Shown here: piece by piece, positions 1 through 53,085 of the stretch
Position numbering within the stretch: position 1 is the stretch's first letter
How the letters are laid out: each line of letters begins with the position of its first letter
Source of the DNA: a virus
Lineage: Duplodnaviria; Caudoviricetes
Strand: one strand, 5' to 3'
Virus record (IMG/VR): IMGVR_UViG_3300036790_000232
Span: 1 to 53,085 of that record
Length of the DNA stretch: 53,085 bases
Made by a program: the position numbers and the translations under genes
The notes under the pieces: generated by a model
Seen by the model: only the letters and a program-made list of their open reading frames with translations
Told to the model about the DNA's origin: nothing
Database searches by the model: none

Positions 1-99
1 CCGCCGCCCTCCGCAAGGGCCGCGAGGACGCCGAGCGCGCCATGGAGATCTACCGCGACTGCACCGAGTCGGGCATCTGGCCCGGCTACAGCCCGGAGA
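1..99. repeat. Terminal direct repeat (assembly circularity overlap), copy 1
   Basis: Identical to 52987-53085; it falls inside one ORF that reads through the join. Confidence 0.95.
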
Positions 100-143
100 T
101 CGAGCTGCTTGACCTGCCCTACTGGGCCTACCGAGAGGACTGA
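1..143 (+). CDS. 3' end of RecE/ExoVIII-like PD-(D/E)XK exonuclease (continues from 52272 across the circular join)
   Basis: ...AMEIYRDCTESGIWPGYSPEIELLDLPYWAYRED*, TGA at 141-143; WPGY motif typical of phage RecE-like nucleases. Confidence 0.85.
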   Translation, partial: AALRKGREDAERAMEIYRDCTESGIWPGYSPEIELLDLPYWAYRED

Positions 144-151
144 CTTTACCG

Positions 152-1315
152 ATGTCTAGTGGAGTAGTAGAGCTGCGCCCCGTCGCGACACCGCGCGTCG
201 GGCAGGCCACGGCCGTCGAGCAGAGCCGCGCCGTGGCCGAGGTCCAGGCGGCCGTCATCGTCGCCCAGCAGTGCCCCCGGTCGGTGCCCGCCGCCATCGT
301 CGCGATGGAAGAGGCGTGCGCCCAGGTCGAGCTGGCCGCCCGCGCGTTCTTCAGCTACCCGCGCGCCGGCGAGACCGTGAACGGGCCGTCCGTGCACCTC
401 GCCCGCGAGCTGGCCCGCTGCTGGGGGAACATCCAGCACGGCATCACCGAGCTGGCCCGCGACGACATGCGCGGCGAGTCCGAGATGCAGGCGTGGGCGT
501 GGGACGTCCAGACCAACACCCGCTCGTCGAACACCTTCCTCGTGCCGCACAAGCGGGACACGAAGAAGGGCGTCAAGGACCTCACCGACATGAGGGACAT
601 CTACGAGAACAACGCCAACAACGGGGCCAGGCGGCTCCGTGAGGCGATCTTCTCGGTGCTGCCCGCCTGGTACTCGGCACGCGCCCAGAACCTCTGCCAG
701 CAGACGATCGAGAGCGGCGGCGGCAGGCCGCTGGCCGTGCGGATCGCCGACGCGCTGAAGGCGTTCGAGCGGTACCGGGTGTCACCCGCGCGGATGGCCG
801 CGAAGTTCGGCCACGACGGCATCGACGAGCTGACCGCCTCCGACGTCGCGCAGCTCGGCGTCATCTACGACTCGCTGAAGCAGGGGACCGTCACGGTCGA
901 CGACGAGTTCCCGGCGGAGCCGGACCGGATCACCCCCGACAGCCTCGCGCCCCCCAAGAACGCCTCGCCCGCGGGCACGGAGATCCACCCCGGCTCCGTT
1001 CCGTCCGCCGCCCCCAGTGCGGACGTGCCGCCGCCCGCGGGCGAGGCCCACCGCAAGCCGCAGCAGGCCAGCAGCGGCCAGGTCGGCCTGATCCGGAAGA
1101 AGTTCACGGAGCTGTACCCCGGCGAGGAGACGCCGGCCGACCGCGATCAGCGGCTGGAGCAGACGGCGCAGCTCGCCAAGCTCGACGGGCCGCTCGGCAC
1201 CACGAACGACCTGACCGCCGAGCAGGCCGCGCGGGTGCGGCTGGCGCTCGACAAGGTGAAGACCGCTGCCGAGCTGGAGGCGCTGCTGGCGGACGGGACG
1301 GTGCCCGGTGAGTGA
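152..1315 (+). CDS. Putative single-strand annealing (RecT-like) recombination protein
   Basis: 387 aa directly after the RecE-like gene; SYPRAG...GPSVHLARELARCWGN...AWAWDVQTN core, low-complexity linker and C-terminal extension. Confidence 0.65.
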   Translation: MSSGVVELRPVATPRVGQATAVEQSRAVAEVQAAVIVAQQCPRSVPAAIVAMEEACAQVELAARAFFSYPRAGETVNGPSVHLARELARCWGNIQHGITELARDDMRGESEMQAWAWDVQTNTRSSNTFLVPHKRDTKKGVKDLTDMRDIYENNANNGARRLREAIFSVLPAWYSARAQNLCQQTIESGGGRPLAVRIADALKAFERYRVSPARMAAKFGHDGIDELTASDVAQLGVIYDSLKQGTVTVDDEFPAEPDRITPDSLAPPKNASPAGTEIHPGSVPSAAPSADVPPPAGEAHRKPQQASSGQVGLIRKKFTELYPGEETPADRDQRLEQTAQLAKLDGPLGTTNDLTAEQAARVRLALDKVKTAAELEALLADGTVPGE

Positions 1316-1668
1316 CCTTCCCGTCTACCCCTACGGCAGCCCGGAATGGTGGCGGCAGCTCGCCGACGGGCTTGAGCGGCTCGCGGCCACCTACGGCAGG
1401 CGCAGCCCGTGGAGGCTTGCCTGCGGCCGGGCGGCCCGGATGTGCCGACGCCGCGCCGGACGGGGTGAGCCCGGTGGCGAGTAGCGAAGTCCTGCTCGGC
1501 ACCGTCCTCGACGCCGACGCCGACCCGGTCCACGTGTACGCCGACGCGGACGGCGTCGTCGTCCTGCGCTGGGAGCACGGCACCGACATGGTGCTCGGCC
1601 GCACCGCCCGCGACAAGCTGCGCGAGATGCTCGACCGCGCCGCGATGCCGGGGCAGGTGAGCGGCTGA
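1312..1668 (+). CDS. Hypothetical protein (true start uncertain)
   Basis: GTGA overlap with upstream gene; C-terminal half looks coding. Confidence 0.5.
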   Translation: MTFPSTPTAARNGGGSSPTGLSGSRPPTAGAARGGLPAAGRPGCADAAPDGVSPVASSEVLLGTVLDADADPVHVYADADGVVVLRWEHGTDMVLGRTARDKLREMLDRAAMPGQVSG

Positions 1669-1809
1669 TGGGTGAGCGCAGCGGCAGGCCGCCGTGGTGG
1701 CGCTGGTACGAGCCGCCGCGATGGTTCCCAGCGTGGCTGCACGTGCGCACCTGCACGTTCTGCCGGGGCATCGTCCGGCACCGCCGCGAGCAGGCGCGGG
1801 AGGCGAGCC

Positions 1810-2190
1810 GTGGCTGAGCCCGTCAACGGTCGCAGCCAGTACCGGCGCGGCGTCCGCTTCGAGCACACCACCCTCTACGACCTGCGCAGCAACGGCTACT
1901 ACGCCCAGCGCACGCCCGGCTCGCGCGGCGTCGCCGACGTCATCGCCGTCAGGCGCGGCCAGGTGCTGCTCGTGCAGTGCAAGATCTCCGGCAGCCTCGC
2001 GCCCGAGCCGTGGAACGACCTGTACGACGCCGCCCTGGATTGCGGGGCGGTGCCCGTCATGGCCGAGAAGGACGCGCCCGGCAGCCTGCGGTACTGGCGG
2101 CTGGAGCGGCGCAAGGACGGCCACGGCGGACGGCAGCCGAAGGTGCTGTTCCTGCTCGGCGAGGCCGCAGCCGCGCAATCAGGTGCCTAA
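1810..2190 (+). CDS. Holliday junction resolvase-like PD-(D/E)XK nuclease
   Basis: G.RFE...GY...R..GS.GVADVIAVR.G..LLVQCK motif; GTG start after GGGAGG. Confidence 0.75.
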   Translation: MAEPVNGRSQYRRGVRFEHTTLYDLRSNGYYAQRTPGSRGVADVIAVRRGQVLLVQCKISGSLAPEPWNDLYDAALDCGAVPVMAEKDAPGSLRYWRLERRKDGHGGRQPKVLFLLGEAAAAQSGA

Positions 2191-2224
2191 TCACCCGTAG
2201 TCATTACGCCAGTCAGGAGAAATC

Positions 2225-2551
2225 ATGATCGAGAGCACCACAGGCGAGATAGCGCCGTTCGCGGACGTCCTCGCCTCCATCAACCGGGGCGCGCTCGCCG
2301 ACGAGGCCGCCGCCCTGCTCGCCAACCTCGTGCAAGAGGTCAGCCACATCGGCCGCAAGGGCAGCCTCACCCTGACCATCGAGGTCGCCCCGTTCACCGG
2401 CGGCGGCGACACCATCCGCCTGTCCGGCAAGGCCGCCGTCAGGGCACCCGCCCGCGACCCGCACGCCGGGGTCTTCTTCTACGACGAGGCGGGCGCGCTG
2501 ACCCGCAACGACCCGCGCCACAGCACCCTCTTCGACGACGCCAAGGACTGA
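2225..2551 (+). CDS. Hypothetical phage protein, usual partner of DUF2303
   Basis: AGGAGA RBS; GRKGSLTLTIEV...FF.D..G.LTRNDPR pattern. Confidence 0.75.
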   Translation: MIESTTGEIAPFADVLASINRGALADEAAALLANLVQEVSHIGRKGSLTLTIEVAPFTGGGDTIRLSGKAAVRAPARDPHAGVFFYDEAGALTRNDPRHSTLFDDAKD

Positions 2552-2555
2552 GACC

Positions 2556-3383
2556 GTGACCGAGCACACCGACACCGCCGCCGTCGTCCGCGACCTCGCT
2601 TACACCGCCAGCGACCCGAGCGAGCTGGAGCCCGGCAAGGTCTACGGCTGGCTGACCAACGGCCAGGTCCACAAGATCGACCTCACCGCCGACGAGTACC
2701 GCGAGTACCCGCTGCGCAAGCGCGGCACCGTGACCGTGCGGAACGTCGCCAGCTTCGCCCACTACTACGCCAAGCACTCCAGCGGCTTCTCCGAGGTCTT
2801 CGCCGACCTCGACGCGGGCACGTTCACCGCCGTGCTGGACGCCCACGGCCCCGAGGGCGAGGACGTGGCATGGCAGCAGCACCGCCTCGTCCTCCAGCTC
2901 CAGCAGACGCTCCCGTGGCGCACCTGGCTCGCCAACGACCGGGCCATGATGCCCCAGCAGGCGTTCGCCGAGTTCCTCGAGGACAACGCCCGCGACGTCA
3001 CCGGCAAGCGCGTCACCGCCGCCGACCTGCTTGAGGTCGCCCAGCACTTCCAGGCGCACACCAAGGTCAACTTCACCCAGGGGCAGCGGCTCGCCACCGG
3101 CCAGACGCAGCTCACCTACGTGGAAGAGGTCGACGCCAAGGCAGGCCAGCGCGGCACGGTCGAGATCCCGGCCGAGTTCGACCTGGCCATCCTGCCCTAC
3201 GAGGACTGCGCGCCGAAGGTGATGGCCGCCCGCTTCCGCTACCGGCTGGCCAACGGGGAACTCAAGCTGGGCTATTTCCTTAACGACCCCGCCCGCACCG
3301 CACGGGAGGCGTGCGACGAGATCGCCGCCAAGCTCGCCGAGGCGTGCAGCGTCACCGTCATGCACGGCCAGCCGGCAAGGTAA
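2556..3383 (+). CDS. DUF2303 (YfdQ-like) family protein
   Basis: SFAHYY...FTAVLD.H...W..HR...Q..FAEFLEDN...F.LAI.PY...ARFRYR pattern. Confidence 0.8.
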   Translation: MTEHTDTAAVVRDLAYTASDPSELEPGKVYGWLTNGQVHKIDLTADEYREYPLRKRGTVTVRNVASFAHYYAKHSSGFSEVFADLDAGTFTAVLDAHGPEGEDVAWQQHRLVLQLQQTLPWRTWLANDRAMMPQQAFAEFLEDNARDVTGKRVTAADLLEVAQHFQAHTKVNFTQGQRLATGQTQLTYVEEVDAKAGQRGTVEIPAEFDLAILPYEDCAPKVMAARFRYRLANGELKLGYFLNDPARTAREACDEIAAKLAEACSVTVMHGQPAR

Positions 3384-3395
3384 CGAGGCCCCGCC

Positions 3396-3423
3396 AGGCG
3401 GCACGGCTCCGGCTGTGCCGCCT
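3396..3423 (+). terminator. GC-rich hairpin, possible intrinsic terminator
   Basis: AGGCGGCACGGC-TCCG-GCTGTGCCGCCT just after a stop codon. Confidence 0.5.
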
Positions 3424-3455
3424 TGCCCGTCCACGGGAGACAAGGAAATACGTGA

Positions 3456-4295
3456 ATGGCAGTGGGCGCGGCGAAATGGATATGGGAGAACTCGCGCGCC
3501 TCGAACGGCTCACTGATTGTGCTGCTTGCAATTGCCGATGAATGCGGAGAGGGGGAATTCACGGAGATGAGCGTGGCCCAGCTAATGGTCAAGTGCCGCC
3601 TTTCAGATAAGGGCGTGCGGCGTTCCGTCGAGGCCCTGGAAGCGCTCGGGGAGCTGTCCGTGGAGCCCCGGCCGGGCGGCATCAGCCGGTACGCGCCGAC
3701 GCTGACCCCGGTCATTTTGACCGGACCCACCCCGGTCATTTTGACCGGACCCCCGGCTGACCCCGGTCAAAATGACCGGACCCCTACCCCGGTCATTTTG
3801 ACCGGACCCCCGGAGGAACCGCAGGTCAACGGAACCCCGGTCAAAATGACCGGGGTGGAAATCTCCGACATTCTTTTGACTGTTACAGGTAGTTCTCTGG
3901 TGGAGGTTAAAGAGACGCCGGCAAAGCCGCCGACGTCTCCTGACCGCCCCGACGTCGAGCGACTCTGCACCCGCCTCGCCGACCGCGTCGAAGCCAACGG
4001 CAGCAAGCGCCCCGTTGTCAGCAGGAAATGGCGCGACGCCGCCCGGCTGCTAATCGACAAAGACGGGCGCACCGAGGAACAAGTTGCCGCATGCATCGAC
4101 TGGTGCCAGGCCGATGAATTCTGGCGCGGCAACGTCATGTCAATGCCGACCCTCAGAGAGAAATACGACCGGCTAAGGCTCGACGCGCTTCGCAAGCTGA
4201 AAGCCCAGAAGCGGAATTCACGCCAGCCCGACGAAGCCGATCAGCAAGAAGCACTAGAGATCGCCCGGAAGCTCGACGCCATGGAGGCAATGTGA
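3456..4295 (+). CDS. Phage replication initiator (N-terminal winged HTH, lambda O-like organisation)
   Basis: LIVLLAIAD...L..KCRLSDKGVRRS..ALE..GEL HTH; internal iterons; C-terminal W...DEFWRGNV.S...LREKYD.L. Confidence 0.85.
   Translation: MAVGAAKWIWENSRASNGSLIVLLAIADECGEGEFTEMSVAQLMVKCRLSDKGVRRSVEALEALGELSVEPRPGGISRYAPTLTPVILTGPTPVILTGPPADPGQNDRTPTPVILTGPPEEPQVNGTPVKMTGVEISDILLTVTGSSLVEVKETPAKPPTSPDRPDVERLCTRLADRVEANGSKRPVVSRKWRDAARLLIDKDGRTEEQVAACIDWCQADEFWRGNVMSMPTLREKYDRLRLDALRKLKAQKRNSRQPDEADQQEALEIARKLDAMEAM
3708..3853. repeat. Replication origin iterons: five 17-bp palindromic CCGGTCA(TTT/AAA)TGACCGG
   Basis: Copies start at 3708, 3732, 3763, 3789, 3837; followed by a lower-GC stretch. 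Confidence 0.85.
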
Positions 4296-4702
4296 CCCGC
4301 GAGGAATGCGTGAAGCTGGCCGCCTACGTCGGCGACCTGTGCCCGCAGCAGCGCATCGGCAAGGCGACCGGCCTCGTCTGGCACGACGTGCTCGGCCACC
4401 TGGACTACGCCGAGTGCCGCCAGGCCGCCGCACTGGTCGCCGGGCGTCAGCCGTTCGTCGCGCCGTCCGAGATCATCGCCGAGATCGCCGACGCCCGCAG
4501 CTCCGAGCAGCCGCACAGCGAAGCCTGCCGGGGCAGCGACTGCCGCAACTGCCGTTACCGCTGGTGCATGTGCGTCTGCCACCCGCGCGCCGTCCGGACA
4601 CTGGCAGGTCCCAGGCCGAAGCCGGCCGCACCTGAGCTGTCGGCCGGACCCAAGCGGTTCGACCCTGGCCAGCTCGCCATCGGCCGGTCACTTGACGAGT
4701 GA
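4292..4702 (+). CDS. Putative helicase loader/inhibitor-like protein with Cys-rich C-terminus
   Basis: Follows the initiator; MTREE...W..VL..LDY.EC..A...F..PSEI pattern. Confidence 0.6.
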   Translation: MTREECVKLAAYVGDLCPQQRIGKATGLVWHDVLGHLDYAECRQAAALVAGRQPFVAPSEIIAEIADARSSEQPHSEACRGSDCRNCRYRWCMCVCHPRAVRTLAGPRPKPAAPELSAGPKRFDPGQLAIGRSLDE

Positions 4703-4917
4703 TCATCGGCCCCTGCTGGCGGTGCGAGCAGCCCGGCCACGTCGCCGCCGAGTGCCAGCCAGCGCCCGCCGAAACCCGCCAGGAACTCGGCCAGCGAATC
4801 AGCCGGTACCTCGAACGGTGGGACGCCGGGTACGGCGTCATAACCACCGCGCAGAAAACGAAATGGATAAAGGACGAAATACGGATGTTCCCCAACGGAA
4901 AGGAAAAAGCGAAATGA
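4699..4917 (+). CDS. Small CCHC zinc-knuckle protein
   Basis: CWRCEQPGHVAAEC fits C-x2-C-x4-H-x4-C. Confidence 0.7.
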   Translation: MIIGPCWRCEQPGHVAAECQPAPAETRQELGQRISRYLERWDAGYGVITTAQKTKWIKDEIRMFPNGKEKAK

Positions 4918-5291
4918 GCGACCTGGAATGCAAGACCTGCGACACGAATACCGCGGAGCCGGCAGCGCCGAAGGTGATCGTCGTCACCGAGGCACCCGTC
5001 GGCGAGCGTGCGCCGCTCGAGCGGCGGTACCTGGCTGATGCCGAGGAAGGCGCGGACTACGGCTACCTGCACCTCGTGCGTGACGGCCGCCAGATCGCCC
5101 GCTACCAGCCGATGGCGTGGCTGTCGGTGCGCGATGACGGCGCGCTCGTTCCCGACGTGACCCTGCGCAAGCTCGGCCTCGCGATGCAGGCGCTCCGGGA
5201 GATCGGGGCGACCGTCCTGGAGGCCGACGACAAGCGCCGCGTTCCCGTCAGGATCGCCCGCGACGCGCAGATCGCGGACGTGGACCTGTGA
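4914..5291 (+). CDS. Hypothetical protein
   Basis: ATGA overlap; GC3-rich codons. Confidence 0.6.
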   Translation: MSDLECKTCDTNTAEPAAPKVIVVTEAPVGERAPLERRYLADAEEGADYGYLHLVRDGRQIARYQPMAWLSVRDDGALVPDVTLRKLGLAMQALREIGATVLEADDKRRVPVRIARDAQIADVDL

Positions 5292-5830
5292 CCGCGACGC
5301 CAGGGCAGGCGGCGCGCGAGCCTGACCCGTGGCGGGACGACCTGAGGGTAGAGCAAGCAGCGCAGGCGGCCTCGCCCCTGCTGTGCGACAACCGGGAGGT
5401 GATGGACGGACTGATGGCGGCGATGGGCAATCCCGAAAGGTTCGTGCCCCGTGCGCCGATGGAGTCGTACTCGTCCTGGCAGCGCCGCGCGATCGTGGAG
5501 CACATCGCCCCGCTGATCATCGCGCACGCCGCCGCGCAGGAGCCGCACGCGGCGCCCGGCCTGCGGGCAGCCCTGGTCGACGCCATGCTGCGCTGGTCCG
5601 GACGCGACGCCTTCGACCAGTGCGCGAGCGATCTGGCCCGGATCCTCGACCAGCACCCGGAGCCGCAGCCCGCGCCCGAGCTGGCCGCCGCGATGCGCGA
5701 GAGCCGCCTGCGGGCCGAGGTCATCACCGAGATCCTCGACGCGTTCAGCCCGTCCGGCAGCGGCCACACCGCCCGCGTCGGCATGGTCCAGATCGCCAAG
5801 TGGCGCACCCGCGCCGGGCTCACGTCATGA
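5288..5830 (+). CDS. Hypothetical protein
   Basis: GTGA overlap, operon continuity. Confidence 0.6.
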   Translation: MTATPGQAAREPDPWRDDLRVEQAAQAASPLLCDNREVMDGLMAAMGNPERFVPRAPMESYSSWQRRAIVEHIAPLIIAHAAAQEPHAAPGLRAALVDAMLRWSGRDAFDQCASDLARILDQHPEPQPAPELAAAMRESRLRAEVITEILDAFSPSGSGHTARVGMVQIAKWRTRAGLTS

Positions 5831-6081
5831 CGCCGGGGGTCGACCCGTCCATCGCCGACGCGATCGTGGAAGCGATCGAGCCGCTGATCCGCGCCGCCGA
5901 CGCCGAGCAGGTCCGCCTCGCCCGCGAGGACCGCGACCAGCTCCGCAAGCGAATGCTCGACCTCGCCGCCGAGCTTGAGGACGAGGCGGCGAGCCTCAGC
6001 GCCACGGGCGTCACCAGGGGCAACCGCCTTCGCCATGAGACCGCCGCGAAGCTCCGCCGCGCAGCCGGGCCGCCGTCATGA
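5827..6081 (+). CDS. Hypothetical coiled-coil protein
   Basis: ATGA overlap. Confidence 0.6.
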   Translation: MTPGVDPSIADAIVEAIEPLIRAADAEQVRLAREDRDQLRKRMLDLAAELEDEAASLSATGVTRGNRLRHETAAKLRRAAGPPS

Positions 6082-6151
6082 TCCGCCGCGCCCTGGCCGC
6101 CGTCCGCCGCCGCCTCGCCCGCAAGCCGGTTAGCGACATCCTGGAGGACTG

Positions 6152-6472
6152 GTGACGCCCCGCGACCTGCAAGCCGAGCAGGACCACGCCGAGTGGCTCG
6201 GCTGGGCTGAGGCCAACGGCTACGGCAACGAGTACGAGCGCGACTTCGGCTACGACGACATGCGCGACGCGTTCCGGGCTGGCATGCAGGGCGCCCGCGA
6301 CCTCGCGGCCGCGACCGCGGGCGGGGACGGAACGCTCCGCACCCGCGTCACGCGCCTCGCCGAGACCTGGGAAGGCAACCCGGAGCTGAGCACCGAAGGC
6401 GCGCTGCTGCGTGACCTCGCCGAGATCCTGCGCGACGAGCTGGCCCACGCCAGCGACGCGCCCGGCAAGTGA
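6152..6472 (+). CDS. Hypothetical protein
   Basis: GGAGG RBS, GTG start. Confidence 0.6.
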   Translation: MTPRDLQAEQDHAEWLGWAEANGYGNEYERDFGYDDMRDAFRAGMQGARDLAAATAGGDGTLRTRVTRLAETWEGNPELSTEGALLRDLAEILRDELAHASDAPGK

Positions 6473-6552
6473 TACCAGCCATACCAGCCAGACCACACCG
6501 AAGGGCCCCGGCGGACCGTCCGCCCCGGCCGGAACCAACCGAAGGGAACCAC

Positions 6553-7470
6553 ATGAGGATCAAGGCAGCCGCCATCGCGGCCGTCATCGCGGCAGCGGCC
6601 GGAACGGCGGCCACCGCCGGGACCGCGCTAGCCGGCCCCGCGAACGTCACCGCGGTCACCCGCGTGACCGACAGGGCCGACTCGGGCAACGGCGGCACAT
6701 GGGCGTACGACGACCTCACCCGCACGCTGAACGTCGTCCGCGACCCGTCGCTCGACGCGGCAGCCCCCGCCGGCGACGTCGGCTACGACGCCACGGTCAC
6801 CGACAAGGGCACGTTCACCACCGTGGTCGGCGCGCTCTCGCCGAACCAGGCAGTGGCGGGCGTCAAGGTCGCGCACGCCGTCAAGGGCACCGTCACGGGC
6901 GGCATCAGCTACACCGTCTACGCGCCCGTCGCCGACGTCGCCGACGGCACCGTGCCAGCGACGGAGAACGACAACTTCGCCGCGACGCCGCTGGAGTCAA
7001 CGGGGAACTGGCCGCAGCAGGCGTTCGAGACGGCCACCGGCGTGACCGTCACCGAGGGCAGCACCTGGTCGTGGACCTACGGCACCGGCTGCGAGACCTG
7101 GACCGACAGCGCGGCGAACGGCGACGGCAACCAGGCCGCTGACGGCAACATCACGGGCAAGGCGTGCGCGGTGCCGGTCCTGTTCGGCGGGAAGCCCGTG
7201 TACGTCGCCCCGACCCGCGAGGAAGTGACCTACGAGCAGACGCTGCCCGGCTGGACCGAGTTCACCATCGTGGGCCCGGGTGCGATCAACGGCCACCGCG
7301 GGTGGGTTGACGGCGTCAAGGGGCTCAACGCCGGCTACTACTCCGGCCTGCTGCCGCTCCACGGCTACACGGTGCTGTACGTGCCGGTGACCGGACAGGG
7401 AAGCTCGCACCAGGTCCCCGGCACCCACGTGGGCATCGCGTACTTCGTGAGCGACACCGTCAACGCCTGA
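6553..7470 (+). CDS. Secreted beta-rich protein with Sec signal peptide
   Basis: MRIKAAAIAAVIAAAAGTAATAGTALA signal-like N-terminus; GAAGGG RBS; followed by hairpin. Confidence 0.75.
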   Translation: MRIKAAAIAAVIAAAAGTAATAGTALAGPANVTAVTRVTDRADSGNGGTWAYDDLTRTLNVVRDPSLDAAAPAGDVGYDATVTDKGTFTTVVGALSPNQAVAGVKVAHAVKGTVTGGISYTVYAPVADVADGTVPATENDNFAATPLESTGNWPQQAFETATGVTVTEGSTWSWTYGTGCETWTDSAANGDGNQAADGNITGKACAVPVLFGGKPVYVAPTREEVTYEQTLPGWTEFTIVGPGAINGHRGWVDGVKGLNAGYYSGLLPLHGYTVLYVPVTGQGSSHQVPGTHVGIAYFVSDTVNA

Positions 7471-7482
7471 TCCGCTACGGCA

Positions 7483-7523
7483 GCCGCCCGCAGCCTGTGC
7501 CCCGGCGCAGGCTGCGCGGCGGC
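7483..7523 (+). terminator. Hairpin after secreted-protein gene
   Basis: GCCGCC-CGCAGCCTG...CAGGCTGCG-C-GGCGGC inverted repeat. Confidence 0.5.
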
Positions 7524-7540
7524 GGAAAGGAGAGCTGAGC

Positions 7541-7741
7541 ATGAGCGAGGACAAGCCCGCGTCGCCCGAGTCACCTGTCTACGCCAAGCGGCGCCAGCCC
7601 GACACCGGCAACTTCTGGATGATCACCTGCGACGAGGGATGGCGCTCGCTGATCGTCTGCACCGACATGTACGAGAACGTCGCAGACTGGCTGCTCGGCA
7701 TCATCGACGGCCAGCCGTACCCAGGAAAGGCGAGCACGTGA
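7541..7741 (+). CDS. Hypothetical protein
   Basis: AAAGGAGA RBS. Confidence 0.65.
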   Translation: MSEDKPASPESPVYAKRRQPDTGNFWMITCDEGWRSLIVCTDMYENVADWLLGIIDGQPYPGKAST

Positions 7742-7823
7742 CCGCCATCGGTGACGCGCTGAAGTGGGCGGTCGTGTGCGCGCTGCTCGCCTACTGCGTC
7801 TACGTGGCCACGGGAGGGCACTG

Positions 7824-8228
7824 ATGGCCCGCGAGGAACTTGAGTCGGCAGCCAAAGACTGGCTCACAAAGCACCGCCGGGCGATCGATGACGGCCCCGG
7901 CATCCCGCCGCAGCTCGTCAGCGACCTTGCGGACTTCGCTGAGGCGCACGCGGCGCAGGTCGGCGTCATCGCCGTCAAGCGCGCCGATAACGTGCCGGAC
8001 GGCGAGATGACCGAGGCCGAGGCGGCGCTGCTCGCCCGCGAGATGGCACGGACGACGGCAGCGGCAGCCGACCTCGTGCTGCACCCTGGCGCGCCGCCCG
8101 CGCCGACCGATGCCCAGATCGCCGCGTGGATCGAGCGCAACCCGAAGGCGTTCGCCGACTGGGCGGCGAAGCAGGCGCGCACCGCCGTGCCCGCGAAGCC
8201 CGCGCCGCGAAGGAGGACCACGAGGTGA
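7824..8228 (+). CDS. Hypothetical protein
   Basis: GGGAGGG RBS, TGATG overlap. Confidence 0.65.
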   Translation: MAREELESAAKDWLTKHRRAIDDGPGIPPQLVSDLADFAEAHAAQVGVIAVKRADNVPDGEMTEAEAALLAREMARTTAAAADLVLHPGAPPAPTDAQIAAWIERNPKAFADWAAKQARTAVPAKPAPRRRTTR

Positions 8229-8440
8229 GCGACGGACTGCGGTTGCACCCGCGCACGATGCAGGTGCACGCCGCAGAGGCCGAGCTAAGCATGACGCTGG
8301 CCGCCTTCCAGTGCGAGCACGACCTGACCGACGTCGAGATGGCTAAGGCGCTCGCTGGCCAGCTTGACGGGGTGCTCAAGTACGTCCTGCGCAGGGAACG
8401 GCACCCGGACGATCCCGACCGGAAGGCGGATGAAGCCTGA
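8225..8440 (+). CDS. Hypothetical protein
   Basis: AGGAGG RBS, GTGA overlap. Confidence 0.6.
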   Translation: MSDGLRLHPRTMQVHAAEAELSMTLAAFQCEHDLTDVEMAKALAGQLDGVLKYVLRRERHPDDPDRKADEA

Positions 8441-8904
8441 TGCCCCGCATGCCCAGCTACGACGAGATCCGGGACGACTTCGAGCGCGGCGTCCGCACCG
8501 CCGAGCAGCACATCGAGCACCCGTTCCGCCGTCACGCCGCAGACGCGGCACCCCCGACCCCGGCCACCGTGCCGGCCACAATGAAGGCAGCGACCGCTGC
8601 CGCCCCGCCACAGGAGGACACCATGCCACTGCTCGACACCCTCAAAACCCACGTCGAGGCCGACCTCGCCGAAGTCGAGGCCAAGCTCAAGGGCCTCGAC
8701 GAGGCCGCCCTCGGCAAGCTCAACACCGTCATGGCCAACCCGGAGACCGCCGACATCCTCAACGACATCAACGGCCTCGCCTCCGTCGTCGGCATCCCGC
8801 AGGGAGCCATCGCGGGCGTCGCCAGCGGCCTCAAGGTGCTGCTCGGCCTGTACGCGCCCGACCCGGCCGCAGCGCCCGCGCCCGTGGCCGCGCCGGCGCA
8901 GTGA
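8440..8904 (+). CDS. Hypothetical protein with possible internal start at 8623
   Basis: TGATG overlap; internal CAGGAGG RBS before an in-frame ATG. Confidence 0.65.
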   Translation: MPRMPSYDEIRDDFERGVRTAEQHIEHPFRRHAADAAPPTPATVPATMKAATAAAPPQEDTMPLLDTLKTHVEADLAEVEAKLKGLDEAALGKLNTVMANPETADILNDINGLASVVGIPQGAIAGVASGLKVLLGLYAPDPAAAPAPVAAPAQ

Positions 8905-9076
8905 GGACGCTCAAGGCTGCCGTGCACGAACTCAGGTGCGGCCAGTGCCGCGTGACGTGGTACTCGTGGGCGCTCCGGCTGCTGCACATTGGCGGCATGG
9001 CCCCGATGGTCCCCGGCTGGCGGAAGACGCTGGTCATCGTGGACGGCGAGTGGCCCGAGACAGCGCAGTGACAAAA

Positions 9077-9110
9077 TGCCGGGGCGGCGCGTGTGACCGC
9101 CGCCCCGGCA
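9077..9110 (+). terminator. Hairpin, possible terminator
   Basis: TGCCGGGGCGGCG...CGCCGCCCCGGCA. Confidence 0.5.
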
Positions 9111-9139
9111 CTACCCGTTGCGAAAGGAAGGATGCGACC

Positions 9140-9457
9140 ATGGGCGACTCGCACAGGATCGTGCACGGGCGCATGTACCAAGACGGGCCGTTCTACCCGC
9201 GCCAGTACGTCCCGCCGGGCTCTGAGCCGTCCATTGATGCCCGGTCACTCAGCGACCAAGAGGTGACGGCGCTCCGCGAGGCGTTCCTGCGCAAGGCGCA
9301 CGGGCAGCCCAAGCTGCTGACGCCGCTGCCGCGCCGCGTACGGGCACGCCTGGCCTACAGGCGCGCGGTTGACGAGGCCGCCATCTGGCTCATCGACCAC
9401 GGGCGGCTACGGGCCGCAGAGCGGCTCTGGCGCGCGTTCGGGATGTGGCCGCGGTGA
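9140..9457 (+). CDS. Hypothetical protein
   Basis: AAAGGAAGG upstream of ATG. Confidence 0.55.
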   Translation: MGDSHRIVHGRMYQDGPFYPRQYVPPGSEPSIDARSLSDQEVTALREAFLRKAHGQPKLLTPLPRRVRARLAYRRAVDEAAIWLIDHGRLRAAERLWRAFGMWPR

Positions 9458-9807
9458 GCGGCATCGATGACTACTTCGCTCGGATGATGCCCGACGCAAT
9501 GCAGTGGCTTGAGGACCAAGCGACGGCGGAACCATTCGCATTTGGCCGCCCGGTCGCGCCCGGCGATCCGGTCAGCCCGTTCTCTCAGGTCTCCCTGGAC
9601 GCCCGCAAGCTCAGTGCCTCCATCGTGGTGCCCGACGAGCTGCTCATGGACTACGGGCTCATCCCGGACACCCGGCCGAAGCCACCACCGCCGTCATGGC
9701 GCACGCGGCTCCGCCGGAAGCTCGGCGACTGGCGCGAGCGGGCAGCACGGCGGGCATTCAAGGCCATCGCCGGGTACTGGCCTGACAACGGAGAGGACGA
9801 CTGGTGA
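9454..9807 (+). CDS. Hypothetical protein
   Basis: GTGA overlap. Confidence 0.55.
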   Translation: MSGIDDYFARMMPDAMQWLEDQATAEPFAFGRPVAPGDPVSPFSQVSLDARKLSASIVVPDELLMDYGLIPDTRPKPPPPSWRTRLRRKLGDWRERAARRAFKAIAGYWPDNGEDDW

Positions 9808-10019
9808 GCGTGGACCTGGCCAAGGTCAAGCGCATACGCGGAACCCACCCGTACGCGTTCCGCAGCGGCAACTGGGCACGCCTGGTGACCACGGTCGAGA
9901 TCGACGGCCGCGCCAGCTACCTGGTCGAGTTCCCGGACGGAGCCACCGACTTCTGGGCCGTCGACGCCGCCGAGTACGGGTACGAGTTCAGTGAGGAAGG
10001 AGCACCTGATGGCACGTGA
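9804..10019 (+). CDS. Hypothetical protein
   Basis: GTGA overlap, GAGG RBS. Confidence 0.6.
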   Translation: MSVDLAKVKRIRGTHPYAFRSGNWARLVTTVEIDGRASYLVEFPDGATDFWAVDAAEYGYEFSEEGAPDGT

Positions 10020-10248
10020 GCCGCAGCGGCGCGACGAGCCCCGCCACCTCGACGCCGCGATCGTCCCGGTTGAGCGGGCACTACGAGCGCGGGCGCATGA
10101 ACTGTCGTCCGGCGCGATGCAGGCGTTCGCAATTCTCGGACCCGAGCGCGAGGACGGCACAGTCGACCCGGCGCGGATCGAGCCGAACCTCAAGCTGATG
10201 CTGGCCGCCGAGCTCCGTGCCCTCGCCGACGAGCTGGCGCACTGGTGA
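10009..10248 (+). CDS. Hypothetical protein
   Basis: AAGGAG RBS. Confidence 0.6.
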   Translation: MAREPQRRDEPRHLDAAIVPVERALRARAHELSSGAMQAFAILGPEREDGTVDPARIEPNLKLMLAAELRALADELAHW

Positions 10249-10396
10249 CCGCCGGCCAGCTCCGGGCCGCCGTGGAGGCCCACAGGCCGTCAGACGGCAG
10301 CCTGTCGTGGTACGTGGACGAGTTCGTCATCGACTGCGACGCCGGGGAGTTCTGGGCCGTGATCGCCCGCGCCCTGGCCGACGACCCGGAGCGCCG

Positions 10397-10645
10397 GTGA
10401 GCGGCAGGCCCGACCCGGACGACGACGCCGAGGTCATCCGCCGCGAACGCGAGTACTACACCGCCATGCTCCGCGAGATACCGGGTGAGCGCGCCAGGCT
10501 CGGCCAGCGCGAGCGCGACCTGGTGCGCTACGCGCGGCTGCTCGGCATCGGGTGGGACGACATCGCCGAGGCGATCGGCCATGAGGACAACATCACCGTG
10601 CAAGAGAAGTACGGCGAGCCTGAGCCCGGCGCAGAGCCGTTCTGA
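10397..10645 (+). CDS. Small HTH-like protein
   Basis: LVRYARLLGIGWDDIAEAIG motif common in actinobacterial HTH-like proteins. Confidence 0.6.
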   Translation: MSGRPDPDDDAEVIRREREYYTAMLREIPGERARLGQRERDLVRYARLLGIGWDDIAEAIGHEDNITVQEKYGEPEPGAEPF

Positions 10646-10657
10646 GGAGGCAGCCGG

Positions 10658-10930
10658 ATGCAGTGCAAGGACATCCCCGACGAGCGCGTCGTCGAACTGG
10701 CGCGGCGCTGGCAGGACTACGCGCGCAGCCACCCGATCGCCTGGCCCTCCTGGCAGCACCTGCACGACCAGGACCGGCCGCCCGGCGTCGTCCAGGCCCT
10801 GATGGACGAGTACGGCATCCCGTACAAGCTCGCCTACGTCAAGGTCGAGAGCCTGTGCGAGCGGAAGAACGGCAAGCCCGCGCTGCTCGAGTACGGCACG
10901 TCGCCCAACTACGCGTGGCCGGCCAGCTGA
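10658..10930 (+). CDS. Hypothetical phage protein
   Basis: GAGGAGG RBS; MQCKDIPD...LEYGTS...W. Confidence 0.65.
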   Translation: MQCKDIPDERVVELARRWQDYARSHPIAWPSWQHLHDQDRPPGVVQALMDEYGIPYKLAYVKVESLCERKNGKPALLEYGTSPNYAWPAS

Positions 10931-10931
10931 G

Positions 10932-11267
10932 ATGCCCTGGGAGAAGACGGCCGCCGACCGAAAAGCGGAGAACGCGTTCTATAACGACCCGGTCTATAAA
11001 CGCAACAAGGTCATCGTCCTGCGCCAGGCCGGCGGGCGCTGCAGCGACTGCGGCCACAGGCACCAGCGGCTCCAAGTCGACCACGGCATCCCGCGGGCAC
11101 AGGGCGGCGGCCACGAGCTGGCCAACCTGTCCGCCAAGTGCTCCGGCGACGGATCTTGCAAGTGCCACGAGAAGAAGACCGCGACCGAGGGCCGTGGCTA
11201 CCGCAACCCGGCCAGCCGCACCACTACAGCGCGTGACCCGAAGCCGAAGCCACGGACGAGATGGTGA
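10932..11267 (+). CDS. HNH endonuclease (packaging-associated type)
   Basis: CSDC...VDH.IP..QGG.H..ANL...C...CH..KT; sits next to the packaging region. Confidence 0.9.
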   Translation: MPWEKTAADRKAENAFYNDPVYKRNKVIVLRQAGGRCSDCGHRHQRLQVDHGIPRAQGGGHELANLSAKCSGDGSCKCHEKKTATEGRGYRNPASRTTTARDPKPKPRTRW

Positions 11268-11620
11268 CACGGTGAGCGACATGATCAAACATCGACGGAC
11301 CTCACTGCATAACTATACATACACGCACGTCACATACACGGAGGTGGATGTGGCGCGTCGTAACGCGGAAGTCCAGCGGGCTCCGGCGACAGAGCCCAGC
11401 CTGCCCCTAGATCCCCCTCCCCACCCCTAAAACTTCGCCAAAATGTCACTTTCCGTCACCATAGACAGTAATCAATGCATGACTATGCAGTGACATCCGT
11501 CAATGTCGACGATCGTGAATGTTGTATCGCGTGTTTGGATTGTCCGTCGTGAATGTGGACGTTAAGCGACTGAAATCGAGGGGAGGCCGTCCTTGCCGGG
11601 ACGGAATAGCTTCAATACGG

Positions 11621-11648
11621 CACGGCATATATACCGTGATGATATGGT
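11621..11648 (+). promoter_or_regulatory. Putative operator palindrome and -10 box of the RAMP cassette
   Basis: CACGG-CATATATA-CCGTG at 11621-11638; TATGGT (TANNNT) at 11643-11648, 6 nt before the first repeat unit. Confidence 0.45.
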
Positions 11649-11654
11649 GTCTAT

Positions 11655-11738
11655 TGCACGGCTGAGCGTGGCCGAGCATGGCGCGGTTTGGCAGGGCTAG
11701 GTGCGGCCCGGCAGCGCGAGGCAACGACCCCCGAAGGG
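11655..11738 (+). ncRNA. GGY-NN pentamer array 1 (putative guide RNA) with terminal hairpin
   Basis: 14 five-nt units from TGC-AC to GGC-AA, then CGACCCCCGAAGGG. Confidence 0.8.
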
Positions 11739-11745
11739 ATCCACC

Positions 11746-12330
11746 ATGGACTTTCGTGTAACTCTCACAGGCACGAGCGCGCTGATCATGAACAACGCGC
11801 GCATGGCCAACCCGCTCGACCCCGCGACCAAGGCGTACAAGGCGGTCAGCGGGAAGCGGAGCAAGACCGAGCAAGACCTTGAAGGCGTTTTCCGGCTCGG
11901 CCACGCAGGGGCGATGTACCACGACGGCGACGTTGGCCCGTACTTGCCGGCCGACAACATATGGAAATCGCTGCAGGAGGGGGCCAAGAAGCACCGTCTC
12001 GGGCAGAAGGTGACCGAGGGCGTGATCATCCTGACGGACGTCAACCCGATCGCCTACAAGGGGCCGCGTGACATCCCTGGCCTGTGGTCCGACGAGAACT
12101 TCCGGTTCATGTCGATGCGCGTGACCGGCACCGGCTCGCAGCGTAAGCGCGTCCCGTTCTGCCGGCCGGTGTTCCGTGAGTGGCACACCGACTGCACGGG
12201 GACGCTTGACGACTCGATCATTGACCTGGATGAGTTCCGGTTGATCGCCGAGACTGCAGGCTCACGGGTCGGCGTTTGCGACTGGCGCCCTCGCTACGGC
12301 CGGTTCTCGGCGGTCGTTGAGGCGGCCTGA
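11746..12330 (+). CDS. Stand-alone Cas7/RAMP-fold protein (Vipr-like)
   Basis: 194 aa; N-terminal strand FRVTLTGTSALIMN, GPYLPADNIWKSL helix motif, RPVF.EW, Gly-rich C-terminal loop AGSRVGVCDWRPRYGRF. Confidence 0.75.
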   Translation: MDFRVTLTGTSALIMNNARMANPLDPATKAYKAVSGKRSKTEQDLEGVFRLGHAGAMYHDGDVGPYLPADNIWKSLQEGAKKHRLGQKVTEGVIILTDVNPIAYKGPRDIPGLWSDENFRFMSMRVTGTGSQRKRVPFCRPVFREWHTDCTGTLDDSIIDLDEFRLIAETAGSRVGVCDWRPRYGRFSAVVEAA

Positions 12331-12869
12331 TGTCGCCGTTCACCCCGAAGGGTGACCGTGCACGCTGGCGGGCGGTCTACGATCTGCTGCGCGGTTCTGC
12401 CGTGGGGGACGTGATCACGTACGAGCAGATCGGCGAAGCGCTCGACCTGGACCCGGAGGACGACCGCCACCGTATCCAGATGGCGGTACGGCGGGCCGCG
12501 AAAGAGCACGAGGAACAGGACAGGCGCGCGATCGAGGTCGTGCCCAACAGCGGGTACCGCATCGTGGAGGCACCTGAGCACCTGCGGCTGGCGCGCAAGC
12601 AGCAGAAGAAGTCATCGCGGGCGCTGGTGCGCGGGCACTCGAAGGTGACCCACGTGGACCTGTCCGGCATGGACCCGGACACGCGGCACGCCTTCGAGGT
12701 GGTAGCGCGGGCGTTCACGATGCAGATGGAATTCAACAAGCGGTTCGACGTCCGGCAGGAACGTATCGAGAACGCGGTCAGCGAGATGACCGAGCGGACC
12801 GAGCGGACCGAGCAGGAGATAGCCGACCTGAAGGCCAGGCTTGCCCGGCTGGAAGGCGAGCAGACCTAG
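12330..12869 (+). CDS. Winged-helix plus coiled-coil accessory protein
   Basis: GDVITYEQIGEAL...V...GYRIV wHTH pattern; C-terminal heptads; TGATG coupling to the RAMP gene. Confidence 0.75.
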   Translation: MSPFTPKGDRARWRAVYDLLRGSAVGDVITYEQIGEALDLDPEDDRHRIQMAVRRAAKEHEEQDRRAIEVVPNSGYRIVEAPEHLRLARKQQKKSSRALVRGHSKVTHVDLSGMDPDTRHAFEVVARAFTMQMEFNKRFDVRQERIENAVSEMTERTERTEQEIADLKARLARLEGEQT

Positions 12870-12952
12870 CAGGGCACGGCACGGCAGGGCTGGGCTTAGC
12901 CCGGCTTGGCGCGGCAGCGCGTGGCTAGGCAAGGCAACGGCCTCCGTAGAGG
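12868..12952 (+). ncRNA. GGY-NN pentamer array 2 with terminal hairpin
   Basis: 14 units from AGC-AG to GGC-AA, then CGG-CCTC-CGTA-GAGG. Confidence 0.8.
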
Positions 12953-12957
12953 TGGCA

Positions 12958-12997
12958 GGGTGACCGGCAGTCATCCCGGTTCGAGACCGGGGCACCC
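12958..12997 (+). ncRNA. tRNA-like minihelix (acceptor-like stem plus T-arm) between arrays 2 and 3
   Basis: GGGTG...CCCGG-TTCGAGA-CCGGG-G-CACCC. Confidence 0.65.
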
Positions 12998-12998
12998 G

Positions 12999-13083
12999 CG
13001 CAAGGCTGGGCATGGCTGGGCCGGCCCCGGCTGGGCGCGGCCTGGCGCGGCATGGCGTGGCACGGCAACGACCCCCGAAGGGG
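12999..13083 (+). ncRNA. GGY-NN pentamer array 3 with terminal hairpin
   Basis: 14 units from CGC-AA to GGC-AA, then CGACCCCCGAAGGGG. Confidence 0.8.
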
Positions 13084-13088
13084 AGAGC

Positions 13089-13331
13089 ATGACAACGACC
13101 ACCGTCACCACCGTCCGCTGTGACCAGTGCGGCAAGACCGTGCCGAAGGAACAGCGTGACGGGTGGCTGTTCCTGAACGTCATGAGCAAGGAAGCCCACA
13201 GGAGCAGGGTCGACTTGACCATCGCTGGACTTCGCTGGCCGGCCGCGCTCTCGTCTGACCTGTGCTCATGGGAGTGCGTCCGCGACTACGCGGCCCTCCA
13301 GTTGCTTGACCCGACACCTGAGCAGCCGTAA
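13089..13331 (+). CDS. Small Cys-containing (zinc-finger-like) protein
   Basis: CDQC...CSWEC; GAAGGGGAG RBS inside the array 3 hairpin. Confidence 0.65.
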   Translation: MTTTTVTTVRCDQCGKTVPKEQRDGWLFLNVMSKEAHRSRVDLTIAGLRWPAALSSDLCSWECVRDYAALQLLDPTPEQP

Positions 13332-14954
13332 CGCGACGATCATCCGTATCCGTGCCCGCTTCACCGCGGGGATCGTGAGCGCGAGCTTGACCGCGCCCGC
13401 CGCTGCGTAGGCGGCGTCCACGTGGCCCTCGTGCTTGCGGGTGAACCGCCAGCCGTCGCCGCTGCTGAGCTTGCTGGCGGCGCGGACGTGAGCGTCTAGC
13501 AGCGGGTCCGCGGGGTGCACGACGCGCAGCGCGCGGGCCAGGTCGGCCAGTTCCTGGCATGCCTCGGTGACCCTGGCGCCCGTGATGGCGCCGTCCTCGG
13601 GCACGTCGCCGGGCTCCCGCTTGCCGCCAGGCCGCCTGTTGTACCGCAGGGCGAGCGGCCGCAGGGTGGTGGCGATGCCCGCGGCGGGCCCGGACGGGTA
13701 CCAGCCGAACGCCGCGGGCTTGATCTCGGCGAGCAGCGCGGGCAGTTCGGCGCGCACGGCGTCGGTGCTGTCCCATGCGGCGGCGATCTCGACGCGCGGC
13801 CTGCCGTCGGCGAGGGTGGCGGAGACGGCGAGGGTGGCGTGCTTCCCGTCCGGCGCGACGTCGAGGCACGCGGCGATGCGCCCGCGGTGGGCGTCCATGG
13901 TGCCGGCGGGGTCGGCGCAGTTGTCCCATGAGGCGTGGTCGATGGCGGCGTCGAGGTTGGCGACACGCTGGCAGAGCACTTCCGTCCTGAATATCTCGGG
14001 CGGGTCCTCGCCGAGCGATGACCGGACCGCGGCTTCGCCGATGCCGTCGGCGTAGCCGAGGGCGGGGTTGGCCTGCGCCCAGGCTTCCTCGTCGTCCAGC
14101 TCGCAGCCGTCGGGGGCGCTGTACTCGATGAGGCAGAGCGCGGGGTTGGTGCCGGCCCGCCCGGCGGCCTGGAGCTGGTTGAGGACGACAGAGGTGTCGT
14201 CGCCGGCGTTGGACATCGCCCAGAGCTGGCCGTTGCGGCGGGCCATGGTGGTCTTGGACAGTGACCCCCAGGCCTTCCAGTCCTTCTGGGTGCGCAGCTC
14301 GTCGATGTTGACTTCGTCGTTGCTGCCGCCGCGGCCGGCCTTGTCGTTGGTGGCCTTGATGGCGTAGCACCCGGTTCCTGCCCAGAACATCTCGTCGCCG
14401 TTGACGTTCCGGACGTCAATCCACTCTTCTTGCAGGTCGGGGCAGGCGTGGATGGTTTCCTGGCACATCTGCCACTGCTTGCGGGCGAGGGAGAGATCCT
14501 GGGCGGCGCCGACGATGTCACGGGCGCCGTCCATGTACATGCGCCAGAGGGTGACGATCCGCTTGAGGTGGCTCTTGCCGTTCTGGCGGGCGACGATGAT
14601 CAGGACGGTGCGGAAGCGGTAGCTGCCGTCGGGGTTGAGCTCGAGCGCGTGGATGACGGCCCATCGCTGCCAGGGCAGGAGGGGCTGGCCGATCATCTCG
14701 GCGAAGTCGATGACCTCGTAGCCGCGGGTGGTCTTGCGGTTGAGCGGCCGCAGCGGCCTGGTCCACAGGCGCGGCTCGGTGCGCCCTAGGAGCTTGCGGC
14801 CGGGCCCGCGCCTGGCGGGGTCCTGCGGGCTGCCGGGCTTGTGGTCGGGGCAGCGCTTGCGGCCGGGGGCGGCGAGCTTGCGGCAGCCGGCGAAGCTGCA
14901 GCGCTTACGCGCTGCGCGCGTCGCGGAGCTTCGCGAGTCCGTTTGGCTTGGCAT
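13266..14954 (-). CDS. terL: Terminase large subunit
   Basis: LLPWQRW, Walker A VARQNGKS, Walker B VNIDELR, SNAG coupling motif, QANPALG, C-terminal VDAAYA nuclease motif. Confidence 0.95.
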   Translation of the reverse strand: MPSQTDSRSSATRAARKRCSFAGCRKLAAPGRKRCPDHKPGSPQDPARRGPGRKLLGRTEPRLWTRPLRPLNRKTTRGYEVIDFAEMIGQPLLPWQRWAVIHALELNPDGSYRFRTVLIIVARQNGKSHLKRIVTLWRMYMDGARDIVGAAQDLSLARKQWQMCQETIHACPDLQEEWIDVRNVNGDEMFWAGTGCYAIKATNDKAGRGGSNDEVNIDELRTQKDWKAWGSLSKTTMARRNGQLWAMSNAGDDTSVVLNQLQAAGRAGTNPALCLIEYSAPDGCELDDEEAWAQANPALGYADGIGEAAVRSSLGEDPPEIFRTEVLCQRVANLDAAIDHASWDNCADPAGTMDAHRGRIAACLDVAPDGKHATLAVSATLADGRPRVEIAAAWDSTDAVRAELPALLAEIKPAAFGWYPSGPAAGIATTLRPLALRYNRRPGGKREPGDVPEDGAITGARVTEACQELADLARALRVVHPADPLLDAHVRAASKLSSGDGWRFTRKHEGHVDAAYAAAGAVKLALTIPAVKRARIRMIVALRLLRCRVKQLEGRVVADALP

Positions 14955-15228
14955 CGGCAGGCTTGGTCTTCTTCATGGCGGCGCGCGCCGCGGGCGTCGC
15001 GCCGAGCTCGGCGAGGACCTTGAGCAGCTCGGGGCCTAGCCACCTGATGGCGGCGGCGTAGGCCTTGCCGGGCGGGGCCTCGTCGATGGTGCGGGCGTAC
15101 TGGAGTGCGAGCTTGGCGGCCGCGGCGTCCTGGCCGTCGGGGTCGAGCTTGAGGACGGCGACCGTCTGGCTGACGGCGGGCCAGAGCTGCTGGCTCACCT
15201 CTCGCAGCACCGTCATTGTCGGCTCCAT
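14905..15228 (-). CDS. terS: Terminase small subunit
   Basis: LA..YARTID...LGPELLKVLAELGATPAARA motif, directly upstream of terL. Confidence 0.85.
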   Translation of the reverse strand: MEPTMTVLREVSQQLWPAVSQTVAVLKLDPDGQDAAAAKLALQYARTIDEAPPGKAYAAAIRWLGPELLKVLAELGATPAARAAMKKTKPADAKPNGLAKLRDARSA

Positions 15229-15377
15229 ATAAAAACTCGCGCGTCACGTGCGTCTCTATTGTGGACTTCCTCCAATCGAATGTTAACCTGTGCGTGTCAC
15301 GAGAGCCGGGAGCGGTGAGATTGCCCCTGGCTCTTTCGTGACGCCCGCTCCCGGTTCTCCCTTGAGGGGAGGGCCGC

Positions 15378-15620
15378 ATGGCCGCAGTCACCGTGCCGTC
15401 GGGCCGCTCCCTCATCGGCAAGATCGCCGCGACCCTGTCGGCCCGCTCCCGTGCGCGCACCGGCCGCCCGAGCAAGGCGGCCGCTTTCCTCGCTGATCAC
15501 ACGGGGACGATCGTGGCGCTGGGCTTCGCGGACTCTGCGGCGTGGCACGCGGGCACGACGTGGGGCCTGGTCGCTACGGCCGCCTGCGTCCTGGTCGCCG
15601 AGTTCAAGGTCAGAGGCTGA
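15378..15620 (+). CDS. Small membrane protein preceding portal
   Basis: GGAGGG RBS; two hydrophobic segments. Confidence 0.65.
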   Translation: MAAVTVPSGRSLIGKIAATLSARSRARTGRPSKAAAFLADHTGTIVALGFADSAAWHAGTTWGLVATAACVLVAEFKVRG

Positions 15621-15621
15621 C

Positions 15622-15843
15622 GTGGACTTGCCAGAGATCACCGAGGTCAAGCGGCTGACGCTCCGCCCTGGCGACTCGGTCATCGTGCGCCTTGAGTACG
15701 ACCCGTCGATGGACGAGGTCGACGGGATCCAGGCGGGCGTACTGAGTGCCCTGGGCCGGCTGGACTACGTGCCGCCGGTGCTGGTGCTCGGTCCCCGCAT
15801 GGACATCGAGGTCATCGGGCCGCCTGACGCGGACACCACCTGA
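15622..15843 (+). CDS. Hypothetical protein
   Basis: GTG start; L.L.PGD.VIVR pattern; TGATG overlap with portal. Confidence 0.6.
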   Translation: MDLPEITEVKRLTLRPGDSVIVRLEYDPSMDEVDGIQAGVLSALGRLDYVPPVLVLGPRMDIEVIGPPDADTT

Positions 15844-24983: not shown

Positions 24984-25456
24984 TCCTCACCTTCGACCAG
25001 GAAGCCGTGAACACGCTGTTCGCGCGGATCGTCAGCCCGTGCGCGGAGATCGGCGCGTTCCGCAGCAGCGTCATAAAGCACGAGCCCAAGGCCGCGCCCA
25101 CGGCACTGCCAGCGCTGGCGCTGTGGTGGTCGGGTATCGGCCCGGCGCGCGGCTTCAGCGGACTGGCGGCGACGTCGGCGCGGATCGAGTTCCGCGGCCG
25201 TGTCTACATGAACTTCAGGTCCCGCCCCGAAGACGACATCGACCCGCAGCTGATGGCGCTGACCTCGCAGGTGATCGCCGCGTTCAGCGGCGCGTTCACG
25301 CTCAACGGCGACGTCGCCGCGGTCGACCTGCTCGGCGGGTGGGGCAACCCGCTGTCGGCGGAGGCGGGCTACATCGAGCACGACGGCCAGGACTTCCGCG
25401 TGGCCGAGATCGTCATACCCCTCATCGTCGATGACGTCTGGAGTCAGGTGCCATGA
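24980..25456 (+). CDS. Tail terminator/completion protein
   Basis: HEPKAAP, FTLNG.V..VDLLG; position in gene order. Confidence 0.7.
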   Translation: MILTFDQEAVNTLFARIVSPCAEIGAFRSSVIKHEPKAAPTALPALALWWSGIGPARGFSGLAATSARIEFRGRVYMNFRSRPEDDIDPQLMALTSQVIAAFSGAFTLNGDVAAVDLLGGWGNPLSAEAGYIEHDGQDFRVAEIVIPLIVDDVWSQVP

Positions 25457-26187
25457 GCGGAAAGCAGAGCGGACTCGCCGCGGCGCTCCTTGTCGGCGGC
25501 TACAACCTTTCCGGCGACATCAGCGCGGTGGACACGATCGGCGGCACGGTCGCGCTGCTCGACGTGACCGGCATCGACAAGTACGCGCACGAGCGGATCG
25601 GCGGGCTGCGCGACGGCACCATGTCGTTCACCTCGTTCTGGAACGACGCGAACAGCGTGCCGGTGCTGGACTCGCTGCCGGTCGCGGACGTGATCGCGAG
25701 CTTCCTCGTCCCGCCGCAGGCGATCGGCTCGCCCGCCGCCTGCCTCAAAAGCAAGCAGGTCAACTACGACCCGTCGCGCGGCAACGGCGGCGAGCTGACG
25801 ATGAAGACCGAGTGCCAGGGCCAGGGCTTCGGGACCGAGTGGTGCGAGCTGCTGACGCCGGGCCTGCGCACGGACACGACGGCGACCCACGGCGCGGACC
25901 TCGACGGCGGGGCGTCGTCCGCCTTCGGCGCGCAGGCCTACTTGCAGGTGACCGCGTTCGCCGGCACGTCGGTGACGGTGACCGTGGAGCACAGCGCGGA
26001 CAACTCGACGTGGTCGACGCTGCTGGCGTTCACCGCGGTCACCGCCGCGCCGGCCGGCCAGCGCGTCGCGGTGGCCAACACTGCGACGGTGGACCGCTAC
26101 CTGCGCGTGTCGACGTCGGGCACGTTCACGTCGGCCACGTTCGCCGCGGCGCTGGCGAGGAACCCCGTGGCGGGAGTTGCCTTCTGA
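25453..26187 (+). CDS. Tail tube-like protein with extra C-terminal domain
   Basis: DVTGIDKYAHERIGGLRDG and RGNGGELT shared with 26572-26988. Confidence 0.65.
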   Translation: MSGKQSGLAAALLVGGYNLSGDISAVDTIGGTVALLDVTGIDKYAHERIGGLRDGTMSFTSFWNDANSVPVLDSLPVADVIASFLVPPQAIGSPAACLKSKQVNYDPSRGNGGELTMKTECQGQGFGTEWCELLTPGLRTDTTATHGADLDGGASSAFGAQAYLQVTAFAGTSVTVTVEHSADNSTWSTLLAFTAVTAAPAGQRVAVANTATVDRYLRVSTSGTFTSATFAAALARNPVAGVAF

Positions 26188-26567
26188 TGGCGACTCGCGA
26201 CTACGTGATCAAGCTCCCGCGTGACACCACCATCGTCGCGGCCTGCGAGGACGTGGGCTGCGACCAGTGGCGCGACGGCTGGGAAACCGTCTGCGACGAG
26301 GCGGACGACATGGGCGGGAAGGTCGCGATGCTGATCCGCTCCGGGCAGACCGGCCGCGACTACGTGGAGTTCCCCGGCACGACGGTGACCGTGTTCCGGT
26401 TCGCCCCGCATCAGCGGTGCTTCCGCGAGCACCGCACCCGCCCGGCGAGGTTCCTGGTGCGCCCCGGCGGCGGCGCGCTGCCGGTCGCGCACACCCGCCT
26501 CGCCGACTGGGGCGACGACCTGATGGAGCACGGCGGCCGCCTGGCCGACGGCGCAAGGAAGGGGTAA
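26187..26567 (+). CDS. Hypothetical tail-region protein
   Basis: TGATG overlap; CEDVGC...GW...F.F.P.Q.CF.EH. Confidence 0.65.
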   Translation: MATRDYVIKLPRDTTIVAACEDVGCDQWRDGWETVCDEADDMGGKVAMLIRSGQTGRDYVEFPGTTVTVFRFAPHQRCFREHRTRPARFLVRPGGGALPVAHTRLADWGDDLMEHGGRLADGARKG

Positions 26568-26571
26568 CCAA

Positions 26572-26988
26572 TTGAAGACCTCCGGCCTCGGGGCGACAAT
26601 CTCAATCGACGACGCCAGCGGCGACGCGCAGGACGTCAGCAACGACGTCGGCGACTTCACCATTGCCACGCCGCGCGCGGTGCAGGACACCACCGGCGTG
26701 GACAAGTACGCGCACGAGCGGCTGCTGCTGCTCGCCGACGGCACGGTCCAGTTCAAGGGCGTCTTCAACGCGGCGGCGAACATGTCGCACGCGGTGCTGT
26801 CGTCGGTGCCGAGCACGAGCGTGACCCGCACCGTGGCGATCACCCCGACCGCGGTCAGCACCCCGAACCTGTCGATGGAGATGCTGTTCAGCTCCTACGA
26901 CGTGGCGCGCGGCAACGGCGGCGAGCTTACGTGGTCGGCTGACGCAGCCCTTCAGGACGGCACAAGTCCTTCTTGGGTCAACAGCTGA
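26572..26988 (+). CDS. Major tail (tube) protein
   Basis: TTG start; QDTTGVDKYAHERLLLLADG; directly upstream of the tail chaperone. Confidence 0.75.
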   Translation: MKTSGLGATISIDDASGDAQDVSNDVGDFTIATPRAVQDTTGVDKYAHERLLLLADGTVQFKGVFNAAANMSHAVLSSVPSTSVTRTVAITPTAVSTPNLSMEMLFSSYDVARGNGGELTWSADAALQDGTSPSWVNS

Positions 26989-27544
26989 TGGGTTACCGTC
27001 CGCCGTCGACCGGGTCCGACCTGGACTTCACGGGCACCCAGCACGAGGGCCTGCAGGTCCGGATGGACAGCGTGCCGCTCGGGATGCTGCTGGAGATCGG
27101 CGAGCTGGCCCAGGGGATGCAGAGCGGCGACCTGTCGCAGATGCGGGTCCTGTTCTCCATGTTCGCGGGCCTCGTCGAGGAGTGGAACGTCGAGGACCGC
27201 AAGGGCGAGCCGGTGCCGGCCACGCTCGACGGGGTCATGTCGCAGGACACGGCGTTCGTCATGGCGGTGATCACCGCGTGGATCAAGGCGGTGTCGTCGG
27301 CGCCGCCCCCTTTGCCAGGGAGCTCGGAATCTGGCGGGACCTCGGCGGAGGAACTCGCAGCGATGGCAGCACTGTCGAGCGCCCTGCCGAGCTCGTCGCC
27401 GCAGAGGTTGTTATCGGGCTCTGCGACCGCTGGCACTGCCTGCCGTCGCAGGTGATGAACGAGCCCGCGCACCTGCTGCGGATGCTCGACGTCTACGAGC
27501 TCGGCCACCGCGAGGAAGACGGGAAGCCGGAGGGGGGTGAGTAG
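26988..27544 (+). CDS. Tail assembly chaperones (short form 26988-27455; -1 frameshift form to 27544)
   Basis: WNVED..GEPVP.T..G motif; C CCT TTG slippery heptamer at 27308-27314; -1 frame encodes LCDRWHCLPSQV. Confidence 0.8.
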
Positions 27545-27546
27545 TC

Positions 27547-30420
27547 ATCGCGGACAACTACGTATCGATATCGGTCAAAGCGACCGACGGCGCGAAGCCG
27601 GACCTCGACGAGCTCAAGGCGCGGCTCGCCGACCTGAACAAGCAGGTAGCGGAGGCGCAGGCCAACGTCGACACCAAGGACGGCGCGGCTAAGCTCGCCG
27701 CCCTGCAGGTCAGGCTCGACGCGATCGGCAAGCAGGTCGCCAACCCGAAGATCGACGTGGCCGGGGCGAACAAGGCGCTCGCCTCGGTGCTCGCCGTCGA
27801 CACGGCCCTCGACGCGCTCGGCAGCAAGGCGCCGGATAACGCGAAGCAGGCCGGAGAGAAGACGGGCGACAGCTTCGCGAAGGGCTTCGTCTCCTACGTC
27901 AAGCCGCCGATGTCGCTTCCCGCGCTGATCACGGGCGGGGTGCTGTCCGGGCTGGCGGCGCTCCCGGCGCTGACAGCCGGGCTCGGCGCGGCGGCTGGCA
28001 TCGGGCTGGGCGCGGCGTTCCTGATCTCGACGAACGCGAGCGTGAAGAACGCGGGGACGTCGCTGGTGTCCACGCTCAAGGGCGTGATGACGCAGGCGAC
28101 GCAGCCGCTGATCGCCCCGCTTGAGGACGCGTTCAAGCAGCTCGGCTCGTTCATGCAGCAGATTGGCCCGCAGGTCAAGGAAGTCTTCTCCGCGCTCGCC
28201 CCGATGATCCAGCCGTTCACCTACGCGATCGAGGGCCTGGTCGGCGGGATCCTGCCGGGGTTCATCTCGCTGATGAAGGCGGCTCAGCCGGCGGTGCAGG
28301 CGCTGGCCGGGATCATCGCCGGGCTGGGCTATGACCTGGGGAGCATGTTCCAGGCGTTCGCCCCCGCGGTGCAGGCGTCGGCGGGGGTGCTGAAGATGCT
28401 GGGTGACCTGCTCGACGGCCTGTTCCCGGTGATCGGGAAGCTGGCCGCGTCGCTGGCCGGGTCGCTTGCCCCGGTCATCCAGGCGTTCGGCGGGGCGATC
28501 GACGCGATCATGCCCGGCCTGCTGACCATCGGGAAGATCCTGGGCTCGCTGGCGGGCGCGATCCTGACGTCGCTGTCGGGGGCGCTGCAGGCGGTCGCCT
28601 CGGTGGTGAAGGCCGCGGCCCCTGGCTTCACCGCGCTGGCGGGGGCGCTCGCGCAGGTGTTCAGCGCGATGGAGAACACGGGGGCGTTCGGCGCGCTGGA
28701 GGACGCGATCGAGGACGTGGCGGGGCCGCTCGGCCAGCTCGTCAACGGGGTCCTGAAGGCGGCCGCCCCGATCATCAGCCAGCTGGCGGGGCTGGCCACG
28801 GGACTGGGGGCATCGCTGTCGGGGGCGCTGGCCGGGGCCGTCATGGCGATCCTGCCGCCGCTGACGAAGCTGGCCGAGACGGTGCTGACCTCGCTGGGCA
28901 AGGTGCTCGGCCAGCTGGTCGGCCCGGCGGAGGACTTCTTCGGCGCGCTCACCGTGGCTCTTTCTGACGGCCTGGTCGACGTGGTCGACGCCCTGATCAA
29001 GCTGGCGACGCAGGCGCTCGGCCCGCTGCTGCAGGTGCTGCCGACGCTCGCCGGGCTGGTCGGGAAGTTCTTCGAGTCGTTCACCACCGGCAGCACAGAG
29101 GACGCCATCCTCAAGATCGTCAACGCCCTGATCAAGGTCGCGACCTCGGCCCTCGGCCCGCTCGGCACCCTGCTGCCCGCGGTCGTCCCGCTGGTCGGCG
29201 CGCTGCTCGACGTGTTCACCCCGGTGGTCGCGACGGCGGTCGCGGACATCGCGACGGCGCTGGCGGCGATCGTGAGCGCGATCCCGCCGGGCGTCATCCA
29301 GGCGCTGGCGGTCGGCTTCGTGGCCATCGCGGGCGGCATCAGGCTGTGGGCGGTCGCGCAGGGCATCCTCGACGCGGCCATGGCCGTCAGCCCGTGGATG
29401 CTGCTCATCGGCGCTATCGCGCTGCTGTCCATCGGGATCGTCGAGCTGGTGAAGCACTGGCACGCGGTCGCCGCCGCGTTCGACACGGTGCGCCATGCCG
29501 TGGCCACGGCCGCGCATGACATCGCCAGCGTGTTCGACCGGATACGTCACGACATCGCCGCCGCAGTGGACGGGGTGATCAACTTCCTCAAGGCGCACTG
29601 GAAGCTGATCCTCTCCATCCTGCTCGACCCGATCGGCACCGCGGTGATGGAGATCCACCAGCACTGGGCGCAGATCAAGCAGGCGTTCGATCAGGGGTGG
29701 CACGACGTGGTAGCCGCCCTCGACGGGCTGCGCCATGACATCGCCTCGGCGTTCGACAACATCCGCCACGACATCGCGGCGAAGGTCGACGCGATCCCGG
29801 GTGACATCGTCAAGGCGTTCGACACGATCCGTCACGACATCGCCACCGCATGGGACAACGTGCGCCACGACGCGGCGACCGCCTGGGACAACCTGGTCGC
29901 CACCGTGAAATCCAAGATCAGCGAGGTGCTGCAGTACATCGGCCAGCTGCCCGGCAAGATCCTCTCGTTCCTGGCGCGGCTGCCCGGCGAGATGCTGACG
30001 GCCGGGGAGAACATCATCAAGGGCCTGATCAACGGCATCCTCAATGCAGCCGCTGACATCCCGTCGATCATGGCCGGCCTGGCGTCCGACGTGGCCAGCT
30101 ACTTCACCGACCCGCTGAAGATCTTCTCCCCGTCGCGGGTGTTCTTCGAGCACGGCGCCAACATCGTCCAGGGCGCCATCAACGGCGTCCAGTCCACGGC
30201 GCCGAAGCTGCGCAGCACGATGCAGCAGCTGGGGACGCAGGTGGCCCGCGCCGGGCTCGGCAGCTCTGCGGCCGGGGGAGCGGGTGCCGCGGGCACGAGC
30301 AGCGCGCACACGGTGCAGCTGCAGTTCCAGGGCAACAGCTCGGACAAGTTCGAGCAGTGGTTCCGCCAGCGGGTCCGCGTCATCGGCGGCGGCGATGTCC
30401 AGAAGGCCTTCGGCAACTGA
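27547..30420 (+). CDS. Tape measure protein
   Basis: Long Ala/Gly/Leu-rich helical protein, FD.IRHDIA repeats, L.I.SPSRVF; frame is open from 27541. Confidence 0.9.
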   Translation: MADNYVSISVKATDGAKPDLDELKARLADLNKQVAEAQANVDTKDGAAKLAALQVRLDAIGKQVANPKIDVAGANKALASVLAVDTALDALGSKAPDNAKQAGEKTGDSFAKGFVSYVKPPMSLPALITGGVLSGLAALPALTAGLGAAAGIGLGAAFLISTNASVKNAGTSLVSTLKGVMTQATQPLIAPLEDAFKQLGSFMQQIGPQVKEVFSALAPMIQPFTYAIEGLVGGILPGFISLMKAAQPAVQALAGIIAGLGYDLGSMFQAFAPAVQASAGVLKMLGDLLDGLFPVIGKLAASLAGSLAPVIQAFGGAIDAIMPGLLTIGKILGSLAGAILTSLSGALQAVASVVKAAAPGFTALAGALAQVFSAMENTGAFGALEDAIEDVAGPLGQLVNGVLKAAAPIISQLAGLATGLGASLSGALAGAVMAILPPLTKLAETVLTSLGKVLGQLVGPAEDFFGALTVALSDGLVDVVDALIKLATQALGPLLQVLPTLAGLVGKFFESFTTGSTEDAILKIVNALIKVATSALGPLGTLLPAVVPLVGALLDVFTPVVATAVADIATALAAIVSAIPPGVIQALAVGFVAIAGGIRLWAVAQGILDAAMAVSPWMLLIGAIALLSIGIVELVKHWHAVAAAFDTVRHAVATAAHDIASVFDRIRHDIAAAVDGVINFLKAHWKLILSILLDPIGTAVMEIHQHWAQIKQAFDQGWHDVVAALDGLRHDIASAFDNIRHDIAAKVDAIPGDIVKAFDTIRHDIATAWDNVRHDAATAWDNLVATVKSKISEVLQYIGQLPGKILSFLARLPGEMLTAGENIIKGLINGILNAAADIPSIMAGLASDVASYFTDPLKIFSPSRVFFEHGANIVQGAINGVQSTAPKLRSTMQQLGTQVARAGLGSSAAGGAGAAGTSSAHTVQLQFQGNSSDKFEQWFRQRVRVIGGGDVQKAFGN

Positions 30421-30445
30421 TGACCATTAACCAAGGAGACAGCAA

Positions 30446-30916
30446 GTGGCCCTGACCGCGTACACGCAGCCGAAGTTCCTGCTCAACCACATGGGCAAGG
30501 CCCTGGTGAACATGTCGACCGACACGTTCAAGGTCGGCCTGATCGCCTCCGGCACCCTGAACGCCTCGCGGACGACCACCGAGGCGTACGAGTTCGTCAG
30601 CGACCTGCTCGCCAACAGCGGCTCGGCGCTGACCGAGGTGAGCGGCACCGGCTACAGCCGGCAGAGCCTGACTAGCGTCGCGTGGTCGCAGTCCGCCCTG
30701 GTCGTCGAGTTCACCGCGGCTAACCCCGCGTGGACTAGCTCAACGTTCTCAACGAACTACGCGTGGATCCACGACGAGACGGCCAGCTCGACGACCGATG
30801 CGACCCGCCCGCTGCTGGCGATCTTCGACCTCGGCGGCACGCAGTCGGTCTCCGGCACCACGTTCACGCTGACGGTCAACGCCTCCGGCCTGGCCACCTT
30901 CACCGCCGCGGTCTGA
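30446..30916 (+). CDS. Minor tail/virion protein
   Basis: AAGGAG RBS; DTFKVGL...EVSGTGYSR...L.AIFD.G family pattern. Confidence 0.7.
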   Translation: MALTAYTQPKFLLNHMGKALVNMSTDTFKVGLIASGTLNASRTTTEAYEFVSDLLANSGSALTEVSGTGYSRQSLTSVAWSQSALVVEFTAANPAWTSSTFSTNYAWIHDETASSTTDATRPLLAIFDLGGTQSVSGTTFTLTVNASGLATFTAAV

Positions 30917-30983
30917 CCCTTCCCGTACGGCGCGCAGGAGGAGGTGAGACCGCCGTGGCGCTGACGATCGCGGCGGGCTCGCC

Positions 30984-33900
30984 GTGACCAGCCTGTTCAG
31001 CCAGGCCACCCCGACCGGCACGATCACCGCCGGCACCGGCAACAACGGCACCAACGGCCTGCACTTCACCGTCTCGGCCGCGGCCCCGCTAGAGGGCACC
31101 TGGCACTGGAGCTCGTCATCGGACACGCAGCTCCCGACGTCTATCGGCCTCTACAGCACGCAGGCCAGCCCGTCCACCGGCACCGTGGTGGTGGCCGCGC
31201 AGGCGGCCACCTGGCTCACGGGCCCCGGCGGAACCGCGGCGGCGGCCGGGTCGGGCTGGTGCTACGCGGCGTTCACCTCGCCGCCGACCCTGGCCAGCGG
31301 CACGAACTACATGGCCGTCGCGTTCAGGAACGACGCGGCTAACCGCTGGTTCTCGTTCTACTCCGTGACCTGGCCTGTTACCTCCGGCATCATCACCGCG
31401 CCGAAGGACGAGTCCACCTCGGCCCTGAGCCAGGGCTGGTACAACATCGGGACGGCGCTCGCCTTCCCGGCCACGCAGTCCGGTACCGCCGGCAGCAACT
31501 TCGGCATGGACGTCGAGGTCGGCTCGGGCACGTCCGTTTCCCTTCCTGTCGCGCAGGTCACCGCGGCGGCCCCGCTGCCCGCGCTCGCCGCGGGCCCCGT
31601 TGCGATCCCGGTCGCCCAGGTGGCCGCTGCCGCGAACACGGTGACCGGCGGCGGCATAACCGCCGGGGTGATCCGCAGCGAGGCGGGCGGCGGCCTGCTG
31701 ACGGAGGACGGCGGGTCGCTCGCCACCGAGGTACCCGCCGGGGCGCTGACCCTTCCCGTCGCCCAGGTTTCCGTGGCCGGCCTCGCCCTCGTTCCCGTCG
31801 TGTCGGTGCCGCTCCCGGCGGCCGCCGTCGCCGTCTCGGCCCCGCTCCCGTCACTGGCCGCGGGCCCGGTCGCCCTGCCCGCGGCACAGGTGGATGCCGC
31901 GGCCCCGCTGCCCGTCCCGGCCGTCTCCGTGCCGCTGCCCGTCGCCCAGGTCAACGCCGCGGGCTTCGCGCTGACCCCGGACACCAGCGTCTTCGTCGCC
32001 TTGCCCGTCGCCCAGGTCGCCGTCTCGGCGCCCGTCCCGTCGCTGGCAGCCGGACCTGTCGCGCTTCCTGCCGGGGCTGTCGAGGTGGCCGCCCCGCTGC
32101 CGGCTCCTGTCGCATCGGTCCCGCTGCCGGTCGCGCAGGAGGCGGTAGCCGCCTACTCCCCGGCGTCGGCCGCGGGGCCCGTCTCGCTCCCGGCTGCCGC
32201 GGTCACCGTGGCCGCCCCGCTGCCGGCTCCGGCCGCCAAGGTGCCGCTCCCTGCCGCGCAGGTCAACGTAGCGGCGCCGCTACCTTTGCCGTCGGTATCC
32301 GTCCCGCTCCCTGCCGCGCAGGTCACGGCGGCCGGGCACCCGCTGGCGCCGTCGGCCCCGGTCTTCGTCGCGCTCCCGGTCGCCCAGGTCACCGCCGCGG
32401 CGCTGCCCGTTACGCCCTTCGTCCCGCCGGTGTTCCCGTACGCGCCCCTCGACCTGCGCTGTGAACTGCTGCTCGGCACCACCTACACCGACGTCAGCGG
32501 CTACGCCTACCAGCGGGCGGGCACCTCGCCGCCCATCTCGATCACCCGCGGCCGTCCCGACGAGTCGAGCACCGCCAACCCGGCGGCGTGCACGTGGGAG
32601 TGGAACAACCGCGACGGCCGGTTCAGCCCGCTCAACCCGCTGTCCCCGTACTTCGGGATGCTCGGCCGCAACACGCCGGTGCGCTGGTCGGTACCCGCCG
32701 CGAGCACGTACCTGCGGCTTGAGGCAGGCGTGGGCGCCTACGCCTACGCCCCGGAGGCGAGCCGCCTGGACATCACCGGCAGCCTGGAAGTGCGGATCGC
32801 GCTGCGCATGTCGGACTGGCGGGCGTGCGACCTGGCCGGCAAGTTCGACGGCACCTCGGCCAGCAGCTGGATCTGGAACACCGACGCTGACGGGACCATG
32901 CAGTTCTGGTGGTGGGACGGCAGCGCGCTGCACTTTGTCCAGTCGACGGCCCCGCTGCCGGCCGGGACCAGGGCCGTCAGGGTCACGCTCGACGTCACCA
33001 CGGGCACGGTCACCCACTACACCTCGACGGGGATCGACGGGACGTGGACGCAGCTGGGGACCGCGGCCAGCGGGACCGGCGGCGCGTCCACCAGCGTGCA
33101 CTCCGGGTCGGGGTCCTCGGTGCCGCTCACGGTCGGCTGGTCGGCGAACAACCCGACGTGGCAGCTGTACGGGCGGGTGACCGGCTTCCGCCTGTACAAC
33201 GGCATCGGCGGGACCGTGGTGGCCGACGCGGCGTTCAGCGCCCAGGCGGCGGGCGCCGCGACGTGGACGGACTCACCGGGCAACACGTGGACGGTGACGG
33301 GCGGGGCGGAGCTGTCCGGCCGCGACTACCGCTTCAACGGCGAGATGTCGGCCCAGCCGCCCAAGTGGGACGTCACCGGCACCGACCAGGCGGTGACGGC
33401 GGCCGCGGGCGGGCCGCTGCGCAGGCTGTCCCAGGGCACCGCCAACGCGATGTCGGCGATGAAGCGCGCGATCCTGCTGCAGGGCGGGAGCCTGGCGCCG
33501 CAGGCGTACTGGAGCCTGGAGGACGCGGCGGGCGCGTCCGTGTTCGGCGCCTCTCTCGGCGGGCTGCCGATGACGTTCGACCAGAATCCCGCCCCGGACC
33601 TGGCCACCGACAGCAGCTTCATCGCGTCGGCCCCGCTGCCGACGTTCAACGGGTCGCGGTTTTACGGGCGGGTCGCGCCCTACTCCGGCGGCAGCAGCGT
33701 CATCGTCCGCTGGCTGTGCAAGCTCGGCACCGTCACCCTGCTGCCGGGCCTGACCTACGCGCCGCTGGCGCGCATCTCGACCTCCGGTACCGTCCGCGCC
33801 CTGTACGTGGTCGCGTTCGCGGGCAGCGGCACGCTCGGCCTGATCGGCTACGACAGCAGCGGCACCGACGTCATCAACACCGGCCCCCTCTCGTTCGGCG

Positions 33901-35234
33901 CCGACGGGACCCCGCTGTACTACTCGGTTGAGATCCAGCTCGTGTCCGGCAACGTGCAGGCCTCCCTGGTGACGCTGGCGCCGGGCGCGTCGTCCGGCCT
34001 GGCGGAGACCGTGACCCTCGCCGGCGGCAACGTCGGCAACTGCTCGGTCGTGGCACTCAACCCGAACGCGCTGTTCACCGACACGGTCGCCGGCCACGTC
34101 ACGCTGCAGGCGACCGACTCCTCCCTGTTCGCGCTCGGCCAGCCGCTGAACGCCTGGACGGGGGAGATGGCCGCCGACCGCTACGCCCGGCTCGCGGGCG
34201 AGAACGGCTACCAGGCGCGCATCATCGGCAGCCCGGCCTACTCGGCGCAGATGGGCCCGCAGGGGATCGACACCCTGTCCGACCTGCTGACGGAGGTTGA
34301 GGCGGCCGACCTCGGCCAGCAGTTCGAGCCGCGCCAGGTGCTCGCGCTCGGCTACCGCACCCTGGCCTCAATGTGCGCCCAGCCGCCGCGGCTGACGATG
34401 GACTACGCCCAGTCGCAGCCGGGCGGGGTCAACGGCGGCGGCTCCGACTCGGGCCTTGACCCCACCTACGATGACCAGCTGCTCGCCAACGACTGGACGG
34501 TGACCCGCGGCTCGTCGACCGGATCCCAGGGCGCGACCGTTCAGGTGCAGCTTGACGACGGCAGCGCGATGAGCATCAGCAACCCGCCGACGGGGGTCGG
34601 GGACTACGCGAAAACGCAGACCGTCAACACCGAGTACGACGCGCAGCTGCAGGACGTGGCCGGGTGGATGGTGCACACCGGGACGGTTGACCAGGCGAGG
34701 TGGCCGGGCATCCCCGTCAACCTGGCGCGGCCGGCGATCCAGGACGGCGGCCTGTACTACCCGGTGCTGGACGCCGACGTCGGGGATTACCTCGAGCTGG
34801 CCAGCCTGCCGGACGTCGTGCTGTACGACCCGGTGAAGCAGCTGCTGTTCGGCAGCAAGGAGTCGCTCGGCGGATTCCATCACACGGTGGAGTTCAACGC
34901 GGTGCCTGAGGTGCCGTATGAGGTGATCGTGCTGGATGACCCGGTGTACGGCCGGGTGGATACCGACGGGTCCACGCTGCACACTACGGCCGCCTACCCG
35001 CAGTCGTCGCTGTCGGTCAGCACGGGTGCCGGCTTCCCGCTGTGGACGACGGCGGCGGCTGACTTCCCGTTCGACGTCAACGTCAGCGGCATGCGGCTGA
35101 CGGTTACGAGCATCACCGGCTCGTCGAGCCCCCAGATCTTTACTGTCACGCCCGCGGTTAACGGCGTTGAGAAGTCCCTTGCCGCAGGCAGCGACGTGCG
35201 CCTGTGGTTCCCGCCGATCCTGTCACTCACCTAG
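30984..35234 (+). CDS. Large minor tail protein (N-terminal beta domain, LPVAQV repeats, tail-tip and LamG-like domains)
   Basis: ISITRGRPDE...NNRDGRFSP.NPLSPY.G.LGRNTPVR and AYWSLED motifs; 1416 aa. Confidence 0.85.
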   Translation: MTSLFSQATPTGTITAGTGNNGTNGLHFTVSAAAPLEGTWHWSSSSDTQLPTSIGLYSTQASPSTGTVVVAAQAATWLTGPGGTAAAAGSGWCYAAFTSPPTLASGTNYMAVAFRNDAANRWFSFYSVTWPVTSGIITAPKDESTSALSQGWYNIGTALAFPATQSGTAGSNFGMDVEVGSGTSVSLPVAQVTAAAPLPALAAGPVAIPVAQVAAAANTVTGGGITAGVIRSEAGGGLLTEDGGSLATEVPAGALTLPVAQVSVAGLALVPVVSVPLPAAAVAVSAPLPSLAAGPVALPAAQVDAAAPLPVPAVSVPLPVAQVNAAGFALTPDTSVFVALPVAQVAVSAPVPSLAAGPVALPAGAVEVAAPLPAPVASVPLPVAQEAVAAYSPASAAGPVSLPAAAVTVAAPLPAPAAKVPLPAAQVNVAAPLPLPSVSVPLPAAQVTAAGHPLAPSAPVFVALPVAQVTAAALPVTPFVPPVFPYAPLDLRCELLLGTTYTDVSGYAYQRAGTSPPISITRGRPDESSTANPAACTWEWNNRDGRFSPLNPLSPYFGMLGRNTPVRWSVPAASTYLRLEAGVGAYAYAPEASRLDITGSLEVRIALRMSDWRACDLAGKFDGTSASSWIWNTDADGTMQFWWWDGSALHFVQSTAPLPAGTRAVRVTLDVTTGTVTHYTSTGIDGTWTQLGTAASGTGGASTSVHSGSGSSVPLTVGWSANNPTWQLYGRVTGFRLYNGIGGTVVADAAFSAQAAGAATWTDSPGNTWTVTGGAELSGRDYRFNGEMSAQPPKWDVTGTDQAVTAAAGGPLRRLSQGTANAMSAMKRAILLQGGSLAPQAYWSLEDAAGASVFGASLGGLPMTFDQNPAPDLATDSSFIASAPLPTFNGSRFYGRVAPYSGGSSVIVRWLCKLGTVTLLPGLTYAPLARISTSGTVRALYVVAFAGSGTLGLIGYDSSGTDVINTGPLSFGADGTPLYYSVEIQLVSGNVQASLVTLAPGASSGLAETVTLAGGNVGNCSVVALNPNALFTDTVAGHVTLQATDSSLFALGQPLNAWTGEMAADRYARLAGENGYQARIIGSPAYSAQMGPQGIDTLSDLLTEVEAADLGQQFEPRQVLALGYRTLASMCAQPPRLTMDYAQSQPGGVNGGGSDSGLDPTYDDQLLANDWTVTRGSSTGSQGATVQVQLDDGSAMSISNPPTGVGDYAKTQTVNTEYDAQLQDVAGWMVHTGTVDQARWPGIPVNLARPAIQDGGLYYPVLDADVGDYLELASLPDVVLYDPVKQLLFGSKESLGGFHHTVEFNAVPEVPYEVIVLDDPVYGRVDTDGSTLHTTAAYPQSSLSVSTGAGFPLWTTAAADFPFDVNVSGMRLTVTSITGSSSPQIFTVTPAVNGVEKSLAAGSDVRLWFPPILSLT
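31530..32420 (+). repeat. About 14 imperfect ~20-aa coding repeats (V.LPVAQV.VAAPLP)
   Basis: Visible in the translation of 30984-35234; boundaries approximate. Confidence 0.75.
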
Positions 35235-35243
35235 GAGGCCAGC

Positions 35244-35744
35244 TTGACTGCTCTCGGCCAGGTTCAGGCCGGCGCCCGCCTGACGGCCGCGATGGCGCAG
35301 GGCGTGGCGCCGCTGTCCGCCTACAAGGGCACCAACCAGGCGGGGTCAGGCAGCACCCTGGCGAACGACAGCGCCCTGCTGCTGCCGGTGCAGGCCAACT
35401 CCGTCTACTACTTCGAGCTGGTGCTGGGCTACGAGGGCGGCACGGGGGGCAGCAGCGACATCAAGCTCGGCTGGTCGCTGCCGTCCGGGGCGACGATGGT
35501 CTACGCGCTGGAGGGGAACACGACGGGCGGGGTTGCCACCGCCGGGGCGTGGGAGACGCAGTCGTCTACGCCGGCGCTGGGCACCGCCGGGTCCGGTGTC
35601 CCGGTCGGCGCGGTCGCCTCCGGCACGATCTCGGTGGGCAGCACGGGCGGGACGATGCAGCTGCAGTGGGCGCGGAACGCGGGCAGCGGCACGTCGCCCA
35701 CCGTGCTCGCCGGGTCGGCGCTCGACGCGTGGCAGGTCCAGTGA
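35244..35744 (+). CDS. Minor tail protein
   Basis: GGAGG RBS, TTG start; GT.QLQWA...T.LAGS. Confidence 0.75.
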   Translation: MTALGQVQAGARLTAAMAQGVAPLSAYKGTNQAGSGSTLANDSALLLPVQANSVYYFELVLGYEGGTGGSSDIKLGWSLPSGATMVYALEGNTTGGVATAGAWETQSSTPALGTAGSGVPVGAVASGTISVGSTGGTMQLQWARNAGSGTSPTVLAGSALDAWQVQ

Positions 35745-36256
35745 GCGCAGACGACGAGTTCTTCCCCGGCGGCCGGCTGAGCGGGCCCGCGATGCGCGGC
35801 ATCGCGCCGCTGGCCGCGTACAAGCCGGTGAGCGAGTCGGGGCCGAACAGCAACGTTCCGCAGGACGATGACGCGCTGCTGCTGCCGCTGCTGGCCAGCG
35901 CCGTGTACAGGTTCTCGTGCGTGCTCGGCTACACGGGCAACGCGACGGGGACCGGTGACATCAAGGTCGGCTTCACGGTGCCGTCCGGGGCGACGATGGG
36001 CTACGTCCTGTACGGCATGACCGGGGCGAGCGGCAGCCAGGTCGCCACGAACGGCTGGTGGGAGACGGAGTCGAGCCTGACGACGCTTGACTCCAACGGC
36101 GCGAGCAGCCCGGTCTCGTGCGTCATGAAGGGCACCATCGACACGGCGGCGACGCCGGGGACGCTGCAGCTGATCTGGTCGCAGCACTCGGCGACCAGCA
36201 CCGTCGCGACCACCGTCCTGGCCGGGTCGTCACTGCTCGCCTGGCAGGTGCAGTGA
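35741..36256 (+). CDS. Minor tail protein, paralog of upstream gene
   Basis: Shares APL.AYK, ALLLP, DIK.G...PSGATM.Y.L.G and LAGS.L.AWQVQ. Confidence 0.75.
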   Translation: MSADDEFFPGGRLSGPAMRGIAPLAAYKPVSESGPNSNVPQDDDALLLPLLASAVYRFSCVLGYTGNATGTGDIKVGFTVPSGATMGYVLYGMTGASGSQVATNGWWETESSLTTLDSNGASSPVSCVMKGTIDTAATPGTLQLIWSQHSATSTVATTVLAGSSLLAWQVQ

Positions 36257-36549
36257 TGACGTGGCTGCTGGTGCCGCTGGCGTTCCTGGCGATGTTCTGC
36301 CAGGACGTGCTGTGCGTGGTCATGGTGCGGGCCGAGGGATCAGGCCGGGCGCACCGGGCGGCGCTGTGCGACCTGCTGCAGGACGCGTGCGGGCTGGCGT
36401 CGCTCGGCGCGGTCGGCGGGTCGCTGCTCGTCGGCGGCGACGTGCTGCTGTCCGGTGCGGTGGTCGCGGCGCGGCTGGCCGGGGACTACGCCGGCACGTA
36501 CACGGGCGTGCGGCTCGGCGTGTGGCTTGACGGGAGGGGATCACGGTGA
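36256..36549 (+). CDS. Membrane protein
   Basis: Several hydrophobic segments; TGATG overlap. Confidence 0.6.
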   Translation: MTWLLVPLAFLAMFCQDVLCVVMVRAEGSGRAHRAALCDLLQDACGLASLGAVGGSLLVGGDVLLSGAVVAARLAGDYAGTYTGVRLGVWLDGRGSR

Positions 36550-36788
36550 GCCTGTGGCATCACTACTGGGCGTGGACCGGCGGGAACATCGGGGCGCTTC
36601 CGCTGGAGTTCGTCATCACGACGGCGGCCGCCTTCGTGTTCCGGGGGCCGATCGGCCGGCTGATCGGCGGCAGGGCGGCAAGGGACGCGGCGGCCGCGCG
36701 GCGGATCGCGGCTGACCTGTACAGGCATCACACCGGGCGCGCGCATCCGGACGCGCCCGCCCCTGATAGTGAAAGTGAGGCGAAGTGA
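36546..36788 (+). CDS. Small membrane protein
   Basis: One TM-like segment; GGAGGGG RBS. Confidence 0.6.
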   Translation: MSLWHHYWAWTGGNIGALPLEFVITTAAAFVFRGPIGRLIGGRAARDAAAARRIAADLYRHHTGRAHPDAPAPDSESEAK

Positions 36789-37072
36789 AGTGGTGGCTGA
36801 CGGCACTGCAACTGCTCAAGGACGTGGTCGGCACGGGCCTGGGGGCATGGCTGCTCATCAGGCAGGGGCTGAGCGCGGTCCCCAACGGGGGACTGGAACT
36901 GACAGGGCTGTCACTCCTGGCCCCGGCGGCTATCTCGCACGTGGCCATGCTGCTGTTGTCCGGGCCGTCTGGTCCCGCGCCTGGTCATGGGGAGTCCTCG
37001 CCGCCGTCACCGTCGCCGTCACCGTCGCCCTCGTCGTCGCCTGCGGGAGGCCGTGATGCGCCTGGCGCTTAA
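36785..37072 (+). CDS. Membrane protein, holin candidate
   Basis: Two hydrophobic segments, Ser/Pro tail. Confidence 0.5.
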   Translation: MKWWLTALQLLKDVVGTGLGAWLLIRQGLSAVPNGGLELTGLSLLAPAAISHVAMLLLSGPSGPAPGHGESSPPSPSPSPSPSSSPAGGRDAPGA

Positions 37073-37382
37073 CCGGCGGGTGAGTACGCCGCTGTGGTCG
37101 ATGGTGGTGCTGTTCGCGGTGGCGGTGGTGATCGGCGTGGCGGCGTACCTGGCGGCGGTGCACAACTACCAGGCGAGCCAGGCCGGCCAGCAGCGCCAGG
37201 GCGAGCTGCTTGAGCAGAAGCTGTGCACGTCCCTGGAACCGCTCGCCGGCGTGGCCAGGCTGAAGCCGCCCGCCGGCAACCCGGCTGACAACCCGTCGCG
37301 GGCGTTCGAGCAGCAGCTGGTGGTCAAGCTCGCGCCGCTTGCCCAGCTCGGCCCGGACCTCGGCTGTAAAGGGAAGCGATGA
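37056..37382 (+). CDS. Single-pass membrane protein
   Basis: N-terminal TM segment then two Cys; GGGAGG RBS. Confidence 0.6.
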   Translation: MRLALNRRVSTPLWSMVVLFAVAVVIGVAAYLAAVHNYQASQAGQQRQGELLEQKLCTSLEPLAGVARLKPPAGNPADNPSRAFEQQLVVKLAPLAQLGPDLGCKGKR

Positions 37383-39019
37383 CTGACTACTCGATCGGCG
37401 GCTCGTCCGGCACCACGGGGCTGTCGCAGTGGGTGACCCCGACGCCGGCGGGGAAGATGGTGCTCGTCGACCCGGCCGACACCACGACGAACCCGCACGG
37501 GTCAGCCGGCGCGGACAAGTGGGCCACCCTCGCGGCGCTCGGCGCGGCGGTGCAGCCGGGGGTAATTAACATCGGGCTCGCCGGGGGCACCGGCACGAAC
37601 ACGAGCGCCGACACGACGCTCATCCAGGCCCTGATCAACGCGGCCCCGGCGGGCAGCACCATCCTGTTCGACAAGCTCTACACGGTCAGCAGCACGATCC
37701 AGTTCGCGGGCGGCCTCACCTACCAGGGCATCAACCAGGCCACCGGCCTGCAGATGGCCGACAGCAGCAACCTGGCCGCGCTCGCCGCCCCGGTCGGGTG
37801 GGCGGCCAACACCGCGACGCAGGCCAGCGCGCCGGTCACCATCCGGGACATGTACTTCGGCGGCCCGCCGTCGGTGCCGCAGGCCAGCGGCGACGGCCAC
37901 CTGCTCGTGATGAACAACTACTGGTCTTACGTCGAGGACTGCACGTTCGGCTACAACATCGGCGAGGGCATCAGGCTGGACGCCTGCACGGCGAACGGCA
38001 CGCAGATCATCAGCGGCGGGGGCGCGGTGCAGAACCGATTCCACCGCTGCCAGTGGTACCAGAACAACGGCGGCAGCCTCGCCTCCAACGACCCGTCCGG
38101 CGCGTTCACCGACGGCTACGTCACCGACAGTATCTTCGAGGCCGGCACCGGGGTTAACCCGGCGATCGCATTTGGGACGTTCGCGGGCTGGAAGATCGAC
38201 GGGAACCACTTCTTCGGCTACGACGGGTCCGTTATCGTCGGCCGCCCGTACGAGACCCGCGTGGTCGGCAACTACTTCGAGACGTGGGGCGACTCGGCCA
38301 CCAGCGACTTCTACATCGCGGTCGACTTCGGGTCAGTGTTCGTGGCCGACGGCGGCGCCGGGAGCGTCATCTCGGGGAACACGTTCAACCTGGGCGACGC
38401 TGGCAACGCGGGCAGCACACTGATCGCGGTCGCCTTCGCGGCCGCCTCCGGTGAGCAGGGCACCGTCGCGGTCACGGGCAACCAGTTCAGCGGGCCGACC
38501 GGCACGATCACCGGAACCATGTACGGCATCACCCTCAACGGCCAGGACAGCACCTCAACCGTAGTCGCCACCGTCGACGGGAACAGCTTCAGCGGCGTGT
38601 GGAACGGCGCCACGGTCTCGCTGTCGAACGAGGACTCCAGCGCGATCACCAACTTCACCGTCAACGGGTTCAACAGCGGCACCGCCGTGGGCCCCGTGGC
38701 CCCGGCGGTAACCGCCCTCACCTTCGGCACGAGCATCGCCGTCGACGCCGCTTTCGGCAACGCGTTCAACCTCACGCTCACCGCGAGCACCGGGACGATC
38801 GCCAACCCGACCAACCCGGTAGACGGGCAGGTCATCCGGTTCCGCATCAAGCAGGACGCCACCGGCTCGCGGACCGTGGCATGGGGCACCGCCTACGACT
38901 TCGGCGCGAGCAGTGCGCCGGTGCTGAGCACGGGCGCGAGCAAGACGGACATAGCGGCGTTCGAGTACGACGCGGGCATCAGCAAGTGGTGCTTCCTCGG
39001 CGCTGGGCTCGGTTACTGA
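37379..39019 (+). CDS. Right-handed beta-helix (pectate lyase-like) tailspike/depolymerase candidate
   Basis: DTTLIQALINA..GSTI.F; repeated I.GN.F motifs; C-terminal QDATGSRTVAW module. Confidence 0.75.
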   Translation: MTDYSIGGSSGTTGLSQWVTPTPAGKMVLVDPADTTTNPHGSAGADKWATLAALGAAVQPGVINIGLAGGTGTNTSADTTLIQALINAAPAGSTILFDKLYTVSSTIQFAGGLTYQGINQATGLQMADSSNLAALAAPVGWAANTATQASAPVTIRDMYFGGPPSVPQASGDGHLLVMNNYWSYVEDCTFGYNIGEGIRLDACTANGTQIISGGGAVQNRFHRCQWYQNNGGSLASNDPSGAFTDGYVTDSIFEAGTGVNPAIAFGTFAGWKIDGNHFFGYDGSVIVGRPYETRVVGNYFETWGDSATSDFYIAVDFGSVFVADGGAGSVISGNTFNLGDAGNAGSTLIAVAFAAASGEQGTVAVTGNQFSGPTGTITGTMYGITLNGQDSTSTVVATVDGNSFSGVWNGATVSLSNEDSSAITNFTVNGFNSGTAVGPVAPAVTALTFGTSIAVDAAFGNAFNLTLTASTGTIANPTNPVDGQVIRFRIKQDATGSRTVAWGTAYDFGASSAPVLSTGASKTDIAAFEYDAGISKWCFLGAGLGY

Positions 39020-39702
39020 TGACGGTCACGCGAGGGCAGACCGCCACCGGGGTCAACGTCAACAGCGCCACCACGGCGGTACTGACGTTCGGGACGAACC
39101 CGGCTGCGGGGGCGAAGGTGCTGGTCTTCGTCGGCGGCACCGTCGCCCCGTCCGGCGTCGTCGACAACGGGACCACGCCGAAGACGTTCACCCGCGATGC
39201 CCACTTCACCAGCGGCACGTTCGGGCTGAACGACCTGTCCGTCTGGCGGGCCGACGGGATCACCCTGCCGGCGTCGGGGAGCTACCACGTCACGGTCACG
39301 TTCGGGTCGGCGGCGTTCGGGGTCACGGGCGCGCGCTCCTACGCCGGGGTGGCCACGGGTGCCCCGTCGGCCACCAACAGCGGCAGCGGCACCAGCGGCT
39401 CGGTCGCCACCGGCAACGTGACGCCTCCCGCGACCGGCAGCCTCGTGTTCGGCGGCTTCGTCGACGACACGGGCACAACTGAGACGATCACGCTGACCAC
39501 GTCCGGCGCGAGCAGCGTCTACTCGACCGGGAACGGGAGCATCGAGGCCGGCGCGGCGGCGGACAACATCGTCACCACGACGAGCGCGCAGGGCCTGGCG
39601 TGGACACTGTCAGACGCGCCGGACTGGGCGGGCATCGTCGCGGTCTACGCGGCGGCGGCAGCGCCGTCCGGTCACGGCCTCCTGCAAGTAGGGATCATCT
39701 GA
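39019..39702 (+). CDS. Ser/Thr/Gly-rich virion-associated protein
   Basis: TGATG overlap; beta-rich composition. Confidence 0.65.
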   Translation: MTVTRGQTATGVNVNSATTAVLTFGTNPAAGAKVLVFVGGTVAPSGVVDNGTTPKTFTRDAHFTSGTFGLNDLSVWRADGITLPASGSYHVTVTFGSAAFGVTGARSYAGVATGAPSATNSGSGTSGSVATGNVTPPATGSLVFGGFVDDTGTTETITLTTSGASSVYSTGNGSIEAGAAADNIVTTTSAQGLAWTLSDAPDWAGIVAVYAAAAAPSGHGLLQVGII

Positions 39703-39839
39703 TGACCTGCACCGCCTGCGGCTGCCCGAGTGGCACGCACCGCCACCACAACCACGGCACCTACTGCGGCCGGCCCGACGGCTGCAACCGCTACCGCCCC
39801 CGGCGCGACCGCTGGTGGCAGATCTGGAGGAAACCATGA
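39702..39839 (+). CDS. Small Cys/His-rich protein
   Basis: CTACGC...H...C....C.RY. Confidence 0.5.
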   Translation: MTCTACGCPSGTHRHHNHGTYCGRPDGCNRYRPRRDRWWQIWRKP

Positions 39840-40429
39840 CACTCAACGGCATCGACGTCAGCGCCGCAGGCCAGGGCGCATCGTTCAACTGGAACACGTA
39901 CAAGGGCAAGGTCGGCTTCGCGTTCACCAAGGTCAGCGAGGGCCTGACCTTCACCGACCCGGACGCGCTGCGCAACATCGCGCAGATGCGCGCACTCGGC
40001 ATCACGCCCGGCGGCTACCACTTCCTCCACGCCGGGCTCAGCGGTGCCAGCCAGGCCGAGTACTTCCTGCAGGCCGCCAAGCGGGCCGGGCTCGGCGCGG
40101 GCTGCCTGCTCGCCCTCGACGCGGAAGACGGCGGCCTGGACGGGCTCACCGCGTTGCAGATGAACGGCGCGGCGGCCGGGTTCGCGGCCGAGCTCCAGAA
40201 GCACTTCCCCGGCTTCCACCCGGTGCTGTACACGGAGATCAGCATGGCGCCGGACCTTGTGAGCATGGGGCAGTGCCCGCTGTGGCTGGCCAACCCCAGC
40301 GGCGCGGTCATCAGGACCATCGGCCCGTGGAAGCAGGTCAGCTTCGAGCAGACCGGTCAGCGCGGCGTCGACACCGACGTGTTCTACGGTGACGCGGCGG
40401 CGCTGGCGAAGCTCACGGTCCCGGCCTGA
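39836..40429 (+). CDS. GH25 muramidase (endolysin), catalytic domain only
   Basis: GIDVS, FAF.K.SEG....DP, G.YHF, QA.YF, ALDAE, LWLA, VDTD. Confidence 0.9.
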   Translation: MTLNGIDVSAAGQGASFNWNTYKGKVGFAFTKVSEGLTFTDPDALRNIAQMRALGITPGGYHFLHAGLSGASQAEYFLQAAKRAGLGAGCLLALDAEDGGLDGLTALQMNGAAAGFAAELQKHFPGFHPVLYTEISMAPDLVSMGQCPLWLANPSGAVIRTIGPWKQVSFEQTGQRGVDTDVFYGDAAALAKLTVPA

Positions 40430-40430
40430 G

Positions 40431-40751
40431 ATGCACTGGCTGCCCTGGTGGGCTTACCCGGCGGGCTGCTGCTTCCTGGTCGGCGGCGCGTGCGGGTGGC
40501 AGCTCGGCTACCTGCACCGTGGCCTGGTCGAGTGGGGGCGGCGCGCCGGGCGGCTGCTGGCGTGGCAGCGCAGGTACCGGGCGCGCGGCCCGCTGGTCAG
40601 CGCCTACCGGGAGCTGTGGCGCGGCAGTGAGCACCTGGCAGGCGCCTTCATTGAAAGTGCCCCGTGGATTACGGCCGGGGCCACGCCGTCGCAGAGAGCC
40701 GACCTCTGCGCCGTTTCCGTGGCCACCGAGGAGGCCGCGCGGCATCTGTAG
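40431..40751 (+). CDS. Hypothetical membrane protein
   Basis: Hydrophobic N-terminus, directly after endolysin. Confidence 0.45.
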   Translation: MHWLPWWAYPAGCCFLVGGACGWQLGYLHRGLVEWGRRAGRLLAWQRRYRARGPLVSAYRELWRGSEHLAGAFIESAPWITAGATPSQRADLCAVSVATEEAARHL

Positions 40752-40982
40752 CCTGGTGCCGCCCGTACGCTGCGGCACGCCAAGCCTAGCGCGCCCGGCG
40801 CATCAGGACCGCGAGCATCCGCAGGTCGCCCCGCGCCCGCTCCCGCTGCTCGTCGTCCAGCTCGTCCCACCGTTCCAGGAGCGCCGTCAGCGGCGGCGGC
40901 AGCGCCGGGCTCGCCACGGTCAGCAGGGCACGGCAGCATGACGAGTCCAACGGTCCTCCGGGGGGCGGGCGCGAGTGCGCGG

Positions 40983-41210
40983 CTAAATCGTATCGCCCGG
41001 CTTCCGGTCCAGGTGCATCCAGTCCGGGCACGCCGGGTCCAGCTTCTCCCGGCGCACCACGTACCCGCAGATACTGCACACCGCCTCCGCCGGGTAATGC
41101 CACGGCAGCCGCAGGTTCGGAGGCAGCCCCGTGTTGCGGCCCGCCACCGAGTACGCCGACCCCGGCTTGATCGGCAGCTCGTGCGGGTCAGGACCCGGCC
41201 GCGCCGTCAA
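40983..41210 (-). CDS. Hypothetical protein with CxxC
   Basis: HYPAEAVCSICG...W.H. Confidence 0.55.
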   Translation of the reverse strand: MTARPGPDPHELPIKPGSAYSVAGRNTGLPPNLRLPWHYPAEAVCSICGYVVRREKLDPACPDWMHLDRKPGDTI

Positions 41211-41451
41211 AGCGGTCCTCCAGGTAATCGACGAGGTGACCGAGCCGCACCCTCTCCGCCGTCACCGTCGTCCCGTCCTCCTCCCACACCGCCGTGTGCG
41301 GGTGGCCGGGGTCCGGGGCGCCGGCCGCGTTCACCGGCCGCAGCCACGTCACCCCCGGATGGCGGGCGAGGAACGCCTGCATCCGCGCCACGTCGTCCGT
41401 CCAGCCGCCCGCCTCCGACAGCGGCACCGGGCGCCTCCGGTTCGCGTCCAT
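41188..41451 (-). CDS. Hypothetical protein
   Basis: GAGGAG RBS; F.ARHPGV...LG.L.D.LE. Confidence 0.6.
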   Translation of the reverse strand: MDANRRRPVPLSEAGGWTDDVARMQAFLARHPGVTWLRPVNAAGAPDPGHPHTAVWEEDGTTVTAERVRLGHLVDYLEDRFDGAAGS

Positions 41452-41604
41452 CTCGGGCTCACTCCTCGTCCGGTTCGGTGCCGCGGGCGACCGCTGCCCA
41501 GTAGGCGCTGTTAAACGGCTTCGGCCCCTCAAGGCCGAGCACAGGGCGGTCCACGCCCTCCGGCTGGGCATCCGGGTCTACCCTCGTGGTGCCGAACCAG
41601 CTCA

Positions 41605-41748
41605 TCAGGAGTGCTCCTTAATCCACTGGTCCAGGTCCTCAACGGGCTGGCCGTCCTGGTCGATCGGGCCCTTGTAGCCGCTCTCGCGGAGGTCGAAGAA
41701 CCTCTTGTCGGCTGCCGTCTCCGGCTTGTCGTCTGCTCGCCTGCTCAT
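41605..41748 (-). CDS. Small hypothetical protein
   Basis: DKRFFDLRESGYKGPIDQDG; ATGA overlap. Confidence 0.6.
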   Translation of the reverse strand: MSRRADDKPETAADKRFFDLRESGYKGPIDQDGQPVEDLDQWIKEHS

Positions 41749-42116
41749 TGATCTCGTTTCCTCTCGGGTTCGACGGCGCCCCTGACCAGGGGCGCCCAGC
41801 TGGCCTCCCCGGCGGTCTCGCCGGGGAGCGTGTGAACGTAGTGGTGGTGCTCGATTACCTTCGGCGCGGTCATGTCGGCACGGAGGGCGGCGGCCTGCTC
41901 GGCGACCGACGCGGAGTAGTCCGGGTAGCGGTGCCGCATCCACACCGCGGCGCCGACGAGCAGGACGGCCAGGACCGCGAAGATGATCGCGAGGATCAGC
42001 ACGATGGTGGCCAGCCAGCCCGCGATCGCAACGGCCATGACAGCGGCGATTCCGGGGACGACAGGGATGTCCGGGCCGCCGCCCCCGGTGACCTGCCAGG
42101 TTCCGTGAAGGGGCAT
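41745..42116 (-). CDS. Membrane protein (spread/transfer accessory candidate)
   Basis: Two TM segments; downstream of the FtsK gene. Confidence 0.6.
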   Translation of the reverse strand: MPLHGTWQVTGGGGPDIPVVPGIAAVMAVAIAGWLATIVLILAIIFAVLAVLLVGAAVWMRHRYPDYSASVAEQAAALRADMTAPKVIEHHHYVHTLPGETAGEASWAPLVRGAVEPERKRDQ

Positions 42117-42118
42117 GG

Positions 42119-42352
42119 CTACCGCTCCGCCCATGCCTGCTGGAGCGACAGCTTCAGCTCGTGGACCTTCCGCGCGCCCAGCCGCCAGGTACGGCGCGTC
42201 CCCTTGCACCGCCCGCAGCGCAGGTGCAGGCGGGCGAACGCCCGGCACCAGCGGCAGTCACGCTCCGGGCTGGCGTACACGAACACCGCCCACGCGACGA
42301 CGGCCACCAGCACGATCGCCGCCGCGGCGAGTACCGCCTCGATAACGTGCAT
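42119..42352 (-). CDS. Small membrane-anchored Cys-rich protein
   Basis: TM segment then CRWC...CGRCKGT. Confidence 0.65.
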   Translation of the reverse strand: MHVIEAVLAAAAIVLVAVVAWAVFVYASPERDCRWCRAFARLHLRCGRCKGTRRTWRLGARKVHELKLSLQQAWAER

Positions 42353-42353
42353 G

Positions 42354-42824
42354 TCACTCTCCCTCGTGCAGGCGCGGGCAGTCGTCCATCCCGCGCCAGT
42401 AGTTCTTGCACCCGTACTTCGGGCAGTCGCGGTCCCCGCAGGTGCCCGGCTCGTGGCCGTCGCCCTTCGGCCGCGGCGTGCGCGGCGGCCTGGTCTTGGC
42501 GGCCTTCTTGCGCGCGCGGTCGCGGGCCCGCCGCTCGGCAGCAGCCTGCTTGCGCCGCGCCGCCTGCCGCTCCCTGGCGGCCTTCCGCTTGCGCTGCCTC
42601 TCGGCGGTCGCGGCCTTCCGCTTGCGGCTCTTGAAGTCGCTCGGGGCGCGGCAGGTGTGCCGTAGGCCGCGGGGCTGATGGCACTTCAGGCAGTCCCACC
42701 CGACCGGGTTGCGCAGCGTGGTGCGACCCCGGCGTCGCCTGCCCGGCGAGCACGGGTGAGTACCGAAGCCGCGCGGATTCCCGCACGCCCCGCAAAGGAA
42801 GGGCCCGGTCAGCTTGAACCCCAT
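42354..42824 (-). CDS. Basic Cys/His-rich protein
   Basis: Two CxxC..PRG..H.C units, Arg/Lys-rich helix, H...C.D.DC....C. Confidence 0.65.
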   Translation of the reverse strand: MGFKLTGPFLCGACGNPRGFGTHPCSPGRRRRGRTTLRNPVGWDCLKCHQPRGLRHTCRAPSDFKSRKRKAATAERQRKRKAARERQAARRKQAAAERRARDRARKKAAKTRPPRTPRPKGDGHEPGTCGDRDCPKYGCKNYWRGMDDCPRLHEGE

Positions 42825-42885
42825 GGGGCCGGCATCCTTCGTTGTCGTCGATCAGCGCACGGAACCGCAAAACCGCAGGCCGGCG

Positions 42886-42980
42886 CGCGGCACGCCCCGC
42901 GGCACGGGCGGCGATGTGCCGCGCCCCGTGGCGTTTTCCCAGGTCAGCGCGTGCCGCGCCAGCGCGGCACATGTGCCGCG
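42886..42980. repeat. Six 8-bp CGCGGCAC/GTGCCGCG repeats (clt-like candidate)
   Basis: At 42886, 42898, 42963 (+) and 42916, 42951, 42973 (-), immediately 3' of the FtsK gene. Confidence 0.55.
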
Positions 42981-42983
42981 GCA

Positions 42984-45086
42984 TCATGGCCGCCTCGCGG
43001 CGGCTAGGTCGGCCTTCTTGCACCCCTTGCGGTTGCTGCCAGCACGGCCGGGAGGCCACCGGACATCGGTGCTCGGCACGCCCCGGCCGCGCGCCGCGGC
43101 GCTCACCGACTCGGTGGTCGCGTCCGCGTGCCGCATCGGCCACCGCTTCTCAAGCCGCTCGGCGGCCGTCTCCCACCACAGCCCGGAGTCGCCCTCCATC
43201 ACGGCCAGGAGGTCGGCGACAATGTCCGACTCGGGCTCGTCGACCTCGAAGCCGGCCGCGTCACCGGACAGCGTGCGGTTCTTCTCCCGCAGCTTCCGCC
43301 CGGCGAGGCAGATGACCTCCGCGTCCTCGCCGTCGGCCAGGTAGGTCCGCACCGTGGGGGCGTCGTCCATCAGGGCGTACAGGATCCCGACGCCCTTGGC
43401 GTCGAGCGGCAGCCCGGAGGCGTCGTAGCCCTCGCCGTAGGATTCGTTGCCCATGACAGCCATGGACACGTCGCGGGTCGCGCACCGCAGCGCGAACCGG
43501 ACGATGAAGTTGTCGCGGAAGCGGGTGAACAGCCGCTGCACGTCGCCCGCGCCGACCTGGGCCGGCTTCTGGGAGGCGCCCACCAGGATCACCCCGGCCG
43601 ACGGGCCCAGCGCCCCGATCCGGGCCAGCAGGTTCGCGAACTCCTTGTTCTTCTTCTGGTCGTCCAGCTCGAAGTAGACCTGGAACTCTTCCAGGATCAC
43701 CACCTTGACGTGCAGGTCAGGACGCTTGTACAGCTGATCGGTCAGCTTCCCGTACGGGCATTCCGCTACCGTCAGCTTCTTTAGCTCGTCGTTCACGTGC
43801 ACGATGTGCTGGTCGATCTCGTACAGGGCGTCGAGGGCGCGCTGCACCGGGTCGCCGTCCTTCGTCGGGTGGGTGCCCTGGATGAACCGGTGCGCCACGT
43901 ACCGGAGTGACGGCCAGTCCGGGCTGGACTTGCCGTCGATCAGGATGATGTCGACGAACGGGTCCAGGGTCGCCCACAACGCGACCAGGCGGGCGGTGAA
44001 CGTCTTGCCCTTCCGGGGCTGCGCGCCGATCAGCAGCGACAGCCACATCAGGCAGAACGCGACCTTGCGGCCGAACTGGTCGAGCCCGAGCGGCATCTTC
44101 TGCCAGATGGACCGCTGCTTGCAGTCGAGCAGCGGCGTGCGCCCGGCGGCCTCGGACAGCGGGTCCGCGTCGAGGACCCGCACCGTGTGCCGCCGCTCGG
44201 ACTTCTTGTCGCGGGTGAAGTAGACCTGCGACTCGGCCACGTCCAGCCCGGACGCGATCTTGGACTTGGCGTTGACCACCGCGGCGAACGTGCCGCCGTA
44301 CGGCAGGATCACCACGACCTGGCTGCTCTTGTCGAGCACGTCACGGGACATCGTCGACCCGAACCCGAGGTGATCGGCCGTCTTCTTCGGGTCGGTCGAG
44401 CACAGGCCGGCGGCCTCGTAGGCGCGGATGATCCCGTCGCCGTTGATCTTCCGGATCAGCGGCGTCGTCACCGCGGACTGGACGATCGGCCGGTGCTTTG
44501 GCCTGCCCGCGTGAGCGAGCGGCGGCATGGCCACCGCGGCGACGATGAGCCACGCCCACCAGGGGGCGAACGCTGCGATCAACGTGAACGTGAGCAGGAT
44601 CGCGAACGCCTCAAGGCCGACCACGAATCCCCGCACGCGGCGGGTCTTGCGGGCCGCGGCCAGCAGGGCGCGGTACTCCGGCGAGTTACCCTCGACCACG
44701 GCCTTCGACCGCAGGTAGCCGTGCTCGGCCAGCCACCACCAGCTGACCTGCCGGCGAGTGAGCTTGACTGCGCCGACGCACGCCCAGACCGTGCCCATGA
44801 CCAGGTACATCGGGACGCGCAGCAGGTGGAACGCAGTGTGGAAGCGGGCGGCGTCACCGTGCTTGCCCGCCGTGCTCTTGATGCCCTTCCAGGTGCGGAG
44901 GTGCGCCGGGATGATCAGCTTGCGTTCCCCGCCGAGGGAGGGGATCTCGATTCCGTCGCCGTCGTGGACGGGCTCGGGCTTGGGTGCGGTCTCGTCCAGG
45001 GCGTGCTCGAAGGAGGTGTCGCGGGGGACCAGGTGCAGGTCCGGCACCGCGCCCTCGTCGTCGCCGGGGTGCAGCCGGGTCACCAT
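42984..45086 (-). CDS. FtsK/SpoIIIE-family DNA translocase (TraB-like)
   Basis: N-terminal TM segments; Walker A LIGAQPRKGKT; IDGK; Walker B VILEEFQ; ASQKP; RFALR. Confidence 0.9.
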   Translation of the reverse strand: MVTRLHPGDDEGAVPDLHLVPRDTSFEHALDETAPKPEPVHDGDGIEIPSLGGERKLIIPAHLRTWKGIKSTAGKHGDAARFHTAFHLLRVPMYLVMGTVWACVGAVKLTRRQVSWWWLAEHGYLRSKAVVEGNSPEYRALLAAARKTRRVRGFVVGLEAFAILLTFTLIAAFAPWWAWLIVAAVAMPPLAHAGRPKHRPIVQSAVTTPLIRKINGDGIIRAYEAAGLCSTDPKKTADHLGFGSTMSRDVLDKSSQVVVILPYGGTFAAVVNAKSKIASGLDVAESQVYFTRDKKSERRHTVRVLDADPLSEAAGRTPLLDCKQRSIWQKMPLGLDQFGRKVAFCLMWLSLLIGAQPRKGKTFTARLVALWATLDPFVDIILIDGKSSPDWPSLRYVAHRFIQGTHPTKDGDPVQRALDALYEIDQHIVHVNDELKKLTVAECPYGKLTDQLYKRPDLHVKVVILEEFQVYFELDDQKKNKEFANLLARIGALGPSAGVILVGASQKPAQVGAGDVQRLFTRFRDNFIVRFALRCATRDVSMAVMGNESYGEGYDASGLPLDAKGVGILYALMDDAPTVRTYLADGEDAEVICLAGRKLREKNRTLSGDAAGFEVDEPESDIVADLLAVMEGDSGLWWETAAERLEKRWPMRHADATTESVSAAARGRGVPSTDVRWPPGRAGSNRKGCKKADLAAARRP

Positions 45087-45265
45087 GCGAACCGCCTCCT
45101 GACGGGCTGGACGCCCCACCCGCACTCGGCCACCAGGATCGCGATGGACAGCCCGAGCGCCGCGAGGATCACGACGATGACGGCCGCGGCGACCGCGAGC
45201 GCCAGGTGCACGCCGAGGAAAGCCGCGGCGGCCGCCAGGACGGCGGCGAGGGCGCGGGCGATCAT
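45080..45265 (-). CDS. Small hydrophobic protein
   Basis: Two TM segments; ATGA overlap. Confidence 0.6.
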   Translation of the reverse strand: MIARALAAVLAAAAAFLGVHLALAVAAAVIVVILAALGLSIAILVAECGWGVQPVRRRFAW

Positions 45266-45942
45266 GACGCGCTCCCGTTCAGCGCCTGGAGGATCTCGTC
45301 GCCCGGCTCGCCGTGCGCCGCGATGACCAGCTGGCGGACGGTGTCGTGGTGGACGTCGAACGCCGCCCCGATTCCCCGGTAAGAGGGATTCGCGCCCAGG
45401 CAGTCGCGCAGGTGCAGGTAGGCGTCAAGTAGCCGCTCGTCGCGGTCGCCCGCCACCCCGTGCCCGCATCCGACGGTCACGGTAGCGGCGGCCGGGACGG
45501 AGGGGGTGACACCGTCCCGGCCGCGCCTGACGAGCCCCGCGAGGGACTCAAGTGCGAGGGTGAACGCCAGTGCAGGCCACCCGTTGACCAGCCACTTCGG
45601 CACGTCGTGCGGGTTGCCCGCCGCCACGTTCAGGGCGAGGGTGACCACGATGCCGACACTCAGCGCCACCATCGTCAGCCGCGGCCGGCCAAGGCCCGCG
45701 CGGGACGCGGCGAGCAGGTCGGCCGACGCGCCGAGGATGACGAGGTCCGCCAGTGCGGGCACGAGGTACGACACCGGCGGCCGGGCACCGGAGGCGTCCA
45801 CCACGGCGAAGGCGTGGAAGTAGCTGGCGACCCCGGCGATAAGGGAGACGCCGCCAAGGGCCAGCCAGCCGACGACACGCGGCGCGCGGGCGGCGCGGCC
45901 TGGCGCTGTAGCGGCTGCTGGGGGGGAATCTGTAGGCTCCAT
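45262..45942 (-). CDS. DUF2637 (SpdA-like) membrane protein with C-terminal HTH-like tail
   Basis: IAG.ASY.H...P...D..I..AS...TL.LNVA...V.GWP.LA...A.E. Confidence 0.8.
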   Translation of the reverse strand: MEPTDSPPAAATAPGRAARAPRVVGWLALGGVSLIAGVASYFHAFAVVDASGARPPVSYLVPALADLVILGASADLLAASRAGLGRPRLTMVALSVGIVVTLALNVAAGNPHDVPKWLVNGWPALAFTLALESLAGLVRRGRDGVTPSVPAAATVTVGCGHGVAGDRDERLLDAYLHLRDCLGANPSYRGIGAAFDVHHDTVRQLVIAAHGEPGDEILQALNGSAS

Positions 45943-46142
45943 CTGGGCCTCTCCTGGTGATGTCAGGTTGTAGGTGAGGGCTTCGCCCCCGGGGCGTCAG
46001 GTTGGTTCGCAGCCACCTGGCGCCCCGCCGTCGTTTTATGGCGGCGTCAAGTGCAAATGTACGCCGCAATATGGAGCGGTGTATAGCGGCATGCCGCTCC
46101 CTGGGTATATAGGCAGCTCAAGGGGGTGACAGGGTGCGGTGC

Positions 46143-46376
46143 ATGGCAGAGGAGATCGGCTACGAGTGGCAGCGGGTGGCGGCCGACGTCGAGCGGCGCA
46201 TCGCCAGTGGCGAGCTGCCGCCCGGCTCGATGCTGCGCGGGGAGCGCGCCATGGCCGAGGAGTACGGCGTCGCCCTCGGCACCGTCCGCCGTGCCATCAG
46301 GGACCTGCGAGACCGCGGGCTCGTCGTCACGCTCCCGCACAAGGGCACCTTCGTGGCGGCACGGCCGGCCGAGTGA
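46143..46376 (+). CDS. GntR-family winged-helix regulator
   Basis: I.SGELPPG..L..ER.MAEEYGVA.GTVRRA...LR..GLV.T....GTFV. Confidence 0.9.
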   Translation: MAEEIGYEWQRVAADVERRIASGELPPGSMLRGERAMAEEYGVALGTVRRAIRDLRDRGLVVTLPHKGTFVAARPAE

Positions 46377-46459
46377 CCGGCTTACGGGGTGACCGGGGGT
46401 GTCCGGGTGTGTCCTGCGGTGGCAGGCCACCGCGTGACACGGTCGGCCACGCTCTCTGC

Positions 46460-46699
46460 ATGCGACAGATCGACCGGGCGTCGCGCGTGCCCCCGTGGCA
46501 GCAGATCGCTAGCCACCTGCGCGCCGAGATCAAGGCCGGCCGCTACAGCCCCGACGGCCCGGCCCTGCCGTCCGTCACCACGCTCAGCCAGGAATGGGAC
46601 GTCGCCAGGAGGACGGCCAACAAGGCGCTGCGGCAGCTCGCCGCGGAGGGGCTGATCGAGGTCGAGGCAGGAATGGGCTACTACCTCAGGAAGCGCTGA
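46460..46699 (+). CDS. Second GntR-family winged-helix regulator
   Basis: PPWQQIA..LR..I..G...LPS...L.QEW.VAR.TA.KAL..L..EGLI....GMG. Confidence 0.9.
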   Translation: MRQIDRASRVPPWQQIASHLRAEIKAGRYSPDGPALPSVTTLSQEWDVARRTANKALRQLAAEGLIEVEAGMGYYLRKR

Positions 46700-46716
46700 G
46701 CCCCCGGTCGGCGGCG

Positions 46717-46934
46717 GTGCACATGCAGTGCACATGAGTAATACCTAATAGTACCGGATAAGAAACAATAAGAATTAATAGTTTCGCAGACCAGATAAGG
46801 CGAATCGAAAACGCGGGCCTCTGGCCTGCACCGGCTCAATCCCGCTCCCTATTACCGGGTCAAGTGCTGCTACACCACCCTGGCCAGCGGTGACGTCCGG
46901 TTACCCGCTTCCGGTTGCACAGACCGTGCACATG
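46717..46934. other. Putative attP region with arm-type repeats
   Basis: GTGCACATG at 46717, 46728, 46926 and a variant at 46915, flanking an AT-rich stretch at the integrase 3' end. Confidence 0.65.
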
Positions 46935-48231
46935 CACCGAGGAAAGCGGCCGACGCCGCGCGGCCCGCGTCCTCGCCGTCGTGGTCGTCCGGCATCAGGT
47001 GAAGGTAGGCCTGCGTCACCATCTCGACCGTGTCGCCCAGCCACGCCGCGGCCCGCACGACGTCGATGCCCCCGCGCAGCCACGCCGACGCGGCGGTGTG
47101 CCGCGTCCGGTGGATGCCGTAGCCCCGCGCCAGCGCCCGGCGCCCGCCCAGCACCTGCGGCGCCCGCCAGCGGCTCACCCCGGTACGCCACGCCGCGTCC
47201 ATGACGTTCCTGCCGGCGGCCGTCCCGTCCTCGTGCGACAGCACCAGGCGCACCGTGACCAGCGTGCCGTGGAGCTTCGACCCCGGCTCGTGCCACGGCA
47301 GCGTCACCGCCAGCGGCGGGAACCGCTCCGCGTGCGCGTCGATCCGCTCGACCAGCTCGGGCGGCACGGGCACGTCGTGCGGCTTCTTGTTCTTCACCGG
47401 CCCGAAGCGCAGCTCCCCGCCGATTTCCTTGAGCTGGCGCGTGACGCGGACCTTCGGCTTCTTCCCGCGGACGATGTCGTCGGCACCCAGGCCGGCCATC
47501 TCCATCTCGCGCATGCCGGTGCCCGCGCCCAGGTAGGGGACGAGCCCGAAGCGCTCCGGCATGCACGCGGCGATCCCCGCCACCTCGGCCGGCGCGTATG
47601 GCTGCGCCTCGCCGCCGCCCTTCCCCGGCCGGTCCACCGCCTTCGACTTGACTGGGTCGCGGCCGACGATCCCGTCCTCGGCCGCGGCCTGGAAGACGGC
47701 TGAGACGTCGCCCATCACCAGGCGCCTGGAGCTGTCGGCCAGCGGCATCGCGGCGGCCCACGCGGCGACGATGCTCGGGCGCGCGGCGAGCAGCCCCATC
47801 GGGTACTGGCCGATCGCCGCGCCGCCCTTGGGTGTCTTCCCGCTGCCCGGCTCGCCCTCGTAGACGTGGCAGCGCAGGCGCGCCTCCAGCCCGGCCGCGG
47901 CCGACTCGCCGTGCTTGCGCGACTTGCGCCACTGCTCGGCGTACGCCCGCAGCGTCACCTCCCCTGCGTCGGGGTCGGTGTAGGTGCGGGTGTCGATCTC
48001 CCGCCGGATCTTGACGTCGAACGCCTCGGCGTGGAGCTCGGGGTTCTTGCCCTCCCTGAGGGCGAAGTTCCTTGCCTTCTGCTTCCCGGTGACCGGGTCG
48101 CGCCAGCGGACCTGCCAGCGGTCACCGCGCTGGTGGTCCCTGCCGGGGTAGAGCTTGTTGCGCCCGCGCCCGCAGTGGCACGGCTGGCCGCCGTCCCGCT
48201 GGTCGCGGTGCCACCTGTCGTAGACGGCCAT
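46870..48231 (-). CDS. int: Tyrosine integrase
   Basis: TGMR..E..GL, HRTRHT.AS, A.WLGD, AY.H motifs; RWQVRWRDP arm-binding domain. Confidence 0.95.
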   Translation of the reverse strand: MAVYDRWHRDQRDGGQPCHCGRGRNKLYPGRDHQRGDRWQVRWRDPVTGKQKARNFALREGKNPELHAEAFDVKIRREIDTRTYTDPDAGEVTLRAYAEQWRKSRKHGESAAAGLEARLRCHVYEGEPGSGKTPKGGAAIGQYPMGLLAARPSIVAAWAAAMPLADSSRRLVMGDVSAVFQAAAEDGIVGRDPVKSKAVDRPGKGGGEAQPYAPAEVAGIAACMPERFGLVPYLGAGTGMREMEMAGLGADDIVRGKKPKVRVTRQLKEIGGELRFGPVKNKKPHDVPVPPELVERIDAHAERFPPLAVTLPWHEPGSKLHGTLVTVRLVLSHEDGTAAGRNVMDAAWRTGVSRWRAPQVLGGRRALARGYGIHRTRHTAASAWLRGGIDVVRAAAWLGDTVEMVTQAYLHLMPDDHDGEDAGRAASAAFLGACARSVQPEAGNRTSPLARVV

Positions 48232-48530
48232 TAGCGGAACTTCGTGACCGATCGCTTAGACCGCTTGCGGCTGGCGTAGACGGGATACCACAGGCCGCAC
48301 GAGCAGATGATCATGCACCAGTGGAACATCTCTTCCCCGTAGCCGAGCTTGCCCTGGGTGACGGCGCGGCGCGGGCCGTTCTGGCTGACGTTCACCTGGA
48401 CGGGCGGCTGCTGCCACTGCTGTGGCTGCTGGTACCCGTAGGGCTGCTGCTGCGGCTGGTACTGGGGTGGCCTTTGAGTGCGACTGGAATGCGAATTCGG
48501 GTAACCCTGAGATGGCTGCCACTGGTTCAT
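48231..48530 (-). CDS. Gln/Pro-rich small membrane protein (lysogenic conversion/exclusion candidate)
   Basis: FHW.MIICSCGLW.PVY; TAATG coupling to int. Confidence 0.65.
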   Translation of the reverse strand: MNQWQPSQGYPNSHSSRTQRPPQYQPQQQPYGYQQPQQWQQPPVQVNVSQNGPRRAVTQGKLGYGEEMFHWCMIICSCGLWYPVYASRKRSKRSVTKFR

Positions 48531-48699
48531 CGTGCCCCGCTCCTGTTGATGATCTTGGCTGGTCACAGTGTGACTAGGGTGACCGGGTTATTTTGATGGT
48601 GACCACTTGTGTGCGTGCAATAACACGAGTACTTTAGCGAACCGAAAGGAAACTGTAAGTTAATTTACTCATTTCGCCATTGCCAAGGGGTGGGGACTC

Positions 48700-48978
48700 A
48701 TGCGGCTGCGGCTGCTTTTGTCGACGGTAATTCTCAGTACGGGCGCGCTCGCCCTGTGGGCGGGCGCTGCTGCCACGACGTGGGCGGACTTCCTCTCGGG
48801 GCGCGGGCTCACCATCGAGTGCGTAGGCGCGGGCGTGCTCACCCTGCTCGCGGACAGGCGCTGGAGCGAGAGGTGCAACCGCGACCGCACGATGCTCTAC
48901 CTGATCAACCGCGCCGTGACTAGCCGGCGTGCTGCTCAGACGGAGGAAGTTCCTCTCCGCGTCGCTCGCGGTCGATAG
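48700..48978 (+). CDS. Hypothetical membrane protein
   Basis: Two hydrophobic segments; converges on the repressor gene. Confidence 0.45.
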   Translation: MRLRLLLSTVILSTGALALWAGAAATTWADFLSGRGLTIECVGAGVLTLLADRRWSERCNRDRTMLYLINRAVTSRRAAQTEEVPLRVARGR

Positions 48979-49324
48979 CCTCTAGTGCCTCGATGGCCTT
49001 GCGCTGCCGCTCAGGCGAGTAGTTCCGCCTGATCACCCGCAGCACTTCAGGCGGGATCGTGGAGTCCGGACCCCGCTCCACGGGATCGCTGTAGTAGTGC
49101 CACGCCTTTAGCAGCTGGTCGGCCAGCTCCGGGCTGTCACCGCGGACGGCATCGGAAAGGCTCCGGACGGCAGACCAGCCGGGCAGGTGAGTGCCCTTGG
49201 CCCACCTGCTGGCAGCCGACCCGTCACGCCCGGCCAGGTGCCCTATCTGGGTCCTGGTGCGGCCGGTCTTCTCGATAGCGGCGATCACGGCGGCTAGCCG
49301 AGGGTATTTCACCGTCGCTTGCAT
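48920..49324 (-). CDS. Immunity repressor (XRE-like HTH)
   Basis: GRTRTQIGHLAGRDGSAASRWAKG.H.P; divergent from a Cro-like gene. Confidence 0.75.
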   Translation of the reverse strand: MQATVKYPRLAAVIAAIEKTGRTRTQIGHLAGRDGSAASRWAKGTHLPGWSAVRSLSDAVRGDSPELADQLLKAWHYYSDPVERGPDSTIPPEVLRVIRRNYSPERQRKAIEALEAIDRERRGEELPPSEQHAG

Positions 49325-49417
49325 ACGTGCAATTTAACACGCGCGCATGCACTTGCAAGAGTGCAACAGGACTGCAATTTTGCGCACGCCTACGCGGCTT
49401 GACTTGCATGTATGCAA
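49319..49417. promoter_or_regulatory. Three TTGCA-N4-TGCAA operator palindromes
   Basis: 49319-49332, 49353-49366 and 49404-49417 between the divergent HTH genes. Confidence 0.75.
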
Positions 49418-49494
49418 CCAACTAGCGAAGCACCTGGTCACAACTTGCATGAAGGACTTGCACGCGTACATGCAGGACTGGCAGGATGTCTCCC

Positions 49495-49743
49495 ATGCAC
49501 CCCACAGCACCACTCCTGCCAGGGCCCTACGTGCGGCTCCGGATCGAGCGGTTCGACAAGCGGGCCGCTGAGCTGGGACTGGCCAACGAAACGCAGATCG
49601 CCGAGCGGCTAGGCGTCCACCTGGCCACCGTCAACCGCGTCCGCGCCGGCCAGGTCGTCGCCGGCCACCGGTTCATCGCGGCGGTAGTCAGCGAGTTCGG
49701 GCTGCCCTTCGAGCAGCTCTTCGAGATCGCGAGCGCGCCCTGA
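49495..49743 (+). CDS. Cro-like HTH protein
   Basis: ETQIAERLGVHLATVNRVRAG...FIA......F..LFE. Confidence 0.8.
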   Translation: MHPTAPLLPGPYVRLRIERFDKRAAELGLANETQIAERLGVHLATVNRVRAGQVVAGHRFIAAVVSEFGLPFEQLFEIASAP

Positions 49744-49946
49744 TGGCCGCCGTCCGGCACCTGACCGAGGCGGAGTTCGCCGAGCGCGAGGGCGTCGACG
49801 AGGAGACCGCCAAGAAGTGGCGGAAGAACGGCACCGGGCCGCGGTACCTCCAGCTCACCAAGAGCGCGACCAAGGGCACCGTCCGCTACCGCGAGGCCGA
49901 CGTCGAGGCGTGGGAGCTAGAGCGCCTCGTCCCCGCCACCGCCTAG
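49743..49946 (+). CDS. Excisionase/AlpA-like HTH protein
   Basis: LTE.EFA...GV...T...WR..G.GP.Y...VRY...DVEAW. Confidence 0.85.
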   Translation: MAAVRHLTEAEFAEREGVDEETAKKWRKNGTGPRYLQLTKSATKGTVRYREADVEAWELERLVPATA

Positions 49947-50053
49947 AACGCGGCAGCCCCCGGTGCACGGGGGCCGCCAGCAGTGGCAGCCGCTAGCTGC
50001 CAGCCCGGCGGGAGAACGCCACGCCGGTCACATCAAGGTAACAGGAGAACGCA

Positions 50054-50683
50054 GTGAAAGAACCGACCAAGGCAGACCTGGCCACCGCAGTCGCGAAGCT
50101 GACCGAGGAGAACGCGGGCCTGCGCGACCTGCTCGCAGCGGTCAGCCTGGCGGCCGACACGGTGCCGGTAGCCAGGGGCGCCGGCTACATCGACGAGTGG
50201 AAGCGCTCCACCCACGTGCTGTCCGTCATCAAGCACGCCGCCGCGCTCAGCGACTGGAACGGCTACCTCGCGTGGGCTGCCGGGGAGGTGCGCTCGCTCG
50301 CCGCCGAGCCGGTCGGCTACGAGGTGCACGTCAAGCCGGAGCCCGTCAGTGACGCTGAGGCAGCCGGGATCCTGGTCGCGTCGATCATCACCGGCACGCC
50401 GCTGGTGGTCACCGGCGACGAGCCCGAGTACCCGGCCGTCGGCAGCGCCATCCCGCCCGAGAGCAACGGCGGCCAGTCCGGCTACCGCGTCGGCGAGTGC
50501 GGGCACCGCGTCGCCGGGTCCGAGTGGCAGGCCGGTTTCCGCCGGTGCGAGCACTGCGGGCCAGACCTCGGCGACGACGAGCGCGAGTACTGCCCGGAGT
50601 GCGGAGCCGACGAGGACGCCGGCGAAGAGCACGCGGACAAGTGCACGATCGGTGACGAGGCTGCCGCGAGCGTGTCCGCATGA
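50054..50683 (+). CDS. Hypothetical protein with C-terminal Cys motifs
   Basis: AGGAGA RBS; CGH...CEHC...CPEC. Confidence 0.65.
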   Translation: MKEPTKADLATAVAKLTEENAGLRDLLAAVSLAADTVPVARGAGYIDEWKRSTHVLSVIKHAAALSDWNGYLAWAAGEVRSLAAEPVGYEVHVKPEPVSDAEAAGILVASIITGTPLVVTGDEPEYPAVGSAIPPESNGGQSGYRVGECGHRVAGSEWQAGFRRCEHCGPDLGDDEREYCPECGADEDAGEEHADKCTIGDEAAASVSA

Positions 50684-51210
50684 CCGCCGTGCCGCTGCTC
50701 GACTCCCACAAGGGCTGCCACTGCCGCAAGCCCGTCTCCCCGGTCGCCTCATTCTTCCGCCGCGCGATTGCGGCCGTGCGGCGGAGGCTGGCCGTTCCTG
50801 CTGCTATCGCGACAGCAGGGGCGGCCACGACGCTGCTCACTCCGCCGGACGGCCAGCCTGTGCTCCGCGACCGGATGCTGTCCGAGGTCCGCGCCGAGCA
50901 CGACCTGCTGTCCACCGCCGAGCTTGCCGCCCTGCACCCGCGCGGCCGGCACCCGTACCCAGCACCGCCCGTCAGGCTGCCGCGCCCCGGCGGCGAGATC
51001 GTCATCGACGAGCGCGGCCACGTCTCGGTGTGCCCGTGGCCGGCCGCGCAGCCGCCCGCCTTTGCGCGACCGCCGGAGCCGGAGCGGGCCGACGTGACGA
51101 GCGTCGACCTGAACCGCGCCCGGCCGTACGTACCCGCGCCCGCCTACGGGCAGGCTCCCGTCGCGCGGGTGCTGGAAGCCGAGCGGCTGGCGGGGGCGAT
51201 GCGGCCGTGA
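50680..51210 (+). CDS. Hypothetical Pro-rich protein
   Basis: ATGA overlap. Confidence 0.55.
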   Translation: MTAVPLLDSHKGCHCRKPVSPVASFFRRAIAAVRRRLAVPAAIATAGAATTLLTPPDGQPVLRDRMLSEVRAEHDLLSTAELAALHPRGRHPYPAPPVRLPRPGGEIVIDERGHVSVCPWPAAQPPAFARPPEPERADVTSVDLNRARPYVPAPAYGQAPVARVLEAERLAGAMRP

Positions 51211-51407
51211 GCACCGCTTGGTACTGGCCCGACTGGGGCGCTTGCAGCGACCCGCCAGCGGAATCGTGCAGCGACCCCGGATGCCCCGTCCACGGCGAGT
51301 TGCCGGCCCCGGGCGACCAGGCCGGCAGCATCGCGGCGCAGGCCGCTATCGGCAGTCGGTGCACAAGCTGCAACCAGAAGCGCGTCAACTGCCGGTGCGC
51401 CTCATGA
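51207..51407 (+). CDS. Small Cys-rich protein
   Basis: CSDPGCPVHG...CTSC.....C.C; GTGA overlap. Confidence 0.55.
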   Translation: MSTAWYWPDWGACSDPPAESCSDPGCPVHGELPAPGDQAGSIAAQAAIGSRCTSCNQKRVNCRCAS

Positions 51408-51531
51408 CCGGCTACGAGGCCATCGTCGCCCTGGCCGCCATCGAGGGCGCGGTCAGGCTCTACCGCATCCGCGCGGAGAACAAGGCGGCCGCCGCCAAGA
51501 TCGCCGCCGCCACGGAACGGAGGGCTGCGCA

Positions 51532-51729
51532 GTGAGCACCGCAGACGTCACCCACTACCTCGGCCGGGCAGAAGTGGAATGTATCGCCGCTGGCCAGACA
51601 ACCATCTGCATGGGCTGCAAGGTGCTCAGACTGCGGAGGGACTTGAGCTTCGGCGATAACCGCCGGGACGCCGTGACCGAGTGGCGCGAAGAACTCGGCT
51701 ACGACCCGATCACAGGAGAGGTTCTGTGA
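51532..51729 (+). CDS. Hypothetical protein
   Basis: GGAGGG RBS; GTGA overlap. Confidence 0.5.
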   Translation: MSTADVTHYLGRAEVECIAAGQTTICMGCKVLRLRRDLSFGDNRRDAVTEWREELGYDPITGEVL

Positions 51730-51956
51730 CCACCCGCGAGAAGCAAGACCAGCTTGAGGCGTCCCTCTGGCGTTCCCTCGCCGCGCACAAGCGCCACGGC
51801 AACGACCGCCAGGCCTACGGCGAGATCACCGCCGCGATGAACGGCTACCTCGTCACCTTCGCCGAGCAGTACGTCGCCCGCATGACCCCCGAGCAGTGGC
51901 ACGCCCGGCTGCGGCTCGCCGAGGCCACCGCCGAGGCAGACCGGAGGGCGACCTGA
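51726..51956 (+). CDS. Hypothetical protein
   Basis: GGAGAGG RBS; GTGA overlap. Confidence 0.55.
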   Translation: MTTREKQDQLEASLWRSLAAHKRHGNDRQAYGEITAAMNGYLVTFAEQYVARMTPEQWHARLRLAEATAEADRRAT

Positions 51957-52279
51957 TGGGCGCCCTGGTCGCCGCCGCCGTGCTCGGCAGCGGCTTCTTC
52001 TCCAGCCTGTGGCAGCTCTCCGAGTCCCTGTGGGCGATCCCCGTCGCGGTCGCCGCGCTCTGCACCGCCGCCGTCGGCGTCCTCGTCTGGCGGGCGCGAC
52101 GGCGGCCGGTCAGCCCCGGAGACCCCCGCGACGAGCTCGGCGACGACACGATCGCCATGCTCAGGTACTGCCCGTGGTGTGAGCCGTTCCCGTCGCGCCC
52201 GGTCGGCGCGGGCGAGTGCACGTGCACCCGGCCGTGCGAGGGCGTCAGCTACTGCCTCGCGGCGGTGAGCCGTGGCTAG
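51956..52279 (+). CDS. Membrane protein with Cys-rich tail
   Basis: GGAGGG RBS; two TM segments; CPWC...CTC...C. Confidence 0.55.
   Translation: MGALVAAAVLGSGFFSSLWQLSESLWAIPVAVAALCTAAVGVLVWRARRRPVSPGDPRDELGDDTIAMLRYCPWCEPFPSRPVGAGECTCTRPCEGVSYCLAAVSRG

Positions 52280-53085: not shown

What the first reader, a model, noticed from the sequence alone, without database searches (positions are those of the whole stretch)
11620..13331. Phage-encoded RNA-guided system candidate: lone Cas7/RAMP-like protein with three GGY-NN pentamer arrays
Seen in sequence: a compact cassette between the HNH gene and terL, ordered promoter, array 1, RAMP-like gene, wHTH/coiled-coil gene, array 2, tRNA-like element, array 3, small Cys protein. 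Each array has exactly 14 five-nt units. 33 of 42 units begin GGY and 41 of 42 begin NGY, while the two following bases vary between units and arrays. I found no CRISPR array, cas1/2, cas3, cas5 or cas6 in the genome. Established: Cas7-type RAMPs polymerise along a guide RNA with a fixed step per subunit. Inference: one subunit binds each GGY and the NN bases are exposed as a discontinuous guide, giving three different guides. With no nuclease in the cassette, silencing is more likely than cutting. This matches my recollection of recently reported VIPR-type systems, which should be verified against the literature.
Basis: partly seen in the sequence, partly recalled or inferred. Interest (0 to 1): 0.97.

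Follow-up and report, generated by a model that had tools for sequence, protein, structure and literature searches.

The report
Phage VIPR guide-RNA silencing system
A soil actinophage carries a complete VIPR system, the CRISPR-like viral RNA-guided DNA silencer first described in 2026, so it is real but of a known kind; two of its guide RNAs are separated by a small tRNA-shaped element that may let host tRNA enzymes cut them apart.

Summary
There are three arrays of 14 five-base units (11655-11724, 12868-12937, 12999-13068), with 33/42 GGY and 41/42 NGY. They are the only such places in the 53-kb genome, and all lie on the + strand.

ORF 11746-12330 matches the solved SUSP1 Vipr protein (PDB 36pp, E 2.5e-25), and its model folds like Cas7/Csm3/Cmr4. 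The next gene is a vap1-like winged-helix/coiled-coil protein. Of 128 related loci, 101 carry GGY-NN arrays on the vipr strand. VIPR was described in 2026 bioRxiv preprints, so this is a new member of a known kind, type II-like.

Additional findings:
- The element at 12950-13002 is a tRNA-like minihelix with strong covariation. It recurs 108 times, always on the vipr strand and next to arrays, in actinobacterial-type VIPR loci. It is absent from the Felixounavirus-type (SUSP1-like) loci. 'tRNA' does not occur in the main text of the three core VIPR preprints.
- The cassette is missing from the closest relative phage.
- No target was found for any guide.

This scan noted tRNA-like spacers in VIPR arrays before, on other DNA.

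The parts
11620..11654 (+). AT-rich leader with inverted repeat CACGG(11621-11625)/CCGTG(11634-11638) and -10-like TGATATGGT (11640-11648). It is a possible promoter placing the start at the first unit of vr1.
   Evidence: Read from the sequence. It was not called by the sigma-70 consensus scan. The TANNNT -10 consensus of actinobacteria is recalled, not tested.
11655..11738 (+). vrRNA 1: 14 GGY-NN units (11655-11724), CGACC, and hairpin tail CCC-CGAA-GGG (11729-11738). The tail overlaps the Shine-Dalgarno region of vipr (ATG 11746).
11746..12330 (+). vipr gene, 194 aa, a RAMP/Cas7-like protein.
   Evidence: PDB 36pp_D 'SUSP1 Vipr protein', E 2.5e-25, residues 5-191 vs 6-189. phrog_4652 E 5.5e-43. 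AF2 pLDDT 91.4. Foldseek top hits are Cmr4/Csm3/type VII Cas7 at probability 1.0.
12330..12869 (+). vap1-like accessory gene, 179 aa: N-terminal winged helix followed by long coiled-coil helices.
   Evidence: AF2 pLDDT 90.3 with topology H-E-H-H-E-E then helices 81-107 and 116-178. Foldseek gave only weak hits, all to winged-helix regulators, E 0.008-0.09. 36% identity, E 2e-27, to MakoManhole gp77 'DNA binding protein'. 24% identity, E 0.002, to the Felixounavirus ORF after vipr. A homologue lies downstream of vipr in 57 of 131 loci.
12868..12953 (+). vrRNA 2: 14 units (12868-12937; the first unit overlaps the vap stop codon) and hairpin tail GCCUC-CGUA-GAGGU (12940-12953).
12950..13002 (+). 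tRNA-like element (TLE): a 5-bp acceptor-like stem (12958-12962 with 12993-12997), conserved GG (12966-12967), and a T arm (12974-12979 with 12987-12992, loop TTCGAGA). It has no anticodon arm.
   Evidence: Covariance model R1 gives 52.8 bits, E 4.9e-9. Covariation was measured on 36 copies.
12999..13083 (+). vrRNA 3: 14 units (12999-13068), CGACC, and hairpin tail CCCC-CGAA-GGGG (13072-13083). The tail overlaps the ribosome-binding region of the next ORF.
13089..13331 (+). Small Cys protein, 80 aa (CxxC ... CxxxC). It lies inside the variable segment but is not a conserved VIPR part.
   Evidence: GC3 is 0.84. There are 16 proteins at E<=1e-3 (the query itself among them) in 1.84 billion representatives. 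It is found in 0 of 131 VIPR loci.
10083..13332 (.). Variable accessory segment holding a small ORF, HNH, the VIPR cassette and the small Cys gene. It has no nucleotide match in the closest relative contig L132, which is otherwise collinear.
   Evidence: blastn of the window against L132. ORFs of L132 at the site are two HNH-like genes, with no vipr, vap or arrays.

Best explanation
The cassette is a complete, probably active, type II-like VIPR system carried as an accessory module by a temperate soil actinophage.

Shown here:
- The protein is a Vipr homologue with a Cas7-like fold.
- The contact residues named in the cryo-EM paper are kept.
- Three vrRNA genes of 14 GGY-NN units, each with a hairpin tail, lie on the same strand.
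- A vap1-like winged-helix gene follows vipr.

Inferred from the published homologues:
- The region is transcribed rightwards.
- One Vipr protomer binds each GGY-NN unit.
- The NN dinucleotides form a gapped guide that pairs with double-stranded DNA while skipping every third base.
- The filament represses transcription of a rival mobile element, because no nuclease belongs to the cassette.

My own inference concerns the tRNA-like element between vr2 and vr3. I read it as a processing signal. Host RNase P would cut at its 5' side, making the 3' end of vr2. A tRNA 3' end enzyme would cut after its acceptor stem, making the 5' end of vr3. The role would match that of the hammerhead ribozymes reported in other VIPR types.
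For: Protein:
- phmmer against PDB sequences gives one hit, 36pp_D 'SUSP1 Vipr protein', E 2.5e-25 over nearly the full length.
- In that printed alignment, SUSP1 K33, R138, D177, W178 and R179 align to identical K32, R140, D179, W180 and R181. H17 aligns to N16. These are the contacts named in 10.64898/2026.04.26.720927. Five of the six positions are invariant or nearly so in 35 homologues; the sixth, N16, alternates N/H in the patterns drawn from that alignment.
- The AF2 model has pLDDT 91.4. Foldseek gave 67 PDB matches at E<=0.001, the top ones Cmr4, Csm3 and type VII Cas7.

Arrays:
- They are unique in the genome and strand-specific.
- 101 of 128 related loci have arrays on the vipr strand, against 2 on the other strand. 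All 5 named phage homologues examined have them.
- The closest Vipr relative, L129 (72% identity), has the same layout with different NN after the first 4 units of vr2. Its tail hairpins covary: CCCC/GGGG, CCTC/GAGG, CCAC/GTGG.

vap.

No self-target: the best match in the phage's own genome is 18/28 under the 1-nt skip rule, no better than under other skip rules. The paper's self-targeting control gave the same result.

TLE:
- 11 pairs, 9 of them with compensatory changes.
- 96.2% of cells are paired against 67.1% in shuffles. The covariation score is 0.739 against 0.168, and 0 of 500 shuffles reach it. Slid controls give at most 0.187.
- There are 108 matches in 132 sources, all on the vipr strand.
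- 100 of 104 matches abut an array, and 68 have arrays on both sides. The background is 25 of 520.
- In the window the TLE sits only where two vrRNAs are adjacent.
Against: - There is no evidence of transcription, of RNA binding, or of any target for this locus.
- No DNA match to any of the three guides was found.
- 9 of 42 units are not GGY.
- The promoter is not called by the consensus scan.
- Single-sequence folding of the tails and the TLE is no better than shuffles, with z from -0.01 to +1.10.
- The 36 TLE copies used for the alignment were picked by the word GGTTCGA, so the invariance of the T loop is by selection.
- The model's first 10 columns include vrRNA tail sequence, which may favour matches next to arrays.
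- Cleavage by RNase P or RNase Z is untested.
- The VIPR type cannot be assigned formally, because the paper's tree and tables are in supplements I could not open.
Confidence: 0.9

Rival explanations
1. The tRNA-like element is not a cutting signal. It is the structured 3' cap of the vrRNA upstream of it, the counterpart of the SUSP1 pseudoknot tail, and it nucleates or stops the Vipr filament.
For: 88 of 104 copies have an array directly upstream. In many related loci the element follows the last repeat after only a few bases. The cryo-EM paper describes a 3' pseudoknot that caps the RNA, with the protomers next to it resolved first.
Against: In the window, vr1 and vr3 have the same hairpin tail as vr2 but no TLE, so the hairpin is the tail proper. 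12 of 104 copies precede an array without following one; in MakoManhole one sits upstream of the first array. The features kept (acceptor stem stacked on the T stem, T loop, GG) are those that tRNA-processing enzymes read. That last point is established knowledge, recalled here.
Confidence: 0.25
2. The system is present but no longer works: a decaying module with degenerate repeats, or guides without living targets.
For: 9 of 42 units depart from GGY. No target was found. The cassette is absent from the nearest relative.
Against: The vipr and vap frames are intact, with coding-type GC3 of 0.86 and 0.88. All named contact residues are kept. The paper itself notes frequent internal degeneracy of vrRNAs. 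The target searches were narrow.
Confidence: 0.08
3. The pentamer arrays act as DNA, as binding sites for the winged-helix protein, and are not transcribed guides.
For: A DNA-binding protein is encoded beside them. A 5-bp period is about half a helical turn.
Against: Strand bias is 101 loci against 2. The tRNA-like elements are also strand-specific and show RNA-type covariation including G-U pairs. Homologous arrays are shown to be transcribed and to co-purify with Vipr in SUSP1 and P. fulva (10.64898/2026.04.26.720920, Results).
Confidence: 0.02
4. The guides are aimed at the host chromosome (host takeover, or decoy-type sites) rather than at rival phages or satellites.
For: No viral target was found in IMG/VR. 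The October 2026 preprint reports vrRNAs that redirect VIPR to host decoy sites (abstract only).
Against: No match was found in 306 bacterial genomes for vr2. Published natural targets of phage-borne type II systems are mostly satellites and prophages.
Confidence: 0.1

Closest known systems
Type II VIPR systems (Escherichia phage SUSP1; Pseudomonas fulva prophage), bioRxiv 10.64898/2026.04.26.720920 and 10.64898/2026.04.26.720927
   Same: A homologous Vipr protein (E 2.5e-25 to the solved SUSP1 chain). vipr is followed by a small DNA-binding vap gene. One vrRNA lies upstream and more lie downstream. The units are GGY-NN (14 here; 9-16 reported). There is a structured 3' tail. The system is phage-borne, with no nuclease and no CRISPR array.
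   Different: Only about 34% protein identity. The host is a high-GC actinobacterium. The tail is a 4-5-bp hairpin that overlaps a ribosome-binding site, not a roughly 40-nt pseudoknot. A tRNA-like element lies between adjacent vrRNAs; no Felixounavirus-type locus gave a match. Targets are unknown.
Hammerhead ribozyme-interspersed vrRNA arrays of VIPR types I and V (same preprint, Results and legend of fig. S19)
   Same: A structured RNA placed between adjacent vrRNAs, at the place where they must be separated.
   Different: A ribozyme cuts itself. The element here has no hammerhead core and no Rfam match. It looks like a substrate for host tRNA-processing enzymes.
Cas7-family backbone subunits of class 1 CRISPR effectors (Csm3, Cmr4, type VII Cas7)
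   Same: RRM/RAMP fold with a glycine-rich loop and thumb (Foldseek probability 1.0, TM 0.44-0.54). They polymerise along a guide RNA.
   Different: 7-14% identity. The genome has no CRISPR array, no other cas genes and no adaptation genes. The step is five bases with a gapped guide, against six bases with a contiguous spacer.
tRNA-punctuated transcripts: mitochondrial tRNA punctuation and engineered polycistronic tRNA-gRNA arrays for CRISPR multiplexing (recalled, no paper read here)
   Same: tRNA-shaped units between functional RNAs, so that RNase P and RNase Z release the pieces.
   Different: The element here lacks an anticodon arm and a D stem, and neither ARAGORN nor the Rfam tRNA model calls it. 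Cleavage is untested.

Membership tests
VIPR system | Vipr protein: a stand-alone RAMP homologue with RRM core, G-loop and thumb | tested here: met
   Sequence match to PDB 36pp_D SUSP1 Vipr, E 2.5e-25. The G-loop motif GVCDWRPRYGRF aligns to GVGDWRPRFGRF. AF2 pLDDT is 91.4, and Foldseek gives Cas7-family hits at probability 1.0.
VIPR system | Residues that read G1, G2, Y3 and the skipped base (SUSP1 H17, D177, R138, W178, R179, K33) | tested here: met
   By the alignment these map to N16, D179, R140, W180, R181 and K32. Five are identical, with H replaced by N. The family alternates N/H at that site (patterns).
VIPR system | vrRNA genes: tandem YNNGG/GGY-NN repeats (at least 4, typically 9-16) beside vipr on its strand | tested here: met
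   Three arrays of 14 units, 33/42 GGY, unique in the genome and on the + strand only.
VIPR system | GGY conserved while NN is hypervariable among relatives | tested here: met
   101 of 128 loci have arrays with other NN. The 72% relative L129 differs in NN after 4 shared units.
VIPR system | Conserved structured 3' tail after the repeats | tested here: met
   GGCAA-CGRCC plus a hairpin in all 3 copies and in 2 copies of L129, with two compensatory stem variants. The folding energy alone is not significant.
VIPR system | Minimal locus: vipr plus a vap gene, no CRISPR array and no other cas genes | tested here: met
   No Cas family in Pfam or PHROGs scans of 61 and 67 ORFs. No CRISPR-like repeat in TRF.
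VIPR system | vrRNAs are transcribed and co-purify with Vipr | not testable with these tools
   This needs RNA from the host or from an expression strain.
VIPR system | Natural DNA targets that match NN under the 1-nt skip rule (at least 80% NN) | tested here: inconclusive
   0 matches: vr2 in 306 genomes at up to 3 mismatches; 10-unit cores of all three guides, exact, in IMG/VR. The best match in about 0.97 Mb of fetched loci is 20/28, equal to the other skip rules.
VIPR type II (SUSP1 / P. fulva type) | Place in the Vipr tree, vap1 accessory gene, upstream plus downstream vrRNAs | tested here: inconclusive
   The layout fits. vap resembles the Felixounavirus vap only weakly (24% identity, E 0.002).
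CRISPR-Cas class 1 (type III-like) | CRISPR repeat-spacer array and further cas genes (Cas10/Cas5/Cas6, Cas1-Cas2) | tested here: not met
   None found in the genome.
tRNA gene | Cloverleaf with anticodon arm; called by ARAGORN or Rfam RF00005 | tested here: not met
   ARAGORN makes no call at 12950-13002. No tRNA match at E<=10 in 11400-13400, nor at E<=1 in four related loci. Only the acceptor stem, GG and T arm are present.

The most novel reading that the evidence does not exclude
In the actinobacterial branch of VIPR, guide RNAs are matured by the host's tRNA-processing enzymes. A conserved anticodon-less tRNA mimic between guides would be cut by RNase P and a 3' tRNase. This would be a natural counterpart of engineered tRNA-guide arrays, and a third route of vrRNA biogenesis beside single transcripts and hammerhead ribozymes.

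In addition, the tail of the upstream guide doubles as the ribosome-binding region of vipr. The Vipr filament on vr1 could therefore throttle its own translation.
Probability: 0.45. Interest if true: 0.65.

Novelty: new member of a known kind. Interest (0 to 1): 0.5.

Why it matters
VIPR is a newly described class of RNA-guided DNA binders, proposed as the ancestor of CRISPR effectors. The published experiments are on Escherichia and Pseudomonas elements. This locus shows the same machinery, with its contact residues intact, in a temperate phage of high-GC soil actinobacteria, carried as a swappable accessory module beside the packaging genes.

The tRNA-like separator, if it is a processing signal, bears on how vrRNAs get their ends, which the preprint texts I could read do not cover for this branch. 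It could also give a compact natural design for multiplexed guide expression. None of this changes the class: the system itself is already in print.

Tried and rejected
**Target search, nothing found**
- The full 28-base gapped vr2 pattern at up to 3 mismatches gave 0 of 5 genomes and 0 of 301 genomes sampled from the order of a Streptosporangium genome. vr1 and vr3 were not run on genomes.
- Ten-unit cores (units 4-13) of vr2, vr1 and vr3, exact, in IMG/VR gave 0 matches each.
- Own genome: the best match is 18/28 under the 1-nt skip rule, against 17-18 under skip rules 0 and 2.
- 174 guides taken from related loci were scanned against all loci. Hits at or above 80% NN numbered 25, 55 and 22 for skips 0, 1 and 2. 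The excess comes from two low-complexity guides, so nothing can be claimed.

**Expression:** no RNA holder listed. The single run that holds the stretch is a soil-metagenome DNA run that may be the source of the window.

**Relatives**
- megablast of 10900-15000 against phages gave no match.
- A single-protein scan of viral contigs found nothing.
- The metagenome scan gave only one close relative.

**Antisense idea from an earlier scan note:** the inner loop of the TLE has no other match in this genome at up to 2 mismatches. Rejected for this locus.

**HNH as a VIPR nuclease:** rejected. The relative L132 keeps the HNH gene without any VIPR.

**Small Cys protein as a VIPR part:** rejected (0 of 131 loci).

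**Other**
- Foldseek for vap gave no match at E<=0.001.
They may hold type tables, accession lists and figures that show tRNA-like elements or this clade.
Full report
**What is there**

The window is a whole 53,085-bp virus record with 70% G+C. The only public run that holds it is a soil-metagenome DNA run.

In the finding's span, three stretches stand in a strict five-base register:
- 11655-11724
- 12868-12937
- 12999-13068

Each has 14 units of the form NGYNN and ends in GGCAA-CGRCC plus a short hairpin.

I scored every 14-unit window on both strands. Only these three places reach 8 or more GGY, all on the + strand, and the minus strand never exceeds 7. The arrays are therefore real, unique in the genome and strand-specific.

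**The protein**

- ORF 11746-12330 has no Pfam match. It belongs to phrog_4652 of unknown function, E 5.5e-43.
- Against the sequences of all PDB chains it has a single match: 36pp_D, 'SUSP1 Vipr protein', E 2.5e-25, residues 5-191 against 6-189.
- An AlphaFold2 model built on 35 homologues has mean pLDDT 91.4.
- Foldseek against the PDB gives 67 matches at E<=0.001. The best are Cmr4, Csm3 and type VII Cas7 backbone subunits, at probability 1.0, TM 0.44-0.54 and 7-14% identity. That structural library ends on 8 April 2026 and evidently lacks the Vipr entries.
- In the alignment, the residues that the cryo-EM preprint names as reading G1, G2, Y3 and the skipped target base are SUSP1 H17, D177, R138, W178, R179 and K33. 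They align to N16, D179, R140, W180, R181 and K32 here.

**The literature**

VIPR is in print as preprints.
- 10.64898/2026.04.26.720920: outline, all of Results, three Methods sections and term searches read. It defines the system, the 1-nt skip rule, seven types, and array variants including staggered and hammerhead-interspersed arrays.
- 10.64898/2026.04.26.720927: outline, two Results sections and a term search read. It gives the filament structure.
- 10.64898/2026.10.15.759431: outline and abstract, plus a term search. It shows competition between phage and satellite.
- 10.64898/2026.10.21.760802: passages only. It recovers VIPR arrays from a language model.

The system is of a known kind.

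**Relatives**

- tblastn finds the protein in 130 phage records. Most are Felixounavirus-type coliphages at about 34% identity. Actinophages are also hit: Gordonia MakoManhole 50%, Mycobacterium LittleE 41%, Gordonia Trine 37% and prophiBWHA-1 37%.
- All five named loci that I opened carry GGY-NN arrays on the vipr strand.
- Using an alignment of homologues I fetched 43 loci from bacterial genomes and 80 from IMG/VR. Of loci L001-L128, 101 have arrays on the vipr strand and 2 on the other strand. Several records occur in two collections, for example L011/L067, L002/L082 and L003/L085, so these are not 128 independent loci.
- The closest Vipr relative found is L129, 72% identical, on a 2,085-bp metagenome contig. 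It has the same order of parts, different NN after the first four units of vr2, and tails whose hairpin stems covary.

**The accessory gene**

- ORF 12330-12869 is 36% identical (E 2e-27) to MakoManhole gp77, annotated 'DNA binding protein'.
- It is weakly similar (24% identity, E 0.002) to the ORF that follows vipr in a Felixounavirus.
- A homologue lies downstream of vipr in 57 of 131 loci.
- Its model (pLDDT 90.3) has a winged-helix topology followed by two long helices.
- Foldseek gives only weak matches (E 0.008-0.09), all to winged-helix regulators.

'wHTH/coiled-coil' is therefore reasonable but rests on weak structural matches.

**The tRNA-like element**

Between the vr2 tail and vr3 lies GGGTG...GG...CCCGG-TTCGAGA-CCGGG-CACCC. 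ARAGORN and Rfam do not call it.

- The word GGTTCGA recurs beside arrays in many related loci.
- Thirty-six copies align to a 5-bp acceptor-like stem stacked on a 6-bp T stem with a 7-base T loop, plus an invariant GG that was not part of my selection.
- RNAalifold finds 11 pairs, 9 of them with compensatory changes.
- On that alignment 96.2% of cells pair, against 67.1% in shuffles. The covariation score is 0.739 against 0.168, and 0 of 500 shuffles reach it. Slid controls reach at most 0.187.
- A covariance model finds 104 matches in the window plus L001-L099, and 4 more in L100-L131. All 108 are on the vipr strand, in 47 of 132 sources.
- No Felixounavirus-type locus has one. L129 has one at the same place.
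- Of the first 104 matches, 100 abut an array within 55 bases and 68 have arrays on both sides. The background is 25 of 520 random windows.
- Rfam has no family for it in four related loci either.
- 'tRNA' occurs 0 times in the main text of the three core VIPR preprints, and 'tRNA-like' 0 times in the fourth. Figures and supplements could not be seen.

Caveats:
- The T loop is invariant by my selection.
- The model includes some tail columns.
- Single-sequence folding energies are not better than shuffles.

I read the element as a punctuation mark for RNase P and a 3' tRNase. The rival reading is that it is a 3' cap.

**Context**

- The phage is temperate and siphovirus-like. It has an integrase (46870-48231, -), an excisionase-like gene, a tape measure, a major tail protein, a portal and a major head protein. 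terS is at 14905-15228 (-).
- Its closest relative contig is L132, with TerL 92% identical. L132 is collinear from window position 4699 to 25207, except that 10083-13332 has no counterpart.
- At that site L132 has two HNH-like genes and no vipr, vap, small Cys gene or arrays. None of 14 TerL-related loci has them.
- The cassette is thus a swappable accessory module, and the HNH gene is not part of it.
- The small Cys ORF looks coding, with GC3 0.84, and belongs to a small family: 16 proteins at E<=1e-3, the query itself among them. It accompanies vipr in 0 of 131 loci.
- A host hint comes from a TerL 74% identical in a Streptosporangiaceae MAG.

**Targets**

Applying the published rule (GGY replaced by n) I found no self-target and no target elsewhere. 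The searches were narrow: exact cores only in IMG/VR, and one guide only in 306 genomes. This leaves the target open.

**Earlier notes of this scan**

After I had found the element, a look-up showed that the scan had already noted tRNA-like spacers in a VIPR array of another actinophage (e1-6055562). It had also noted a tRNA-shaped antisense RNA in another VIPR array (e1-5946192). My results agree with the first. I tested the antisense idea here and it did not hold.

**Verdict**

This is a genuine, complete VIPR system and a new member of a known kind. The tRNA-like separator and the overlap of the tail with a ribosome-binding site are the features worth a bench test.

Noticed in passing
window 11725-11748 and 13069-13091: The same vrRNA tail (CGACCCCCGAAGGG) sits 8-10 bases before the ATG of vipr and again before the ATG of the small Cys gene. 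The tail hairpin therefore contains the Shine-Dalgarno-like purines. In many related loci the upstream array also ends about 20-25 bases before vipr. Vipr binding could thus be coupled to translation.
   Followed up: partly
window 13266-13331 (both strands): terS and terL lie on the minus strand, opposite to the portal and the other structural genes. The terL frame runs 19 codons past the stop seen in the 92% relative L132, into the 3' end of the small Cys gene. Homology to L132 stops at 13333.
   Followed up: partly
L003 (Gordonia phage Trine, MH271318) 3077-3360: The annotated CDS 40 (locus 3091-3894) covers two GGY-NN arrays and three tRNA-like elements. Its 5' part is probably non-coding vrRNA DNA and therefore misannotated.
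   Followed up: no
window 3701-3813: Four tandem copies of a roughly 26-nt unit (ACCCCGGTCATTTTGACCGGACCCC), each an inverted repeat around TTTT/AAAA. This could be an operator or origin-like cluster.
   Followed up: no
window 11289-11556: The intergenic region upstream of the cassette holds a 32-nt inverted repeat (11289-11320 / 11475-11506, 78% complementary) and two exact copies of TCGTGAATGT 34 bases apart.
   Followed up: no
window 22817-22899 (-) and 49929-50014 (-): ARAGORN calls a tRNA-Gly inside a + strand ORF (22277-23038). It also calls a tRNA with an undetermined anticodon beside the excisionase/integrase region. The first is probably a false call. The second might relate to the attachment site.
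   Followed up: no
after the acceptor stem of the tRNA-like elements (window 12998-13002): The bases that follow the acceptor-like stem are conserved as RCGCA: ACGCA in 30 of 104 copies, and one C invariant in the 36 aligned copies. There is no CCA. All three window vrRNAs begin NGCAN. The reason is unknown.
   Followed up: no
L132 11753-12848: At the site where the window has the VIPR cassette, the closest relative carries two HNH-like genes in tandem.
   Followed up: no

Follow-up and report, generated by a model that had tools for sequence, protein, structure and literature searches.

A probable VIPR locus with three GGY-NN guide arrays and a tRNA-like minihelix in an uncultured high-GC soil actinophage

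Gene content and genomic setting

The analyzed window is a complete virus record of 53,085 bp with 70% GC, and it carries on its plus strand a compact locus in the order vrRNA1, vipr, vap-like gene, vrRNA2, minihelix, and vrRNA3. The vipr gene (11746-12330, plus strand) encodes a minimal RAMP or Cas7-like protein of 194 aa. A phmmer search against PDB aligned residues 5-191 of this product with residues 6-189 of 36pp_D, 'SUSP1 Vipr protein' (E 2.5e-25), and chain D of 36pp was the only solved structure matched. The protein belongs to phrog_4652 (E 5.5e-43), and no Pfam family was found for it. Altogether, vipr homologs are present in 130 phage records, those of Felixounavirus, Gordonia and Mycobacterium phages included. 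The closest relatives in the phage collection are found in Gordonia phage MakoManhole, Mycobacterium phage LittleE and Gordonia phage Trine (50%, 41% and 37% identity, respectively), and identity to the Felixounavirus proteins is about 34%. A search for close Vipr relatives returned one distant locus in genome_contigs, in an Armatimonadota MAG (L004), and none in viral_contigs; at the nucleotide level, megablast found no match to positions 11000-14000 of the window among phages.

In the SUSP1 protein, contacts to the GGY triplet and to the skipped base are made by D177, W178, R179, R138 and K33, and also by H17, E71 and M72, as described in the structural preprint (10.64898/2026.04.26.720927). 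According to the phmmer alignment to 36pp_D, D177-W178-R179, R138 and K33 are kept in the present protein as DWR, R and K, and the positions of H17, E71 and M72 are occupied by N, D and N.

The stop codon of vipr is overlapped by a vap-like accessory gene (12330-12869, plus strand), whose product of 179 aa is predicted to bind DNA and has a coiled-coil C-terminus. This product was assigned to phrog_5926 (E 6e-06) and is similar to MakoManhole gp77, annotated as 'DNA binding protein' (36% identity, 2e-27), and to LittleE gp33 (28% identity, 6e-24), both of which follow vipr in their own phages. The similarity to the gene located after vipr in Shigella phage Z31, a Felixounavirus, is weak (24% identity, E 0.002).

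The whole locus is flanked on one side by a gene for an HNH endonuclease (10932-11267) and on the other by a terminase-large-subunit-like gene (13266-14954, minus strand), the latter lying on the strand opposite to the structural genes, which start near 15843. The closest relative of the phage gene at 18559-20055 was found with 84% identity on a contig of a Trebonia (Streptosporangiales) MAG. The locus is represented in one DNA sequencing run, which is probably its source, and no RNA run is listed for it. Elsewhere in the window there is a weak match to a tyrosine integrase (46873-48231, minus strand; E 3.6e-4), with an odd tRNA-like call that has a 2-nt 'anticodon' in its vicinity (49929-50014, minus strand), and a tRNA-Gly(GCC) gene (22817-22899, minus strand). 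The phage looks temperate, and its integration may take place at a tRNA gene.

Repeat arrays and their tails

The first array, vrRNA1, occupies positions 11655-11724 of the plus strand in the leader of vipr and consists of 14 GGY-NN units: TGCAC GGCTG AGCGT GGCCG AGCAT GGCGC GGTTT GGCAG GGCTA GGTGC GGCCC GGCAG CGCGA GGCAA. The variable dinucleotides of these units form the string AC TG GT CG AT GC TT AG TA GC CC AG GA AA, in exact agreement with the string given in the first-pass annotation of this DNA. Four of the 14 units are degenerate at the G positions, namely unit 1 (TGCAC) and units 3, 5 and 13 (AGC, AGC and CGC). The array continues into a 3' tail (11725-11738, plus strand; CGACCCCCGAAGGG) made of CGA and a CCC(C)-CGAA-GGG hairpin, which lies 8 nt upstream of the vipr ATG (11746) and overlaps the likely ribosome-binding site.

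Two further arrays of 14 units each follow the genes on the same strand. The vrRNA2 tract (12868-12937) has the dinucleotides AG AC AC AG TG TT CC TT GC AG GT TA AA AA and ends in a CCTC-CGTA-GAGG tail hairpin (12938-12957). The vrRNA3 tract (12999-13068) has the dinucleotides AA TG AT TG CG CC TG GC CT GC AT GT AC AA, and its tail hairpin (13069-13083; CGA followed by CCCC-CGAA-GGGG) stands directly 5' of an ATG at 13089. The GGY triplet is fully intact in 10/14, 11/14 and 12/14 units of the three arrays, and the NN letters differ from array to array. All three arrays terminate in GGCAA-CG and a 4-5-bp hairpin with a YGNA tetraloop, the tail of the third array being near-identical to that of vrRNA1 and the tail of the second being related.

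When the window was scanned with a GGY-register caller, the three plus-strand arrays obtained scores of 8.5, 10 and 11.5, and nothing else comparable was found by the register-aware caller on either strand. In 100 first-order Markov simulations of the window, the best score per simulation averaged 3.8 and never exceeded 5; with scores of 8.5-11.5 against a simulated maximum of 5, the arrays are thus real and far from chance. The folding energies of arrays with their tails are no better than those of shuffled sequences, and we therefore make no claim based on stability.

Two other observations concern the flanks of the arrays. A near-perfect 18-bp palindrome (11621-11638; CACGGCATATATACCGTG) precedes the first unit of vrRNA1 by about 17 nt, within a stretch that is poor in ORFs and lower in GC (about 11270-11650). 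A transcript of vrRNA1 and vipr could have its operator or promoter element here; a sigma-70 consensus scan of this region called no plus-strand promoter. At the other end, 5 nt past the vrRNA3 tail hairpin, starts an ORF of 80 aa (13089-13331) with the CxxC...CxxC look of a zinc ribbon and only weak Pfam hints. The corresponding position in MakoManhole is taken by a gene of unrelated length.

A tRNA-like minihelix between the arrays

The 41 nt that separate vrRNA2 from vrRNA3 (12958-12998, plus strand) can be folded into a tRNA-like minihelix, in which an acceptor-like stem of 5 bp is accompanied by a T arm; the loop of this arm is GGTTCGAGACC. Eleven further copies of this element flank arrays in other phages and in one MAG: three in MakoManhole (1651-1692, 2984-3025 and 3102-3143 of L001), four in LittleE (near 2264, 2399, 3720 and 3863 of L002), three in Trine (near 3107, 3228 and 3337 of L003) and one in the Armatimonadota MAG (near 224 of L004). 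They have in common the acceptor-like stem and the T arm with a GGTTCGAnTCC loop. The alignment with these 11 copies from four other VIPR loci contains compensatory changes in nine of the ten predicted pairs, and the fold is supported because of this covariation.

An identity of the minihelix as a tRNA was rejected, since only the acceptor-like stem and the T arm are present and the full cloverleaf with its D and anticodon arms is not. ARAGORN called no tRNA at 12958-12998, and an Rfam scan at E up to 10 assigned no family to the same interval. The minihelix would probably recruit RNase P or RNase Z to split the guides, or else cap the filament. The word "tRNA" is absent from the main texts of all three VIPR preprints.

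In LittleE and Trine, the genes gp35 (2054-2443 of L002) and gp40 (3091-3894 of L003), both annotated as 'hypothetical protein', overlap GGC-NN arrays and minihelices. It is probable that both annotations are spurious ORF calls in vrRNA regions that do not code for protein.

Assignment to the VIPR systems

The VIPR preprints of 2026 describe Vipr as a minimal RAMP protein that is encoded mostly by phages, and vrRNA as a series of 9-16 YNNGG repeats with an invariable tail (10.64898/2026.04.26.720920). The sequence hallmarks found at the present locus include a Vipr homolog, the residues that contact GGY and the skipped base, the repeat tracts, the structured 3' tails and an adjacent vap gene; the 14 units per array lie inside the published range. 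The same combination of vipr and GGY-NN arrays was observed in MakoManhole, LittleE, Trine, Z31 and the Armatimonadota MAG, and both genes of the pair recur together with arrays in Gordonia and Mycobacterium phages and in that MAG. Because of the Vipr homology, the vap-like gene, the three arrays of the same build and the conserved hairpin tails, we are highly confident that the phage encodes a VIPR (Viral Interference Programmable Repeat) system and that the first array is its vrRNA1.

Decoding of the guides

The first-pass annotation had proposed a guide RNA that reads its target with one base skipped per unit, so that wobble positions are ignored and synonymous escape is resisted. Its one-base skip had been introduced as an assumption and turns out to be the published VIPR decoding rule; once the array is taken as a VIPR guide, the skip follows from that rule and is no longer a free choice. 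The wider idea also matches the VIPR mechanism as published, in which the skipped bases fall mostly at wobble positions (10.64898/2026.04.26.720920; 10.64898/2026.10.15.759431). Systems of this kind, together with the rule by which they are decoded, were already published in 2026, and the proposed skip is thus right and not new. The experiments on the 1-nt skip presented in the preprint concern only phages of E. coli and Pseudomonas and their type II systems (10.64898/2026.04.26.720920). For the actinophage branch, with its 34% identity to the Felixounavirus proteins, the rule is extrapolated by analogy.

With one N per unit, the reverse complement of vrRNA1 units 1-13 is TCNCTNGGNGCNTANCTNAANGCNATNCGNACNCANGT. 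Its translation reproduced the earlier decoding as S-L-G-A-(Y/*)-L-(K/N)-A-(I/M)-R-T-(H/Q)-V. The choice of strand and frame was evaluated with a codon-position model built from position-specific dinucleotide frequencies in 34 genes of this phage. For all three guides, the NN letters resemble codon positions 1-2 much more than either alternative register: on each strand, placing the skip at the wobble position gains at least 6 bits over the others, the one exception being the own sense strand of vrRNA2 (2 bits). The reverse complement in turn scores higher than the guide's own sense by 4.1 bits for vrRNA1, 7.1 bits for vrRNA2 and 1.4 bits for vrRNA3. The model thus supports the strand and frame that had been chosen for the first array. 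The peptide S-L-G-A-Y-L-(K/N)-A-(I/M)-R-T-(H/Q)-V holds provided that the guide is directed at coding sequence in a genome of similarly high GC content.

The codon-phase signal also bears on an alternative in which the array is a mere protein-docking leader that regulates vipr in cis and the NN letters are meaningless spacers. Such a leader would have its analog in the sites of the TRAP ring, which likewise consist of triplets and spacers. Its position in the 5' leader of vipr, the overlap of the tail hairpin with the ribosome-binding site and the target searches for vrRNA1, which came back empty (see below), are all compatible with this explanation. However, the second and third arrays share this build although their place is 3' of the genes, the codon-phase signal is present in the NN letters of each guide, and published experiments found that the NN letters dictate the DNA targets in homologous systems (10.64898/2026.04.26.720920). 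We consider a cis-acting leader very improbable. The related candidate of an RNA that binds a protein in the manner of TRAP, with the NN letters as spacers, was rejected given the VIPR preprints and the match to PDB 36pp.

Search for targets of vrRNA1

With the arrays regarded as VIPR guides, we searched for sequences that they could pair with. Natural targets in the VIPR preprints are satellites and rival prophages, often at regulators of the lysis-lysogeny decision, and a cut-off of 80% NN match is used there to define them. Self-targets are absent from the systems presented in one of these preprints (10.64898/2026.04.26.720920). In the present phage, the earlier statement that the decoded string of the first array does not match the phage's own repressor or Cro was borne out for its genome as a whole: the best match with a 1-nt skip in the 53,085 bp is 17/28, and shuffled unit orders gave a mean of 17.5 and a maximum of 20 of 28. 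A scan of the phage itself and the loci L001-L009 at gap sizes 0-3 against 100 shuffled unit orders produced nothing above this type of null, with the exception of the arrays matching themselves at gap 3.

Searches of larger collections for near full-length targets were negative. Exact matches to vrRNA1 units 1-13 numbered zero in genome_contigs and zero in viral_contigs, and there were none to units 2-12 in metagenome_contigs. When up to 3 mismatches in the 26 positions of units 1-13 were allowed, matches were found in 0/401 genomes of the order and 0/121 genomes of the family of the Trebonia MAG, and a further small scan of vrRNA1 at the same tolerance gave 0/3 genomes. The second and third guides were searched less widely than vrRNA1, and the mismatch scans covered vrRNA1 and vrRNA2. 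For instance, units 2-13 of vrRNA2 and of vrRNA3 have no exact match in viral_contigs (0 and 0), and vrRNA2 with up to 3 mismatches was found in 0/44 and 0/121 genomes. A nine-unit window of vrRNA2 matched four orthologous loci in viral_contigs, with scores of 19-20/28.

The first-pass annotation had further suggested, from an XRE-repressor-like peptide, that vrRNA1 may target the 5' end of a regulator gene in a competing phage or in the host. In this reading the target would be a gene for an HTH protein of the XRE family, either repressor or Cro, carried by a rival phage or prophage. The favored decoding does yield the motif L-G-.-.-L-K-.-.-R, a pattern that would suit the beginning of HTH_3-type proteins. 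This proposal came with the expectation that matches would be enriched at gap size 1 and would lie in frame within HTH genes. We compared gap sizes in the 44 genomes available for the genus of the Trebonia MAG, allowing up to 2 mismatches to units 4-12 and taking the reversed guide as control. The numbers of matches for the real and the reversed guide were 2 and 2 at gap 0, 9 and 8 at gap 1, 5 and 2 at gap 2, and 3 and 6 at gap 3. Gap 1 tops the counts of both the guide and the control, as the three-base periodicity of coding DNA predicts, and the expected enrichment is therefore absent. Over the full guide the nine gap-1 matches score 17-21/28, and none of the nine lies in an HTH gene, as judged from the translated context.

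Exact matches to nine consecutive units were also examined. Units 1-9 of vrRNA1 have one exact match in viral_contigs and 20 in genome_contigs, units 5-13 have none and eight, respectively, and units 3-11 have none in viral_contigs and seven in metagenomes. The seven metagenomic matches reach 20-22/28 in unrelated contexts. The single viral match falls in an integrase gene on a contig of 52% GC; its skipped bases are at codon position 1, and it scores 22/28 over the full guide. By simple arithmetic, a pattern of 18 bases should match about 17 times by chance when both strands of 596 Gb are searched, and the numbers of independent loci observed in genome_contigs were 3 for units 1-9 and 8 for units 5-13. 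The genes that contain nine-unit matches are diverse and include those for Mfd, an SLT/M23 hydrolase, a histidine kinase, TPR, MurJ, NAD synthase and AMP-binding proteins, as well as Exo_endo_phos, ABC1/aminotransferase, MauJ/SEC-C and integrase proteins. An HTH domain was detected by Pfam in 0/13 of the ORFs that hold vrRNA1 matches, and the remainder, judged from translations, offered no HTH context. Thus none of the partial matches is in frame within an HTH gene.

The decoded helix itself is found nearly intact in unrelated proteins, for example as "EYLKAMRTQV" in Mfd, "LGRYLKAIRTQV" in the SLT/M23 hydrolase and "SLGAYLKAM" in the TPR protein. Its likeness to the first helix of XRE proteins (LG..L+..R) is therefore generic and not diagnostic, as a 13-residue amphipathic helix is not specific for one family. 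Taken with the absence of any excess over the reversed control (9 versus 8), the 17-21/28 scores of the nine near-matches in 44 genomes and the location of all exact nine-unit matches (20 and 8 in genome_contigs, 7 in metagenomes and 1 viral) in non-HTH genes, this leaves the proposed XRE target unsupported. We regard an XRE-family regulator as an unlikely target and the assignment as one guess among several.

One group of partial matches raises a different possibility, that vrRNA1 is directed through its first nine units only against the host gene mfd, which encodes the transcription-repair coupling factor. Units 1-9 match mfd exactly, in antisense orientation and with the skip at the wobble position, in 18 of the 20 genome_contigs matches. 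They belong to one orthologous gene in MAGs of Streptosporangiaceae (8), Streptosporangiales (1) and uncultured Actinomycetota (9), and the copy in L011, with TRCF, CarD_TRCF_RID, UvrB_inter and DEAD domains, is a full Mfd/TRCF. The contig with the closest relative of the phage comes from a Trebonia (Streptosporangiales) MAG, and thus from the same order, which makes the match suggestive. However, the match amounts to 21/28 (75%) in every copy and falls below the 80% cut-off of the preprints; the 18 matches represent one evolutionary event, and the chance expectation of about 17 exceeds the 3 and 8 independent loci. Moreover, at up to 1 mismatch the site is absent from 44/44 genomes of the genus in which the closest phage relative occurs, and no relative of the phage gene 18559-20055 was found in the 10 of the 18 MAGs that were searched for it. 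The match is probably due to chance, given that it is a single event below 80% that is absent from the 44 genomes and unaccompanied by a phage relative in the 10 MAGs. We hold mfd targeting to be highly unlikely. If it were true, VIPR would be turned not on a rival element but on a housekeeping function of the host, the removal of stalled RNA polymerase, which it would silence; the phage's own transcriptional roadblocks could be stabilized, and about 9 of 14 matched units would suffice for VIPR.

The best full-length score for vrRNA1, 23/28, was obtained in a gene for an SLT and M23 cell-wall hydrolase on a contig of Citricoccus sp. (L029, 1742-2809). We take this site as a chance match, as it is within reach of a chance nine-unit match. 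Beyond it, no natural vrRNA1 target with at least 80% NN match at a 1-nt skip was found in the collections scanned. The hydrolase gene adjoins a gene for a ParA-like ATPase in a layout typical of actinobacterial conjugative elements. A hydrolase of the SLT/M23 type in a mobile element of Streptosporangiales would be a candidate target class. The rival elements of an uncultured soil actinophage are most likely missing from the collections covered by the exact and low-mismatch scans.

Proposed mode of action

For the probable VIPR system of this phage, the steps of binding, pairing and blocking follow the VIPR preprints, and the target and the role of the minihelix are proposals of the present analysis. 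Each repeat would be bound by one Vipr protomer that sequesters the GGY triplet, and the NN dinucleotides would be presented for pairing with double-stranded DNA, with every third base skipped. The bound filament would then block transcription of a rival mobile element. The target of vrRNA1 would most likely be a protein-coding stretch of a high-GC element that corresponds to the reverse complement of the guide, with the skip at the wobble position and a peptide like S-L-G-A-Y-L-K/N-A-I/M-R-T-H/Q-V. The minihelix 3' of vrRNA2 would probably recruit tRNA-processing enzymes, by which the arrays would be cut apart.

Comparison with known systems

One of the closest known systems is the type II VIPR of Escherichia phage SUSP1, which comprises Vipr, vap1 and vrRNAs (10.64898/2026.04.26.720920; 10.64898/2026.04.26.720927; PDB 36pp). 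Both systems are phage-borne and have a homologous Vipr that carries DWR in its G-loop, an operon of two genes in which the accessory gene is weakly similar, GGY-NN arrays of 9-16 units with one upstream and others downstream of the genes, and no self-target. In contrast to the GGT units and the pseudoknot tail of SUSP1, the present arrays have GGC units and a simple tetraloop hairpin as tail, with a tRNA-like minihelix between arrays, in a phage of a high-GC actinobacterial host (probably Streptosporangiales). The guides of SUSP1 are described as hitting a satellite, whereas our searches with vrRNA1 found no target.

Further VIPR loci close to the present one are those of the Gordonia and Mycobacterium phages MakoManhole, LittleE and Trine. 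MakoManhole and LittleE share the vap family with the present locus, and in all three phages the GGC-NN arrays are punctuated by the same tRNA-like minihelix. However, these loci have three to four minihelices each, compared to one in our phage, and they differ from it in their unrelated NN strings and in their hosts.

Among the other known systems, the Cas7 backbone of Class 1 CRISPR shares with VIPR the RAMP fold, the binding of one protomer per guide repeat and a thumb that interrupts pairing periodically, as noted in the VIPR preprints. The guide period of VIPR is 5 nt with three bases hidden and two pairing, whereas that of Class 1 Cas7 is 6 nt with five pairing. Unlike Class 1 CRISPR loci, the window holds no CRISPR repeats, no Cas1/Cas2 and no adaptation module, and the guide is hard-wired as a tandem repeat. 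VIPR arrays interspersed with hammerhead ribozymes have also been described, in which the guides are likewise split by a structured RNA able to define ends (10.64898/2026.04.26.720920). The hammerhead arrays cleave themselves, whereas the separator of our arrays is an acceptor/T-arm minihelix and would need host RNase P or RNase Z.

Implications for phage biology and annotation

An uncultured high-GC soil actinophage thus carries what is very probably a complete VIPR locus, with a guide, Vipr, Vap and two further guides. Related loci in the well-studied phages of Gordonia and Mycobacterium carry only hypothetical-protein annotation. The punctuation of the arrays by minihelices, which adds a route that the main texts of the preprints do not contain, suggests that vrRNAs are matured via the tRNA-processing enzymes of the host.

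Follow-up and report, generated by a model that had tools for sequence, protein, structure and literature searches.

According to the preprint that describes them (bioRxiv 10.64898/2026.04.26.720920), VIPR systems are phage-encoded and combine an ancestral RAMP protein (Vipr) with an accessory Vap gene and vrRNAs. The vrRNAs consist of YNNGG repeats, 9-16 in number, and it is the NN dinucleotides that read the DNA, one base being skipped (bioRxiv 10.64898/2026.04.26.720920). The reference for VIPR type II is the system of phiSUSP1 (bioRxiv 10.64898/2026.04.26.720920 and 10.64898/2026.04.26.720927). In types I and V, vrRNA arrays interspersed with hammerhead ribozymes have been reported (bioRxiv 10.64898/2026.04.26.720920, main text and legend of figure S19). 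VIPR was described in 2026 and, apart from these hammerhead-interspersed arrays, its main texts leave unexplained how a transcript carrying several guides is cut.

The window, i.e. the whole stretch of 53,085 bases that was analysed, is an entire virus record with direct terminal repeats and a G+C content of 70%. It is a complete 53-kb actinophage-like genome carrying a VIPR system. Among its phage genes are those for an HNH endonuclease, the terminase subunits, portal, protease, capsid proteins, tape measure protein, endolysin and a tyrosine integrase. A short operon that contains a tRNA-like minihelix is flanked by the HNH gene (10932-11267) on one side and, on the other, by the large terminase gene, which is convergent with it (13266-14954, -). 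Its members are gene A (11746-12330), gene B (12330-12869) and possibly a third gene (13089-13331). The features of this locus are:

11660-11724, +: vrRNA array 1, 13 pentamer units (GGC, AGC, GGT or CGC, each followed by NN), just upstream of vipr (periodicity scan, sequence)
11725-11745, +: array 1 tail hairpin, CCC/GGG around CGAA, overlapping the vipr ribosome-binding site (sequence)
11746-12330, +: vipr (gene A), Cas7-like RAMP protein of 194 aa (phrog_4652; AF2; Foldseek; homology to phiSUSP1 Vipr)
12330-12869, +: vap1-like accessory gene (gene B), predicted DNA-binding protein with a C-terminal coiled coil (phrog_5926)
12868-12937, +: vrRNA array 2, 14 units, the first of which (AGC) overlaps the vap stop codon (periodicity scan, sequence)
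12940-12953, +: array 2 tail hairpin, GCCTC/GAGGT around CGTA (sequence; compensatory change relative to the tails of arrays 1 and 3)
12958-12998, +: tRNA-like minihelix (sequence, covariance model, covariation)
12999-13068, +: vrRNA array 3, 14 units, starting with a CGC unit one base after the acceptor stem (periodicity scan, sequence)
13069-13088, +: array 3 tail hairpin, CCCC/GGGG around CGAA, overlapping the ribosome-binding site of the 13089 ORF (sequence)
13089-13331, +: possible 80-aa gene with CxxC pairs, doubtful member of the system

Gene A shares 32% identity over 191 aa with phiSUSP1 Vipr (E = 5e-33). The AlphaFold (AF2) model of its product, built from 27 homologues, has a pLDDT of 92.1, and its best Foldseek matches are chains of type III Csm and type VII effector complexes (E ~1e-5, TM ~0.5); Csm3 is named in one title, at rank 42, among the matches listed. 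Similarity of gene B to phiSUSP1 vap1 is weak (E = 0.001), its position and order being as in phiSUSP1, and its homologue in phage MakoManhole is annotated as DNA binding protein. One of the loci reached through the Vipr alignment (L079) is 100% identical to Escherichia phage phiSUSP1, the model of the VIPR preprint. The gene at 13089-13331 is absent from the closest relative (72% Vipr identity), and its membership in the VIPR system is doubtful because of this lack of conservation.

The 5-base periodicity of the arrays is specific to this locus: at least six of ten in-phase GGC occur at only three sites of the window, all on the + strand, with a maximum of five elsewhere. Since GGC arrays occur at these three places, the fold of gene A and its homology to phiSUSP1 point to Vipr, and the published description fits, we conclude that the locus is a new VIPR member, comprising Vipr, a vap1-like gene and three vrRNA arrays of GGC/NN pentamers. 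Homology to Vipr, tandem pentamer vrRNAs on the vipr strand and an adjacent vap gene are all found in the window. The repeats flanking the minihelix, read as guide arrays in an earlier note made from the sequence alone, can thus be identified by periodicity scan, Vipr homology and published description as vrRNAs of a VIPR system. Other interpretations were considered and dropped, namely a TRAP-like ring protein binding the 5' UTR and, for the arrays, terminase small-subunit/cos-site repeats, Chi-like pentamers or G-quadruplexes; the Cas7-like fold and the VIPR description fit instead.

As in phiSUSP1, the system is phage-encoded, with a homologous Vipr, a vap1-like second gene and GGY/NN pentamer arrays that comprise 13-14 units and share the strand of the genes, one array being upstream of the gene pair and two downstream. 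Two features set it apart. The tail that follows the repeats is a hairpin of 10-14 nt, whereas that of phiSUSP1 is a pseudoknot of ~40 nt, and the two downstream vrRNAs are split by the tRNA-like minihelix. In the phiSUSP1 locus itself, a conserved, hairpin-looking stretch of ~35-40 nt precedes each vrRNA (2270-2320, 3540-3590, 3700-3740 and 3840-3880; e.g. ~2283-2320), which may be relevant to how that clade makes its vrRNA 5' ends.

All three arrays of the window end with GGCAA-CG, followed by the small tail hairpin. Its stem changes in a compensatory manner, with CCCC/GGGG and CCTC/GAGG in the window and CCAC/GTGG in a relative; a 17-nt motif of the array 1 tail recurs at 13066-13082. The tail hairpins of arrays 1 and 3 overlap ribosome-binding sites, and therefore the following gene could be translated differently depending on vrRNA maturation or Vipr binding. 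Under the rule that 1 nt is skipped, no exact target of the last 10 NN units of vrRNA 3 or vrRNA 2 was found in the viral contig collection, and, for all three guides, the best matches within the window and the related loci were no better than those of shuffled-order controls. In some relatives, the units are mostly AGC-NN rather than GGC-NN (L007 at 2030-2174, 2796-2990 and 3505-3644; L006 at 2142-2236), and one array in these relatives has ~38 units, far more than the 9-16 of the VIPR preprint.

Between arrays 2 and 3, an acceptor-like stem of 5 bp is formed by GGGTG (12958-12962) and CACCC (12993-12997). The T-stem pairs CCCGG (12975-12979) with CCGGG (12987-12991) and closes the loop TTCGAGA (12980-12986); the linker (12963-12973) carries GG at 12966-12967. 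G12998 is unpaired, and C12999 opens a CGC-AA unit that is in phase with the GGC-NN units, seven of the first eight units being in register 0. The arrangement given in the earlier note, an acceptor-like stem and a T-arm with a single unpaired base before the start of array 3, is borne out by the sequence. One detail has to be revised: G12992, taken there as a spacer between T-arm and acceptor, pairs with T12974 (G.U), and this pair covaries in the family. This sixth T-stem pair was added unprompted by RNAalifold, so that the T-stem extends over 12974-12979/12987-12992 and the stack in this copy amounts to 11 bp. From the covariation described below, tertiary pairs T12971-A12986 and C12972-G12985 are predicted for the window's copy.

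The window contains three T-arm-like hairpins, where 0.19 would be expected, and of 200 simulated genomes 3.5% showed a T-arm together with a paired acceptor. The folding energy is no better than that of shuffled sequence (z = -0.16), a lack of signal that is expected in GC-rich DNA. The covariance model of the family scores the window's minihelix with 51.8 bits (E = 3.9e-10). The weight of the evidence is comparative, and a chance origin of the minihelix is unlikely. ARAGORN called no tRNA at this position, and there was no Rfam tRNA match even at E <= 10; a cloverleaf is not formed, as D-arm and anticodon arm are missing and only 11-12 nt lie between acceptor and T-stem. No ribozyme was matched by Rfam in the window. 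An intrinsic terminator is likewise absent from the + strand at 12869-13089, where the hairpin is followed by GCGCAAGG. Elsewhere in the genome, there are two neighbouring tRNA-like genes with odd anatomy (22820-22898, - and 23041-23150, -). The first matches the tRNA model with 49.7 bits and is called Gly-GCC, having an acceptor stem extended to ~11 pairs and, in the anticodon arm, a stretch of 18 nt in place of the 11 expected by the model. In the second, which is called by neither ARAGORN nor the Rfam tRNA model, an insert of ~50 nt is surrounded by sequences resembling the acceptor, D-arm and T-arm of a tRNA.

Related loci were fetched with an alignment of 27 Vipr homologues, which yielded 80 viral and 43 genomic loci (118 distinct sequences, 603,608 bases). 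The alignment was required, as locus searches with a single protein gave few relatives; exact scans of the viral contig collection for the window's tail motif and for the T-arm with acceptor gave nothing. When a five-pair stem, the loop TTCRANN and an acceptor of 5 or more pairs were required, this strict pattern occurred 79 times on the vipr strand of the 118 loci and never on the other strand; 20 first-order simulations gave 0-3 occurrences each. From 69 copies, a covariance model was then built, which gave 98 matches at E <= 0.01 in the related loci, all 98 on the vipr strand. After adding the match in the window and dropping identical loci, 94 copies in 40 loci remained (38 of the 118, Gordonia phage MakoManhole and the window), while 80 of the 118 related loci are devoid of the minihelix. 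Absence of similar elements at homologous loci had been set beforehand as part of the outcome that speaks against the proposal of the earlier note; such elements are present, both between and beside arrays. We conclude that the minihelix represents a conserved family of tRNA-like RNA elements of ~40 nt.

The named hosts are mostly Actinomycetota (Streptomyces, Streptantibioticus, Piscicoccus, Mycobacterium, Pseudoclavibacter, Gordonia and Planomonospora), with a single Armatimonadota MAG. The covariance model found no minihelix in 22 loci that hold the phiSUSP1-like group (L067-L088) or in the alphaproteobacterial loci. The cultured Gordonia phage MakoManhole has the same gene pair, with three minihelices around vipr-vap and beside arrays. 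In the closest fetched relative, a minihelix is found at the same place, between the two downstream arrays; this copy is the AG/G55 variant (see below) and was missed by the covariance model. As to ribozymes in minihelix-free relatives, Rfam gave no match in 20 loci at gathering scores and none in six loci at E <= 1. Two minihelix-free loci, L076 (2080-2440) and L123 (2190-2420), show a different conserved element of ~45 nt, which brackets every array in an n+1 pattern (for example, four such elements around three arrays in L076). It begins with GGGTAGTACC, contains a GC-rich hairpin and has no Rfam match; either a further kind of processing device or an undescribed ribozyme is conceivable.

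Members of the family have an acceptor of 5-7 bp, a T-stem of 6 bp (giving a stack of 11-12 bp), a canonical T-loop and a linker of 10-12 nt. Among 92 distinct copies, T54, C56, R57 and the pair G53:C61 are invariant (92/92 each) and A58 is found in 85; a linker GG is present in 90. In the acceptor and T-stems, 87.5% of the cells are paired and 205 cells changed on both sides, compared with 53 in shuffles, a covariation that is inflated by the selection of copies for pairing. This selection did not use the sixth T-stem pair, the linker-loop pair or the G55/AG switch. At the sixth T-stem pair, the 69 copies show CG (31), GC (19), UA (9), UG (4) and AU (1), with five broken.

For the 54 copies with G59, the linker base four positions before the stem is Watson-Crick complementary to the last loop base in 50, a number that none of 10000 shuffles reached, and neighbouring linker offsets give only 8-25 Watson-Crick copies. 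The linker base that follows is C in 51 of these 54. In all five copies with G at loop position 55, the linker has AG instead of GG (from reading the rows). In tRNAs, the elbow contains a G18-U55 contact, and by analogy the AG/G55 switch is the behaviour expected of a contact of this kind. Because the linker-loop contacts that covary lie outside the selection of copies, the covariation indicates that the linker GG and a following base would contact the T-loop, thus mimicking a tRNA elbow without a D-stem or anticodon arm. Different from tRNAs, the linker would make an additional Watson-Crick contact with T-loop positions 59-60. In the class 2 minihelices, whose T-loops end with CT or TT, no consistent linker-loop pair was seen by eye.

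The placement of the 94 copies relative to arrays is as follows: 49 have arrays on both sides, 27 only upstream, seven only downstream and 11 on neither side at the threshold used, so that an array precedes the minihelix in 76 cases and follows it in 56. Locus L044 is an extreme example, with eight minihelices bracketing seven arrays, and minihelices also alternate with arrays in L027, L011 and L042. In the window, arrays 1 and 2 have no minihelix at their 5' ends. Among the 74 copies with an array downstream, 33 are separated from it by exactly 1 nt; the one unpaired base described in the earlier note for the window is therefore the commonest spacing of the family, followed by 8 bases (eight copies). 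Between an array and the minihelix after it, the distance varies, with values scattered over 1-57 nt. Immediately behind the acceptor stem, the four bases read ACGC in 41, GCGC in 18, ACGG in seven and ACGA in four of the 94 copies, while the base before this stem is A in 59 and T in five. Half of the 94 copies and three more, the window's among them, have a stack of 11 rather than 12 bp (50/94).

As no promoter-like or terminator-like site was found on the + strand between vap and array 3, we infer that the vipr-vap-array region would be a single transcript. Host RNase P could then read the acceptor/T-stem stack and the T-loop and cut 5' of the minihelix, at about 12957/12958 (+/- one or two bases), which would release vrRNA 2 along with the hairpin at its tail. 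RNase Z or some other enzyme may also cut behind the unpaired base (12998/12999) and so release vrRNA 3 with its 5' end exactly at the first repeat unit; if this does not happen, vrRNA 3 would keep the minihelix as a 5' cap. In both cases, the minihelix would act as punctuation, in the role that Cas6 has in CRISPR arrays and hammerhead ribozymes have in other VIPR arrays. The hammerhead-interspersed arrays show that cutting devices do occur as inserts in VIPR arrays. The observed dividers on both flanks of the arrays, among them leading copies after vap and trailing copies before vipr, are in line with what punctuation predicts.

RNase P is reported to bind the stack of T-stem-loop and acceptor, which it measures starting at the elbow, and to need a T-loop-like structure, but not a D-loop; its P15/L15 region pairs with the tRNA 3' end (PMC4919913). 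RNase Z contacts T-arm and acceptor and cuts after the discriminator, and cytidines directly after the discriminator are described as suppressing it (PMC7479834). The minihelix resembles the minihelix substrates of both enzymes in having coaxial acceptor and T-stems, a canonical T-loop, one unpaired 3' base and no CCA thereafter. Relative to a coaxial stack of ~12 bp with T-loop, it has 11 bp in the window and 11-12 bp in the family, with the T-loop consensus kept. It differs from such substrates in the 11-bp stack of the window's copy and in the single C that is conserved after the unpaired base in most copies. This C, at the position of the reported RNase Z suppressor, weakens a role of RNase Z. 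Alternatively, its pairing partner might be the P15/L15 region of RNase P.

Bacterial RNase P favours a U just before the acceptor stem, and the rarity of T at this position (5/94) therefore counts against RNase P. A stack of 11 rather than 12 bp is a further point against cleavage. Nor is the minihelix essential for making vrRNAs, since 80 of 118 loci are without it and arrays 1 and 2 of the window lack a 5' copy. With regard to the idea, put forward in the earlier note, that host tRNA enzymes replace Cas6, one part is in line with the lack of any Cas6-like nuclease in the locus, whereas the share of RNase Z has lost ground through the C after the discriminator. On balance, we lean towards the view that host tRNA enzymes would cleave at the minihelix and thereby separate the guides. 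RNase P appears more likely than RNase Z to be involved, and alone would suffice to split the transcript.

Another possibility, which we consider doubtful without dismissing it, is that no host cleavage takes place and that the minihelix would be a structural part of the mature guide, i.e. a 3' cap, a 5' handle or a folded boundary that stops the spread of the Vipr filament. The vrRNAs of phiSUSP1 are reported to end in a pseudoknot tail of ~40 nt that caps the filament (bioRxiv 10.64898/2026.04.26.720920). The minihelix is of similar size and has a pseudoknot-like contact between loop and linker. That an array precedes it in 76 of 94 copies and follows it in 56 counts against punctuation, as this also fits a 3' cap, and the fixed 1-nt spacing to the next array would suit a 5' handle kept in register. 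However, the seven leading and the 27 ending copies cannot both be accounted for if the minihelix is purely a 3' cap or purely a 5' handle. The phiSUSP1 tail starts right after the last repeat, whereas 1-57 nt separate array and minihelix here, and the clade already has a conserved small tail hairpin directly after the last unit. Moreover, the features that the minihelix copies are those read by tRNA enzymes, not those of the phiSUSP1 tail.

If the tRNA mimicry served another purpose, for example recruitment of CCA-adding or tRNA-modifying enzymes that stabilise the RNA, or a decoy for host nucleases attacking tRNAs, one could understand why the conserved elbow-like tertiary contacts go beyond what a bare processing hairpin seems to need, and the phage does have two odd tRNA-like genes elsewhere. 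We regard this as improbable, though: the minihelix was found only beside vrRNA arrays and on their strand, it offers no anticodon arm to anticodon nucleases, the acceptor sequences vary freely across the family, and the n+1 punctuation pattern would be left unexplained. Still far less probable is a relic or accident, be it a tRNA fragment forming an attP core, a chance hairpin or a coding frame running from GTG 12960 into the 13089 gene. Phages often carry tRNA fragments at attachment sites, and the frame 12960-13331 is open, with an SD-like GAGG upstream. Yet an attP core is expected beside the integrase, which lies 34 kb away (46870-48231), and the minihelix shows compensatory changes across 40 loci and never occurs on the other strand. 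As for a coding frame, a repeat with a period of 5 nt cannot be a coding repeat, and the 13089 gene is absent in the closest relative.

Some observations made along the genome concern other regions. The large and small terminase genes (13266-15228, -) run counter to the portal, protease and capsid genes (15843-17264, +), and at its 3' end the large terminase gene shares ~65 bases with the 13089-13331 ORF. Two consecutive genes (18559-20058 and 19977-21170) both match the phage capsid family PF05065. At 3701-3813, a unit of 57 bp is present twice and contains inverted copies of ACCCCGGTCA(A/T)4TGACCGG; this repeat could be a protein-binding site or an origin-like element.

Returning to cleavage by host tRNA enzymes, the arrangement in the window resembles the hammerhead-interspersed VIPR arrays in that a structured RNA lies between adjacent vrRNAs, with a proposed cut that separates them. 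The hammerhead arrays cut themselves, whereas the element described here has tRNA features and would depend on host enzymes. In CRISPR systems, the pre-crRNA is cut by Cas6 or else by host RNases, such as RNase III with a tracrRNA or RNase E in a cyanobacterial type III system. The need to cut a transcript with several guides into single ones is the same in both cases, as is the possibility that a host enzyme takes over; the system of the window, by contrast, has neither CRISPR repeats nor Cas6 nor tracrRNA, and its guides are pentamer repeats with a gapped code. Punctuation by tRNA-like elements is known from the tRNA-miRNA transcripts of murine gammaherpesvirus 68, from MALAT1-mascRNA, from mitochondrial tRNA punctuation and from synthetic polycistronic tRNA-gRNA arrays. 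In those cases, neighbouring small RNAs are set free by host RNase P or RNase Z, which a tRNA-shaped element recruits for the purpose. They are eukaryotic or engineered, whereas the minihelix would be a natural case from a bacterial virus, serving a RAMP-based guide system.

VIPR as a kind of system is already known; new relative to the VIPR main texts is the tRNA-like divider between vrRNAs. The main texts of the VIPR preprints contain no link of tRNA, RNase P or RNase Z to vrRNAs, the word tRNA appearing there only in the annotation methods; the supplements (figures S16-S19, data S4) could show one. Nothing else was found in the literature searched on a Cas7-like protein with a tRNA-like element or on vrRNA with tRNA.

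A conserved tRNA-like divider gives a concrete mechanism for the cutting of multi-guide transcripts, which is testable in a cultured phage-host pair (Gordonia phage MakoManhole). Whether many actinobacterial VIPR systems would be natural polycistronic tRNA-guide arrays, cut by host tRNA enzymes and by RNase P above all, appears evenly balanced on the comparative data. If true, this would place next to Cas6 and self-cleaving ribozymes a third way in which guides mature, by borrowed enzymes, and it would be the natural counterpart of the tRNA-gRNA arrays engineered for multiplex CRISPR; a host-processed divider of 40 nt could also help to build multi-guide VIPR tools. A RAMP guide system would then run without a processing nuclease of its own, which bears on the proposal that VIPR predates CRISPR and would illustrate how guide systems built on a RAMP could function at a time when there was no dedicated processing nuclease.
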